Made by a program: the position numbers and the translations under genes. DNA of 48,703 nucleotides from an uncultured Nitrospiraceae bacterium (GTDB lineage Bacteria > Nitrospirota > Thermodesulfovibrionia > Thermodesulfovibrionales > SM23-35), in assembly GCA_964639385.1 (NCBI GenBank), contig CAZXCW010000002.1, forward strand, positions 1-48,703. The letters run 5' to 3'. The notes beneath the pieces are model-generated. The model had not been told where the DNA came from. It searched no databases and worked only from the letters and a program-made list of their open reading frames with translations. This document shows positions 1 to 48,703 of this stretch, piece by piece. How positions within the stretch are numbered: the stretch's first letter is position 1; the number at the start of each line of letters is the position of its first letter.

Positions 1-22
1 CTAAACATCGCTCCTCTTTGAT

Positions 23-178
23 TTATTCTTTTTCTTTTGTTACAAATTTCTCAGTCTCCTTGTCAAACTTCTCGTTACATCCCTTCGCACAGAAATAATA
101 CGTCCTTCCTTTGTAAACACTCGTCGCTGCTGCCTTTTTCTCATCTACTGTCATATTACATACAGGGTCTTTTGCCAT
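23..178 (-). CDS. YHS/TRASH-domain small metal-binding protein (51 aa, below the ORF-track size cutoff)
   Basis: My own minus-strand translation is MAKDPVCNMTVDEKKAAATSVYKGRTYYFCAKGCNEKFDKETEKFVTKEKE*. The DPVCxM...YYFC..GC pattern is typical of YHS domains. GGAGGTG lies 6 nt upstream of the ATG at 178..176, and the TAA stop is at 25..23. An ATG at 8..6 preceded by AGAGGAG may start a further minus-strand gene that runs off the window. Confidence 0.7.
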   Translation of the reverse strand: MAKDPVCNMTVDEKKAAATSVYKGRTYYFCAKGCNEKFDKETEKFVTKEKE

Positions 179-229
179 CGAACTCACCTCCTTTTTCTAA
201 CCAACCTTAAGCAAACAAAACAATCGCTG

Positions 230-354
230 ATGGCGGATGTAGTATTTGAGCGGATTTTTTTGCTGATAGTCCAATGAAAATATTCCAATATAAAGAGGCA
301 AAAACCTCGGAGGTCGGAACGACCGAGAATGAGCGAAGATACTGCATCCGCCAT
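230..354 (+). repeat. Structured intergenic repeat, copy A (~125 nt; closing stem + two internal hairpins)
   Basis: ATGGCGGATGTAGTAT (230..245) pairs with ATACTGCATCCGCCAT (339..354). It shares the blocks AGTATTTGAGCGG and GAGAATGAGCGAA with copies at 4993..5123 and 23711..23833. Confidence 0.75.
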
Positions 355-377
355 AGGTTTCACGAATAATTAAGTAA

Positions 378-1625
378 TTATTTTTTCTTTGCCCTTTGTT
401 TGCTTTGAAGCTCTTTAGCCTTTTCTTTAATCCATGACAGGCTTCGCTGCATCTCGCTCCAGCCATACCAAAATGCATAATCAGGATTTGCATGAAATGC
501 CCCCTGGAATGTTCTCATACGGTATTCAAGGAACATAATGAAAAGTTTTTGTTCAATCACTGTTGGGGCATCAGTGAATGTAAGCAGGTCAGGAAATGCA
601 TAAGCATAGCTTTTCGGTTTTTTAATTGTACCGTCTTTGTATAGGTTCGCAACAATACGAATTGCCCCAGCCATTAAATGATCTGCCTCTTTAATCATCT
701 GGTCGCCTTTTTTTAACTCTGCTTTTGCAAAATTGACGGAATGACACTGATTGCAGGTCTTCACCATTTTATCCCTTTCTTTCTGCCAATCTTCCTGTGT
801 CAGACGGGCTAAATCTGCGGCCTTAACAACATCAAGCCGTGCCGTTGGTTTCCCTTTAGGATCAAGCACGCCGAGCCCTTGAAGAATGGTAACACGGTCC
901 GCAGCCCACTGTTTGTCCTCGGGCATCGGGAGTCTTACTGCAAGAAATCCCCATGCTGTTCTATTAGCATGGTTCCCCTCCTGCATGTGGCAAGTCTGAC
1001 ATGTCGGTGCAGCAACCGTTTCAGGAAGAGTTCCGATCTGCTTCAGCAGATATCGAACACCGTGCTTAGAAGCGGAATACATCTCCCACTGTGGATGATC
1101 AATTCCCATGTGGCAGGTCCGGCAGGACTGTGGTTGACTGGCTTCTTTAATGGAAAATGCATGCCTTGTATGGCACGCATCGCATGAAGCAAGACCAAAA
1201 CCTCCGTCATCCTTTTTCAATTCTTTAATATCTGCCTCAGTCTTTAACCCAATTTTGTGACATCCACCACAGCCTTTCAATCCCTCCATCAATGCCATAG
1301 GTTGCCAATGAGCTGTTGGCATGGCTTTCATAGCAGCCCATGCAAGAGCATGCTTTCCAGACTTGAATTGTTGAACTTGTGCAGCGTGGCACACGGCACA
1401 GGTATCAGGTGTTGGAATTTTCACCTTTGCGACATCTTGAGCCGATTGGTGTTGATCGCCATGACATGATGAGCAGGCAACTCCGGCCTTGCTGTGCTTA
1501 CTGAGTTGCCAGTCATAGACAATACGTGGAGTAATATCCTTGTGACAATCGATACATACCTGCGCTGATGCAATGGAAACAAGAAAAAGACTTACGATAG
1601 AAACAATTATTATCCTGTAAACCAT
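378..1625 (-). CDS. Secreted octaheme c-type cytochrome, hydroxylamine-oxidoreductase (HAO)-like/octaheme reductase family
   Basis: Eight CxxCH motifs: CIDCH, CSSCH, CAVCH, CGGCH, CDACH, CRTCH, CQTCH, CNQCH. I moved the start to the internal ATG at 1625 (MVYRIIIVSIVSLFLVSIASAQV, a signal peptide) because AAGGAGGTG sits 4 nt upstream. The track's longer start at 1709 overlaps the upstream gene. The family call beyond 'octaheme' is by size and heme count only. Confidence 0.8.
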   Translation of the reverse strand: MVYRIIIVSIVSLFLVSIASAQVCIDCHKDITPRIVYDWQLSKHSKAGVACSSCHGDQHQSAQDVAKVKIPTPDTCAVCHAAQVQQFKSGKHALAWAAMKAMPTAHWQPMALMEGLKGCGGCHKIGLKTEADIKELKKDDGGFGLASCDACHTRHAFSIKEASQPQSCRTCHMGIDHPQWEMYSASKHGVRYLLKQIGTLPETVAAPTCQTCHMQEGNHANRTAWGFLAVRLPMPEDKQWAADRVTILQGLGVLDPKGKPTARLDVVKAADLARLTQEDWQKERDKMVKTCNQCHSVNFAKAELKKGDQMIKEADHLMAGAIRIVANLYKDGTIKKPKSYAYAFPDLLTFTDAPTVIEQKLFIMFLEYRMRTFQGAFHANPDYAFWYGWSEMQRSLSWIKEKAKELQSKQRAKKK

Positions 1626-1695
1626 AAGCACCTCCTTAGTTTTAATACAATTTAATACAAATGGTGCATCCTGATCAAAATGATTCATTCTTATT

Positions 1696-2346
1696 TTACT
1701 TTTTTTCAACTTCCATCACCTTCTCAACAAACAGGGGTTCTGGCAAAGAACCCTCAAACCGAATATCCTCATTGATGATCATCTTTGGCACACTGAAAAC
1801 ATCATACTTATTGACCAAATGAGGGAATTCTGTGGACTCGATCATATCTGCACGAATAAGGTCGCTTTCGATAGCCAGTTTGTGACCCATGCGAACTGCA
1901 TGGGCGCAATACGGTCAGGTCAGACTCACAAAAATTTGAATGTGAACCGGCCTCCTTAGATTCTTCAGTCTTTTTTTAGTTTCCTCACTCAAATCAGAGT
2001 TAGCTCTGGAAACATCAAGGATATCCTCAATGAGAGAACTAAACTCATACCCGGAGGGAATACCGAAGTAGCGGATACCGTAGTCCTTTGCACCTTCCAC
2101 AACAATGGCAGGAATCTTGTCAATTTCGTACTGTTTCACCTTTTCAACATCCTTCTGAAAGTCATAAACTTCAAGCATAACTCTATCGGAAAATTTAACA
2201 AGCTCGTTCAAAAGCTCTCTTGCATATTTGCAATGAGGACATTCAAATGCCTGGGTAAAGAAAAGGAGTCTAACCTTCTGTGGAAGTTTTCTAAATTCTT
2301 CCTTCACAAAATTTTTAACATCTTCTGGTATCTGTACCATATCCAT
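1696..2346 (-). CDS. Protein-disulfide oxidoreductase / glutaredoxin-like two-domain thioredoxin-fold protein, predicted selenoprotein (in-frame UGA at 1917..1915)
   Basis: ORFs 1915..2346 and 1696..1890 are in the same frame, separated by TGA plus 8 sense codons. Read-through gives ...IFVSLT-U-PYC-AHAVRMGHKLAIES... The N-unit carries CPHC and the C-unit would carry UPYC. The fused length of ~216 aa fits this family. There is no SD before the ATG of the 64-aa ORF. A hairpin lies 9 nt after the UGA. Confidence 0.7.
1885..1905 (-). promoter_or_regulatory. SECIS-like stem-loop downstream of the in-frame UGA
   Basis: The mRNA reads GCCCAUGC-AGUUC-GCAUGGGU, with 7 Watson-Crick pairs plus a terminal G-U and a 5-nt loop containing GU. 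It starts 9 nt 3' of the UGA. Confidence 0.5.
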
Positions 2347-2363
2347 ATCATGCTCTCCTTACG

Positions 2364-3308
2364 TCAATAAGTGTCTGTTGCCTGTGCCGTCCAAAAACCC
2401 TCCATAATTAGATAATCATAGGCAGAAAGAGCTGCCTTCGCCCCTTCGCCGCAAGCAACTATAATTTGCTTGGCAGACACAGTTGTAACATCACCTGCTG
2501 CAAAGATGCCAGGCATATTGGTTCTGCAATAACAATCGACTATAATTTCCCTGTGTTTGTTGAGATGAACAACATCTCCGACAAACTCGGAATTAGGTAT
2601 CAGGCCGATTTCTACGAACATCCCTTCAATAGCGATCTCTTTTACCTCACCATTTTCCCTGTTTTTTATAACAATACCCGTCACCCTTTTTTCACCAAGT
2701 ACTTTAATAACTTCCCATTCAAGATAGGTCAGTACTTTTTCTGAATTCTTAATCCTTTCAAGCAGAATGGGATCAGCCTGCCAGGCAGGAGCAAAATTAA
2801 CTATTGAGATTTTTGTTGCTATAGGTAACAAGTCTATCACCGCCTGCACCGCTGAATTTCCGCCTCCAATCACTGCCACTTCACGACCACCAAAAAGTGG
2901 GGCATCACAGGTCGAGCAGTAGCTTATGCCGCGGCCTGCCAATTCCTTCTCCCCGGGTACTCCCAGAGGCCGAGAACGTTTTCCCGTGGCAATGATCACC
3001 GCTCTCGCTTGATATGTGTGTACATCCGTTGAAATTTCAAATGCCTTTTCCAGAACTTTAATGCCTGTTACGCTTTCTCCAATGCGTTTGTCCACCTCCC
3101 CAAAATGACTAAAATTCTTGTAAAAGCGATCAGTTAGCTCCGCGCCGGTAATCTGTTGAAACCCGATATAGTTTTCTATTTCAGTAGTAAGCATCATCTG
3201 ACCGCCAATATCCTTGGCTAACAGGAAAGTATTCAGCTTCTTTCGCGCCGCATATAGCGCTGCAGTCATTGCAGCAGGGCCACCACCTAAAATAGCCAGA
3301 TTGTACAT
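2364..3308 (-). CDS. trxB: Thioredoxin-disulfide reductase (low-Mr type)
   Basis: The N-terminal GGGPAAMTAALYAARK is an FAD motif, CSTCD is the redox-active CxxC, and GGGNSAVQ is the NADPH motif. The length is 314 aa. Confidence 0.92.
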   Translation of the reverse strand: MYNLAILGGGPAAMTAALYAARKKLNTFLLAKDIGGQMMLTTEIENYIGFQQITGAELTDRFYKNFSHFGEVDKRIGESVTGIKVLEKAFEISTDVHTYQARAVIIATGKRSRPLGVPGEKELAGRGISYCSTCDAPLFGGREVAVIGGGNSAVQAVIDLLPIATKISIVNFAPAWQADPILLERIKNSEKVLTYLEWEVIKVLGEKRVTGIVIKNRENGEVKEIAIEGMFVEIGLIPNSEFVGDVVHLNKHREIIVDCYCRTNMPGIFAAGDVTTVSAKQIIVACGEGAKAALSAYDYLIMEGFWTAQATDTY

Positions 3309-3380
3309 CTCATATCTTCCCTCTTCTATAAGATTTTGTAAGATGGGAACCGCTCATAAGACGAATTTTCGATAAAACCT

Positions 3381-3546
3381 TTAACCCAAATAATGCAGAC
3401 ATTGTTCAAAAATTTATCTAACTCGATGATTTATTGGGAATATCTTTATTGGTTATATCCGTAAAAATATTCCATAAACCATCAGTTAAAGGTATACTAA
3501 GGTATCGAAAAATAAATTTTTTCACAACATCTGCATTATATAAATG
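3381..3546. mobile_element. MITE-like element bounded by ~35-nt terminal inverted repeats (AATAATGCAGAYRTTGTnnAAAAATTTAT)
   Basis: The left end at 3381..3418 is TTAACCCAAATAATGCAGACATTGTTCAAAAATTTATC. The right end at 3507..3546 is its imperfect reverse complement (...ATAAATTTTTTCACAACATCTGCATTATAT). There is no coding capacity. Confidence 0.5.
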
Positions 3547-3789
3547 CATTTTTTAGATTAATGGATTTTGCTCATAGCTACTATAGTACTCAAAAAACAT
3601 ACACATTTACACCAGATTGTTCATAAAACTTAGCAGCAGATATAGTGGTCGAACGGATTTAAATTTGCCACTTTTTCATGACATATGAATCCACTATACT
3701 TGTAGACCAAAAAGAAAGGTATCAGTGAATGTCTGATTTTTTCGTAGGATTTTTACCAATTATGGTATCCGTATTTTTCCTACACGGAA

Positions 3790-4170
3790 TTATGTACTGT
3801 ACTCCAGCCAATGCCACCATTGCCTTAAATCTTTGCAACGCCTCTCAGCATCTAAGGACACGATAAATATACCATCTAATTTGACCTTTGTTTTTGAAGA
3901 AATATGGACAAAGGATGCCCACCAATGAGCAATACCAATATCCTGAGTGACTGCAAGAACTTCATAGTTAAACTGAATCTGTTCCTGAGAGTGCATAATA
4001 TTTAATAAGAAGTAATCACGGATCGCTGAATTACCGCATATGGGTTCACTGAAAGGGTTTGCATGATACGTGGCATTATCTGTGAAAAGACCTTCAAATG
4101 ACTGGGTATCTCGACTTTCCCACGCACGTCCATACGAATCAAGCCAAGATCTAAATATCTCAAGATTCAT
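3790..4170 (-). CDS. NTF2/SnoaL-like fold protein (function unknown)
   Basis: The 126-aa ORF has N-terminal ...WLDSYGRAWESRDTQSFEGLFTDNATYHANPF, which is typical of SnoaL/DUF4440-type NTF2-like proteins. It lies directly downstream of rnc. Confidence 0.55.
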   Translation of the reverse strand: MNLEIFRSWLDSYGRAWESRDTQSFEGLFTDNATYHANPFSEPICGNSAIRDYFLLNIMHSQEQIQFNYEVLAVTQDIGIAHWWASFVHISSKTKVKLDGIFIVSLDAERRCKDLRQWWHWLEYST

Positions 4171-4184
4171 AATACACCCCTCCT

Positions 4185-4898
4185 TTAGGACATTGCGCTT
4201 TGATCACTGTATGAAAGAAGACGTGAAAGTGCCTCTTTGGCAGCAAAGGCCTGCGCTTCTTTTTTACTTTTTCCTGTACCCTTGCCAAACTTTTTCCCGG
4301 TTATAAAGACTTCAATCGTAAAAATTTTTTTGTGTTCCTCTCCTTCCTGTTTTATAACTCTGTAATCAGGTAGTGTACCGAATAAGAGTTGCGTTTTTTC
4401 TTGAAGTTCTGTCTTAAAATCATGGAGTTCATTAGAATGCATGATAACATCTATCTTTTCCCTGAACAACCTTAGTATAAGTTCTCTAACTTTTTTGTAA
4501 CCGCCGTCTAAGTAAACTGCTCCCAAAAAGGCTTCAACAGCATCTGCCAGAAGCGATTTTTTAGACCTGCCACCACTGGCCTCCTCGCCCTTTCCAAGCC
4601 TGAGATATCTTCCTAAAGATATAGAGTTAGCAACCTCAGAAAGGACAGATTCTTTTACGAGATAGGATTTAGTCTTAGCCATAACTGATTCTGTGAATTT
4701 TTTATCTAAAAAAAAGAGATACTCGACGATTACGAATCCGAGTATAGAATCGCCAAGAAATTCCAGCCTTTCATTATGGTCAGCTGATTTATCAGGATTT
4801 TCATGATAGAAAGACCTGTGTGTCAGAGCCTCTATGAGAAGGGCCTTATTTTTAAAAATGTAACCAAAATGTTTTTCTAATTCAGCAATATTTTCCAA
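4185..4898 (-). CDS. rnc: Ribonuclease III
   Basis: It has the ERLEFLGDSILG signature, a C-terminal dsRBD (GKGTGKSKKEAQAFAAKEAL), and a length of 237 aa. Confidence 0.95.
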   Translation of the reverse strand: MENIAELEKHFGYIFKNKALLIEALTHRSFYHENPDKSADHNERLEFLGDSILGFVIVEYLFFLDKKFTESVMAKTKSYLVKESVLSEVANSISLGRYLRLGKGEEASGGRSKKSLLADAVEAFLGAVYLDGGYKKVRELILRLFREKIDVIMHSNELHDFKTELQEKTQLLFGTLPDYRVIKQEGEEHKKIFTIEVFITGKKFGKGTGKSKKEAQAFAAKEALSRLLSYSDQSAMS

Positions 4899-4911
4899 TT
4901 TAAATTAGTTT

Positions 4912-5172
4912 ATCCCAAATAATGCAGATGTTGTGGAAAAATTTATTTTTTGATACCTTAGTGTACTTCTATTCATAAATACCTGTAGAGATAGCAAGGC
5001 ATAGTATTTGAGCGGTTTCTTTTGCCGATAGTCCATTAAAATACTCCAATATAAAGAAGCAAAAGCCTCGGAGGCCCTGACAAAGCTCGGGGGCGAGAAT
5101 GAGCGAAAATACTATGTCCTGCTTAAATACCGTTGTTCATAATAATTTAAAATAAATTCTTGAACAATGTCT
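4912..5172. mobile_element. Composite MITE-like element: same TIR family as 3381..3546, carrying structured repeat copy B
   Basis: The left TIR at 4912..4966 is ATCCCAAATAATGCAGATGTTGTGGAAAAATTTATTTTTTGATACCTTAGTGTAC. The right TIR at 5149..5172 is AAATAAATTCTTGAACAATGTCTA, a truncated reverse complement that abuts the fabF stop. Confidence 0.5.
4993..5123 (+). repeat. Structured intergenic repeat, copy B
   Basis: AGCAAGGCATAGTAT pairs with ATACTATGTCCTGCT. It contains the conserved AGTATTTGAGCGG and GAGAATGAGCGAA blocks. By eye it matches copy A at most positions over its full length. Confidence 0.75.
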
Positions 5173-6415
5173 AAATCTCGAGTTTTTTAAACAGGAGGCA
5201 GGCATTGGTTCCACCAAATCCAAAAGAATTAGATAAGGCATAATTAATCATCATTTTTCTTGCTTTATGAGGAATGAAATCAAGGTCACATTCAGGATCT
5301 GGATTGTCGAGATTTATTGTTGGGGGTGCCATATCATTATAAATACTGAGAACACTGATAACGGCCTCAACACCTCCTGCGGCACCCAGTAAATGTCCCA
5401 TCATGGATTTTGTCGAGCTGATTGCAACTTTATAGGCATGTTCTCCAAATACTGTCTTGATAGCTTGACTTTCAAGCTCATCTCCAGATTTTGTTGAAGT
5501 ACCATGTGCATTTATGTAGCTAACCTTTGAAGGGTCAACTCCTCCATCCTTTAATGCCACTGCCATGCATCTTGCAGCACCCTCACCGCTAGGAGAAGGG
5601 GAAGTAATATGATATGCATCAGCTGTCATACCATATCCGACTAACTCAGCATATATCTTTGCACCTCTATCAAGAGCGTTCTGAAGACTCTCAAGTATTA
5701 TTATACCTGCGCCCTCTCCTATTACAAATCCATCTCTATTTATATCAAAAGGTCTGCTTGCTTTTTCTGGCTCATCATTTCTTGTAGAAATGGCCTTCAT
5801 TGCATTAAATCCTCCTACTCCCATAGGTGTTATCACTGCTTCTGTACCCCCAGCTATCATGGCATCTGCATCACCCCTCTGAATTATCTTAAAGGCATCT
5901 CCAATCGAGTGACTTCCTGTAGCGCATGCAGTAGCTACTGCAGAGTTTGGCCCTTTGGCATTAAATTTTATGGATATCTGACCTGACGCAAGATTTATGG
6001 ATAACATCGGGACAAAAAAAGGTGTTATTCTTTTAGGCCCCTTCTCAAGGTAAATAGAGTGGTAGTATTCAATTGCGTGCAGGCCTCCCATGCCTGAACC
6101 AACAATAACACCTATTCTCCCTGCATTCCTGTCTGTTATCTTTAGACTAGAGTCATCAATAGCCATTGCTGTTGCGGCAAGAGAAAAATGTATAAAACGG
6201 TCCATCTTTTTAATTTCTTTAGGCTCTATGAAATCTTCAGGATTAAAACCTTTAACCTCTCCAGCTATCTGTGTAGGAAAGGCAGAGGCATCAAAAGAAG
6301 TTATCTTTTCAATACCAGATTTGCCATTGAGAAGATTTCCCCATGTAGTCTTTACACCTATACCGAGAGGTGTCACAAGACCAACACCTGTTACGACAAC
6401 TCTTTTCCTATCCAT
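5171..6415 (-). CDS. fabF: 3-oxoacyl-ACP synthase II
   Basis: A 414-aa KAS II protein with active-site context [19 protein letters not shown] and a C-terminal [11 protein letters not shown]. The start overlaps the acpP stop (TAATG). Confidence 0.95.
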
Positions 6416-6651
6416 TATGCAGAAGGCTTTTTCTTATCAATATATTCAATAGCATCCTTAACTTTTACGATCTTCTCTGCATCTTCATCAGGTATCTCTA
6501 TACCGAATGCCTCCTCAAATGCCATTACAAGCTCTACTGTATCTAATGAATCTGCACCAAGGTCTTCAACAAAAGATTTCTCGACTGTAATCTCTGCTGG
6601 GCTTACCCCGAGCTGCTTCGATATAATCTCTTTTACTCTCTCTTCTATCAT
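6415..6651 (-). CDS. acpP: Acyl carrier protein
   Basis: A 78-aa protein with the [20 protein letters not shown] phosphopantetheine-attachment motif. Confidence 0.95.
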
Positions 6652-6733
6652 GAAAGCACCTCCATTCTTAAATTCAAAATCTAAAAAAATCCTTTTTCTT
6701 AATTTTAAATTTTTATTTTTATATTTTTATTTT

Positions 6734-7474
6734 TCACATATACATACCACCATTTACATGTACTACCTGACCAGTTATATAGCCTGAGTCAGGTGATGCA
6801 AGGAAAATAACAGCATTAGCCACATCTTCGGCTGTACCGAATCTTCCTAAAGGGATCAATTTATTTATCTCTACCTTTACATTCTCTGGTAGAACGTCTG
6901 TCATTGCAGTTTTAATAAAACCAGGCGCTACAGCATTCACTGTTATCCCCCTGCTTGCATATTCCTTTGCAATTGTCTTCGTAAGTCCGACTACCCCTGC
7001 CTTTGAGGCACTATAATTTGCTTGTCCTGGATTACCCATGAATGCTGCTACTGATGTGATATTAACGATCCTCCCATATCTCTGTTGAGACATCGCTTTT
7101 ATAGCCTCCTTGGAACAAAGAAAGACGCTCTTTAGATTTATATCAACAACAGAATCCCAATCTTCCTCTTTCATCCTGAGCAACAAGCTGTCTCTTGTTA
7201 TGCCGGCATTGTTTACTAATATATCTATCTTGTTAAATTCTTTGCGTATATCCTCAAATACCTTTTTGACCTCCTCTGAATTGGATACATCGAGTTTTAT
7301 CCCCATGGTCTTTACGCCGAATGCCGTCAATGCCGCTGCAACCTCATTAGCCTCATCATGATTTATATCTACAATAACTAAGTTAACATCCATTTTTGCA
7401 AGTTTTTCTGCAACTGCCTTACCAATACCACGCCCTCCCCCGGTAACTATTGCAACCTGACCTCTAAAATCCAC
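6734..7474 (-). CDS. fabG: 3-oxoacyl-ACP reductase
   Basis: An SDR protein with TGGGRGIG, NNAG and YSASKAG motifs. I trimmed the start to the GTG at 7474 (M-DFRGQVAIVTGG, as in canonical FabG N-termini), which has AAGGAGG 5 nt upstream. The track's start at 7543 adds 23 aa with no RBS. Confidence 0.9.
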   Translation of the reverse strand: MDFRGQVAIVTGGGRGIGKAVAEKLAKMDVNLVIVDINHDEANEVAAALTAFGVKTMGIKLDVSNSEEVKKVFEDIRKEFNKIDILVNNAGITRDSLLLRMKEEDWDSVVDINLKSVFLCSKEAIKAMSQQRYGRIVNITSVAAFMGNPGQANYSASKAGVVGLTKTIAKEYASRGITVNAVAPGFIKTAMTDVLPENVKVEINKLIPLGRFGTAEDVANAVIFLASPDSGYITGQVVHVNGGMYM

Positions 7475-7751
7475 ATAAGCCTCCTTTAAGATCGGCATTA
7501 ATTGTAACAAAGAGTTTTTATCTTTTCCAGTCCTCCTTCGCACATATGGATATGCACCTTATCACCTGCCTGTAAGTTTATATTGCTTCATCATAGCCAT
7601 CTAAAATAATTTATAAAACTCTTGTTGAATTCTCTTAAATAAATCTGTTATTTTTAATAACAAATGCTCGCCTTTTAGTATGTTAATTTTCAAGTAGTGG
7701 AGAATACACCTACTTTTAGGAGAAAGAGATTACTTAGGAGAAAAAGATTAT

Positions 7752-8987
7752 ATGAAAGGTAAAGTTTACTTGATCGATGTAACAAATAGGGATGGTGTGC
7801 AGACATCACGGATACTCCTCCCAAAACTCTCTAAGACCATGTTGAATGTCTATCTTGATGAAATGGGTATCTTTCAGAGCGAGGTAGGCTTCCCAACTCT
7901 GAAACATGAGGTAAACTATATAAATGTAAACCTCGAACTTGTTAAACTCGGAACGATTAAGAGGCTTCGACTTGAAGGCTGGTGCAGAGCTATTCCTGAA
8001 GATGTAAGGCTTACCTTTAAAAATTGTCCTGAACTCAAGCATATCAATGTCTCGATATCAACTTCGGAGATAATGATTAAAGGTAAGTTTCAGGGGAAAA
8101 GGACATTTAGGGATATTATTAAATCTCTTACTGACGCTGTAAAAACTGCAAAGGAACTCGGGGCAGAAACGGTAGGAGTAAATGCAGAAGACGCATCGAG
8201 AACAGAGCTTGACAGGTTAATAGAATTTACCAATGCAGGTAAGGAAGTGGGGGCAGACCGCTTCAGATATTGTGACACACTTGGCACCGATGACCCCATA
8301 ACCATATATGAGAGGACTAAGGCACTTGCCCTCGCAACAAAGTTCCCCATAGAGATGCATTGCCATAATGACCTCGGAATGGCAGAAGCTGTTTCTGTAG
8401 CAGGTGCGCAAGGAGCTATAGAAGTAGGTGTTGATTCATATATCAATACAACAGTAAATGGTTATGGAGAGCGATGTGGCAATTGTGATCTTGTATCAAC
8501 AATTTTGGCCCTAAAATTCTCACATGGTTTGAAAGATAAGCTGCCCCTTGATGAGCAAGTAGACCTCAAGAAGGCTTGGAAAATCGGCAGATATGCATCA
8601 TATGCATTTAATATCCCCATTCCAATAAATCAGCCGGGATTAGGCGCAAATGCCTTTGCTCATGAATCAGGAATACATGCTGATGGGGCATTGAAAGACA
8701 GGCGCAACTATGAACTTTATGATCCTGAGGATGTAGGAAGGGGTGAACCAGAGCTTGCCGAAACCGGAAGGATCATTACAACAGGAGAGTATGGAGGTAT
8801 TAAGGGTTTCAGGCATGTCTATGACAAACTGGGCATCCATTTTCACGATGATAACGAAGCAAGAAAAATCCTTGAACTCGCACAGTATGCCAACCTTCAC
8901 ACCCAGAAGCCTCTTACAGATGATGAGCTAAGGCTAATTGCTACTTATCCTGAAGCTGCGAAGAAGATACTCACCGCAAATCCATAA
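7752..8987 (+). CDS. HMGL-family acyl-CoA:2-oxoacid condensing enzyme (homocitrate/isopropylmalate/citramalate synthase family); candidate Re-citrate synthase
   Basis: [13 protein letters not shown] (DRE-TIM metallolyase N-terminus) and [11 protein letters not shown] motifs, 411 aa. Its stop overlaps the start of icd (TAATG). Confidence 0.75.
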
Positions 8988-10063
8988 TGTATACAGTTAC
9001 ATTTATACCAGGAGATGGTATTGGCCCTGAAATCTCTGCTGCCACAAAACAAGTAATTGAGGCAACAGGTGTTGGTATCAGGTGGGATATCCAGGAGGCA
9101 GGGCAAGAGGTATTTGAAAAAGAAGGGAACCCTCTGCCTCAAAGGGTCCTTGATTCAATAAAGAAGAATAAAGTCGCACTAAAGGGACCTGTCACAACAC
9201 CTGTAGGAAGTGGTTTCAGGAGCGTTAATGTTACACTCAGACAAACCCTTGACCTTTATTGTTGCCTTAGGCCATGCAAAGTATTTAAGGGTGTAAGAAC
9301 AAGATATGAAAATATTGATCTCGTAATAATAAGAGAAAACACAGAAGATCTATACGCCGGGATAGAATTCGTAAAAGGCTCCGAAGATACAAAAAAGCTT
9401 ATAGATTTCATTATCAAATCAACAGGGAAAATAATCAGGTCTGATTCAGGTATAAGCATTAAACCTATATCTGTTTATGCCACGGATAGGATTGTAACTT
9501 TTGCCTTCGAGTTTGCTAGAAAAAACAAAAGAAGCAAGGTTACAGCGGTACATAAAGCAAATATAATGAAATGTTCAGATGGGCTTTTCCTTGAAACTGC
9601 AAGAAACGTAGCAAATAGGTATCCCGATATTCAGTTTGAAGACAGGATAGTTGACAACATGTGTATGCAACTTGTTCAGAAACCAGAGTTTTACGACGTA
9701 ATAGTCCTTCCTAATCTTTACGGTGACATTATATCTGATCTTGCAGCAGGTCTCATAGGAGGACTTGGTCTTGCCCCTGGCGCAAACCTTGGAGAAGAGG
9801 CAGCAGTATTCGAGCCAGTCCACGGAAGTGCTCCTAAGTATAAAGGCTTGAATAAAGTAAACCCTCTTGCTATGATACTTTCCGGGGTTATGATGCTTAG
9901 ACATTTGGGAGAGTTCGCGATAGCCGAAAGATTAGAAAAGGCTGTCGCATCTGTAATAGAGGAGGGAAAGTATTTAACATATGATATGAAGCCGACACCA
10001 GATGATCCCACCGCTGCAACTACATCAATGATTGCTGATGCCATCATCAAAAAACTGACCTAA
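8987..10063 (+). CDS. icd: Isocitrate dehydrogenase (isocitrate/isopropylmalate dehydrogenase superfamily, homodimeric short form)
   Basis: [23 protein letters not shown] closely parallels the E. coli ICD substrate-binding segment ([21 protein letters not shown]), including Ser-x-Asn. Also present are [12 protein letters not shown] and GSAPKY. The length is 358 aa. Confidence 0.8.
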
Positions 10064-10173
10064 TCCTCTCAATGGAAACTGATAACTCACCAAAAAGGGA
10101 ACTCAGAAATAAATTTGAAATTAAAAAAACATCCGCCTCATGCAGATTAAAATTTTCAGGATTCCTTAATTTT

Positions 10174-10210
10174 ATCCTGAACTTGATTCAGGATTTAATT
10201 TTAAATTTTG
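10174..10210 (+). terminator. Probable intrinsic terminator after icd
   Basis: The hairpin ATCCTGAA-CTTGA-TTCAGGAT (10174..10194) is followed by TTAATTTTAAATTTT. An upstream TTCAGGAT at 10155..10162 can pair with the same 5' arm instead. Confidence 0.45.
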
Positions 10211-10229
10211 CATTTAGTCTCTAAATTGT

Positions 10230-11522
10230 ATGTGGCCTGATATCCTTCTCATCATTATTTTCATTCTCTTGAACGGGTTCTTTGCCTCAGCTGAGATTGC
10301 TATAGTTACGATTAGGAGGGTACGCATCAAACAGCTCATTGATGAGGGCAAGAAACACGCCATGATTCTAGATAGACTGCGAGAAGAGCCAGATAAATTT
10401 CTTGCAACAATTCAGGTTGGTATCACTCTTGCGGCTGTTCTTGCATCTGCCATTGGCGGTGCTGCGGCAGTGAAATTGATAAAACCTATTCTCCAAAATA
10501 TACCTATGCGATTCATCTCTGTCTCAAGTGATGCAATATCAATAGGCATAGTTGCTGCAATTATTACTTATTTTTTCATCGTTTTCGGTGAACTCATACC
10601 GAAGTCAATTGCACTTTACAATCCAGAAGCCACTGGTCTCCTCATTGCTCCACTCATAGAGAAGTTTTCCAAATTGGTCACGCCTTTTGTTTATATCCTA
10701 AAAGCAAGCACAAACATTTTACTGAAACCATTCGGTAAAAGGGCATTCAGTGAAAGGGGATACATCTCAGAGGAGGAAATAAAGCTACTCTTAGAGGAAG
10801 GGAAAGAAAGGGGTATTTTTGAGGCTGAGGAAAGAGAACTCATCCGTAGCGTTTTTGAGTTTACGGATATGTCAGCCAAGGAGGTCATGGTACCATCTAC
10901 TCAGATGGTAACAATGCGCCTTAGCATGTCTACAGAAGAAATAAAAACTATCATCGCAGAAGAACAATTTTCCCGATATCCCGCTGTGGGTAAAGACCTT
11001 AATGACATTCGGGGAATTCTGTATACAAAGGATTTCCTGAATGCACTGGTAAGAGGGGGTATAGACATAAGAAAGCTCATTAAACCACCCTTCTTCATAC
11101 CCGAGACAATGAAGATAAGCAATCTCTTGAGAGAAATGCAGAGGAAAAGGATCCACATGGCTTTAGTTATAGACGAATATGGTGGAGTCTCTGGTCTTGT
11201 AACTATGGAGGATCTCTTAGAAGAGATTGTGGGAGAAATAAGAGATGAATACGATATCGAAAGTCCTGTTATACAGCTCAGTGATGGAACATTGCGAATA
11301 GATGCATCCATTAGCATAAGAGATTTAAAAGAGGATTATGAGATAGAGATACCTGAATCTACAGAATATGAAACCCTTAGCGGTTTTTTATTGACCGCCC
11401 TTCAAAGGATTCCCAAGATTGACGATGTTGTGGAAACAGACGGGAAGAAAATAACCATATTGGAGATGGTAGGTCGGCGAATAGCCAAGGTAAAACTCGA
11501 GAAGCTGATAGAAGGAGAGTAA
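10230..11522 (+). CDS. CNNM/CorB-type transporter (DUF21 - CBS pair - CorC_HlyC), 'hemolysin family' Mg2+/Co2+ efflux-like
   Basis: The N-terminal membrane domain carries the LNGFFASAEIAIV signature. It is followed by a CBS pair and a C-terminal transporter-associated domain (TLSGFLLTALQRIPKIDD). The length is 430 aa. Confidence 0.85.
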   Translation: MWPDILLIIIFILLNGFFASAEIAIVTIRRVRIKQLIDEGKKHAMILDRLREEPDKFLATIQVGITLAAVLASAIGGAAAVKLIKPILQNIPMRFISVSSDAISIGIVAAIITYFFIVFGELIPKSIALYNPEATGLLIAPLIEKFSKLVTPFVYILKASTNILLKPFGKRAFSERGYISEEEIKLLLEEGKERGIFEAEERELIRSVFEFTDMSAKEVMVPSTQMVTMRLSMSTEEIKTIIAEEQFSRYPAVGKDLNDIRGILYTKDFLNALVRGGIDIRKLIKPPFFIPETMKISNLLREMQRKRIHMALVIDEYGGVSGLVTMEDLLEEIVGEIRDEYDIESPVIQLSDGTLRIDASISIRDLKEDYEIEIPESTEYETLSGFLLTALQRIPKIDDVVETDGKKITILEMVGRRIAKVKLEKLIEGE

Positions 11523-11527
11523 CCGCA

Positions 11528-12454
11528 ATGAGGAAAAAGGTTGCGATAATAGGTGCAGGGAATGTTGGTGCCACAACTGCACAGTTTGTTCTGCAATCAG
11601 GCATCGCTGATGTTGTCCTATTTGATGTAGTAGAAGGGATGCCCCAGGGAAAGGCACTTGACCTCGCAGAAGCGTGCCCCCTCTGGAATTCACCGTCCAT
11701 CATAAAAGGGACAAATAATTATTCTGATACAACAGGTTCTGATATTGTTGTTGTTACCGCTGGCCTTGCAAGAAAACCTGGAATGTCAAGAAGCGACCTC
11801 CTTCATGCAAATGCAAACATAGTCAGAGAAGCCTGCATTGAGATCGCTAACACTTCTCCAAAAGCCATTTTAGTTGTTGTAACTAATCCTATGGATGTAA
11901 TGGCACAACTTGCATGGAAGACTACCGAGTTTTCCTGTAAACGTGTTCTGGGTATGGGTGGTTTACTTGATTCCACACGATTAAGAACATTTCTCTCATG
12001 GGAGTTGAATGTATCGCCTGAGGACACAGAAGCAATTGTGCTCGGAGGGCATGGTGATGATATGGTACCACTCTCAAGGTTTACCAGTATAAAAGGGATA
12101 CAGATAACTGAACTCTTACCCAAAAAGAAAATTAACGCATTAATAGAGAAGACAAGAAATGGTGGAGCAGAAATAGTATCCTTACTTAAATCGGGGAGTG
12201 CATACTATGCCCCAGCAGCCTCAACATTTCAAATGATAAAATCAATCCTCCTCGATGAAAAGAGGATGCTTCCGTGTGCAGCATATCTTAATAGAGAATA
12301 TGGTATGAGGGATATTTATGCTGGTGTACCGACCATAATTGGGAAAGAAGGCATTGAAAGGATTATAGAGATAAAACTGACTAAGGAAGAGAGGGCTCAA
12401 TTCAGGAAATCCTGTTTATCTACCAGAAAATTACTAAAGAAACTTTCAATATAA
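11528..12454 (+). CDS. mdh: Malate dehydrogenase (LDH-like)
   Basis: KVAIIGAGNVGATTA Rossmann motif, GGHGD, 308 aa. Confidence 0.9.
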   Translation: MRKKVAIIGAGNVGATTAQFVLQSGIADVVLFDVVEGMPQGKALDLAEACPLWNSPSIIKGTNNYSDTTGSDIVVVTAGLARKPGMSRSDLLHANANIVREACIEIANTSPKAILVVVTNPMDVMAQLAWKTTEFSCKRVLGMGGLLDSTRLRTFLSWELNVSPEDTEAIVLGGHGDDMVPLSRFTSIKGIQITELLPKKKINALIEKTRNGGAEIVSLLKSGSAYYAPAASTFQMIKSILLDEKRMLPCAAYLNREYGMRDIYAGVPTIIGKEGIERIIEIKLTKEERAQFRKSCLSTRKLLKKLSI

Positions 12455-12465
12455 ATGGAGGAGAA

Positions 12466-12879
12466 ATGGAGAGAACTCTGTCGATAGTTAAACCAGATGG
12501 TGTGAAAAAAAATCTCATAGGTGAGGTTATAAGAAGATTTGAACAAAAAATCTTGCGGATTGCTGCACTAAAAATGCTCAGACTTTCAAAGAAAGATGCA
12601 ATGAGTTTTTATGCTGTCCATAAGGATAAACCCTTTTATGAGAGCCTTACTGAATTCATTTCAGAAGGTCCTATTGTTGTCATGGTAGTAGAAGGCAATA
12701 ACGCCATTTTAATAGTCAGAGAAGTCATGGGAGCAACTAATCCGAAGGATGCTGCACTTGGCACAATAAGGGCTGATTTTGGATCTGACATCGAACACAA
12801 CATCGTCCACGGTTCAGACTCAAAGGAATCGGCATCTTTTGAAATACCATTCTTCTTCTCTGGCCTTGATATTCAATGA
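12466..12879 (+). CDS. ndk: Nucleoside-diphosphate kinase
   Basis: MERTLSIVKPDGV at the N-terminus and the NIVHGSDS active-site His, 137 aa. Confidence 0.95.
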   Translation: MERTLSIVKPDGVKKNLIGEVIRRFEQKILRIAALKMLRLSKKDAMSFYAVHKDKPFYESLTEFISEGPIVVMVVEGNNAILIVREVMGATNPKDAALGTIRADFGSDIEHNIVHGSDSKESASFEIPFFFSGLDIQ

Positions 12880-12934
12880 AGTGTATTGACTTTCTCTCAA
12901 AAAAAGTATTACTCTAAACTAAAAGAGAGAGATC

Positions 12935-15376
12935 ATGTTTGAGAAGTTTACCGAAAGAGGAAGAAAGGTAATTATATATGCAAAAGAAGAAGCTGAAAAA
13001 CGTCAAAATGACTACCTTGGCACAGAGCATCTTTTACTTGCTACCCTGAGAGAAGAAGACGGCCTGCCTGTAGCCATCCTAAAAAGGATGGGCATAAGTC
13101 GAGAAGAAATTCGCTTGGAGGTTCAAAGAAATCTGCCTCAAGGTTCAGATTTTATGACCTTCGACGATATACCCTTTACGCCGCGGGCTAAAAAGGTACT
13201 TGAACTTGCTGTTGAAGAGGCCCGTCTCCTCGGTCATAATTATATCGGGAGCGAACATATTCTCCTCGGCTTGATAAGGGAAGAAGAAGGCATAGGCGGT
13301 AAAATATTACGCAGTCTTGGTGCCAACCTCCTTGGAGCAAGACAACTCACAATTAATTTCTCAATACGGACTCATACAAATGTAAGAGAAAAAAGGAGTG
13401 CAACCCCTGCGCTCGATGAGTTTGGAAGAGACCTCACACTTATGGCAAGGGATGGAAAACTCGATCCAGTTATAAACAGGGAAGACGAAATAGAGCGTTT
13501 AGTCCAGATATTGGGCAGACGAATTAAAAACAACCCAGTAATTATTGGAGAGCCAGGAGTTGGAAAAACAGCCATAGTAGAAGGGCTTGCGCAAAAAATC
13601 GTCTCAGGTGATATTCCAGATAGTTTAGTAGGCAAACGCATTGTTTCCCTCGACCTTGGTGCATTGATTGCAGGTACAAAATACAGAGGCCAATTTGAAG
13701 AGAGGCTCAAGATCGTCATGAGAGAGATTATTCAATCAGACAATGTCATACTCTTTATCGACGAGCTGCATACACTTATTGGTGCAGGTGCTGCAGAAGG
13801 ATCTGTCGATGCATCAAGTATGCTCAAGCCAGCTCTTTCGAGAGGCGAGATACAATGCATAGGCGCAACTACACCGGATGAGTACAGGAAATATATAGAA
13901 AAGGATGGTGCCCTTGAACGCAGGTTTCAACCGATTAATATACAACCACCTGATGTTGGAAGCACAATTGATATCTTAAGGGGACTAAAATCCAGATATG
14001 AGGCCCACCACAAAGTTAAAATAAATGATGCCGCACTAGAGTCTGCAGCAAGATTATCCGATAGATATATCTCTGACAGATACTTACCCGATAAAGCTAT
14101 AGACGTTATAGATGAGACAGGGTCAAGAATTAAGCTAAAAAGGTATAGTCCTCCTCAGGAGTTAAAAGAGCTTGAGGCTGAGACACAGAGACTTTCTAAA
14201 GAAAAGAACCTGTATTTAAAACTCCATGATCTTGAAAAAGCCTCATCTATTCGTTTAGAAGAGGAAAGACTAAAAAAGATTTATGAACAGTTACACAGAC
14301 AATGGAAAGATAACATAAGTAAAGAGATACCCTCTGTAATAGAAGAGGATGTTGCATATACTGTCTCTAAGATGACCGGGATTCCCCTTGTAAAACTTGA
14401 AGAAAAAGAATCAGAAAAACTAATACGGATGGAGGATGAACTACATAAAAGGATAATAGCCCAGGAGGAATCAATAAAGGCCGTATCGAGAGCGATAAGA
14501 AGATCAAGGGCAGGACTTAAGTCCAGCAAAAAACCCATAGGCTCTTTCTTCTTTTTAGGCCCAACAGGTGTAGGCAAGACGGAACTCGCAAAGGCCTTGG
14601 CGTGGTTCTTGTTCAATGACGAGAGTTCACTTGTAAAAATAGATATGTCCGAATATATGGAAAGATTTAATGTCTCAAAACTTACAGGTGCCCCACCTGG
14701 TTATGTCGGCTATGAGGAAGGAGGTCAGCTTACAGAAAGGATAAGAAAAAGGCCATATTCTGTAGTACTCTTTGATGAGATAGAAAAGGCACATCCAGAT
14801 GTCTTCAACATCCTCCTCCAAGTACTTGATGAAGGGGTACTCACAGACAGTTTTGGTAGAAAAGTAGACTTCAAGAATGCCGTAATCATCATGACTTCAA
14901 ACGTTGGTGCAAGGATGATTGAAAAGGCAACCCCCCTCGGATTCCAGAGAAATGCATCAGAGTTTGTTTATGAGAGAATAAAAGAGAATGTACTGAGTGA
15001 ACTTAAGAAGACATTTAACCCTGAATTTCTAAACCGCGTTGATGAAATAGTCGTCTTCCATCCTCTTGAGAAAGAACATCTTCTATCCATTATTGACTTA
15101 CTTGTAGAAGAAACAAACAGAATGCTTCTTGAAAAAGAGCTTGTAGTTGAGATTTCGCACGAAGTAAAGGAGTGGATAATAAGCCATTACTATCAGCCTA
15201 CCTATGGTGCAAGACCAATGCGGAGAGCTGTTCAAAAGGTTATAGAAGACCCCCTATCTGAAGAGATCCTTAAGGGAAGGTTTAAGGGCTTGCATAAGAT
15301 AAACATTGTGCTTGAAGGCGAGAGGCCTATATTTATAGAGGCTGAGGAGCCTTCAATTTTGTCTGGCGTTAGCTAA
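12935..15376 (+). CDS. clpC: ATP-dependent Clp protease ATP-binding subunit ClpC (class I AAA+)
   Basis: Two Clp_N repeats, two Walker A motifs ([16 protein letters not shown]), a UVR-like linker and a ClpB_D2-small C-terminus. The length is 813 aa. Confidence 0.92.
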
Positions 15377-15522
15377 TTCGCCCACGAATGCATTTAATTC
15401 TTATTCAACATTTAATAGTATTATCTTTATGTTTTAAGGTCTTCTTTAAAGTATTTCATTAACCCGAATAATGCATTTTTGGGGTTAACAAAAACACAAA
15501 AGTATTAGACAAGAATTAACAT

Positions 15523-16047
15523 TTGAAAAACAAAACCTTTATCCTCCTGATAATCTTCATCTGTGTTGCTATTGTTTTCTACATAGTAAGGAATCAGTAT
15601 AGTGTGATTAAAATAAGGGCTATTTCTCAGGCACCGGATATTGAGCTCACTGAGATACACAAAAATAATAAGCTGAAACTTTCTGAGCTAAAAGGTTCTG
15701 TTTTATTTATTAATTTCTGGGCTTCTTGGTGTCAGCCGTGCATGGATGAAGTGCCTTCAATAGAAGGGCTATTCAGGCATCTGTCAGAGAACTCAAGATT
15801 TAAGATGATAACCATCCTTTACAAAGATGACGCAGATGATGTACTAAGTCATATGAAGGAAATGGGTTATACCTTTCCTATATATATCGATCTTAAAGGT
15901 TCCGCTGCTAAACAATTCGGTATTACCGGTGTGCCTGAGACATTCATAATCGACAAAAAGGGAAATTTAAGAAAGAAAATAATAGGTCCTTTTGAATGGG
16001 ATTCCCCGCAAGTTATCGAAGCAGTCTCTAATCTTATTAATGAATAA
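15523..16047 (+). CDS. TlpA/ResA-like membrane-anchored thiol:disulfide oxidoreductase
   Basis: TTG start, an N-terminal TM anchor, a WASWCQPC thioredoxin-fold CxxC and FGITGVPETFIID. The length is 174 aa. Confidence 0.85.
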   Translation: MKNKTFILLIIFICVAIVFYIVRNQYSVIKIRAISQAPDIELTEIHKNNKLKLSELKGSVLFINFWASWCQPCMDEVPSIEGLFRHLSENSRFKMITILYKDDADDVLSHMKEMGYTFPIYIDLKGSAAKQFGITGVPETFIIDKKGNLRKKIIGPFEWDSPQVIEAVSNLINE

Positions 16048-16049
16048 TA

Positions 16050-16571
16050 ATGGGAAAAATCAAGACTGCTGAACCGGCTCTCCTTTTTGTAAGTACCCTT
16101 TATTCCAGTTCCGATATATTTAACTACTCAAAGGAAATACTCGAAAAAAATTTTGGAGATATTTTATTCATAAGCCCTTCCCTTCCATGGGAATACTCTT
16201 CTTATTATAGGGATGAAATCGGCTGGCCATTATTCAGGCAATTTATCTTCTTCAAAAACCTTATAGATCCAGAATTGCTCACAGATATAAAACTCAAGAC
16301 AAATGAGATTGAATCTGCTCTATCGTCAGAAGGTAAAAGACGTATTAATTTCGATCCGGGCTATCTTACCCTATCCAAGGTAGTCCTTGCATCTACTAAA
16401 AACTATGCTCATCGTATTTATCTCGGCAAAGGTATCTATGGAGAGGTAACTCTTATTCACAAAAACGGGGCTTATAGTCCCCTTTTATTCACTTACAGAG
16501 ATTATCAGGACAAAACACACATCGATATATTCATGAAGGCAAGGGAAATACTGAAGGAAATGTCGGGTTAA
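16050..16571 (+). CDS. Conserved hypothetical protein, DUF4416-like
   Basis: A 173-aa ORF tightly coupled to the upstream gene. SSYYRDEIG...INFDPGYLTLSKVVLASTKNYAHRIYLGKGIY matches my recollection of the DUF4416 pattern. This was not verified. Confidence 0.55.
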   Translation: MGKIKTAEPALLFVSTLYSSSDIFNYSKEILEKNFGDILFISPSLPWEYSSYYRDEIGWPLFRQFIFFKNLIDPELLTDIKLKTNEIESALSSEGKRRINFDPGYLTLSKVVLASTKNYAHRIYLGKGIYGEVTLIHKNGAYSPLLFTYRDYQDKTHIDIFMKAREILKEMSG

Positions 16572-16663
16572 TTGTTTTTTGATAGGCCGTCTGTTGACTG
16601 CGGAGCAACTAATGTATATGCTATGGGAGGACACCAACAATAATTGCACAGAAGGAGACTGTC

Positions 16664-19474
16664 ATGCTCAATTTTCTCATATTTCTTTCCATAGGCATTA
16701 TCTTCTTTCTCCCAGTTCTACGCAACCTGAAGCTAAGACGATACAAGAGCGCAGGGACATTTGCACTGCTTGGACTCGTGGCGCTTTCCGGCATTTTCAT
16801 CTACAGTGAAGTTTACCTTACGTCACTCTGGTTTGACAACCTTGGATATGCAAGCCGTTACTGGAGTGTGGTATTTCTCCAGGTGAAGCTTTTTCTCGCC
16901 GGCGGATTTGTGGCGATATCCTTCGGCGTGGCAAATGTATTTTTCTGGTACCACGGAGCAAAAAAACAGACAGATCCATGGCCCATAAGAGACAACCGCT
17001 TAAGGTTCATACTCTTCGCCAGCCTTCTCCTTCAGATACCATTGTTTATTGTTGCCGGCACGATAAGCTCCGCACACTGGAACGAGGCGCTTCTTTTCTT
17101 AAATGCCGTACCCTTCGGAAAAGAAGACCCCGTATTTTTCAAAGACATAGGGTTCTATATATTTAGTCTCCCCTTTTTGAAGTTCATCGTTGATTCGCTC
17201 GGCAGCCTCTTCTTTTTTTCTCTTTTGCTTGTCGGGGGTCTCTATATAGTCGAGAATATCCTTCTTCGTACGTCCCAAGGACTTACCCTGAACACCGTTG
17301 ACCGGAACCCTTATCTCCACCGTCTCGTCACGCAGATCTCCGCAAACTTCATCTTCGGCACCTTCATCTTTATCGCTAATACCTTTATCTCCCGCTATAA
17401 GCTCCTCTATTCCCATCGCGGTGTCGTTTTCGGGGCAGGATGGACAGACCTGCACGCGCAGCTCCCTGCATACAATGTTGCTCTCGTGGCTCTAACAGGG
17501 TGCCTCATTCTATTCCTCTACGCATCGTTTACGAGTTCTACCAGACGGACTGTAGGGATCTATTTCGCAAGTGCGATTCTCCTCGGAGCAATATGGAGTG
17601 TCGGTCTTAAAGTAATCCCTGAGATAATCCAGCACTTCAGGGTTGCGCCGAACGAACTCCCTCTCGAAAAGTCATACCTCGAACGGAACATCAATTTCAC
17701 AAAAGAAGCATACGGACTCACGAACGTAACCGAGATAGAGTATCCCATCAATCCCTCGCCGAGCGGAGTCCTCGCCCAAAGTGACCTGGCGATCATCAAC
17801 GGCATACGACTCTGGGCGCCTGATATCCTCAAATCGGTGAACGACCAAACGCAGTTCATACGCCTCTATTACAATTTCCCAGACGTGGACGTCGACCGCT
17901 ACGTTCTCAGCGGGAAACTGACCCAGCTCATGCTCTCCCTGCGGGAGCTGAACATCAACCGCCTCGCCGCCCAGTCAAGAACATTTCAGAACGAAACGAT
18001 GATTTATACGCATGGCTATGGAGATGTCGCTGCTCCTGTAAACAAGTTCACCCATGAAGGGTTGCCTGAATATTACATCAAGGATATTCCACCGGTTGCG
18101 TCTTATCCCGAACTTAAGATAGATCAGCCACGCATCTACTTCGGCGAGGAGACATATAACCATGTTTACGTTAATACCAGGCTGAAAGAATTCGATTTTC
18201 CGAAGGGTGACACCAACGCCCAGAATACGTATACAGGGAAATCAGGTGTTAAAATTGACAGCTTCTTGAAAAAACTCGCTATTGCCATTCATTTCGACGG
18301 ACTGAGGCTCTTCACTACCCAGGAACTCACTTCCGAAAGCCGCATTCTCTTCATGCGGGACATCAATCGCAGAGTAAGTACAATCGCACCTTTTCTCACC
18401 TTTGATCATGACATGTACCATGTAATAGCCGAAGGAAAGATCTATTTCATTTGGGATGGTTATACGACTGCAACGACCTATCCATATTCTCAACCGATCA
18501 TGAGAAACGTAAACTACATACGAAACAGTGTGAAGGCAGTAATCGATGCCTATAATGGCTCTGTGGACTTCTATATTGCAGATAGAACCGATCCTGTCAT
18601 TCAGGCTTATGCCAAAGCCTTCCCGTCCCTGTTTAAGCCCTTTGACGCCATGCCTCAATCACTGAAGGCCCATGTGAGGTACCCCGAGGACCTGCTCACC
18701 ATTCAGAGCCACATCTATGCAATTTATCACATGGCGGACCCCGGCGTTTTTTACAACCGCGAGGACGCCTGGGAAGTATCCCGAGTCGCAGTAAAGGCAG
18801 AGGAGGCGCAACCCATTCCAGCTTATTATCTGATCTCCAAGCTGCCCGATTCTGACAAGGAGGAATTTGTTCTAACGCTCCCATTCTCCCCTTACAGCAC
18901 TGACAAGAACAGTCCGAGAAACAACATGGTATCCATGATCATGGCGCGGTGCGATGGCGATAAGTACGGCAAGCTGGTGCTCTTTAAATTCCCGAAAGAC
19001 CGCCAGGTTTACGGCCCGCTACAGATCGGCATCCGCATTAATCAGGAGGAGACTATAAGCAAGGACCTCAGTCTCTGGAACCAGCGGGGAAGCCAGGTAA
19101 GGTTCGGAAACCTCCTCGCCGTACCACTTTCCGGATACCGCATCATGTACGTACAGCCTATCTATATCCAAGCATCCGTAGGGAAAATGCCCGAGTTGAG
19201 AAGAGTCGTGGTAGTGTTCGGCGATCAGCTTGCCTACGGCGGATCCTTTGAAGAAGCCCTTGGTAAATTCTTTCCGCAGATTGCGGTTTCTGCAAGCTAC
19301 AGCGCCTCAAAACTCACAGCAACAAAAGAGGAAAAGATAGCGAACAGACAGGACCTCGTTGCCGCCGCAGCCAAGGCCTTCGAGAACTACCGGAACTTCA
19401 TGGGCAAAGGGAAGTACGAAGAAGCAGGAAAAGCCCTTGAGGAACTCGGCAGGATACTGAACCAGCTGAAATAA
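16664..19474 (+). CDS. UPF0182 family large membrane protein
   Basis: 936 aa with an N-terminal polytopic membrane region carrying the LWFDNLGY motif, then a long soluble region. GAAGGAGAC lies 4 nt before the ATG. The gene is visibly more G+C-rich than its neighbours. Confidence 0.8.
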   Translation: MLNFLIFLSIGIIFFLPVLRNLKLRRYKSAGTFALLGLVALSGIFIYSEVYLTSLWFDNLGYASRYWSVVFLQVKLFLAGGFVAISFGVANVFFWYHGAKKQTDPWPIRDNRLRFILFASLLLQIPLFIVAGTISSAHWNEALLFLNAVPFGKEDPVFFKDIGFYIFSLPFLKFIVDSLGSLFFFSLLLVGGLYIVENILLRTSQGLTLNTVDRNPYLHRLVTQISANFIFGTFIFIANTFISRYKLLYSHRGVVFGAGWTDLHAQLPAYNVALVALTGCLILFLYASFTSSTRRTVGIYFASAILLGAIWSVGLKVIPEIIQHFRVAPNELPLEKSYLERNINFTKEAYGLTNVTEIEYPINPSPSGVLAQSDLAIINGIRLWAPDILKSVNDQTQFIRLYYNFPDVDVDRYVLSGKLTQLMLSLRELNINRLAAQSRTFQNETMIYTHGYGDVAAPVNKFTHEGLPEYYIKDIPPVASYPELKIDQPRIYFGEETYNHVYVNTRLKEFDFPKGDTNAQNTYTGKSGVKIDSFLKKLAIAIHFDGLRLFTTQELTSESRILFMRDINRRVSTIAPFLTFDHDMYHVIAEGKIYFIWDGYTTATTYPYSQPIMRNVNYIRNSVKAVIDAYNGSVDFYIADRTDPVIQAYAKAFPSLFKPFDAMPQSLKAHVRYPEDLLTIQSHIYAIYHMADPGVFYNREDAWEVSRVAVKAEEAQPIPAYYLISKLPDSDKEEFVLTLPFSPYSTDKNSPRNNMVSMIMARCDGDKYGKLVLFKFPKDRQVYGPLQIGIRINQEETISKDLSLWNQRGSQVRFGNLLAVPLSGYRIMYVQPIYIQASVGKMPELRRVVVVFGDQLAYGGSFEEALGKFFPQIAVSASYSASKLTATKEEKIANRQDLVAAAAKAFENYRNFMGKGKYEEAGKALEELGRILNQLK

Positions 19475-19723
19475 CTACTCCACTCTTTATTTCGGGGGAT
19501 GGGATAGTCCGTAAAGTTCTTTTCTCTGCTGATAGACAATGGTAATTTCCCGTAATGTTGCTTTCTGATTTTAGCCAGAGAGCAAGAGTACAAACAGAAA
19601 TCAATAAGATCAAACCCCACACTTATGACATGTATATCTATGATACAAACATAATTTGTCATTATTTATCCTTCCTATCGCCTTATCAATTTCTCATTTA
19701 TCTTTAAAATCAATGACGTACAG

Positions 19724-20902
19724 ATGATTGTTATGGGCATAAATTATGCTAAACAATTGCGGATAAAGGTTAGGATGATCATGAAGAACAGTAACTTGGA
19801 AAAGCATTATAGATATTTCTTTGTTCTGCTGTTTACTGTTTGCTGCCTGCTGTCTACCGCCTCCTTTGCAAAGGAAATTCGTTCCCGTTCAGTTATGGTG
19901 ATGGATGCCTCAACAGGAGAAATGTTGTATGCAAAAAATCCATACCTTAGACGCCCCCCTGCAAGCACAACAAAATTGATGACAGCAATCATAGCAGTAG
20001 AGAATGCAAATCTTTCAGATGTAGTGACAATAAGCAGGAATGCATCACGTGTCTCGCCCCATAAAGCAGGATTCAGAGAAGGTGATCAGGTAACTGTCGA
20101 GGAACTTCTATATGTTGCACTCCTTGATTCTGCAAACGATGCTGCCGTTGCGCTCTCTGAAGTGGTTGCCGGCTCGGAGACGAAGTTCGTAACACTCATG
20201 AACAGGAGAGCACGCGCTATTGGTGCGGTGAACACAAGATTTATTAACTCAAGCGGACTTCCTGGTCGTGGTCAGTATACGACCGCATATGATTTGGCAA
20301 AGATCATGAGTTATGTGCTCCGATATCAAAAACTGAAAGAGATCATCGGGACCCGCGTAGCAGAGATTTCTACGGAGAACGGGAAATCGATTTTCCTGCG
20401 AAATACGAACATGCTTTTATGGTCTGAAGAAGATCTCGTGGGAGGAAAGACAGGGTATACACGTAAGGCGATGCACTGTTTTGTATGTGCCAGTGAACGT
20501 GAGAATGAAACAGTGATTGTGGCGATTCTTGGAAGCCCAAGCAGAGATAGTCTATGGAGAGAATCGAGCACCCTGATCAGTAAAGGGTTTGAGGTACTGG
20601 GGAATAAGGGGAAACCCTTTGTCTATATAACAAAAACATATTCTGATACAGCCGACATCAGGAAGGCATCACATGAGAAGAATATAGAGATCAAGGCTCA
20701 TAGTTCGAAATTCAAAAAGGGGAAGAAGATTGTCGTACAGAAAACAGCAAAACATAGGAAGACAAAGGTATTTACAAAGAAGAGGTCAAAAATAAAGATG
20801 CTGGTGAAGAAAAAGGGGGAAACCTATGCAAAGGGCAGACATCACGAAGAAAAGAACTTCAACACTGCAGAGCAAAGTAGAACTGACCGAAATAAAGGGT
20901 AA
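19724..20902 (+). CDS. D-alanyl-D-alanine carboxypeptidase (peptidase S11, PBP5/6-like) with Lys-rich C-terminal tail
   Basis: The SxxK (ASTTK), SxN (DSAND) and KTG (KTGYT) motifs are all present. The true start is probably the internal ATG at 19775 or 19781 (MKNSNLEKHYRYFFVLLFTVCCLL, a signal sequence). Confidence 0.85.
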   Translation: MIVMGINYAKQLRIKVRMIMKNSNLEKHYRYFFVLLFTVCCLLSTASFAKEIRSRSVMVMDASTGEMLYAKNPYLRRPPASTTKLMTAIIAVENANLSDVVTISRNASRVSPHKAGFREGDQVTVEELLYVALLDSANDAAVALSEVVAGSETKFVTLMNRRARAIGAVNTRFINSSGLPGRGQYTTAYDLAKIMSYVLRYQKLKEIIGTRVAEISTENGKSIFLRNTNMLLWSEEDLVGGKTGYTRKAMHCFVCASERENETVIVAILGSPSRDSLWRESSTLISKGFEVLGNKGKPFVYITKTYSDTADIRKASHEKNIEIKAHSSKFKKGKKIVVQKTAKHRKTKVFTKKRSKIKMLVKKKGETYAKGRHHEEKNFNTAEQSRTDRNKG

Positions 20903-20962
20903 GAACGTGACGGTTTAGCTTTTATTTTAGAATTGGCAAGCTTTTAGTTAAAAATCGGCAAG

Positions 20963-21307
20963 ATGAAGCTAAAAGCGGATAATGGAAGAAAAGAGATGGA
21001 GCGATACAAAGAGCAAGAAAAGCGTAGATATGAGAGGAGACTATTTGCTAAGGTTATAAAGTATACCCCCTACCAACACTTGGGAAAATCAACTGAGATT
21101 GCTTGCGAAGGCTTTACATTTGACATCAGTAAAAGAGGTCTTTCAATGATAACGGACTGTCCTCTCAAAAAAGGAGATATTTTGTTCTTTGAACCAGAGA
21201 TGAAGGTTAATGACTCTACGGCAAAGGTCGCTACTGTAAAATGGGTAAGGGAAATTGATAAAGATGAATATAAGGTAGGATTAAAGATCTATATAGAGGC
21301 AGGATGA
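20963..21307 (+). CDS. PilZ-domain protein (single domain)
   Basis: RRYERR (RxxxR) and DISKRGL (D/NxSxxG) c-di-GMP-binding motifs, 114 aa. The start is uncertain, with an alternative ATG at 20996. Confidence 0.7.
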   Translation: MKLKADNGRKEMERYKEQEKRRYERRLFAKVIKYTPYQHLGKSTEIACEGFTFDISKRGLSMITDCPLKKGDILFFEPEMKVNDSTAKVATVKWVREIDKDEYKVGLKIYIEAG

Positions 21308-21471
21308 AAGTCTTATATGATCCGTTCTCAGATTTTGCAATTACTGCATAATTACATATATGCTAACTTTCAACCTGACCTTCCCCCCCGAATTGATGGA
21401 CATACCAAAGAATTTGTATCATTGGACACTCAGGAGGTGTGTGTATGGGAAAAGAGGAATGGATATCGAAA

Positions 21472-22569
21472 TTATACCAACACCAGATTATCTCTGTGTA
21501 TCACCTCATCAGAATATTTGTAACCAAGTATCTTTTCGATCTCTGATGTCTTCTTACCCTTAATTTTTCCCACCTCTGAATACGAATAATTTGTTAGACC
21601 CTTTGCAATGCGATTTTTCTTTGAATCAAGACAATAGACGGCATCGCCTATATCGAAATCACCTTCAACAGAAATTATGCCTGAAGGAAGAAGACTTTTC
21701 CCTCTCTGTATAATAGCCTTTACAGCCCCCTCATCAAGCATTATACTTCCTTTTGCGCGGGTGCTGTAGGCAATCCATCCCTTTCTTAAAGAAAGTCTTC
21801 CCTCTTTTGGCTTGAAGAGTGTACCTGAGTGTTTACCTCTCATAAGAGAACAGAGGAGTCCATCTTTCCTACCATTGATTATGTGGACAGTGATACCATG
21901 GTTTACGGCCTTCTTTGCTGCAAGGAGTTTTGAATACATCCCCCCTGTTCCCACTATGCTTCCCGTACCCTTTGCCTTTGCTTCAAGTTGAGGTGTTATC
22001 TCCTCGACATGTTCAATGATCCTCGCACTTGGATGAACCTTCGGATCCTCTGTATAAAGTCCATCAACATCCGAAAGTATTATGAGCCTTTCAGCCTCAA
22101 TGAGACTTGCAACAAGAGTAGCGAGGTTATCATTGTCCCCAAACTTAATCTCATCTGTAGCAACTGTATCATTTTCGTTTACAATGGGGATAACTCCGTA
22201 GGTAAGAAGAGTCGTCAGGGTATTCTTTGAATTTATGTACCTCCTTCTATCAGAGAAATCTTCTCTTGTGAGAAGCACTTGTGCAACTTTTTTATTAAAC
22301 TCGCTGAAATTCTTTTCATAAGCCCACATAAGGCTGGACTGGCCTATTGCTGCTGATGCCTGCTTCAGCTTTACGTCTTTTGGCCTCTCCTTGAGACCAA
22401 GTTTCTTCATACCTGCTGCGATAGCCCCTGAGGATACCAAAACAACATCAAACCCAAGGTCTGTAAGACCTGCTACATCCTTGGCTATTAAATGTATACG
22501 CCTATTATCGAGCCCTTCTTTGGCATCTGTAAGGATGTTACTTCCTATTTTCACCACAAGTCTTTTCAT
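21472..22569 (-). CDS. proB: Glutamate 5-kinase (with C-terminal PUA domain)
   Basis: LVVKIGSNILT N-terminus, an amino-acid kinase fold and a PUA tail. The track start at 22584 is a GTG. I prefer the ATG at 22569 (MKRLVVKIGS), but with low certainty. Confidence 0.9.
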   Translation of the reverse strand: MKRLVVKIGSNILTDAKEGLDNRRIHLIAKDVAGLTDLGFDVVLVSSGAIAAGMKKLGLKERPKDVKLKQASAAIGQSSLMWAYEKNFSEFNKKVAQVLLTREDFSDRRRYINSKNTLTTLLTYGVIPIVNENDTVATDEIKFGDNDNLATLVASLIEAERLIILSDVDGLYTEDPKVHPSARIIEHVEEITPQLEAKAKGTGSIVGTGGMYSKLLAAKKAVNHGITVHIINGRKDGLLCSLMRGKHSGTLFKPKEGRLSLRKGWIAYSTRAKGSIMLDEGAVKAIIQRGKSLLPSGIISVEGDFDIGDAVYCLDSKKNRIAKGLTNYSYSEVGKIKGKKTSEIEKILGYKYSDEVIHRDNLVLV

Positions 22570-22606
22570 ATGGTATCTTTTCACTTTAGCATAATAAATT
22601 TAGTCT

Positions 22607-22645
22607 AATAAATTTTTGAACAATGTCTGCATCATTCGGATTAAT
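22607..22645 (-). repeat. Solo copy of the MITE-type terminal repeat
   Basis: The reverse complement reads TTAATCCGAATGATGCAGACATTGTTCAAAAATTTATTA, nearly identical to 3381..3418. It abuts the obg stop codon. Confidence 0.55.
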
Positions 22646-23682
22646 CACTTCTGAAAAGGCTCTGTAGCGATGTTTCTTTTTCCTTTTGCTTTCTCAACCT
22701 TGGTTATAAGATAGGTTAATAATTTTTTAATCCCCTTTCCTGCCACTGCTGATATCGCAAAAAAATCAATGTCATTAGTTTTACAGTATTGTTTAAGCCT
22801 GTCAAGTCTCTTTTTGTCAGCTATGTCGAGCTTTGTAGCTACAACAATCTGATATTTATTATGGAGTGAAGGATTATATAAGCCAAGTTCTCTGTTGATC
22901 TTCTTGAAATTATCAACCGGATCTCCTTCTGACATATTTGATATATCTATTAAATGCAGAAGGACTGATGTACGCTCAACATGCCTGAGAAACTGAAAAC
23001 CAAGCCCGGCCCCTTTATACGCACCTTCTATTAAACCTGGTATATCCGCAACAACAAAGCTTTTAAAATTTTCAAGCTTAACCACGCCCAGGTTCGGCGT
23101 AAGAGTTGTAAAAGGATAATCAGCTATTTTCGGTTTAGCTGAAGATATAACCGATATAAGTGTAGATTTTCCAGCATTTGGAAGACCTATTAACCCAATA
23201 TCTGCAAGGAGTTTTAACTCAAGTATAAGCCATCTTTCTTTACCCCTCTCACCCGGCTGTGCAAACCTTGGGGCTTTTCTAACAGGGGTAGCAAAATGTG
23301 CATTGCCCAGCCCTCCCCTTCCGCCTTTAACCACAATAACATAACTTCCTTCTGATTCAAGATCTGCTATTATCTCTTTAGTACCTGCGTCCTTAATAAC
23401 TGTGCCTGTTGGAACAAGGATTGTTAAATCCTCACCACTTTCCCCACTCATTTTTTTCCCCATACCGTGTCTGCCTCGTTTTGCCTTATACTCACGTCTA
23501 TATTTCAGGTCAAGTAGGGTACTCAACTCATTCGTTGCTTTGATAGTTACATTTCCACCCCTTCCTCCGTCTCCACCATCAGGGCCGCCTCTGGGGACAT
23601 ATTTCTCTCTTCTGAAGCTGACGCACCCTCTTCCACCATCTCCAGCCTTTACATGTATCTTCACATAATCAACAAATTGCAT
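22645..23682 (-). CDS. obg: GTPase Obg/CgtA
   Basis: MQFVDYVKIHVKAGDGGRGCVSFRREK glycine-rich Obg fold, with G1 GLPNAGKST and G3 DIPGLIEGA. The length is 345 aa. Confidence 0.95.
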   Translation of the reverse strand: MQFVDYVKIHVKAGDGGRGCVSFRREKYVPRGGPDGGDGGRGGNVTIKATNELSTLLDLKYRREYKAKRGRHGMGKKMSGESGEDLTILVPTGTVIKDAGTKEIIADLESEGSYVIVVKGGRGGLGNAHFATPVRKAPRFAQPGERGKERWLILELKLLADIGLIGLPNAGKSTLISVISSAKPKIADYPFTTLTPNLGVVKLENFKSFVVADIPGLIEGAYKGAGLGFQFLRHVERTSVLLHLIDISNMSEGDPVDNFKKINRELGLYNPSLHNKYQIVVATKLDIADKKRLDRLKQYCKTNDIDFFAISAVAGKGIKKLLTYLITKVEKAKGKRNIATEPFQK

Positions 23683-23710
23683 GTTAGTCTTTTAATATTC
23701 ATTCTTAAGG

Positions 23711-23833
23711 AGCAGGCAGGACATGGTACTTTCGCTCATTATCGGTCTTATCGACCTCTCTACGAGTCGCAGACCGAGGTAAATTCTGTCTTCGAAAGAA
23801 TTTAAAACCGCTCAAATACTATGCCCTGTCATG
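23711..23833 (-). repeat. Structured intergenic repeat, copy C (inverted orientation)
   Basis: The reverse complement reads ...CAGGGCATAGTATTTGAGCGG...GATAATGAGCGAAAGTACCATGTCCTG... It has the same conserved junction blocks as copies A and B, but the two internal hairpins have different sequences. Confidence 0.7.
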
Positions 23834-23855
23834 AATACAACATATAAAACTATCC

Positions 23856-24018
23856 AATAAGACAGGAAAGGCTGGTGAAGAATTTTTATACGACACCTTA
23901 AAGTAAAACCCTTGAGGCGTAAACAAAAAAAATCATTAGTTGTTAAAGCACTTGCGATTACCATTCAATAATCTGTCGTCGATTATAAAAATTCTGAGAC
24001 AGTCTTTCCTGTCTTATT
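23856..24018. repeat. Long imperfect palindrome (two ~41-nt inverted arms, 78-nt spacer)
   Basis: The left arm at 23856..23896 is AATAAGACAGGAAAGGCTGGTGAAGAATTTTTATACGACAC. The reverse complement of 23975..24018 is AATAAGACAGGAAAGACTGTCTCAGAATTTTTATAATCGACGAC. Confidence 0.6.
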
Positions 24019-24084
24019 TTCTGGAAGATCAACTATCTTCTACCTAAGGAATAATAACCCATATAATGCACTATTTAGGTTAAC

Positions 24085-24115
24085 AAAAAAGGCGGGCAAA
24101 GAGCCCGCCTTTTTT
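24085..24115 (-). terminator. Bidirectional rho-independent terminator downstream of rpmA
   Basis: AAAAAA-GGCGGGC-AAAGA-GCCCGCC-TTTTTT forms a perfect 7-bp GC-rich stem with U-runs on both strands. It lies ~20 nt after the rpmA stop. Confidence 0.85.
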
Positions 24116-24133
24116 GTTAATTCACAATACTTC

Positions 24134-24406
24134 TTATTGAACTACTGATTGATCTGCTGGATAAACGCTTACCTGCAATCTTACCCTGTCTCTCCTTTCG
24201 AAGCTAACTATACCGTCAATCTTTGCAAAAAGGGTATCATCTGACCCTCTGCCAACATTCATGCCTGGATGAAACTTCGTTCCTCTCTGCCTTACAAGAA
24301 TATTACCCGCGCGAACAAACTGCCCTCCGAACCTTTTAACCCCAAGCCGTTTTGACTCGCTGTCGCGCCCATTCCTTGTACTACCTACACCCTTTTTATG
24401 TGCCAT
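24134..24406 (-). CDS. rpmA: 50S ribosomal protein L27
   Basis: [29 protein letters not shown] set the start at the ATG at 24406, which has GGAGG 5 nt upstream. The track start adds 4 aa. Confidence 0.95.
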
Positions 24407-24407
24407 C

Positions 24408-24725
24408 TCATCCTCCAAAAACTATCTCTTTAATCTTCAAAGATGTATAAGGTTGCCTGTGTCCCCTGAGTCTCCTAAAAACCTTACGCGGTTTCTGTTT
24501 AAACACCAAAACCTTTTTCGCCTTCCATATATCCTCAACAGTTGCTACAACCTTGGCTTCAGTGACATATGGGGAGCCATATATATTCGTGCCTTCCTTG
24601 GAGACCATAAGAACCTTGTCAAGAACAATCTCAGAACCTTTATCCAGAGAAAGCTTGTCAACTCTTAGGGTATCACCAGAAAAAACCTTGTATTGTTTCC
24701 CCCTATTTTCAACTATTGCATACAT
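24408..24725 (-). CDS. rplU: 50S ribosomal protein L21
   Basis: [14 protein letters not shown] is the canonical L21 N-terminus. I trimmed the start to the ATG at 24725. Confidence 0.92.
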
Positions 24726-24765
24726 TATATTTACAATATCATAAAATTGCAGCGAAAACAAGCTA

Positions 24766-25446
24766 CTATGACCCCTCGATGGTGTCTAAAAACCTCTTTA
24801 ACAATTTTTTGTCTTCATCAGAAACCTCAACAAACTCTACACCCATATCATACTTTGTAAAATTTTCTAAAGTAACCTTTACACAATTTTTAATCCTGCC
24901 CATAATATTTACAACTTTACTATCGAGTACGAGCTCCATATCAACCATAGATAATGGTTCAAAAGGATATTCAGTTTCAATCTCCATTCCAGAAAGGCTT
25001 ATATTTTTCACACCATAACCATAAGGATAGCCAATCTTGATGTCTTTAGGAGAAACAATCTTACACCTTGCTCCTCCCAGTCTTCTTTCAAGTGTTATAA
25101 CTCTACTCTCTTCAATAAAACTCACAAGCATGTTTGATTTTTCACTCATTATGTCAGTAAATTTTACTCCAGCCTTATAAACAGGGATTATTTCTCCTGA
25201 TTCTTTTTTTTCTGTGCGGTCCAGTACAGACCATACTACAAGTCCACGTAAGCATAAAGGAGCATCTCTATGATAGATTTTAAATGTGTATTCTCTGTTG
25301 AGATCTAATCTTTTTGTGGTCTCTATGGCTGCTCCATCAACACTGATATTGATTATATTTAAATCTGAAAGAAAGTGTACGATTCCGTAGATTCCTTCTA
25401 CGCTAAACCGTTTATGCTTTCTCCTATTGCCTGATCTATCTGTCAT
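24766..25446 (-). CDS. Tandem PilZ-domain protein
   Basis: Domain 1 has RRKHKR plus NISVDGA. Domain 2 has NISLSGM, but its RxxxR is degenerate (RRLGGAR). The length is 226 aa. Confidence 0.7.
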   Translation of the reverse strand: MTDRSGNRRKHKRFSVEGIYGIVHFLSDLNIINISVDGAAIETTKRLDLNREYTFKIYHRDAPLCLRGLVVWSVLDRTEKKESGEIIPVYKAGVKFTDIMSEKSNMLVSFIEESRVITLERRLGGARCKIVSPKDIKIGYPYGYGVKNISLSGMEIETEYPFEPLSMVDMELVLDSKVVNIMGRIKNCVKVTLENFTKYDMGVEFVEVSDEDKKLLKRFLDTIEGS

Positions 25447-25469
25447 AATTGTTTAAACTCCAACTTATT

Positions 25470-26279
25470 TTATCTAAGCACAATGCCTGCATAGCCAACA
25501 ACATGTTCATAATCTCCACTTACCTCTGCAGATGTGGAATACTTTACAAGTCTTGAAGAACGGGCACCGAGCATCTTGGCTGCGAAAAGCATTGCTGCAA
25601 CAGGAATATAACCGCACATGGATATCCTTTCCTTCTCTACTATTTCATAAAGCCCTTCGGGATCAAGGGATAATATTTTATCTATCGCTTTTCCGTCTCT
25701 CTTCCTTGCAACATCGTCAGGTACATAATGGCTCATATCCGAGCTTGCAACAATAATGACTGGGGAACCTATCTCCTTCACTGCCTTTGCTATGCCTTCT
25801 CCAAGTATTCTACATTCTTCTACAGAGGCTGAAAGAATTATGATGGGTACAATTTTTGTTTTTTTTTCTTTAGAAAAATATGCGATAAATGGAAGCTGAA
25901 CCTCCAGTGAATGCTCAAACATATGTGCCTTGGCATCCTTAGTCACGATGGGCAGGTTCATAGCAAGCTTGTAAGAGATTTTTTCATCAACCTGAAAAAC
26001 CCCGGTTGGTATTTCCCATTCACCTGATTCCATCAAGGATATTTTTGGACCAAGACCGGTATGATTTGGTCCTATTAACACAAATGTCTCTGGAAAGTCT
26101 ATGGAGGAATAAACAGCTCCTGCTACGGGGCCTGAATATACCAAACCTGCGTGGGGTGAAACAATAGCGATTACCTTTTCTTTTTGCGCATCTCTGTCTA
26201 TATATTTCTCTACTTGTTGAGCTAATTTAGATGCAGTGGCGTGATAGAATTGTCCTGCAACCGCAGGAGGCCTTTTCAA
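25470..26279 (-). CDS. Memo-like protein (AmmeMemoRadiSam system protein B family)
   Basis: MKRPPAVAGQFY N-terminus and SPHAG / SSDMSH metal-site-like motifs, 269 aa. Confidence 0.8.
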   Translation of the reverse strand: MKRPPAVAGQFYHATASKLAQQVEKYIDRDAQKEKVIAIVSPHAGLVYSGPVAGAVYSSIDFPETFVLIGPNHTGLGPKISLMESGEWEIPTGVFQVDEKISYKLAMNLPIVTKDAKAHMFEHSLEVQLPFIAYFSKEKKTKIVPIIILSASVEECRILGEGIAKAVKEIGSPVIIVASSDMSHYVPDDVARKRDGKAIDKILSLDPEGLYEIVEKERISMCGYIPVAAMLFAAKMLGARSSRLVKYSTSAEVSGDYEHVVGYAGIVLR

Positions 26280-27655
26280 AACGCCTCCTCTTCATCCACA
26301 ACCGGTTGATATTCTCTATCAGCTCTGTCTAAAAACCTTGTACAGTTAGAAATAAATGTAAGCTTGATTGTCTCACCAGAAGGACCATTTCTCTGTTTTG
26401 CTATATTAACTTCTGCCTGTCCTTTATTTGCCGGGTTATCCTTGTCATAAATCTCACCTCTGTAAAGAAAAAGTATGACATCGGCATCCTGCTCGATTGC
26501 ACCTGACTCTCTCAGGTCCGCCAGAATAGGTATAGGAGGCCTGCGCTGCTCTACACTTCTGTTAAGCTGGCTAACTGCGATAACAGGCACATTTAATTCT
26601 TTTGCAAGTGCCTTGAGTGAACGGGATATGTCAGATATTTCCTGTTCACGCCTTTCAAAACTCCCCTTTCCCCTCATTAATTGAAGATAATCCACTATAA
26701 CAAGACTTAGTCCATGCTCCATTTTAAGCCTTCTTGCCTTTGCACGAAGCTCAAGAACTGTAATACCTGATGAATCGTCTATGAAGATCGGTGCCCCTGT
26801 AAGTTTACTTGCCGCACCCGTTAATTTATGCCAGTCCTCTTTTTTTATGAACCCTTTTCTTACATTATTTGAGTTCACCATCGCTTCGGAACAGAGCATC
26901 CTGAATGCAAGCTGTTCTTTTGCCATCTCAAGACTAAAAATAGCAACAGGCTCCCTTGATTCAAGGCCTACATGCTGAGCAACATTAAGGGCAAAAGCTG
27001 TTTTCCCCATCGAAGGCCTACCGCCAACAATTATAAGCTCACCTCTTTGAAAACCCGTCGTCAATGAGTCAAGGTCTTTAAAGCCTGAAGGGATACCAGT
27101 GATTGCCTCTTTTTTGTCATAAAGGTGTTCAATCATCTCGAAACTACTTTTAATTACCTCCTTCAATGTAACAAAGGATGCCTTTACCCTTTTGTCTGAA
27201 ATTTCGAAAACAGACCTCTCTGCAAAGTCCACAAGCTCTTCTGCCTCCAGACTCTCTTCATATACCTTGTTTGCGATTTCTGTTGCCGACCTTATAAGAT
27301 TCCTCAGAAGGCCCTTCTCTCTGACAATCTTTGAGTGATACTTTATATTTGCTGCCGTTGGAACCATATTCACCAGAGATGATAGGTAAGATATACCTCC
27401 GACTGCATCTAACTCATCCTGCCTTTTCATATAATCTGTAAGGGTGATAAGGTCTATAGGCTCGTTTTTATCAAAAAGTTCTATCATTGCATTAAATATC
27501 TTTCTGTGGGATTGTTTATAGAAATCCTCAGGGTCGAGGACTTCCAATGCCTTTGGTAATGCCTCATTATCAATAAGTATAGCGCCCAAGATAGACTGTT
27601 CTGCATCTATGTTTTGGGGAGGTAGTCTATCTAATGGTGATTCTACTTCTTTCAT
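26276..27655 (-). CDS. dnaB: Replicative DNA helicase
   Basis: PPQNIDAEQSILGAIL N-terminus, Walker A GGRPSMGKTAF and a RecA-like C-terminal domain. The length is 459 aa and there is no intein. Confidence 0.95.
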   Translation of the reverse strand: MKEVESPLDRLPPQNIDAEQSILGAILIDNEALPKALEVLDPEDFYKQSHRKIFNAMIELFDKNEPIDLITLTDYMKRQDELDAVGGISYLSSLVNMVPTAANIKYHSKIVREKGLLRNLIRSATEIANKVYEESLEAEELVDFAERSVFEISDKRVKASFVTLKEVIKSSFEMIEHLYDKKEAITGIPSGFKDLDSLTTGFQRGELIIVGGRPSMGKTAFALNVAQHVGLESREPVAIFSLEMAKEQLAFRMLCSEAMVNSNNVRKGFIKKEDWHKLTGAASKLTGAPIFIDDSSGITVLELRAKARRLKMEHGLSLVIVDYLQLMRGKGSFERREQEISDISRSLKALAKELNVPVIAVSQLNRSVEQRRPPIPILADLRESGAIEQDADVILFLYRGEIYDKDNPANKGQAEVNIAKQRNGPSGETIKLTFISNCTRFLDRADREYQPVVDEEEAF

Positions 27656-28095
27656 TCTTCTATAACCTGAACATTGAGTTGTGCTGATATCTCATGATGG
27701 ATTTTTATATTTACTGAGTAAGAGCCAAGTCTTTTTATTGGTTCTTCAAGTAAAATCTTCTTCTTGTCTACTTCAAGACCCTCATTTTTGAGTGCCTCGG
27801 CAATATCCATGGTGGTTACAGAGCCGAAGAGCTTTCCCTCTTCACCAGCCTTAGCCTTGATTGCGAGTGTCATGGACGAAATCCTGAGTGCAAAGTCCTG
27901 AGCTGAATCTTTCAGCTTTTTTGCTTTTTCCTGGATAATCTTTTTTTCATGCTCTAATGATCGTATGTTTTTGGTGTTTGCCTCAACGGCAAGGCCCCTC
28001 GGTACAAGATAATTTCTCGCATATCCATCTGCCACATCAACAATTTGTCCCATCTTTCCGAGTGCCTTGATATCTTCTCTAAGAATGACCTTCAT
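27652..28095 (-). CDS. rplI: 50S ribosomal protein L9
   Basis: MKVILREDIKALGKMGQIVDVADGYARNYLVPRGLA, 147 aa. Confidence 0.95.
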   Translation of the reverse strand: MKVILREDIKALGKMGQIVDVADGYARNYLVPRGLAVEANTKNIRSLEHEKKIIQEKAKKLKDSAQDFALRISSMTLAIKAKAGEEGKLFGSVTTMDIAEALKNEGLEVDKKKILLEEPIKRLGSYSVNIKIHHEISAQLNVQVIEE

Positions 28096-28175
28096 ATAAA
28101 CCTCTCACAGGTAGGAATTTCATTAATACTACAATAGGAAATTAAATTATGCAAGAGGGTGAAAGGATAATGAAA

Positions 28176-29012
28176 TCACAAAATCTTAAATGGTACAGGT
28201 ATAAATGTGATGACAAATATCAGGAATGAGAGCCACCCGAGAAATATCCTTTTACCGTCTAAAGGAATCTCACTATAAAAGACAGGTGGATGTTTTAGTC
28301 CAAGAATTAACAATAAAATCGCCCAGACAGCCCATCCTTCCCACAAAAAAAGACCAAGGATAAACAATACAGGAATGAGTATCTTCGAGAAATAGGCATG
28401 TTTTTCTCCAAAGAGTGCATAGGCAATATGTCCTCCGTCGAGTTGTCCAATTGGTAAAAGATTCAAAGATGTAACAAAGAAACCGATCCAACCAGCAAAG
28501 GCTACAGGATGAAGGATCACGTCTTGAGCACCAGGTTGGAAATCAAGAATTAATTGAGAAAGGGTAGAAAAGAGCAAAGAATCACCAAGGTTGAGAGATC
28601 CCTCCGTCCTTTGGATCGGGACTACCTGAGATATAGAAAGCCCAATTATCGTTACTACAACCGAGATGATGAAACCTGCAAGAGGTCCAGATACCCCGAT
28701 ATCCAGGAGAGCTTGTCTTGTGGTAATAGGAGATTTCATTTTAATAAAGGCACCAAAGGTACCAATGATTGTAGGGGCAGGTATAAAATAAGGAAGCGTA
28801 GCCTTTACCCTGTGTTTTCTTGATGCCAAATAATGTGATAGTTCATGAGCGAGGAGAATTGACATAAGGGTTAATGCAAAGGGAATTCCTTTATAAAACT
28901 TTTCTGGCTCTTCAAGGATATTCACTCCGGACTGCAGTGCCCCTGCAAGGACAGTTGTAAGAAATGTAACACCAAAGAGAAGAATATGTAATAAAAGCTT
29001 CTTTTGTGCCAT
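28176..29012 (-). CDS. Site-2 protease family (M50) membrane metalloprotease
   Basis: HELSHYLASRKH (HExxH) lies in a TM helix, with a downstream NLLPIGQLDGGHI motif. I trimmed the start to MAQKKLLLHILLF at 29012. Confidence 0.85.
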   Translation of the reverse strand: MAQKKLLLHILLFGVTFLTTVLAGALQSGVNILEEPEKFYKGIPFALTLMSILLAHELSHYLASRKHRVKATLPYFIPAPTIIGTFGAFIKMKSPITTRQALLDIGVSGPLAGFIISVVVTIIGLSISQVVPIQRTEGSLNLGDSLLFSTLSQLILDFQPGAQDVILHPVAFAGWIGFFVTSLNLLPIGQLDGGHIAYALFGEKHAYFSKILIPVLFILGLFLWEGWAVWAILLLILGLKHPPVFYSEIPLDGKRIFLGWLSFLIFVITFIPVPFKIL

Positions 29013-29089
29013 AGTGATTATTATATCGTTTAAAGTCAGTAAGAATCCTCTGAAAAAATCATTCCTCAAAAATGTTTGGCAAATCTCCA

Positions 29090-29205
29090 CGCTCTGTCGA
29101 GCCTCTCTACCCTATGGGTCGTAGACGAGTCGTAGACCGAGATAGTCGGTGCGACTAAATCCATTCGAACAACTCTATCTCCAATCTTTTGCTGGATTTG
29201 TAACA
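29090..29205 (-). repeat. Diverged/partial relative of the structured repeat (copy D)
   Basis: It shares CTCGGTCT(A/G)CGACTCGT and AGAGAGG(C/T)CGA with copy C, but lacks the conserved closing-stem blocks. Confidence 0.4.
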
Positions 29206-29269
29206 ATTTTTATAAATAATCTGGGTTAGTAATTAGTCAAAAGAGAAAGAGAATTATATGCATTCGATT

Positions 29270-30499
29270 CTACTCATATCTTAATGCATCTATAGGGTTA
29301 AGGAGCGAGGCCTTGTAAGCAGGATAAAATCCAAAAAATATTCCCACCAGCCCAGAAAAGCCAAAGGCAAGCAAAATTGAAAAAGGTGATACGATTGTCG
29401 TCCAGCCGGCAAGCATAGATATTAATTCCGAACCGGAAATACCAGCGATAATTCCGGCTACTCCACCGATTAATGATAAAGTAAGTGCCTCGATTACGAA
29501 CTGCAGCCTTATATCCCATGTCTTCGCACCAATAGCCATCCTTATCCCTATCTCTCTTGTCCTTTCTGTAACAGATACGAGCATGATGTTCATAATCCCT
29601 ATCCCGCCGACTAGCAGGGATACTGATGCTATGGCACCGAGCAATAAGGTCATTACCTTTGTTGACTGTTCCGCCGCCTGCATTATCTCTGTTAGATTTC
29701 TGACAGTGAAGTCATTTTCCTGCTTCGGGCCTATACGATGCCTCTGCTTGAGCAAGTCATTTATCTGATTTTCGGCAGGTCCTAAGTCTTCCGTACTTTT
29801 AGCCTTCACCATAATTATCCTCACCATCCCGGGAAAAGATGTCCCGAAAAGTTTTTTCTGCGCTGTTGTAAGGGGGATATAAACGGTGTCATCCTGATCA
29901 ACGCCACGCGGAGATTGTCCTTTCGGTGCAAGGACACCCATAACGGTGAAAGGTACGTTCTTAATCCTGATAATCTTACCGACAGGGTTTGTATCTCCGA
30001 ATAAATTGTCAACAACAGTCTGTCCCAATAAACATACCTTTGTAGCACTCTTGACATCCTGCTCTGTAAATGGCCTGCCTGAAACAATCGGCCAGTCCCT
30101 CACGACCAACATATCCGGAGTTGTGCCTACCACGCCGGTTGACCAGTTCTGATGTCCATAAATAACCTGTGCGACACCGCTGAGAACAGGGGCAACATTT
30201 GCTATAGCAGGACATTCCTTGAGTATTGCATCTGCGTTACCCATTGTGAGAGTCGGCTGGGTACCGGAACCCATTCTTACTCCTCCTGCTGTAGTTGCTC
30301 CAGGAAGAACTATAAGAAGATTACTTCCCATGCTCGAGATCTGCTCGGCTATCCTATTGCTCGCTCCCGTGCCTATCGCAAGCATTGCAATAACAGCACC
30401 GACACCGATGATGATGCCGAGCATTGTGAGGGCTGAACGCATCTTGTTCACTTTTAATGCCCTGAATGATATCTTTAATGTCGAAGGTATATTTATCAT
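29270..30499 (-). CDS. MacB-type ABC transporter permease (MacB_PCD + FtsX)
   Basis: 409 aa with an N-terminal TM, a large periplasmic domain and C-terminal FtsX-like TMs. It overlaps the upstream ATPase gene by 4 nt. Confidence 0.88.
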
Positions 30500-31188
30500 A
30501 GCTTTTCCTTTTGCTCATCACTGATAATACTGCCGTCCAGGAATCTTATTATTCGTCTGCTATATGCAGCCATATCATTTTCATGTGTTACGAGTATTAT
30601 GGTGATCCCTGATTCATTGTTCAGCTTAACAAATAGTTGCATGATCTCGGCACTCGCCTTTGAATCGAGGTTTCCGGTAGGTTCGTCTGCGAGTATTATG
30701 GGCGCTTCATTCACAAGTGCCCTGGCTATTGCAACTCTTTGCTGTTGTCCACCGGAAAGCTGATTGGGATGATGGTCTTCTCTCCCCTCAAGACCAACGC
30801 TCTTGAGCGCCTCCATTGCCTTCTGCCTTCTTTCTTTCGCGGGAATCCCGTCATAGAGCATCGGCAGCTCGACATTTTCAAGAGCAGAAGTCCTTGGGAG
30901 AAGGTTGAATACCTGGAAGACAAAGCCAATCTTTTTGTTCCTTATACCGGCAAGTTGATCTCTATTAAGGCTGCTGACATCAATTGCTTCAAGGATATAC
31001 CGTCCGCTTGTTGGTTTATCAAGACATCCCAGGATATTCATAAGGGTTGATTTCCCCGAACCAGACGGACCCATTATTGCAACAAATTCACCTTTTTCTA
31101 TTTTCACCGATACATTACTTAGAGCTTTTATTTCGATATCTCCAAGCTTGTAGATTTTGATAATGTCATATGCCTCAATAAGCGACAT
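30496..31188 (-). CDS. MacB/LolD-type ABC transporter ATP-binding protein
   Basis: Walker [10 protein letters not shown], signature [15 protein letters not shown] and Walker [10 protein letters not shown] trimmed the start to the ATG at 31188 ([13 protein letters not shown]), directly after the upstream stop. Confidence 0.9.
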
Positions 31189-31189
31189 A

Positions 31190-32344
31190 TCAGAACATTC
31201 TCGGACCGGTACGTGCGGATCCTTTTGGCTTGGCAAGAGATTCTACAATGACTTCCTGCCCTTCCTTAAGATCTCCTGTAATGAGTTCTGTATAGTTCCC
31301 GTCACTTATTCCCAGAGAAACATGAACACGCTTTGGTTTATCTTTTTCAATTATCCATACCCCGGCTCCTTTTTTATCAGGTGCGACCAAGCCCTTTTCG
31401 GAAGGTTTAAACCGCAGTGCGGCATTCGGTATCTTTAGAACGTCCTTTTTTATTGATACTATTATCGACACATTGGCAGTCATCCCGGGCTTAAGTTTGA
31501 GCTCAGGATTATTGACCTGGATCACCACATCATAGGTGACAACATTCTGAACCGTTATCGGGGCATTCCTGACCTGCCATACCTTTCCCTTAAATGTAAT
31601 GTCCGGATATGCATCAACTGTAAATTCAACATCTTGTCCTACCTTTACATTCCCTATATCCGCCTCATCTACATTCGTATCGATCTGCATCTTTGTAAGG
31701 TCCTGCGCAATGCTGAACAGTGTCGGGGTCTGAAAGCTTGCGGCAACAGTTTGCCCGATGTCCACATTTCTCGATACAACAATCCCGTCTACTGGGGACA
31801 CTATCTTCGTATAATAAAGGTTAGTCTCCGCAGAGCTTAAGGCTGCCTGGCCCTGTGCAACCTGAGCCTTTGCGGCGCTTACCGAAGCCTTTGCAGTTTC
31901 ATAATTGGTTTCCGCAGTATCGAAATCACCCTGTGCAATGAGGTTTTTCGCTAAAAGCTCTTTATTTCTTTCCATTGTCCTTTTTGCATCAACTTGTGTT
32001 GCCTCTGCTTTCTCCAGATTTGCCTTGGCCGAAAGTAGATTTGCTCCCGCCTGGTTCACCTGTGCCTCAAATAAAGCCGGGTCTATCCGGGCTATTAGCT
32101 GGCCTTTCTTCACAGGAGAATTGAAATCCACATATATATTTTTTATAGTACCTGATACCTGCGTGCCCACAAGAACAGTGGTCACAGGGTTTACTGTGCC
32201 TGTGGCGGTAACCGACATTTCTATATCGCCTCTGATAACCTTTTCTGTTCTGAATTTTGGTTCATTTCCTTTACCCCGGAACAAAATAAATAGAGCAATA
32301 GCGATGACAATAATTATTCCGCCAATAATCAGTACTTTTTTCAT
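31190..32344 (-). CDS. Efflux periplasmic adaptor (MacA/HlyD_D23 type)
   Basis: N-terminal TM anchor, lipoyl/coiled-coil/beta-barrel pattern (QVSGTI...G.LIARIDP), 384 aa. Confidence 0.88.
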
Positions 32345-33630
32345 CGTATCCCCATCGCCTTCTCAAGACTTGCCCGTGCAACCTTATAATCATAAAGTGC
32401 CTGTATGTAAGATAGCTTTGCATTCAAGAGAGATACCTCCGCATCAGTAACTTCGATGGGATTCCCTACACCTGCTGCATATCTGCCGTTCGCTATCTCA
32501 AGATTCTCCCCTGCCTGCTTTACTCCGAGTTCTGCCGTAGGTATACTATCTTCCGCCTGCTTAAGATTCAGGTATGCCTGTTGTACGTCCAGAAAAACCG
32601 TCTGTCTCAGTAACTCTTCATTTGCCGATAGGACATTCAGATTTGCCTTTGCTTCTTCTACCTGATACTTTGTAAGAAAGCCGCTGAATAAAGGCAATGA
32701 AAAAGTTGCCCCTATATTCCACCCCCTCTCAAGTGGGAAGACATTCCCCGCATAGTCATAACCGGCCGTGCCTGTCAATATAGGATAGTAACCTTTCTTT
32801 GCAAGATCAATGGAGCTTTCCGCCGCCTGTTTCTTTGAAATGATTGACATTAAATCGGGCCTGTTTTTATATGCCTTAGTCAGGGCATCTTCAAAAGTTA
32901 TATTATATTTTTGGAATAAAAGATTATCCTTGAGAATATATTCGGGTGCATCGGGGACGCCCATTGCATTGTTCAGGTTCGCTACTGCTATCCTGACTGC
33001 ATTTTCAGCCTTTATTAGGTTCAGCTTTGCATTACTCAGGTCCACTTCTGCCTTCGTCACATCAAATTTGGGTTTTGTGCCTACTTCGTAAAATCCCTTT
33101 GCCTGATCAAGGTGCTGCTGAAACTGTTTTACCGTGTCTGCAGAAACATCCCTGTTTCGCTTTGCCTGTAATACTCCATAGTATGTCTGTTTGACATTAA
33201 AGATTATCTGGGTTGACACATTCTCAAGGTCTGAGAGGGAAGAATCATAATTCAGCCTCTGGATCTTGACCTGCGATGCGGTTTTTCCAAAATCGAAGAT
33301 GTTCTGATTAAGGGTAACACCTGTTAAATAGGAATTATATATTACAGATCTCGTTGCAAAGCCAAAAGACGTCCTTGGACCTACAGAGGTTCGACTGGCA
33401 CTTGACGACCAGTCTATCTGCGGATAGTAATTTGCCTTTGCCTCTCCAATCTTATTCTGGTTTGCATTCGTTGTATTCATGGCGGCAATGATAGCAGGCT
33501 GTCTTTTGAGCGCTATCTCGATACATCTCTCCAGATTAAGAGATTCACCTTTTTTAATAATATCCTCTGCCCCGGCCTTAAAAGGCATAATGAGTACAAG
33601 AAATAAAACGATAGTAACAAACTGCTTCAT
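32341..33630 (-). CDS. TolC-family outer-membrane efflux channel
   Basis: A signal peptide and two OEP repeats with long coiled-coil segments. I placed the start at the ATG at 33630, which has GGAGG 8 nt upstream. Confidence 0.88.
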   Translation of the reverse strand: MKQFVTIVLFLVLIMPFKAGAEDIIKKGESLNLERCIEIALKRQPAIIAAMNTTNANQNKIGEAKANYYPQIDWSSSASRTSVGPRTSFGFATRSVIYNSYLTGVTLNQNIFDFGKTASQVKIQRLNYDSSLSDLENVSTQIIFNVKQTYYGVLQAKRNRDVSADTVKQFQQHLDQAKGFYEVGTKPKFDVTKAEVDLSNAKLNLIKAENAVRIAVANLNNAMGVPDAPEYILKDNLLFQKYNITFEDALTKAYKNRPDLMSIISKKQAAESSIDLAKKGYYPILTGTAGYDYAGNVFPLERGWNIGATFSLPLFSGFLTKYQVEEAKANLNVLSANEELLRQTVFLDVQQAYLNLKQAEDSIPTAELGVKQAGENLEIANGRYAAGVGNPIEVTDAEVSLLNAKLSYIQALYDYKVARASLEKAMGIR

Positions 33631-33724
33631 TTTAACCGCCTCCATATATAAAGTTATTTACCAAATTATGTTCCCTTTAGCTTTCTACCCTAAAGCAATG
33701 CATCGTAAACATACTATAAAAAAA

Positions 33725-34840
33725 TCAAAGTGTCCTTTTGAACATCGCTATCGCTATCGTCATCATTACAGACGTAAAAATCAAAAGAAAAGTTACATCT
33801 CCCGGAATGCTGGTGATGCTCTGACCTTTAAAGAGAATAGACTTCAATGCGTCTACTGCATATGCTTCGGGGTTAATCTTTGCAAAACCCTTGAGCCACC
33901 CTGGAAAGCTCGCAATCGGATATATTGCGCCGCTCGGGAAAAAGAGTATAACATTGAGAAATCCGCTCAAGACTCCTACAATCCTTGGATGGTTCACCCT
34001 TCCGATCATAACGAACATCAGGCTGAGGAGACAGAGGGTGGTAAGAATTATGACAATCAAAACGGAAGCAGACTGTTCTATCCCTTTTGAAAGTGGGATG
34101 CCTGTTATGATCATACTTGCCGTAAATATTAAAATAGCAATAAGAGTTGTGATAGATAGCCCGCTTATAATAAGTCCTGCAACGATATGAGATTTGGAAA
34201 GTGGTGTAAGCAGATAACTTTCATCTATCCCGAGAAATCTGTCCATAACCAGATTAAAGGCACCTGTAGTCAAGGCTCCAAGGAAAATAGCCATAATCAC
34301 AACGCCCGGGACAAGGGACTGATAATAATCAACCTGTCTGTAAAGGTTTATGTCTCTGAGATATACCTCATCCGTCTTTTCTCTTATGGGTACATAGTCC
34401 GTATAAATTGATGTAAGAGCACCGTTTACTGCACCTTTTATAGCATCGGCGGATATGGCATCGGTGTTATCAAGGAACAACCCCACTTCAGGCCGGCCAT
34501 TCAAAGCCACCTTTTTACTGAAATCAGGCGGTATTATAAGCACGGCTTTATATTTGCCCTCTTTTACTCCGGCAATCGCCTTCTTATCATCTATAGCTTT
34601 AATGACGGTCACGGTCTTTGGCTGCACTTCAACAGCTCGCAAATTATCCACGAGTCTCCTTGCATAAAAACCTGAGTCCCGGTTAACTATAACCAGCTGT
34701 AATGCCTGTAGTTTTCCCTGGAATGAATTCCCCAGGATCAGGAGGTAGATGATGGGCATAAAGATGCTCATTGCAAGCACCATCGGATTACGCTTGAACT
34801 TTTTTAAATCTCTTTCTACAACAGCAAGCAGTTTAACCAT
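33725..34840 (-). CDS. ABC-2 type transporter permease
   Basis: 371 aa with an N-terminal TM, an extracytoplasmic domain and five C-terminal TMs (YbhS/YbhR-like). Confidence 0.85.
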   Translation of the reverse strand: MVKLLAVVERDLKKFKRNPMVLAMSIFMPIIYLLILGNSFQGKLQALQLVIVNRDSGFYARRLVDNLRAVEVQPKTVTVIKAIDDKKAIAGVKEGKYKAVLIIPPDFSKKVALNGRPEVGLFLDNTDAISADAIKGAVNGALTSIYTDYVPIREKTDEVYLRDINLYRQVDYYQSLVPGVVIMAIFLGALTTGAFNLVMDRFLGIDESYLLTPLSKSHIVAGLIISGLSITTLIAILIFTASMIITGIPLSKGIEQSASVLIVIILTTLCLLSLMFVMIGRVNHPRIVGVLSGFLNVILFFPSGAIYPIASFPGWLKGFAKINPEAYAVDALKSILFKGQSITSIPGDVTFLLIFTSVMMTIAIAMFKRTL

Positions 34841-34857
34841 ATTGCCCTAAACCAATC

Positions 34858-35865
34858 TCATCTTCCCCATCTCTGGGGTATTCCGGCACCTATAAGTAAA
34901 CTCACCTTTTTGGCCTCTTCTTCCCTGATAGTCTTGCCTGTATAATGTATAAAAACATCTTCAAGAGATTGTTCGTGTACAGTCGCAGATATAATCTTTC
35001 CTCCAAAAGACTTAACATCATCTATTAGTTGTGGAAGATTTTGAGCACCATTGTCCACATATATCCTTAAATTGTTATCTTCAATATTGACATTATGCAC
35101 AAAAGTCAAAGTCTTTATTCTGTCAGCAATGTCTTCCGAAAGATTTTCAAAGGTAAGAGATATGATATCATTCCCCGGTATTTGAGACTTAAGCTCCTCA
35201 GGGCTCCCGATTGCAATTATCTTTCCTGAATCTATGATAGCTACCCTGTTACATAATGCCTCTGCCTCTTCCATATAATGTGTAGTAAGAAAAACCGTTA
35301 TCGAATCCCCTTCAATGAGCTTTCTCAGAAAATCCCAGACAACATGCCTGGACTGGGGGTCAAGTCCAATGGTCGGCTCATCAAGAAAGAGTATTCTGGG
35401 CTGATGCACAAGGACCCTCGCTACTTCAAGCCTTCTCCTCATCCCGCCTGAATACGATGCTACGAGGTCATGTGCCCTTGCGGTAAGGCCAACCATATCG
35501 AGGATATACTTTATTCTTTCTTTCCTTTCTTTAGAGGGAATCCCATAGAACCTTCCATAAATATCCATATTTTCATATCCTGTAAGATCAAGGTCACTTG
35601 TCATGGCCTGCGGCACTACCCCGATCTCGCGTCTTACCTTTTCAGGATTTTTAACAACATCACAGCACGCTACAATTGCATTTCCGTCTGTCGGTTTCAA
35701 TAAGGTTGTAAGCATTCTGATAAGGGTGGTCTTCCCGGCGCCGTTCGGGCCGAGGAAACCAAAGATTTCCCCTTCCAGCACATAAAAGCTTACGTTATCG
35801 ACAGCAGTAAGAGATCCATATCTCTTTGTTATTCCAGAAACTTCTACAGCTTTCCCCTTTTGCAT
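34858..35865 (-). CDS. ABC transporter ATP-binding protein (DrrA/YbhF-like)
   Basis: Walker A GPNGAGKTT, signature YSGGMRRRLEVAR and Walker B LFLDEPT, 335 aa. Confidence 0.9.
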   Translation of the reverse strand: MQKGKAVEVSGITKRYGSLTAVDNVSFYVLEGEIFGFLGPNGAGKTTLIRMLTTLLKPTDGNAIVACCDVVKNPEKVRREIGVVPQAMTSDLDLTGYENMDIYGRFYGIPSKERKERIKYILDMVGLTARAHDLVASYSGGMRRRLEVARVLVHQPRILFLDEPTIGLDPQSRHVVWDFLRKLIEGDSITVFLTTHYMEEAEALCNRVAIIDSGKIIAIGSPEELKSQIPGNDIISLTFENLSEDIADRIKTLTFVHNVNIEDNNLRIYVDNGAQNLPQLIDDVKSFGGKIISATVHEQSLEDVFIHYTGKTIREEEAKKVSLLIGAGIPQRWGR

Positions 35866-35871
35866 ATCCCT

Positions 35872-36909
35872 TCACCGTTTCTTCGGTATTTCAACTTCCA
35901 CAGTCATCCCGGGTTTTAATACACCACCCGTGCTGCCAAACTTTACCTTGACTCTGAAAGTCTTTATGTCCTGCCGTCCGCGTGTAACCTCTTTTTGCGT
36001 TGCAAACTCCCCATATCTACCTATCTCTGCAACCCATCCCTTAAAAATCCTTTTCGGTATGCCTTCCGGACTGATTAATGCCTCACTGTTGAGTGAAACG
36101 TTGTTGATCAAGGTCTCGTCAATGTCAACCCTTACATAAAGATCTTTCATATCCACGATCGTTAAAACCGTCATGCCGGGACTCACTGTCTCACCTTTCT
36201 CCAACGACTTTAATACAACAACCCCTGAAATGGGACTTGTTATTGTTGCATAATCCAACCTCGCAAGGTTATACGCCAAATTTGCTTCTGATTGTTTAAG
36301 ATCCGCCTCAGCAGATTTGAGTTGGTTCTCGGCAGTGTTTAATTGCGCTACGGCGGCATCCCTTTTTGAGTTTGCTGAGGCAAGCATTGACTTTGAAGAT
36401 TCATAGTCTGCTACAGAGGCATTGTATTGGGTAACTGCTACATCAACGGAATCCTTTGAAACAAAGTCCTGCCTGTAAAGTGTATTTGCCCTGTCCATCT
36501 CCTTTTTAGCAAGTTCCATCTGAACACGGGCTTTTTCCGTATTGGCGTGGGCAGTTTTTATATCAGCCTCGGAGCTTTTAATGTTTGCGCTGGCATTTTT
36601 TATTTCAGATTCTGAAACCCTGATACTGGCCTTTGCCTTCTTTATACCTGCTTTTGCCTGCTCAACTAAGGCCCTGAGATCGTGGCTTTCCAGTTTAAAG
36701 GCAACCTCGCCTTCTTTAACAGAATCACCCTCGTCACAGCACATATATGAAATATTACCCGATACCTGTGATGAAAGATTCACCTCGGTTCCTTCAATAA
36801 TGCCGGCTGTCTTGATAGTCTCGTTCTTTTTTCCCTTGCTGACATATATAAAAATCAAGACTGCAATGACTATCAGAACAGCAACTGCAATAAAAATTGT
36901 TTTTTTCAT
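35872..36909 (-). CDS. HlyD-family periplasmic adaptor (YbhG-like)
   Basis: An N-terminal TM and a very long coiled-coil (repeated A/K/E-rich heptads), followed by a beta-barrel. The length is 345 aa. Confidence 0.85.
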   Translation of the reverse strand: MKKTIFIAVAVLIVIAVLIFIYVSKGKKNETIKTAGIIEGTEVNLSSQVSGNISYMCCDEGDSVKEGEVAFKLESHDLRALVEQAKAGIKKAKASIRVSESEIKNASANIKSSEADIKTAHANTEKARVQMELAKKEMDRANTLYRQDFVSKDSVDVAVTQYNASVADYESSKSMLASANSKRDAAVAQLNTAENQLKSAEADLKQSEANLAYNLARLDYATITSPISGVVVLKSLEKGETVSPGMTVLTIVDMKDLYVRVDIDETLINNVSLNSEALISPEGIPKRIFKGWVAEIGRYGEFATQKEVTRGRQDIKTFRVKVKFGSTGGVLKPGMTVEVEIPKKR

Positions 36910-36912
36910 AAA

Positions 36913-39900
36913 TCAACCCTGCCTGTATTTGCGCTTGCTAAGCCAAGCGCTCACCTTTTCCTGGAAGGTCTCCATATAGACGAAAAAGACAGGGGTCACA
37001 TAGAGAGTGAGCACCTGCGAAACCAGCAACCCTCCCACCACGGCAAGACCAAGGGGCCGGCGTGATTCAGCTCCTGCCCCAAAACCGAGCGCTATAGGCA
37101 AAGTAGCCATTAGGGCGGACATGGTCGTCATCATGATAGGGCGGAACCTTATGACACATCCTTCGTAGATGGCATCAACGGCTTTTTTCCCTTCCTTCTT
37201 CTGAGCACTCAGGGCGAAATCGATCATCATAATGCCGTTCTTTTTCACAAGGCCCACAAGCATAATGACGCCGACAAAGGCGTATATGTTTAGATCCATG
37301 TGGAAAAGAAGCAGTGTCAAAAGGGCGCCGAAACCGGCTGCGGGAAGCCCTGAAAGAATAGTCAAGGGGTGAATGAAACTTTCGTAGAGGATCCCAAGGA
37401 CGATATAAATGACAAGGATCGCCATGATCAGGAGAAGTAAGAGGCCCTGAATGGAGGATTCGAACGCCTGGGCTGCGCCCTGAAAGCTCGTACTAATGGT
37501 TACCGGGAGCGTTGCACGGGCGAGCTTATTAATGGACGCCACCGCATCGCCAAGAGATACGCCCGGCTTGAGGTTAAAGGAAATGGTGACCGCAGGAAGC
37601 TGTCCCAGGTGGTTTATGGAAAGGGGACCGACATTCTGATCCAGTTTGGTTACGGTATTCAGGGGAACAAGTGTTCCGGAAGATGACCGTACATAAAGCA
37701 TGGATAGGGCAGAAGGGTCCCTCTGGTATTGGGGCTCAACTTCTGTTATCACCTGGTATTGATTAGTCGGTTTATAAATCGTCGATACCTGCAGCGATCC
37801 GTAGGATGCTCCGAGGGCAGTTTCTATTTGATCGGCTGTGATGCCCAGAGCAGAGGCCTTGTCGCGGTCAATCTCTACGTTCACCTGAGGGTTTTTAATC
37901 TGAAGGTCACTTGTAACATCCTGCAACTGAGGAAGTTCCCGCATCTTTGCCTCAAGCATGGTAGAATACTTGTAAAGCTCTCCTGTGTCAGGACTCTGGA
38001 GTGTAAACTGGTATTGGCTTTTCGTCAGCATACCTCCTATGCGAATGGGGGGAAGGTTCTGCATAAATATCTGAATACCGGTAACATTAGCTACCTTCTT
38101 ACGGAGTTCCTGAATGATCTCGTCTGCGCTCAGACGGCGCTCCGAACGGGATTTCAGGCGGATGAACATGCGTCCTGAATTGCTCGCAACGCTTATCCCG
38201 CTTGCGCCTATGGCTGACATGAAGGAATCAACATTCGGATCCTTGCTCACAATTGCAGCTAATTCCTGCTGGTGTTTCGCCATCGAGTCGAAGGAAATAC
38301 CCTGTTGGGCTTCAGTGAAAGCAAATATCTGTCCCGTGTCTTCGCTCGGCAGAAACCCTTTCGGAATGGCGCCGAAGAGATATATGGTGGCCACAAGGGT
38401 AAGACCGGTGATTACCATCGTGGTCCTCCTGTGCCGCAGTACGAGTTTAAGGCTCCACTCATAGGCTTGAAGCATACCGGTAAAAAAGCGCTCGGATGCC
38501 ATGTATAGACGGCCGCGCTTTTGAACACTCACTTGGCGAAGGAAACGGCTGCAGAGCATGGGGGTAAGGCTCAAAGATACAAACCCGGACACGAGGATCG
38601 CTACCCCGATGGTCACCGCAAATTCGTGGAGTAAACGGCCAAGGATTCCCCCCATAAAGAGCACCGGTATGAAGACGGCAACAAGAGAAAGGGTCATGGA
38701 GAGGATGGTAAAACTGATCTCCTTTGATCCGTTAAGGGCGGCCTGAAGCACACCCTCCCCTTTTTCTATGTGGCGCACAATGTTTTCGAGCATGACAATG
38801 GCGTCATCCACAACAAAGCCGACTGCAAGAATCAGGGCCATCAAAGAGAGGTTGTCCAGACTGAATCCCAGGAGATACATCACGGCAAAGGTAAAGATGA
38901 CGGATGCGGGAAGCGCAAGGCTCGGAATAACCGTGGCCGGGAGATTGCGCAGAAAAAGAAAGATGACCATGACAACGAGGAAGATCGCCAGAATGAGGGT
39001 GAATTTCACGTCGTTCACGGATGCACGGATCGACACAGAGCGATCATAGAGGATGTCAAGGTTCACCGAAGCGGGCATCTGCACACGGAATGTGGGAAGG
39101 AGCTTCTTTATGGCGTCCACAACCTCTACGGTATTGGTTCCAGGTTGACGCTGGATCGCAAGAACAATGGACCGGGTATTGTTATACCAGTTCGCCACCT
39201 TGTCATTTTCTACACTGTCGATGACCCTGCCCAGCTCTTCAAGGTGAACCGGTGAACCGTTGCGATAAGCCACAATCAGCGGTCGATAAGCCGCAGCGTC
39301 GTATAGCTGTCCTGTGGCCTGCACGGTGAATGCCTTGTCTTTTCCCCATAATGTTCCTGTCGGGAGGTTCACATTTGCCCTCCCTATCGCATCGACAACC
39401 TCATCTACACCTATTCCCCGGGATGCAAGGGCCTTCGGATCCAGTTGTGCCCGTACGGCAAATTTTTGAGAACCGTAAATCATAACCTGGGCCACTCCGC
39501 TCACCATTGAGATACGCTGGGCCATAAGGGTATCCGCATATTCATTCACTGCAGAAAGGGGGAGCGTCGGGGAGCTCAAAGCAAGGTATATCACGGGTTG
39601 ATCAGCAGGGTTGACCTTCTGGTAGGAGGGAGGAGTCGGCATATCGGACGGCAGCTGCTTGGCAGCCTTTGCGATCATCGCCTGGACATCTTGAGCTGCG
39701 CCGTCTATATTGCGACTCAGGTTAAATTGTAAAGTGATCTGCGTACTCCCCAGACCACTTGTCGAGGTCATGGAATCTAGGCCCGCAATGGTCGAGAATT
39801 GACGCTCAAGTGGGGTAGCCACGGCAGAAGCCATTGTATCGGGGCTTGCTCCAGGAAGGCTGGCGCTCACCAGGATCGTCGGAAAATCGACGTTCGGCAG

Positions 39901-40008
39901 GTCACTCACCGGCAAAAGCCGATACCCCATTACGCCGAAGAGGAGAATCGCAAGCATGACGAGTGTCGTCATAATAGGTCTGCGTATGAAAAGTTCAGAA
40001 ATGTTCAT
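36913..40008 (-). CDS. RND efflux pump inner-membrane subunit (AcrB/MdtB/HAE1 family)
   Basis: 1031 aa with the MNISELFIRRPIMTTLV N-terminus, a 12-TM architecture and two large periplasmic loops. Confidence 0.95.
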   Translation of the reverse strand: MNISELFIRRPIMTTLVMLAILLFGVMGYRLLPVSDLPNVDFPTILVSASLPGASPDTMASAVATPLERQFSTIAGLDSMTSTSGLGSTQITLQFNLSRNIDGAAQDVQAMIAKAAKQLPSDMPTPPSYQKVNPADQPVIYLALSSPTLPLSAVNEYADTLMAQRISMVSGVAQVMIYGSQKFAVRAQLDPKALASRGIGVDEVVDAIGRANVNLPTGTLWGKDKAFTVQATGQLYDAAAYRPLIVAYRNGSPVHLEELGRVIDSVENDKVANWYNNTRSIVLAIQRQPGTNTVEVVDAIKKLLPTFRVQMPASVNLDILYDRSVSIRASVNDVKFTLILAIFLVVMVIFLFLRNLPATVIPSLALPASVIFTFAVMYLLGFSLDNLSLMALILAVGFVVDDAIVMLENIVRHIEKGEGVLQAALNGSKEISFTILSMTLSLVAVFIPVLFMGGILGRLLHEFAVTIGVAILVSGFVSLSLTPMLCSRFLRQVSVQKRGRLYMASERFFTGMLQAYEWSLKLVLRHRRTTMVITGLTLVATIYLFGAIPKGFLPSEDTGQIFAFTEAQQGISFDSMAKHQQELAAIVSKDPNVDSFMSAIGASGISVASNSGRMFIRLKSRSERRLSADEIIQELRKKVANVTGIQIFMQNLPPIRIGGMLTKSQYQFTLQSPDTGELYKYSTMLEAKMRELPQLQDVTSDLQIKNPQVNVEIDRDKASALGITADQIETALGASYGSLQVSTIYKPTNQYQVITEVEPQYQRDPSALSMLYVRSSSGTLVPLNTVTKLDQNVGPLSINHLGQLPAVTISFNLKPGVSLGDAVASINKLARATLPVTISTSFQGAAQAFESSIQGLLLLLIMAILVIYIVLGILYESFIHPLTILSGLPAAGFGALLTLLLFHMDLNIYAFVGVIMLVGLVKKNGIMMIDFALSAQKKEGKKAVDAIYEGCVIRFRPIMMTTMSALMATLPIALGFGAGAESRRPLGLAVVGGLLVSQVLTLYVTPVFFVYMETFQEKVSAWLSKRKYRQG

Positions 40009-41156
40009 TATTTATTGTTTTCAGTTGAGGTCTTTATTTCCACCTTCACACCAGGAACAAGCCGGAGTTGACCGTCGGTAACCACCTTTTCTCCCGGCTG
40101 AAGTCCCTTCTCGATCACGCTTTCCCCATCCAAGGATCTGGCAACAACCACCGGGCGGGATTCTACAGTGAGGTCGCTCTTTACGACAAAGACATACACT
40201 CCTGACTGCCCGGCCTGAACCGCTTGAGAAGGAATCACAATCGCATTAGGCTGCATTGTGAGAGTGAGGAGCACATCCACAAACTGACCTGGCCAGAGCC
40301 GCTTTCCTTTATTGGTGAAGGTTCCCTTGAGCTTGATTGTTCCTGTCGCCATATCTACAGCATTGTCTATGAAGGTGAGAACTCCTTGCTCGGGCATTAC
40401 ATCTTCTTTGGCTTTGGATATGAATGCCTCTACGTTCAGTTTCCTGGCTGGCATATATTTTTTGATATTATTCAAATATTGCTCAGGGACGGAAAAAGTT
40501 ACAAAAATAGGTTGGATCTGGTTTATGGTAACCATCGGATTGTCGGCATTCGCCTTAATCAGATTGCCCTGGTTGGATACGAGATTTCCCGTCCTTCCTG
40601 TAATCGGAGAATAAATAAAACAATATTTTAACTGAAGACGGGCATTTTCAACCATTGCCTTGTCAGCGTTTACTGTAGCCCCCAAAGCTTCAGCGTTGGT
40701 GCGAATCTGATCATACTGCTCCTGTGCCACATAACCTTTCTTGACAAGTTCTGCATAGCGGTTTACCTCCACACGGGCATTTTCCAGTTGTGCAGTGTCC
40801 TTTGCCAGGTTTGCCTCTGCCTGTTTCAGAGCAGCTTCATAGGGACGAGGGTCTATTGTAAAGAGGAGATCCCCTTTATTAACATCCTGACCTTCTTCAA
40901 AATGGATGCGGGTGAGTACCCCTTCTATCTGAGATTTAACCGATATCGTAGAATACGCCTCAACATTTCCGATCGCACGAATTTGTACGGGAACGGTTTT
41001 CTGGACCACTGCAACTGCTGTTACCGGTACCGGTGGCCTTAGGGGAGGTCCTGATTTTTTTGAACATGAAAAAAGAAAAACTGTCATGACAATTGAGACT
41101 ATGACACAGAAAACCAGTGCACTTCTCTCCGGTGTCACATATCTATTAATTGACAT
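40008..41156 (-). CDS. RND efflux periplasmic adaptor lipoprotein (AcrA/MexA-like)
   Basis: The lipobox LFSC follows a TM-like signal. The start is probably the ATG at 41156 (MSINRY..., with GGGAGAG upstream). The track start at 41207 adds 17 basic residues. Confidence 0.88.
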   Translation of the reverse strand: MSINRYVTPERSALVFCVIVSIVMTVFLFSCSKKSGPPLRPPVPVTAVAVVQKTVPVQIRAIGNVEAYSTISVKSQIEGVLTRIHFEEGQDVNKGDLLFTIDPRPYEAALKQAEANLAKDTAQLENARVEVNRYAELVKKGYVAQEQYDQIRTNAEALGATVNADKAMVENARLQLKYCFIYSPITGRTGNLVSNQGNLIKANADNPMVTINQIQPIFVTFSVPEQYLNNIKKYMPARKLNVEAFISKAKEDVMPEQGVLTFIDNAVDMATGTIKLKGTFTNKGKRLWPGQFVDVLLTLTMQPNAIVIPSQAVQAGQSGVYVFVVKSDLTVESRPVVVARSLDGESVIEKGLQPGEKVVTDGQLRLVPGVKVEIKTSTENNK

Positions 41157-41247
41157 TTGCTCTCCCATCTTTATTCTTAATTTCCTACGTTTGTTTCCAT
41201 CTCCCACAGTGTAGATGCATACCTATTTTCATTTACGCTGTCTATTA

Positions 41248-41823
41248 TCAACCCTTCTTCAACAATCCCTTTAGGATAAGGTCGCAGCATTCCTCGGGAG
41301 AAAAAAGGGCATCCGGTTCGATGACGAGGGAGGCGATGAATCCCCTCATCAGGGAGAATATGACCTTTGCTACCTCCTTAGTATTATATTTTCTGAACTT
41401 GCCCGATGTTATTCCCTTCCTAAGTATCCCTTCAATAATTTCCCTCTGCTGCCTGAAAAATTTTCTTTTTATATCGATTCCGAAACCGAACCCGTGATCC
41501 CTGCCCATGGCAAGGATTAGTTCCCTGTGTTCTCTGGCGTAATTGAGGCGTAACTTGAGAAAGATTTTTATGGCCTCAGCCGGGTCTCTGACGTCTTTCA
41601 AGGCTTCTCTCGTTTTACCCATAAGGTCATCCAGCCTATTTTTCATGAGGGTCAGATAAAGGTCATCTTTGCTCTTGAAATAGAGGTAGAGTCCTCCCAC
41701 GCTGATATGGGCCATTCTCGCGATCATCCTCATGCTTGTCCCCTTGTAGCCGTACTCGCAAAAGATCTTTATGGCTGCAGAAAGGATTCTTTTTCTTGAT
41801 CTTATCCCTGAACGTCTGTTCAT
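41248..41823 (-). CDS. TetR/AcrR-family transcriptional regulator
   Basis: The N-terminal HTH is ILSAAIKIFCEYGYKGTSMRMIARMAHISVGGLYLYFKSKDDL. It is 191 aa and heads the efflux array. Confidence 0.9.
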   Translation of the reverse strand: MNRRSGIRSRKRILSAAIKIFCEYGYKGTSMRMIARMAHISVGGLYLYFKSKDDLYLTLMKNRLDDLMGKTREALKDVRDPAEAIKIFLKLRLNYAREHRELILAMGRDHGFGFGIDIKRKFFRQQREIIEGILRKGITSGKFRKYNTKEVAKVIFSLMRGFIASLVIEPDALFSPEECCDLILKGLLKKG

Positions 41824-41824
41824 G

Positions 41825-41866
41825 TGAACTTATGTTCAGTATAAAATGACATAAATCTAATGTCAA
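41825..41866 (-). promoter_or_regulatory. Sigma-70-type promoter plus palindromic operator candidate for the tetR/efflux array
   Basis: The minus strand reads TTGACA (41866..41861), 17 nt, TATACT (43..38). The inverted repeat TGAAC-ATAA-GTTCA (41838..41825) follows, ending 1 nt before the tetR ATG. Confidence 0.6.
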
Positions 41867-41925
41867 CAAAAATCTTATTCCTCTGGTAATTCTCGGTAAA
41901 AACTACTTTACTTTTTTAAGGAGGT

Positions 41926-42282
41926 TTATTTGACTTTGAGGATTTTATTTTCCTCATCAAGGATGACTATCTTCGGCTTGAATCTTTTCATTTTCTTTTC
42001 TTCAATAAAGCCATAACAGAAGATTACAATTTTATCTCCAACAATACCCTTCCGCGCTGTAGGGCCATTAAGACAGATCTCGCCTGACTCTCTCTTTCCC
42101 GGTATCACATAAGTCTCGAATCTTTCTCCGTTGTTGAAATTGCTGATCATAACCTGTTCATGAGGTAATATCTCTGCTTTTTCCAGTATCTTTTCATCTA
42201 TAGTTATGCTACCCTCATACGAAAGGTTAGACTCTGTAACCGTTGCGATATGTATCTTTGCTCTAAGTATGCACCTTAACAT
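41926..42282 (-). CDS. panD: Aspartate 1-decarboxylase
   Basis: MLRCILRAKIHIATVTESNLSYEGSITID contains the G-S self-cleavage site, 118 aa. Confidence 0.93.
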   Translation of the reverse strand: MLRCILRAKIHIATVTESNLSYEGSITIDEKILEKAEILPHEQVMISNFNNGERFETYVIPGKRESGEICLNGPTARKGIVGDKIVIFCYGFIEEKKMKRFKPKIVILDEENKILKVK

Positions 42283-42540
42283 AACAAATCCTAAGTTTGA
42301 AATTTAAAAAGTAAACCTCAATAAAACTATTATGAAATTATTATAAAACAATTTCAAATATTTCAACCTGCCTATATATTCATGGGGAGATCAGTCTTGT
42401 TGGTCTTTGATATAAAACAGGTAAGGTGGTAAAATTGAAGGCAGAAGACTTAACATCAAGTTAGATCAAGGGTATAGAAAAGGCTTAGTAAAGAACCCCT
42501 ACTGATAGTCGGGGCATTCTGGAATACTTGCGTAAATAGA

Positions 42541-42576
42541 ATTTTAGAAGAGATGAATAAGGTACTGGCAGCATAA
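42541..42576 (+). repeat. Direct repeat 1 (36 nt) reading as a gene 3' end: ILEEMNKVLAA*
   Basis: 31 of 36 nt are identical to 44165..44200. Confidence 0.7.
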
Positions 42577-42619
42577 TAACAATTGTTATATTAATTTAAC
42601 CTTAGAGGTAAAATTTTAC

Positions 42620-42647
42620 TTGACAATTTTATTTTCTATGTATAAAT
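42620..42647 (+). promoter_or_regulatory. Sigma-70-type promoter upstream of higB
   Basis: TTGACA (42620..42625) is followed after 15-16 nt by TGTATAAAT, an extended -10-like element. GAGGA lies 7 nt before the TTG start of higB. Confidence 0.5.
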
Positions 42648-42671
42648 TAATAATAGAATGAGGACAATAAT

Positions 42672-42983
42672 TTGCAGGTTGAGTTCAAAAATAAAAATCT
42701 CAATCAGCTATACAATGAAGGCCAGAACAAAAAATACAACCTCCCACAGGAAATACTCAAAAAGTTTTTTATGAGGATACAGCAATTAGAGGCTGCTGTA
42801 ACTATATATGATTTATGGAAATCCGCTTCACTAAAGTTTGAGAGATTGAAAGATTTTTCTAATAGGTACTCATTGCGATTGGATAAAAAATGGAGGCTGG
42901 AAATAGAGATACAGTGGGAAGATAAAGAAAAGACTAAAGGCACTGTCTATGTTATTGAACTTTCAAAACATTATGGAGATTAA
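42672..42983 (+). CDS. higB: HigB-type (RelE/ParE superfamily) toxin, 'plasmid maintenance system killer'
   Basis: TTG start with a GAGGA RBS. The pattern F.NK.L..LY..G...KY.LP.......I..L.AA....DL......K.ERLK......YSLRLDKKWRL matches HigB-like toxins. The length is 103 aa. Confidence 0.8.
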   Translation: MQVEFKNKNLNQLYNEGQNKKYNLPQEILKKFFMRIQQLEAAVTIYDLWKSASLKFERLKDFSNRYSLRLDKKWRLEIEIQWEDKEKTKGTVYVIELSKHYGD

Positions 42984-42985
42984 GT

Positions 42986-44116
42986 ATGGTTAGTAAAAAT
43001 ATACCTTTTTTAAATATCGGGCCAGGTGAATTCATTAAAGAAGAATTAGAAGTTCGCAATTGGAGACAGGAAGATCTGGCTGACATACTGGGAATCTCCC
43101 TGAAATCCGTAAACAAGCTTATTATGAATAAGCAAGCTATAACAATAGAAACAGCAAAACTATTAAGCAAAGCATTTGGCCAATCTCCTCAATATTGGGT
43201 TAACCTAGATACAAATTATAGACTTAGATTACAAAAAGAAGATTCAAAAGAGAAAAATGTAGAAATTAAGGCGAATATATACAAATACATGCCTATTAAA
43301 GAAATGATTAAGAAAGGATGGTTAAAACCATTTGAAGTAATCGATGATTTAGTTACTGAAGCAAAACGGTTCTGGGATATTCAGGCATTAAATTTTTCCT
43401 TCATAGATAAAGTTGCTTCATTGAATTTCAGAAAGTCAGAGTCTTTTACACAATACAACAAATACTATGCATTTACATGGTTTCAAATGGCTAAAAGGTG
43501 TGCAAAGATTTATCATGCAGATAAATATGATAAGGATGCACTGCAGTCCGTAGCTAACAATCTTTACAGATATACGACTATAGAAAATGGAGTTGAAGCA
43601 TTTCTTAATGACCTAAACAAAGCAGGTGTAAAATTTTTTATTTTAAGTCATCTTCAAAAGACCTATATAGATGGAGCTTCATTTTTTGACAATTCAAATC
43701 CGGTTATTGTTTATACAGCCCGATATGACAGAATTGACAATTTCTGGTTTACACTTGCCCACGAGATAGGCCACATCATATTACATCTTAAAAAGACAGG
43801 TGATTTTTTTATAGATAATCTGGATGCTTTGTATACAGAAAAAGAAAAGGCAGCGAATAGATTTGCAGAAAAAATACTAAAGGCACAAAATATTATCAAA
43901 TATTTTGAACCGTATAGAAAATATATATCGAAAGATAGGGTTTTATCTTGTGCTCAGAGATTAAACATCAGTCCGGCTGCTATTGTCGGTATATTACAAC
44001 ACCGCGATATCCTTTCCCGAAGAAATCTAAACAGCTTTAAAACCTCCATCTTAAATCTTATACCCGAAAAATATCTGGCAGAAAAATATATTCATAAGAT
44101 ACACAAAGCTGCCTGA
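42986..44116 (+). CDS. HigA-type XRE HTH antitoxin fused to an ImmA/IrrE (COG2856, M78) zinc metallopeptidase domain
   Basis: The N-terminus PGEFIKEELEVRNWRQEDLADILGISLKSVNKLIMNKQAITIETAKLLSKAFGQSPQYWVNLDTNYRL is a HigA/VapI-like HTH. The C-terminal half contains FTLAHEIGHIILH (HExxH). The length is 376 aa, and the ATG has GGAGA 6 nt upstream. Confidence 0.8.
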   Translation: MVSKNIPFLNIGPGEFIKEELEVRNWRQEDLADILGISLKSVNKLIMNKQAITIETAKLLSKAFGQSPQYWVNLDTNYRLRLQKEDSKEKNVEIKANIYKYMPIKEMIKKGWLKPFEVIDDLVTEAKRFWDIQALNFSFIDKVASLNFRKSESFTQYNKYYAFTWFQMAKRCAKIYHADKYDKDALQSVANNLYRYTTIENGVEAFLNDLNKAGVKFFILSHLQKTYIDGASFFDNSNPVIVYTARYDRIDNFWFTLAHEIGHIILHLKKTGDFFIDNLDALYTEKEKAANRFAEKILKAQNIIKYFEPYRKYISKDRVLSCAQRLNISPAAIVGILQHRDILSRRNLNSFKTSILNLIPEKYLAEKYIHKIHKAA

Positions 44117-44164
44117 AGCAAAGATTCATCAGAGATATCAGATGTTCAGGAAAAAAAGGGTAGG

Positions 44165-44200
44165 ATTTTGGAAGAGTTGAATGAGGTACTGGCAGCGTGA
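44165..44200 (+). repeat. Direct repeat 2 (36 nt) reading as a gene 3' end: ILEELNEVLAA*, with its stop overlapping the next ORF's GTG (GTGA)
   Basis: See 42541..42576. Three of the five differences are silent, including TAA versus TGA. Confidence 0.7.
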
Positions 44201-44634
44201 ATGATTTCATAAAATTTAGAGAGGCTATAAAACCTTATATTGACGGATGGAAATCTGTTGAGATTCGGTCAGTTTGTTTTTCCGCCCATGAAAGATGGAT
44301 TAATCTCGGAACACGGATAATTTTATCTGAAAAAACAAAGGAAATTATCTCTATAAATTCACTTCCTGAATTCCCGAGATTTAAAACTTTCTATGAAGTT
44401 CACGATATCAGCAAACTGGATGGTCTTTTGACACAACTTGAGAAAGGAAGTATTACCGTAAATAGCAAGGATATCTTTTTCAAATTTAGAATAGAAAACG
44501 ATGGTTTTAAAGTCGACGTGCCTGTTTTTAACTTTTATAGAAATTATAGATACGAGCGCAATTTCTCTTATGAATTTAGTTTCCCAAGTATTACCTTAAG
44601 GGCTGGCGAATCGTTACACCAACCTACTATATAA
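44197..44634 (+). CDS. Hypothetical protein (145 aa), no recognisable motif; possibly the N-terminal part of a frameshifted longer gene
   Basis: GTG start with GAGGT 9 nt upstream. The frame of the next ORF is already open from 44600, so the two overlap by 35 nt. Confidence 0.5.
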   Translation: MNDFIKFREAIKPYIDGWKSVEIRSVCFSAHERWINLGTRIILSEKTKEIISINSLPEFPRFKTFYEVHDISKLDGLLTQLEKGSITVNSKDIFFKFRIENDGFKVDVPVFNFYRNYRYERNFSYEFSFPSITLRAGESLHQPTI

Positions 44635-44662
44635 TCATCCAGAAGCTTTAAGGCAAGAATAT

Positions 44663-45637
44663 TTGGACGGGGGTTTGCGTACTTACAAAATCCCATATAA
44701 TGGATTAAATGACCTACTTGTATCGTTTCTTGGAATCCCCAAACCTGACTACGGTCATATTGAATCTGCTATTGTAGACGTTATAGCACCTATACAAATG
44801 CGACTTGGAAACGATTGTAAATTATCTGATGGCAGACTCACTGTCCATGCAGAAATCATTAAATATGATAACCTAGAAGATATATCAATAGGGCTCATTA
44901 CACATTCAGGCAACATCATTGTTCAAAGAACATCTTTTACCCTGGAAAAAACTGATTGGAAGGGGGAAAAAGGTCTGATAGTCAGTCACAAAGAAGTAAA
45001 CGTTGGTAAAGTTACTTCAGTTGATATTTTCTTAAGTTTCAGAAGCGAATATCTAGATAAACTGACGATTAGTGATCCAGCAGCACTATTAAAAAACCCA
45101 AGGATTTTGGGCTATAACCATTTCGATAAAGACCTCAATAAATTCAAAGGGTATCTCAAATATCCAGATCAGGAAACCTTCGAGAAAGGAATAAGCCTGC
45201 TACTTCATTTCTGCGGTTTTAATACGGCCGCCTATGGTTTAATAAAGGGGAAAAAAGGAATAGGCGGAATTCATGAAGAAATTGACCTTATTGCGTTTAT
45301 CCCTTCCAATCAAGTTATTGCAGGAGAATGCCCAATAAGGGAAATTGATATTAATGGAAAACTTTCGAAATTCGCTAGGAAGGTAAAGCAAATACAGGAA
45401 CTTCTCAAGGGATTCTCTATTATTCCTCTTATTTTTACAACCCTTAAGAGTGAGGAAGTTACAAAAACTGACATCGAAAAAGCAAAAAATGAAGGTATTG
45501 GGGTTGTTACCTGTGAAAATATTAACGAACTTTTTGAAATGGCAGGGCTGCAAAGGCAACCAAACGAAATTTTAACCTATCTTAAAAGTCTGATTCTTAT
45601 AGATGAGCACCAGCCATGGAAAATGCATTACCGATAG
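44663..45637 (+). CDS. Hypothetical protein with C-terminal Mrr/restriction-endonuclease-like (PD-(D/E)xK) domain
   Basis: TTG start with a weak RBS. The C-terminal segment ETFEKGISLLLHFCGFN...GGIHEEIDLIAFIPSNQVIAGECP follows the Mrr_cat-type pattern FE..v..LL...Gf...(D/E)GIDlia....v.v(Q/E)cK. Pro replaces the expected Lys. Confidence 0.5.
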   Translation: MDGGLRTYKIPYNGLNDLLVSFLGIPKPDYGHIESAIVDVIAPIQMRLGNDCKLSDGRLTVHAEIIKYDNLEDISIGLITHSGNIIVQRTSFTLEKTDWKGEKGLIVSHKEVNVGKVTSVDIFLSFRSEYLDKLTISDPAALLKNPRILGYNHFDKDLNKFKGYLKYPDQETFEKGISLLLHFCGFNTAAYGLIKGKKGIGGIHEEIDLIAFIPSNQVIAGECPIREIDINGKLSKFARKVKQIQELLKGFSIIPLIFTTLKSEEVTKTDIEKAKNEGIGVVTCENINELFEMAGLQRQPNEILTYLKSLILIDEHQPWKMHYR

Positions 45638-45794
45638 GCTGGACTCGGACAACATTAGGGGAGATAGTATCATTGAGGATTCAGAAAATCTTCCAGACAT
45701 AGATATCCTCGCAGGGATATTGCAGAAAATCCCGAATCAGCCTTTGAGCAATTCAGCAGTATCTATGAAGATCTTGAGAAATCTTAAAGGTTAG
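45616..45794 (+). pseudogene. Possible remnant of a type I restriction-modification specificity subunit (hsdS)
   Basis: ATG at 45616 gives MENALPIGWTRTTLGEIVSLRIQKIFQT*. The LP.GW....LGE motif is the typical HsdS N-terminus, here truncated after 28 codons. A different frame then reads ...IPNQPLSNSAVSMKILRNLKG*, faintly like the HsdS IP.PPL.EQ..I region. Confidence 0.3.
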
Positions 45795-45806
45795 AGAACC
45801 GTTAAC

Positions 45807-46094
45807 CTACTCTATTATCTTGGGCACCCTGAAGAATTTATCTGTATGGTCTGGTGCATTCATTAATGCTTCCTCTCTCGGAATAGAAGGCATTAACATA
45901 TCATCCTTCATTACATTACTCAGTGGAAGAACATGTGATGTTGGTTCAATGTCCTTTGTATCAAGCTCATTTAGCTTTTCCATATATTCGAGGATACTGC
46001 TCAGTTGTGAACCGAATAGTTCCTTTTCTTCTTCGGAAAGATGCAACCTTGCCAATGATGCTATATGTTCAATCTCTTTCTTGGATATTCTCAT
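45807..46094 (-). CDS. gatC: Asp/Glu-tRNA amidotransferase subunit C
   Basis: MRISKKEIEHIASLARLHLSEEEKELFGSQLSSILEYMEKLNELDT, 95 aa. Confidence 0.93.
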   Translation of the reverse strand: MRISKKEIEHIASLARLHLSEEEKELFGSQLSSILEYMEKLNELDTKDIEPTSHVLPLSNVMKDDMLMPSIPREEALMNAPDHTDKFFRVPKIIE

Positions 46095-46108
46095 TTCTTA
46101 AGGTCGGA

Positions 46109-48220
46109 CTATATTTTTTCGAGATTTGCAAACTTTACTGCGAGTCTCTTCAAACCAATATTTGAAAAGTTGACAGTTATCTTCTGCTCGTCTCCGTCAC
46201 CGTAACAGTCGCGCACTACACCTACACCCCAGGTTGGATGTTTCACTCTACATCCTGAAGTGTATAGAGTCAAAGCACGCTTTGGCATAAACTTTTTCTT
46301 CGGAGATTCAAGTTTCATTGTGGGATGGACTGTTATCTTTTCTACCCATTGGCAGCAGCTCTTGAGAATATCCTTAAGGAATCTCGAGGGTTCCTGTTCC
46401 TGTAACTTCGTGTACAGTTTCCTCTTAGTGGCACCTGTTAGCCAAAGAACATCCTTTGCCCTTGTCATCCCAACATAGAAAAGCTTACGTTCCTCAGTAA
46501 TTTCATCTCTACCTTCTATGGCCTTACAATACGGCAGCACACCTTCCTCAAGCCCTATAACAAATACAACAGGAAATTCGAATCCCTTTGCATTGTGCAG
46601 TGACATGAGAGAAATGTAATTCCCTTCTACTGTTTCGTCCATGCTGGAAAACAATGATATTCTATCAAGAAAATCCTTTATCTCCATACCTTCTGCGGAG
46701 GAAATGAGTTCTTCAATGTTCCTGATCCTTTCCTCGTCCAGGGTTTTTGAATAACCCGACTTTTCAAACAGGCCGTTTAAAATCTCTGCTGCATTCCTGT
46801 ACTTAACAGCGGAGAAATGCTCAATAAGCCTTATAAACTCCGTAAGTTTCTCCTTTATGGTTGAGGGGAAATTGTCAGAACGGAGGGTTGCCTTTACAGC
46901 ATCAAAGGTAGATATAGATCTTTTCTTTGCTTCTTGCTCGATCCTGGCAAGAATCGATGCACTTATTCCGCGCGGCGGGCAGTTTATAATCCGTCGGAGG
47001 CTTACATTATCCCCATGATTCAGGGACAAACGCATATAGGCCACTATATCTTTGACCTCCTTCCTATGATAAAAGCTGACATTGCCAAGAACACGGTAGG
47101 GGAGACCTTCATCACGCAGGGCATTTTCTAATGCCCTTGACTGGAGATTTATACGATAGAATATTGCAAAATCTTTGTAATTATACCTTCCCTTTAGATA
47201 GAGTTCTTTTATAACTTTTGCAATATACTTTGCCTCTTCTTCATATGTAAGAAACCAGCAGCAGCATACCTTCTCTCCGAAGTCCTTGTCTGTCCATAAA
47301 TTCTTATCTTTCCGTCCTGAATTCTGGGAGATTACACTACTTGAAACATTTAGTATATTCCGGGTAGAGCGGTAGTTCTGCTCTAGTTTGATAACCTTCA
47401 CTTTGGAAAAATCATTTTCAAAACTTAAAATGTTATTTACATCAGCACCTTTAAACTTATATATACTCTGATCATCATCACATACAACACATATCCTTTT
47501 GCGGGCAGACATAAGTAGTTTAAGTAGATAGTACTGTGCATAATTGGTGCCCTGGAAATCATCAACAAGTGCATAAGCAAACATCTTCTGATATTTCCAG
47601 AGGAGCTTCCGATTCTTCTCGAATAGTTTCACCGTTAACATAATGAGATCATCAAGATCAAGAGCATGACTCCTCCTGAGTTCATCCTGATACCTTACAT
47701 AAACCTTTGCGAGCTTTTCATCAAAACCAAAACCATCGCCTGAAGAAATAAACTCTTCGGGCCCTATGAGAGAAGACTTGAGAAAGCTCAATCGGGATGC
47801 AATGCCCTTATAGAGGGCCTCGTGAATCTTAAATTCCTTTAATATATGCCTCACGAGGTTACACTGATCATCTTCATCATAGATCGAAAAACCACTGTTA
47901 CGGCCCAGTATCTTTATCTCCTTCCGCAATATCCTATTACACTGTGAATGAAATGTACCAATCCACTGGGCATTGATTTCTTTCCCAAGGAGACCTTGTA
48001 TCATCTCCTTCATTCCATCAGCTGCTTTGTTGGTAAACGTAACAGTGAATATCGAATTTGGAGAAAACCGCTTCGCCTTTACAAGATAGGAGAATTTATG
48101 ACCAATAACCTTGGTCTTACCGCTACCAGCACCAGCCAATATGAGTAATGGACCTTCAGTATATAAGACTGCCTCTTTCTGGTGGGTGTTTAAACCACGC
48201 ATAATAGTCTCTTTTAACAT
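46109..48220 (-). CDS. uvrD: UvrD/PcrA/Rep-family ATP-dependent DNA helicase
   Basis: LNTHQKEAV, Walker A GAGSGKT, motif II VDDFQGTN, and a C-terminal Tudor-like tail (VKHPTWGVGVV...). The length is 703 aa. Confidence 0.92.
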   Translation of the reverse strand: MLKETIMRGLNTHQKEAVLYTEGPLLILAGAGSGKTKVIGHKFSYLVKAKRFSPNSIFTVTFTNKAADGMKEMIQGLLGKEINAQWIGTFHSQCNRILRKEIKILGRNSGFSIYDEDDQCNLVRHILKEFKIHEALYKGIASRLSFLKSSLIGPEEFISSGDGFGFDEKLAKVYVRYQDELRRSHALDLDDLIMLTVKLFEKNRKLLWKYQKMFAYALVDDFQGTNYAQYYLLKLLMSARKRICVVCDDDQSIYKFKGADVNNILSFENDFSKVKVIKLEQNYRSTRNILNVSSSVISQNSGRKDKNLWTDKDFGEKVCCCWFLTYEEEAKYIAKVIKELYLKGRYNYKDFAIFYRINLQSRALENALRDEGLPYRVLGNVSFYHRKEVKDIVAYMRLSLNHGDNVSLRRIINCPPRGISASILARIEQEAKKRSISTFDAVKATLRSDNFPSTIKEKLTEFIRLIEHFSAVKYRNAAEILNGLFEKSGYSKTLDEERIRNIEELISSAEGMEIKDFLDRISLFSSMDETVEGNYISLMSLHNAKGFEFPVVFVIGLEEGVLPYCKAIEGRDEITEERKLFYVGMTRAKDVLWLTGATKRKLYTKLQEQEPSRFLKDILKSCCQWVEKITVHPTMKLESPKKKFMPKRALTLYTSGCRVKHPTWGVGVVRDCYGDGDEQKITVNFSNIGLKRLAVKFANLEKI

Positions 48221-48343
48221 TTCCCCTTTATATTTAAATTAACAAATATTTACCCTTTAAATCTATTTAAATCTTTTACCCGTTTCTAAGTTCAGATATT
48301 TATTGAGTCTAAAACCAATAACCCAAAGAAAACCCAAGAAACC

Positions 48344-48703
48344 CTATTCCACTGTAACACTCTTAGCAAGATTCCTCGGCTGGTCAACATCGCACCCTCT
48401 TAATACCCCAACATGATAAGCAAGAAGTTGTACAGGGATAGCCATTAAAACAGGAGTAAGATAAGAATTTGTATTTGGGACAAGAATGCATTGATCTGAA
48501 ATTCCGAAGACAGCGCTATCAGGATCATTCGTGATTGATATTACCCTCCCCCCCCTACTCTTCACCTCCTGTATGTTCGAGCGCATCTTGTCGTAGACAC
48601 GTGATTTCGTCGCTATGCAGACCACCCAGGGGTTTTCATCGATGAGCGCAATCGGTCCGTGCTTCATCTCGCCCGCCGGATACCCTTCGGCGCTTATATA
48701 GGA
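48344..48703 (-). CDS. glmS: Glutamine--fructose-6-phosphate aminotransferase, C-terminal part (gene continues beyond the window)
   Basis: ...[13 protein letters not shown]...[27 protein letters not shown] is the canonical GlmS SIS-domain C-terminus. The frame stays open to the window edge. Confidence 0.92.

Follow-up and report, generated by a model that had tools for sequence, protein, structure and literature searches.

REPs measure 20-40 nt, possess a conserved GTAG head and occur in clusters of alternating orientation without terminal inverted repeats or target duplications. Palindromic elements derived from IS200/IS605 (PATE) likewise have neither terminal inverted repeats nor a target duplication; they are characterized by subterminal hairpins and insert 3' of a fixed tetra- or pentanucleotide. 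HUH single-strand transposition, by which IS200/IS605 and REP/RAYT systems move, yields neither of the two features. The insertion sequence IS5 has the duplication motif YTAR (PMC10359306). The repeat bcr1 of the Bacillus cereus group has a length of ~155 bp and 5-bp direct repeats and is transcribed (Okstad 2004 and Klevan 2007, as summarised in PMC3184786), and its branched RNA fold is kept via compensatory changes (PMC3184786). The repeats analyzed here probably represent a previously undescribed family of non-autonomous, protein-less DNA transposons (MITEs) in Thermodesulfovibrionales. As far as our searches show, it is the first high-copy mobile repeat described for this order, and no published account of the element was found by organism, repeat terms or core sequences.

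Three intact copies (A, B and C) are located in the window, which is the whole stretch of 48,703 nucleotides analyzed here (Table 1), and the repeat observation of an earlier note on this DNA holds. The blocks GTATTTGAGCGG and AATGAGCGAARRTAC occur exactly three times each within the window. A covariance model based on 118 copies, 115 from elsewhere and the three window copies, recognized copies A to C with E-values of 1e-33 to 4e-17 and, with filters off, detected no further full copy in the window. The fourth, diverged copy that had been proposed (copy D) proved by alignment to be decayed and 3'-truncated; the covariance model does not detect it as a full element. On the minus strand, its 5' end comprises CTAA (29226-29229), an intact terminal repeat CCCAGATTATTTATAAA (29209-29225) and the 5' strand of the closing stem P1 (GGAGATAGAG); the interior consists of a degenerate core TTGTTCGAATGG and the module CTCGGTCTACGACTCGT, followed by ..CAGAGCG, and the copy lacks the 3' strand of P1 as well as a right terminal repeat.

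The terminal repeats of copy A are degenerate (CTAA and CCAACCTTAAGCAAACAAAA at 197-220; TTTCACGAATAATTAAG at 358-374), and its flanks score 11.0 as an inverted repeat, which exceeds the 99th percentile of the null (10.1). Copy B is indeed nested in an outer inverted repeat, with arms of 24 nt and 79% complementarity at 4926-4949 and 5149-5172. Its outer end CCCAAATAATGCAGAT (4914-4929) is directly preceded by TTAT, the CTAA at its right end (5171-5174) overlaps the stop codon of fabF, and its flanks are conserved in the metagenome copies L224, L239, L221 and L181. Copy C carries the minus-strand terminal repeats TATATGTTGTATTCATG (left, 23830-23846) and AAGAATGAATATTAAAAGA (right, 23688-23706), and the CTAA at 23684-23687 precedes the start codon of obg (23680-23682) by a single base. 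The extra hairpin module of copy C is also present in copy D, in L006 and in both L090 copies.

Table 1. Coordinates of the repeat copies and of their parts within the window.
Feature	Position	Strand	Basis
Sites of GTATTTGAGCGG/AATGAGCGAARRTAC	242-253/328-342; 5004-5015/5098-5112; 23808-23819/23726-23740	+; +; -	
Copy A, whole unit (approximate)	197..378	+	read against terminal-repeat consensus
Copy A, structured domain	230..354	+	model match 119.9 bits; sense-strand fold z-score -6.8; alignment
Copy A, parts	P1 230-247/337-354; GAGCGG 248-253; P2 (type a) 257-304; P3 306-327; AAUGAGCGA 328-336	+	
Copy B, whole unit bounded by terminal inverted repeats, long subtype, 3' terminus shortened	4914..5174	+	inverted repeat; flanks of metagenome copies
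Copy B, inner terminal-repeat-like block TGTACTTCTATTCATAAA, TTAG before at 4958-4961	4962..4979	+	matches consensus CCCRKATTATTCAYAAA
Copy B, structured domain	4993..5123	+	model match 112.7 bits; sense-strand fold z-score -3.2
Copy B, parts	P1 4993-5009/5106-5123; GAGCGG 5010-5015; P2 (type a) ~5019-5066; P3 ~5068-5097; AAUGAGCGA 5098-5106	+	
Copy C, whole unit (approximate)	23684..23849	-	outer stem in extended fold; terminal-repeat consensus
Copy C, structured domain; P2 is the type b hairpin AAAUUCUUUCGAAGACAGAAUUU, P3 with extra hairpin	23711..23835	-	model match 64.6 bits; sense-strand fold z-score -3.7; alignment
Copy C, extra small hairpin module GGUCUGCGACUCGUAGAG, inserted at P3 5' side	23757..23775	-	alignment
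Copy D, decayed and 3'-truncated	29090..29229	-	alignment; terminal-repeat match

Beyond the window, more than 220 further copies were identified, all hosts being Nitrospirota/Thermodesulfovibrionales MAGs and sediment or groundwater metagenomes. They comprise at least 109 genomic stretches, exclusively from Nitrospirota/Thermodesulfovibrionales MAGs, and 120 additional metagenome stretches; the copies are single and dispersed. The high copy number expected from the window was borne out, with a density of ~1 copy per 12-16 kb in the window and four copies within 8 kb in locus L009. Signs of decay are deletions between two TGAGCG direct repeats and cores with point mutations. No real copies were found in viral contigs; the 12 pattern matches there are attributed to chance because none was recognized by the model. 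In Rfam 15 (4227 models, including all known self-cleaving ribozymes) no match overlapped a copy, whether in the window or among 24 loci, the scans being run in gathering-threshold and E-value modes with nothing meaningful at E<=10 or E<=1. In keeping with the earlier note, in which no named RNA family was recognized, no Rfam family matches, and the searches made returned no already described repeat or RNA family.

Well-preserved units have a length of 155-196 bp, and a long subtype reaches ~260 bp (range ~155-265 bp). Their termini are inverted repeats of ~17 nt, 5'-CCCRKATTATTCAYAAA with its complement at the other end. In total 46 pairs of such termini were found, and all units of 155-196 bp bounded by them contain the core. 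At fixed distances from the core, the terminal motif is present on at least one side in 55 of 111 copies and on both sides in 24 of them. The 4 nt flanking the termini are YTAR on both sides. Where these 4-mers are non-palindromic, left and right are equal in 11 copies, and in one the left is the reverse complement of the right; among near-identical copies they differ (CTAA, TTAG, CTAT, TTAA). The flanks are significant as mutual inverted repeats in ~16-20% of the copies, and about half of the copies have no recognizable terminal-repeat motif on both sides, so that many copies are old or the mobile unit is variable. Since scoring of flank self-complementarity, ungapped or gapped, under-detects imperfect terminal repeats, the evidence from motif positions was used.

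Filled and empty orthologous sites were found in the comparisons L075/L046, L056/L085 and window copy C versus L100, whose flanking genes are only 75-80% identical, the exact boundaries and the duplication not being readable at this divergence. In L018 a different subtype resides in opposite orientation in the same rpmA-obg spacer, and different subtypes have inserted independently at this spacer. Several characteristics of a MITE are present: a short unit devoid of a transposase or other conserved ORF, terminal inverted repeats, a flanking direct duplication and dispersed copies with presence/absence differences; the 4-bp duplication at a YTAR target is as expected of an IS5 derivative. The earlier preference for a mobile element over a cis-regulatory leader is borne out by the inverted termini, by the duplicated target sites and by orthologous sites that are filled in one genome and empty in another. 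An insertion into terminator hairpins, suggested by L082 (GCGGATGG|CTAA..TTAG|CCATCCGC, then a T-run), was rejected, as the flanks of the other 45 copies are no more complementary than by chance.

The three-way junction with conserved junction strands and compensatory changes, originally deduced from the three window copies, was confirmed on 118 and then on 105 independent copies. The closing stem P1, which is paired in copies A, B and C, comprises 18 bp and runs via tandem G·A pairs and two G-C pairs into the junction. The junction strands (NUU, C and AAU, flanked by GAGCGG/GAGCGA) are almost invariant (UUUGAGCGG and CGAGAAUGAGCGA): in a sample retrieved without using these motifs, conservation amounts to 92-99% for UUUGAGCGG and 98-100% for CGAGAAUGAG, compared to 75-90% at adjacent stem positions. 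The hairpins P2 and P3 are interchangeable and always fold, though their sequences are replaced from copy to copy. Details described for the window copies hold: CCUCGG is followed by a second hairpin in every copy, the hairpin AAAUUCU..AGAAUUU, which replaces the first one in copy C, is a recurrent subtype, and the change from U:A to C:G at the first hairpin's base was confirmed (family-wide UA 30, UG 30, CG 23, AU 10). Over 39 pairs, 91.0% of the cells are paired, versus 76.6% in shuffles and 34-50% (~40%) in slid controls; cells with double changes number 599 versus 158 in shuffles, and compensatory changes occur in 13 of the 20 P1 pairs. That P1 is a target-derived palindrome was ruled out because the P1 sequences are homologous among copies (consensus GGCAGGAYATAG).

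In the first sample G·U pairs outnumber A·C pairs by ~147:20, and in P1 of the independent sample by 134:25 (5-7 fold); one strand is therefore the folded strand, and the selection on structure postulated in the earlier note acts on this strand, as the ratios in both samples indicate. The ratio is alike in four gene contexts (71:13, 34:6, 20:4, 15:5), by which selection on host mRNAs as the source of the G·U excess was ruled out. As the excess is independent of host gene orientation, the fold appears to serve the element and not the host mRNAs.

Strand-specific pairing independent of the direction of host transcription would also be expected if the repeats were a functional family of structured RNA genes with mobility only secondary. 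Its product, a protein-binding small RNA or a self-cleaving ribozyme, would be the domain of P1 and three-way junction; it would ride in a transposon or have been captured by one, and its copies would be kept individually by selection on the RNA. Such an origin could account for junction strands conserved to 92-100% while stems and terminal repeats drift, for copies A, B and C with a perfect 22-nt core and full P1 despite degenerate terminal repeats, and for the exchange of hairpin modules at a constant core, which recalls small ribozymes; tandem G·A pairs adjacent to the junction may resemble protein-binding or tertiary motifs. We nevertheless consider RNA genes rather improbable. Scans revealed no conserved promoter or terminator, none of the Rfam models matched and neighboring genes are not recurrent. 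Decay and internal deletions are those of a selfish repeat, the density of copies in the window and in L009 greatly exceeds what RNA gene families typically show, and for most copies, which lie antisense in operon spacers, a transcript of their own would not be expected. In the scanned copies no sigma-70-like promoter was found, and a terminator-like site recurs in one form only, GAGGCUUUUGCCUC with a U-run behind it, on the antisense strand and exclusively in P2 type a.

High-copy, intergenic palindromes would also be expected if the repeats were REP/BIME-like or were palindromic elements of IS200/IS605 origin (PATE), with a Y1/HUH transposase (RAYT or TnpA) transferring them as single-stranded DNA. 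A transposase that recognizes a folded strand would explain the strand-specific hairpins, and pairing is selected on one strand only, with G·T tolerated. The ends, however, indicate otherwise: both terminal inverted repeats and a 4-bp target duplication are present, and the RAYT or IS200/IS605 TnpA partner suggested in the earlier note is not supported. Moreover, neither 20-40-nt REP units with a GTAG head nor BIME clusters of alternating orientation are found, and no Y1 transposase gene recurs near the copies. The link between orientation and genes (~74%, see below) seems tighter than a replication-strand rule combined with the typical gene-strand bias would allow, and the folded strand, being opposite to most genes, would not be the lagging-strand template for co-oriented genes. 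Taken with these ends, a single-strand mechanism appears very improbable.

The MITE reading leaves one regularity of the gene context unexplained. The 3' end of the element faces a gene 3' end in 74% of the cases (downstream gene antisense in 66 of 90 and 53 of 70 copies), and copies antisense to both neighbors outnumber those sense to both by 48 to 18 and 33 to 11. This 3'-end orientation bias is not accounted for by the MITE model; it holds for all types, whereas the terminator-like site is limited to P2 type a. Within the window the orientations reported earlier, antisense for A and B and sense for C, are correct. Some copies coincide with stop codons, others adjoin start codons or neighbor RNA genes such as those for tRNA and SRP. 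In six of 41 copies the stop codon is exactly the duplication.

Orientation and context already contradict a cis-regulatory reading. A leader or riboswitch-like element acting on adjacent genes would be in line with the conserved, structured three-way junction and with copy C, which is sense and directly upstream of obg. The neighboring genes, however, are mutually unrelated (multihaem cytochrome, rnc, fabF, obg, M50 peptidase and many others), the majority of the copies is antisense to both neighbors, and in the spacer before obg, L100 has no copy and L018 has one of opposite orientation, which leaves this explanation with practically no probability. A coding or leader reading of GGAG..AUGAGCGAA was rejected too, as its ORFs lack both length and conservation and about one quarter of the copies have GCAG instead of GGAG; the reading frames that begin at the only conserved ATG are not conserved in sequence, with a median of 15 aa.

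When 785 flanking ORFs were clustered all against all, no partner protein encoded in cis emerged. The clusters consist of generic families only (sensor kinases, ABC ATPases) and of syntenic orthologues, and no recurrent transposase, reverse transcriptase or nuclease was found among the flanking ORFs. Neither the window nor ~230 loci (~1.5 Mb) contain a transposase or a full-length IS with matching terminal repeats. The only pairs of terminal repeats 1.2 kb apart, in L156 and L195, were examined as candidates for a full-length IS and rejected, since they enclose prmC and an Fe-S protein gene; each is a case of two MITEs around a host gene.

The combination of terminal inverted repeats and a YTAR duplication of 4 bp speaks for a DDE transposase of the IS5 type, the duplication motif being the one feature that suggests IS5. 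We infer that a putative IS5-type DDE transposase encoded elsewhere in the genome would recognize the terminal inverted repeats of the element, mobilize it in trans and insert it at YTAR sites, duplicating the 4 bp. Because YTAR contains TAA/TAG, insertions often fall on a stop codon or a few tens of bases after it. Thereby the gene stays intact and copies are placed in short spacers of housekeeping operons. The fold most likely acts in the sense-strand transcript of the element, by analogy to what was proposed for bcr1, and less likely in a folded single strand during mobilization. Why a three-way junction should be strand-specific and nearly invariant is not explained by cut-and-paste transposition of the DDE type: a transposon is expected to need only its ends, and this one keeps an internal junction with invariant nucleotides. 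It is conceivable, albeit unlikely, that the transposon carries an active RNA in the form of this junction, either a new self-cleaving ribozyme or an RNA which binds the transposase or a host factor. An active RNA would explain why conservation is higher in the junction than in the terminal repeats, why pairing is confined to one strand whatever the direction of host transcription and why hairpins are swapped freely. Mobility or copy-number control of a DDE-type MITE would then depend on a structured RNA inside the element.

Thermodesulfovibrionales are a sulfate-reducing branch of the Nitrospirota and rich in uncultivated members. In their genomes the repeat is worth masking and annotating, as copies at stop or start codons and RNA genes may otherwise be mistaken for regulatory RNAs, and the presence or absence of copies is usable as a marker of strains and populations. 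A covariance model is available from the analysis, as is a large alignment whose covariation is unusually clean. If the junction is an active RNA, the family would link DDE-type MITEs to RNA-based control; if not, it would be another structured MITE like bcr1 or ERIC.

Among known systems, REP/BIME elements are likewise high-copy extragenic palindromes often found just past stop codons. REP/BIME-RAYT systems are set apart by the unit of at least 125 nt, the terminal inverted repeats with target duplication, the single dispersed copies and the lack of a recurrent neighbor gene, and IS200/IS605-derived PATE by the terminal inverted repeats and the 4-bp duplication. Hammerhead, twister, hatchet and pistol ribozymes in repeats resemble the element in being multi-copy and ~60-130 nt long with variable peripheral stems, and in helices arranged around a junction whose single-stranded nucleotides are conserved; unlike for these, no Rfam ribozyme matched at E<=10, and the junction strands appear dissimilar to the hammerhead core CUGAUGA/GAAA. 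IS5-group IS and their derived MITEs share terminal inverted repeats and the 4-bp YTAR duplication (IS5 motif: PMC10359306), whereas the element, in contrast to the IS themselves, has no transposase gene, and no full-length IS with its ends occurs in the searched loci. Correia/CREE, RUP, ERIC/IRU, Chunjie and QMITE are also shorter than 300 bp, AT-rich, intergenic and often situated inside operons, with many copies, size variants, truncated copies and predicted transcripts with long stem-loops (PMC3184786, PMC10969869). Conservation in those MITEs concerns the terminal repeats, and their fold amounts to roughly one long hairpin from the ends, whereas in the present element the internal asymmetric junction is most conserved, pairing is strand-specific and peripheral hairpins are exchanged as modules. 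The closest functional analogue is bcr1. Both are dispersed, intergenic and ORF-less, have short direct repeats, retain a branched fold via compensatory changes and show a distribution that is not conserved between relatives; bcr1 forms a cruciform-like fold with two independent stem-loops, belongs to Firmicutes and has been shown to be transcribed, whereas the element of Thermodesulfovibrionales has a 4-bp YTAR duplication, terminal inverted repeats of ~17 nt and a long closing stem that leads to a near-invariant three-way junction.

Both conserved blocks of the repeat occur exactly three times in the window, in the correct order and with the correct spacing, as established by a pattern scan. 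Reading of the window confirmed the copy sequences as the earlier note had described them. With R1, a covariance model built from 118 element copies, copies A, B and C scored 119.9, 112.7 and 64.6 bits, and an R1 search of the window yielded no fourth full copy. The "diverged copy" reported previously (copy D) is real, yet it is a degenerate remnant and not a full element: a good 5' terminal repeat is retained, while the 3' half is lost, and a small extra hairpin module is shared with copy C and the fetched loci L006 and L090. Terminal repeats are degenerate in copies A and C. Copy B does lie within an element bounded by terminal inverted repeats (TIR), as had been noted; it represents a longer subtype of about 260 bp, its outer inverted repeat occupies 4926-4949/5149-5172, and its flanks are common to metagenome copies such as L224 and L239. 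The right end of copy C abuts the start codon of obg.

Repeat copies in the window, their conserved blocks (exact pattern matches) and their genomic neighbors
Copy	Position	Strand	Conserved blocks	Location
A	230-354	+	242-253/328-342	between multihaem cytochrome c gene (378-1709, -) and small Cys-rich ORF starting at 178 (-)
B	4993-5123	+	5004-5015/5098-5112	between fabF (5171-6415, -) and rnc (4185-4898, -)
C	23711-23835	-	23808-23819/23726-23740	between rpmA (24134-24418, -) and obg (22645-23682, -)
D	29090-29229	-		between MacB-like permease gene and M50 peptidase gene

Three neighborhoods deserve a remark. The copy B unit (4914-5174), which can fold on either strand into a hairpin of at least about 130 nt, lies directly after fabF and 16 nt upstream of the rnc start (RNase III; Pfam Ribonucleas_3_3 and dsrm). 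Long double-stranded RNA is the substrate of RNase III, and the Escherichia coli enzyme autoregulates via a hairpin in its own leader; the placement may be coincidence. Downstream of rpmA, a strong bidirectional intrinsic-terminator-like hairpin (AAAAAAGGCGGGC..GCCCGCCUUUUUU) is located at 24076-24123. The ~240 nt between this hairpin and copy C include the terminal-repeat-like CAGATTATTGAATGG and a weak model match at 23855-24018 (+; 12.3 bits, E 0.18), and could represent one more decayed copy. A 51-aa ORF at 26-178 (-), MAKDPVCNMTVDEKKAAATSVYKGRTYYFCAKGCNEKFDKETEKFVTKEKE, has a Cys pattern that may resemble YHS/TRASH metal-binding domains; 5 nt separate its ribosome-binding site from the left end of copy A.

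The pattern GTATTTGAGCGG-N55-85-AATGAGCGAA was used to scan one-genome-per-species contigs and matched at least 109 stretches; among the matches listed, all belong to MAGs of Nitrospirota/Thermodesulfovibrionales. These listed matches and the three window copies form the genome sample of 118 distinct copies on which R1 is based. Together with about 20 further copies with mutated cores, found by R1 in the same loci, and a second, independent sample of 105 metagenome copies, they bear out the expected high copy number; locus L009 alone carries four copies within 8 kb. The metagenome copies were retrieved with a 21-mer from the P2/P3 junction and were not selected on the junction strands. On viral contigs, all 12 pattern matches were rejected by R1. 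Genes of the window, including the obg and rpmA side, show 71-85% protein identity to loci L018, L100 and L068, so the window belongs to the same lineage. The proposed Rfam scan (Rfam 15) gave no match to the window copies at gathering thresholds, and relaxing the cutoff to E<=10 added nothing meaningful.

The paired structure with compensatory changes was upheld in the 118 sequences over 39 pairs. Pairing was found in 91.0% of the cells versus 76.6% in shuffles, a value reached by none of 500 shuffles, with 599 versus 158 cells changed on both sides and a covariation score of 0.394 versus 0.161. Sliding the 3' partner by 1-3 columns lowered pairing from 91.0% to 34-50%, and RNAalifold detected compensatory changes in 13 of the 20 pairs of the closing stem P1. 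The sense-strand folds of copies A, B and C beat their own shuffles (z = -6.8, -3.2 and -3.7), and their closing stems contain G·U pairs that correspond to A·C mismatches on the opposite strand. Throughout the genome sample G·U and A·C occur in P1 at about 147:20; the metagenome sample contains 134 G·U and 25 A·C, besides 87% Watson-Crick pairs. This ratio is the same in all gene contexts, whether the element is antisense (71:13) or sense (34:6) to both neighbors or lies between convergent (20:4) or divergent genes (15:5), and the strand asymmetry is therefore a property of the element and does not stem from host mRNAs. We infer that the usual mutation bias of replication or transcription would, if it acted at all, work in the opposite direction.

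P1 comprises about 18 bp with an outer part varying between copies and an inner part GUAUUU/AAAUAC, extended by tandem G·A/A·G pairs and then G-C and C-G (5'-GAGC-3' against 5'-GCGA-3'). The three-way junction is joined by short strands (NUU, C, AAU). Hairpin P2 exists in three interchangeable forms: type a, YUUUUGCC...GGCAAAAR with the conserved internal loop GAUAGUC/AUAAAGA; type b, a plain hairpin AAAUUCUUUC-GAA-GAAAGAAUUU; and the GC-rich type c. P3 consists of CUCG, a bulge (GAG or CAG), a hairpin whose length and sequence vary, and CGAG. Within the metagenome sample (n=105) UUUGAGCGG is conserved to 92-99% per position and CGAGAAUGAG to 98-100%, compared with 75-90% at the stem positions beside the junction strands. 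A few copies harbor a small hairpin module, GGUCUACGACUCGUAGAG, inside P3 (window 23757-23775, -, and 29119-29142, -; L006:6341-6474; L090:1725-1842 and 2740-2894), and other small GC-rich hairpins occur in P2 or P3 loops, e.g., CCUCCGCCAGAGGCGGAG (L045), CCUGCCUGCUGGCAGGCAGG (L002) and GCCGCAGGCGAGGCG (L027/L054). Even smaller palindromic inserts seem to be tolerated by the element or to target it.

Similarity between paralogous copies reaches only some tens of bases past the core. Recently amplified subfamilies, among them one of 14 near-identical 158-bp copies within a single MAG and one of about 12 copies (184-185 bp) in a second MAG, possess clear terminal repeats, and the ends read 5'-CCCRKATTATTCAYAAA ... 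TTTRTGAATAAWSYGGG-3'. Of 111 copies, 55 have the terminal-repeat motif at fixed distances from the core, and no TIR-bounded unit of 155-196 bp lacks the core. Beyond both termini, the adjoining 4-mers are YTAR. Where these 4-mers are non-palindromic, left equals right in 11 copies (CTAA/CTAA, TTAG/TTAG, CTAT/CTAT) versus one reverse-complementary case, and they vary between near-identical copies; the YTAR flanks are thus a 4-bp target-site duplication. The same duplication motif is reported for IS5 (PMC10359306). As YTAR includes TAA or TAG, the duplication falls precisely on the stop codon of a neighboring ORF in 6 of 41 copies; in the window, the fabF stop codon is held in CTAA at 5171-5174. 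Orthologous sites are filled in L075 and empty in L046, and likewise filled in L056 and empty in L085. The rpmA-obg spacer, occupied by copy C in the window, is empty in L100 and carries a type a copy in opposite orientation in L018.

In the single inverted case, L082:4300-4520, the insertion point is the exact center of a perfect palindrome that resembles a terminator and has a T-run behind it (GCGGATGG-CTAA[element]TTAG-CCATCCGC). It is common for a copy to be within 30-40 nt of a stable RNA gene (tRNA, SRP RNA), and 6S and tmRNA occur in the same loci too: L012:409-540 adjoins SRP RNA (573-670) and a tRNA, and the four copies of L009 are interleaved with three tRNA genes.

No protein family recurs beside the copies among the flanking genes of the loci, and no full-length IS with the element's ends was found in the fetched loci. 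L156 and L195 were ruled out as candidates for the latter, being two MITEs around a host gene. In L195 two copies of the same orientation (421-551 and 1414-1543) enclose a single gene for a 269-aa Fe-S cluster protein, a composite-transposon-like arrangement that spans 1176 bp between the outer ends.

The gene on the 3' side of the element converges on it in 66 of 90 copies in one count and in 53 of 70 in a second; pooled, the 3' end of the element faces a gene 3' end in 119 of 160 copies (74%). This bias is present in all P2 types, and the gene on the 5' side shows none. Possible causes are selection against read-through in the sense orientation and unequal effects of the two ends on a neighboring start codon. 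Decay of copies proceeds through point mutations and through deletions between the two TGAGCG direct repeats. The orthologous copies L010:1148-1286 and L012:409-540, from two genomes with flanks about 92% identical, differ almost exclusively by the exchange of the entire P3 hairpin (UCCCGAUUUUAUCGGAG vs GGCAAUAGCC), which suggests conversion or recombination between paralogous copies.

It is well supported that the feature is real and that the repeats are a new family of the MITE kind, which fits every testable defining feature except a cognate transposase. Readings as REP/RAYT, IS200/IS605-type or cis-regulatory elements fail the defining features that were tested. DDE cut-and-paste transposition has no need for a conserved junction, one-strand pairing or modular hairpins. 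The sense strand probably works as an RNA that benefits the element itself, and for the role of the fold a single-stranded DNA intermediate in folded form ranks second. That the junction is a ribozyme or a protein-binding RNA appears improbable.

The closest described analog is bcr1 of the Bacillus cereus group, a transcribed repeat of ~155 bp with short direct repeats at its flanks, an uneven distribution among strains and a branched RNA fold kept through compensatory changes (PMC3184786). Like MITEs in general (PMC10969869), the element has size variants and truncated copies and would form stable transcript hairpins. It differs from a typical MITE in that its most conserved part is an internal asymmetric junction and not the ends, that pairing is selected on one strand whatever the context, and that peripheral hairpins are exchanged as modules.

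Follow-up and report, generated by a model that had tools for sequence, protein, structure and literature searches.

The minus-strand gene at 2346..1696 of the window (the whole 48,703-nucleotide stretch of DNA that we analysed) very probably encodes a single protein-disulfide oxidoreductase (PDO) with two thioredoxin folds, in which an in-frame UGA is read as selenocysteine (Sec) through a SECIS element and opens a C-terminal U-P-Y-C redox motif. The initial annotation had proposed a probable selenocysteine PDO/glutaredoxin-like protein at this place, a proposal that is supported by the alignment of the TGA with a Cys column, by a hairpin specific to the Sec forms, by covariation and by a covariance model. 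The selenoprotein PDO family has been known since 2004, and the window gene is an ordinary new member of it from a new host lineage; it leaves the current understanding of selenoprotein biology unchanged.

The gene and its reading frame

We consider the gene as it lies on the minus strand, where the following features can be located.

2346..1696, minus: the selenoprotein PDO gene, assigned by translation, a TIGR02187 match and a full-length match to PDB 1A8L/1J08
2360..2355, minus: AAGGAG resembling a Shine-Dalgarno sequence, 8 nt before the start codon ATG 2346, by direct reading
2241..2230, minus: N-terminal CPHC of the first thioredoxin-fold unit, residues 36-39, by translation, with C36 and C39 invariant in the homolog alignment
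1917..1915, minus: UGA, the putative Sec codon at residue 144, opening the C-terminal U-P-Y-C redox motif (1917..1906)

On translation, the TGA at 1917..1915 is the sole interruption of the frame 2346..1696. It separates an ORF of 143 aa (2346..1915) from one of 64 aa (1890..1696), and the two lie in the same minus-strand frame with the TGA and 8 sense codons between them, just as the initial annotation had described. Read through the TGA, the PDO has 216 residues, with the junction ...HIQIFVSLT-[TGA]-PYCAHAVRMGHK.... The translation and the alignments likewise bear out two further points made at the outset, that the stop falls on the first redox position of the second thioredoxin unit and that the first unit has a normal CPHC. 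The 64-aa fragment had also been described as having no Shine-Dalgarno sequence of its own, and a direct reading of the sequence finds nothing AGGAG-like before the internal ATG at 1890.

Because gene callers take the UGA as a stop, the PDO gene is split into fragments of 143 aa and 64 aa. The public gene calls P0004 and P0125 are the two sides of the TGA, and the JGI calls in the ortholog L001 are split likewise. In the current records the first fragment is a 'glutaredoxin-like protein' and the second a 'hypothetical protein'; the two should be merged into one selenoprotein entry. TGA is the ordinary stop for 17 of the 41 genes on the contig, the upstream flavoprotein gene included, so the codon is not globally reassigned.

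A scan of 1..4300 for promoters and terminators is uninformative, with promoter matches at the level of shuffled sequence. A tandem duplication, TTGTATTAAA TTGTATTAAA, stands at window 1641-1660 (minus strand), within the short stretch that separates the PDO stop from the Shine-Dalgarno sequence of the following cytochrome gene.

Protein family and homologs

With U read as C, the PDO matches the NCBIfam HMM TIGR02187 'PDO_seleno_TRX' at 268.1 bits against a cutoff of 185, over positions 2-208 of 209. In a phmmer search of the PDB, its residues 10-211 align with residues 8-222 of the Pyrococcus furiosus PDO 1A8L (E=1.9e-51), and the other matches are 1J08, 2YWM, 2AYT and 2HLS. The U-PYC pairs exactly with the CPYC of 1A8L and of the other solved PDOs in the sequence alignment, and the window protein is predicted to consist of two thioredoxin-fold units that correspond end to end with the solved PDO structures. 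The identity as a two-domain PDO, which had been proposed from the joined length of ~216 aa, agrees with both the TIGR02187 score and the 1A8L alignment.

What do the homologs carry at the position of the TGA? A large protein collection yields 2,940 homologs, and the best 120 of these are nearly all ~215 aa long. In about 2,900 homologs the TGA column is the first Cys of the C-terminal CPYC; T143 is invariant in the homolog alignment, and P145, Y146 and C147 are at least 90% conserved. The codon at this column in 60 metagenomic relatives is TGY in 54 and TGA in 6. The alignment, this codon census and the 1A8L pairing agree that Cys is the residue found in the homologs in place of U. The close homologs are either single Cys proteins of ~215 aa or carry the same in-frame TGA, and none of them is truly split into two genes.

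Conservation of the in-frame TGA

The only other truncated match, P0064 (~84-85% identity), comes from two independent samples, L001 (JGI) and L002 (SRA). Both orthologs have the same in-frame TGA, followed by a conserved frame of 72 codons, and the TGA of the window itself is reproduced in L204, an independent Logan assembly of SRR14802573. Substitutions after the TGA fall on third positions in 13 of 22 cases against L001, a Sec form, and in 28 of 43 against L003, a Cys form, with the same bias upstream of the TGA; the downstream part is therefore translated in the PDO frame.

To look beyond these relatives, the pattern H-I-Q-x-F-x-x-x-T-TGA-P-Y-C is scanned over one genome per prokaryotic species. 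The same T-TGA-P-Y-C is present in at least 120 loci/species genomes from many phyla, and the matches listed include Chloroflexota, Acidobacteriota, Desulfobacterales, Bacillota, Zixibacteria, Cloacimonadota and Spirochaetes, with the complete genome of Sulfobacillus thermotolerans Kr1 among the Bacillota. Many of the Sec forms among the matches listed have Leu, Ala or Thr in place of the window's internal Met, so that separate initiation at that ATG is no general explanation. The occurrence of the same codon in L001, L002, L204 and at least 120 species genomes indicates, from the comparison of sequences, that the TGA is more than a product of chance.

The hairpin downstream of the UGA

The coding sequence next to the UGA contains a candidate SECIS element with the following parts.

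1914..1875, minus: SECIS-like stem-loop in the coding sequence, identified by fold, covariation and covariance model
1905..1898 / 1892..1884, minus: core stem, with a bulged U at 1885, by RNAfold
1897..1893, minus: apical loop AGUUC, starting 17 nt after the UGA, with its GU from a Val codon
1914..1912/1877..1875 and 1909..1907/1882..1880, minus: two lower helices, by RNAfold

The hairpin GCCCAUGC/AGUUC/GCAUGGGU begins 9 nt after the UGA, and RNAfold recovers it where the initial annotation had placed it. The predicted fold has 7 contiguous pairs, a G-C pair across the bulged U and two short lower helices, and L001 retains these helices, with G-U replaced by A-U and G-C by G-U. The hairpin has a weak fold-energy z-score, between -1.3 and -1.8, and the mean z of Sec and Cys forms (-0.11 vs 0.30, p=0.0016) differs by a small effect. 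Energy is a poor discriminator here because the segments are GC-rich and their shuffles fold well, and support for the hairpin therefore rests on the comparison with other sequences, in which tests of stem length, register and covariation are used in place of fold-energy z-scores. Given the amino acids, the choice of synonymous codons alone would produce a 7-bp stem ~8% of the time, by a hand estimate from codon degeneracy.

The Sec and Cys forms differ clearly in stem length. A stem of at least 5 bp that closes a loop of 3-7 nt is found in 116 of 120 Sec-form elements and in 25 of 53 Cys forms (p=1e-10), and for the same 120 and 53 elements GU occurs in the loop of 71% of the Sec forms vs 19% of the Cys forms. 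When pairs are counted in a fixed register over all A-V-type Sec forms, the counts are bimodal because the loop length and the register vary. The covariation set in the register of the window consists of 37 Sec-form sequences, picked solely by their A-V residues and the fixed GC in the next codon, a choice made without regard to the four outer pairs. In these 37 sequences 96.8% of the cells are paired, as compared with 24-46% in slid registers, and in two of the four free pairs both sides vary. Covariation scores 0.316, vs 0.129 for shuffled sequences, and 0 of 500 shuffles reach the observed value. In L003, the closest Cys ortholog (77% identity), 2 of 6 pairs remain, as many as expected by chance.

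A covariance model is built from the 36 other Sec-form elements with the window left out. In the window its best match is 1917..1870, with 49.2 bits (E about 1e-12); the second-best match, and the only other one below E=0.1, has 13.7 bits (E=0.028). The same model gives 49.0 bits for the Sec ortholog L001 and 23-30 bits for the Cys orthologs. A search with Rfam gives no match over the window at the gathering threshold or over 1780..1990 at E<=10, and its models may not cover this gene family. The initial annotation had judged the hairpin compatible with a bacterial SECIS. This judgement is borne out by the covariation, by the contrast between Sec and Cys forms and by the small G-containing apical loop, and a structure-aware RNA model made from other taxa recognises the site.

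One locus combines the two forms. L184 (839-886) is a Cys (TGC) PDO with a perfect 6/6 hairpin of the window type, and at 58.6 bits it has the top covariance-model score of all sequences tested; it looks like a recent Sec-to-Cys replacement in which the SECIS is still present.

In terms of codons, the stem consists of a codon x1 and a codon x2 that are reverse complements of each other, in the following combinations.

x1 CAU, x2 AUG: His...Met, in the window; only in its clade and absent from the other 119 Sec-form elements examined
x1 CGG, x2 CUG: Arg...Leu, in other Sec forms
x1 CAG, x2 CUG: Gln...Leu, in other Sec forms
x1 GGU, x2 GCC or ACC: Gly...Ala or Thr, in other Sec forms

The PDO family has at least three SECIS registers or types (L004-L123, from TGA +1 to +50).

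Register 1, the window type: the loop (N-GUN-N) falls on the Val codon, 17 nt 3' of the UGA
Register 2, GGCC-AGGUU-GGCC: on A-A-R-L-A, 21-22 nt after the UGA and four nucleotides further 3' than the window type
Register 3, CUGUGC-AGUUN-GCACAG: shifted 3', in L006, L071, L102 and L127

This comparative set of at least 120 Sec-form genomes and three registers displays the covariation of the codons x1 and x2, in which a SECIS within the coding region constrains the protein sequence.

The host and the reading of the UGA

We turn our attention to the organism in which the UGA would be decoded. The contig has 41.6% G+C and carries the housekeeping genes RNase III, FabF/G, MDH, NDK, ClpB-like, ObgE, DnaB, L9 and PcrA as well as efflux systems (NCBIfam). 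The DnaB encoded on it shares 89% identity with that of a 'Thermodesulfovibrionales bacterium' MAG and 81-86% with those of several Nitrospirota MAGs. An HAO-like cytochrome gene beside the PDO might suggest an anammox planctomycete, but the DnaB homologs point to Thermodesulfovibrionales/Nitrospirota, and the cytochrome is far below the hydrazine dehydrogenase cutoff. Within the 48.7-kb window, the NCBIfam annotation of 40 genes includes no selA, selB or selD, the tRNA scan finds no tRNA and so no tRNA-Sec, and a scan of all in-frame TGAs finds no second plausible selenoprotein gene. Since the window has neither sel genes nor tRNA-Sec, we infer the ability of the host to decode Sec only from related taxa, namely the Thermodesulfovibrio genomes with complete selABCD (PMC5389517). 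The gene suggests that this uncultured lineage of Nitrospirota probably uses Sec.

The report of selC* in the Thermodesulfovibrio lineage gives rise to a small possibility of Cys insertion. The UGA would then be recoded, wholly or partly, as Cys by a tRNA(Sec)-like opal-suppressor selC* tRNA-Cys (anticodon UCA), for example when selenium is scarce, and the product would have CPYC. Mukai et al. describe selC* tRNA-Cys genes from Thermodesulfovibrio and from contigs of probable Nitrospirae origin, and in E. coli they find that a selC* tRNA-Cys can translate a natural Sec UGA as Cys (PMC5389517). The present host itself is a Nitrospirota bacterium of the Thermodesulfovibrionales-like kind, and L003, a sister lineage, clearly has a functional Cys form. 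We nevertheless hold this recoding to be improbable: the tRNA scan finds no selC*-type tRNA in the window; the genomes with selC* also had the full Sec apparatus, which makes Cys insertion an addition to Sec and not a substitute for it (PMC5389517); the combination of a UCA-anticodon selC* with a dedicated CysRS* is described for Desulfobacterales, not for Nitrospirae (PMC5389517); and the conserved SECIS hairpin favours delivery of the SelB type over a Cys suppressor.

Less probable still is that the TGA acts as a true stop, which would make the gene either a pseudogene or a split gene with the 143-aa fragment and a 64-aa fragment that starts at ATG 1890. This is the form that the gene callers annotate (P0004, P0125 and the JGI calls in L001), and an ATG does follow 8 codons after the TGA. 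However, orthologs of 85% identity from independent samples keep both the TGA and the frame, and selection downstream of the TGA is purifying. The 8 codons that separate the TGA from the ATG retain P-Y-C, the remainder of the active site. The ATG at 1890 is without a Shine-Dalgarno sequence and is replaced by Leu, Ala or Thr codons in many Sec forms, and according to the PDB alignment the 64-aa piece would have a thioredoxin fold that is missing its first strand and its CxxC. As for a sequencing or assembly error in place of TGC or TGT, which would take a single base in a metagenome-assembled contig, it is hardly conceivable, given that the same codon stands in the NCBI contig, in the independent Logan assembly L204 (SRR14802573) and in diverged orthologs from two other samples, and that the TGA is accompanied by a hairpin specific to the Sec form. 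Decoding of the UGA as Sec is thus the reading that we adopt below.

Neighbouring genes

Three features on the same strand frame the PDO gene.

3308..2364, minus: upstream flavoprotein of 314 aa, an FAD/NAD(P)H disulfide reductase of the TrxR/AhpF-C-terminal type, by NCBIfam and PDB
2918..2907, minus: redox motif CSTC of the flavoprotein, residues 131-134, by motif reading
378..1625, minus: secreted multihaem c-type cytochrome (HAO/octahaem-like), by Pfam Multi-haem_cyto, E=7.5e-28

The end of the flavoprotein gene is 17 nt from the start of the PDO. The initial annotation had placed the PDO 17 nt downstream of trxB; the spacing is correct, but the identity of the neighbour as trxB does not hold. 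The flavoprotein reaches 302.8 bits on TRX_reduct (TIGR01292), below the cutoff of 343.45 for TrxB, and it matches positions 213-514 of 515 of the NCBIfam AhpF model at 326 bits. Its best match in the PDB is the catalytic core of AhpF, 1FL2 (E=2.6e-71), and 1FL2, 4O5Q and 1HYU all come ahead of the TrxRs. A canonical TrxB at 3308..2364 is ruled out by the score of 302.8 vs 343.45 bits and by these AhpF-core matches. As the neighbour is like the C-terminal part of AhpF, the pair of flavoprotein and PDO resembles a split AhpF. The two genes are also adjacent in L001 and L003, and the flavoprotein is presumed to be the reductase of the PDO.

The cytochrome gene lies on the same strand, 70 nt downstream of the PDO stop. 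Its likely start is ATG 1625, which has its own AAGGAGG at 1637..1631; the mechanical ORF start at 1709 (TTG, overlapping the PDO gene) lies, almost certainly, too far upstream. Against the hydrazine dehydrogenase model, whose cutoff is 900 bits, the protein reaches 88. The cytochrome neighbour is conserved, with a direct match in L204, and L003 has an unidentified 428-aa gene in the same place.

Two other regions of the window can be mentioned. A ResA/TlpA/DsbE-like thiol:disulfide oxidoreductase is encoded at 15523-16047 (plus strand), followed 2 nt later by an ORF of 173 aa at 16050-16571 (plus strand) that has no NCBIfam match; the two are in different frames and carry no TGA. At 42986-44116 (plus strand) there is a protein of 376 aa with the helix-turn-helix N-terminus of a HigA-type antitoxin and a region like the spr1629-family repressor/antitoxin, and the adjoining ORFs 44197-44634 and 44663-45637 have no family match. 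Together they may form a small defence or addiction module.

Proposed mechanism

We propose that the gene is expressed as a ~24-kDa cytoplasmic PDO in which U-P-Y-C replaces C-P-Y-C at the C-terminal site. The hairpin 9 nt past the UGA would act as a bacterial SECIS and recruit SelB·GTP·Sec-tRNA(Sec), so that the UGA at 1917..1915 would be decoded as Sec. The Sec would take the attacking, N-terminal position of the motif, as it does in other UxxC selenoproteins of the thioredoxin fold, and the protein would work in the manner of the PDOs of archaea and bacteria and of the N-terminal AhpF domain. By analogy, electrons would pass from NAD(P)H to the FAD and the CSTC of the flavoprotein (3308..2364) and from there to the selenenylsulfide of U-P-Y-C. 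To judge from the characterised homologs, the reduced U-P-Y-C site would in turn reduce peroxiredoxins or disulfides of other proteins. The PDO of S. solfataricus is reduced by NADPH and thioredoxin reductase and regenerates the Bcp peroxiredoxins, and its key thiol-transferase site is the C-terminal CXXC (PMC7465337).

Evolution of the Sec and Cys forms

A rough neighbour-joining tree of 167 PDOs contains at least 14 switches between Sec and Cys, and it places the window clade, which has three Sec sequences, beside a Cys form. This number fits the published dynamic exchange of Sec and Cys, and the window gene adds a clean case to the frequent exchange in thioredoxin-fold proteins. It is possible, though we think it rather unlikely, that the Nitrospirota PDO clade gained Sec independently from a Cys ancestor, with a SECIS made in place when codon x1 became CAU (His) and so could pair, as a reverse complement, with the Met codon AUG that the A-V-R-M motif of the family already had. 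If true, this would be a traceable natural birth of a SECIS de novo, in which the RNA pairing dictates how the amino acids covary, as H..M in the window and as R/Q..L or G..A/T in other Sec forms. A dual reading of the UGA, as Sec or as Cys, via a selC*-type tRNA-Cys is less likely than such an independent gain.

Comparison with known systems

The window gene has every sequence-level feature of the selenoprotein PDO family. The reference member, as given in PMC9312934 and PMC13188914 after Kryukov & Gladyshev 2004, is ABB15282.1 from Carboxydothermus hydrogenoformans, and Zhang et al. 2006 list the family in this species and in Symbiobacterium thermophilum (PMC1794560). It is also reported from Asgard archaea (PMC13188914). 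In the literature the family counts as a predicted UxxC selenoprotein (PMC9312934, PMC13188914, PMC1794560); direct evidence of selenium incorporation was not found in the literature for any member, and its status in the review is 'Predicted' (PMC9312934). The main text of the BSepDB paper does not name the family. The known members and the window gene are alike in the family HMM, in the UxxC of the second thioredoxin fold, in the SECIS right after the UGA and in the predominance of Cys homologs. They differ in that the host of the window gene is an uncultured Thermodesulfovibrionales-like Nitrospirota bacterium and that its nearest relatives beyond its own small clade are Cys forms.

The archaeal and bacterial PDOs (1A8L of P. 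furiosus, 1J08 of P. horikoshii, 2AYT/2YWM of Aquifex aeolicus and 2HLS of A. pernix) likewise have two thioredoxin folds, an N-terminal CxxC and a C-terminal CPYC. As in the S. solfataricus PDO with its TrxR and Bcp partners, a donor of the TrxR type is expected for the window PDO, and the C-terminal site would be the main thiol-transferase centre. Unlike these known PDOs, it has Sec for the first Cys of the C-terminal site and an AhpF-like reductase as neighbour. The window organism also has a low G+C (41.6%) and probably does not belong to the hyperthermophiles.

The likeness to AhpF can be followed along both proteins of the pair, with the PDO corresponding to AhpF positions 4-187 and the flavoprotein to 213-514, like a split AhpF. 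With the TIGR03143 'AhpF homolog' fusion, the order of flavoprotein followed by PDO is collinear (positions 4-308 and 350-540 of 555). Each half is below the cutoff of 502.9 of AhpF (TIGR03140), and both are also below the TIGR03143 cutoff. Unlike AhpF, the window pair is made of two polypeptides in the reverse gene order, with Sec for Cys and with no AhpC/peroxiredoxin gene adjacent. The pair thus resembles AhpF in how it would work and is not a member of that family.

A T-TGA-P-Y-C whose frame runs on for 249-398 codons is seen in five other loci, L042 (TGA 6526-6528, plus strand), L052, L063, L094 and L116, which are labelled as Thermodesulfobacteriota, 'Proteobacteria' and other MAGs. Their predicted product is a protein of ~545 aa with a PDO-like N-domain carrying U and a TrxR-like C-half with CATC, that is, the AhpF architecture with Sec. 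In hmmscan, L063 matches AhpF positions 1-512 of 515 at 311 bits (below the cutoff) and TRX_reduct at 360 bits. The hairpin of these fusion loci is of a different type, GCAGCAGGUxGCUGYGG.

The UxxC thioredoxins (for example of Treponema denticola) and glutaredoxins (for example of Clostridium) likewise have the thioredoxin fold, Sec at the attacking position and a SECIS in the coding region. They are single-domain proteins of about 80-110 aa, whereas the window PDO has two domains, with a second CxxC that is all Cys.
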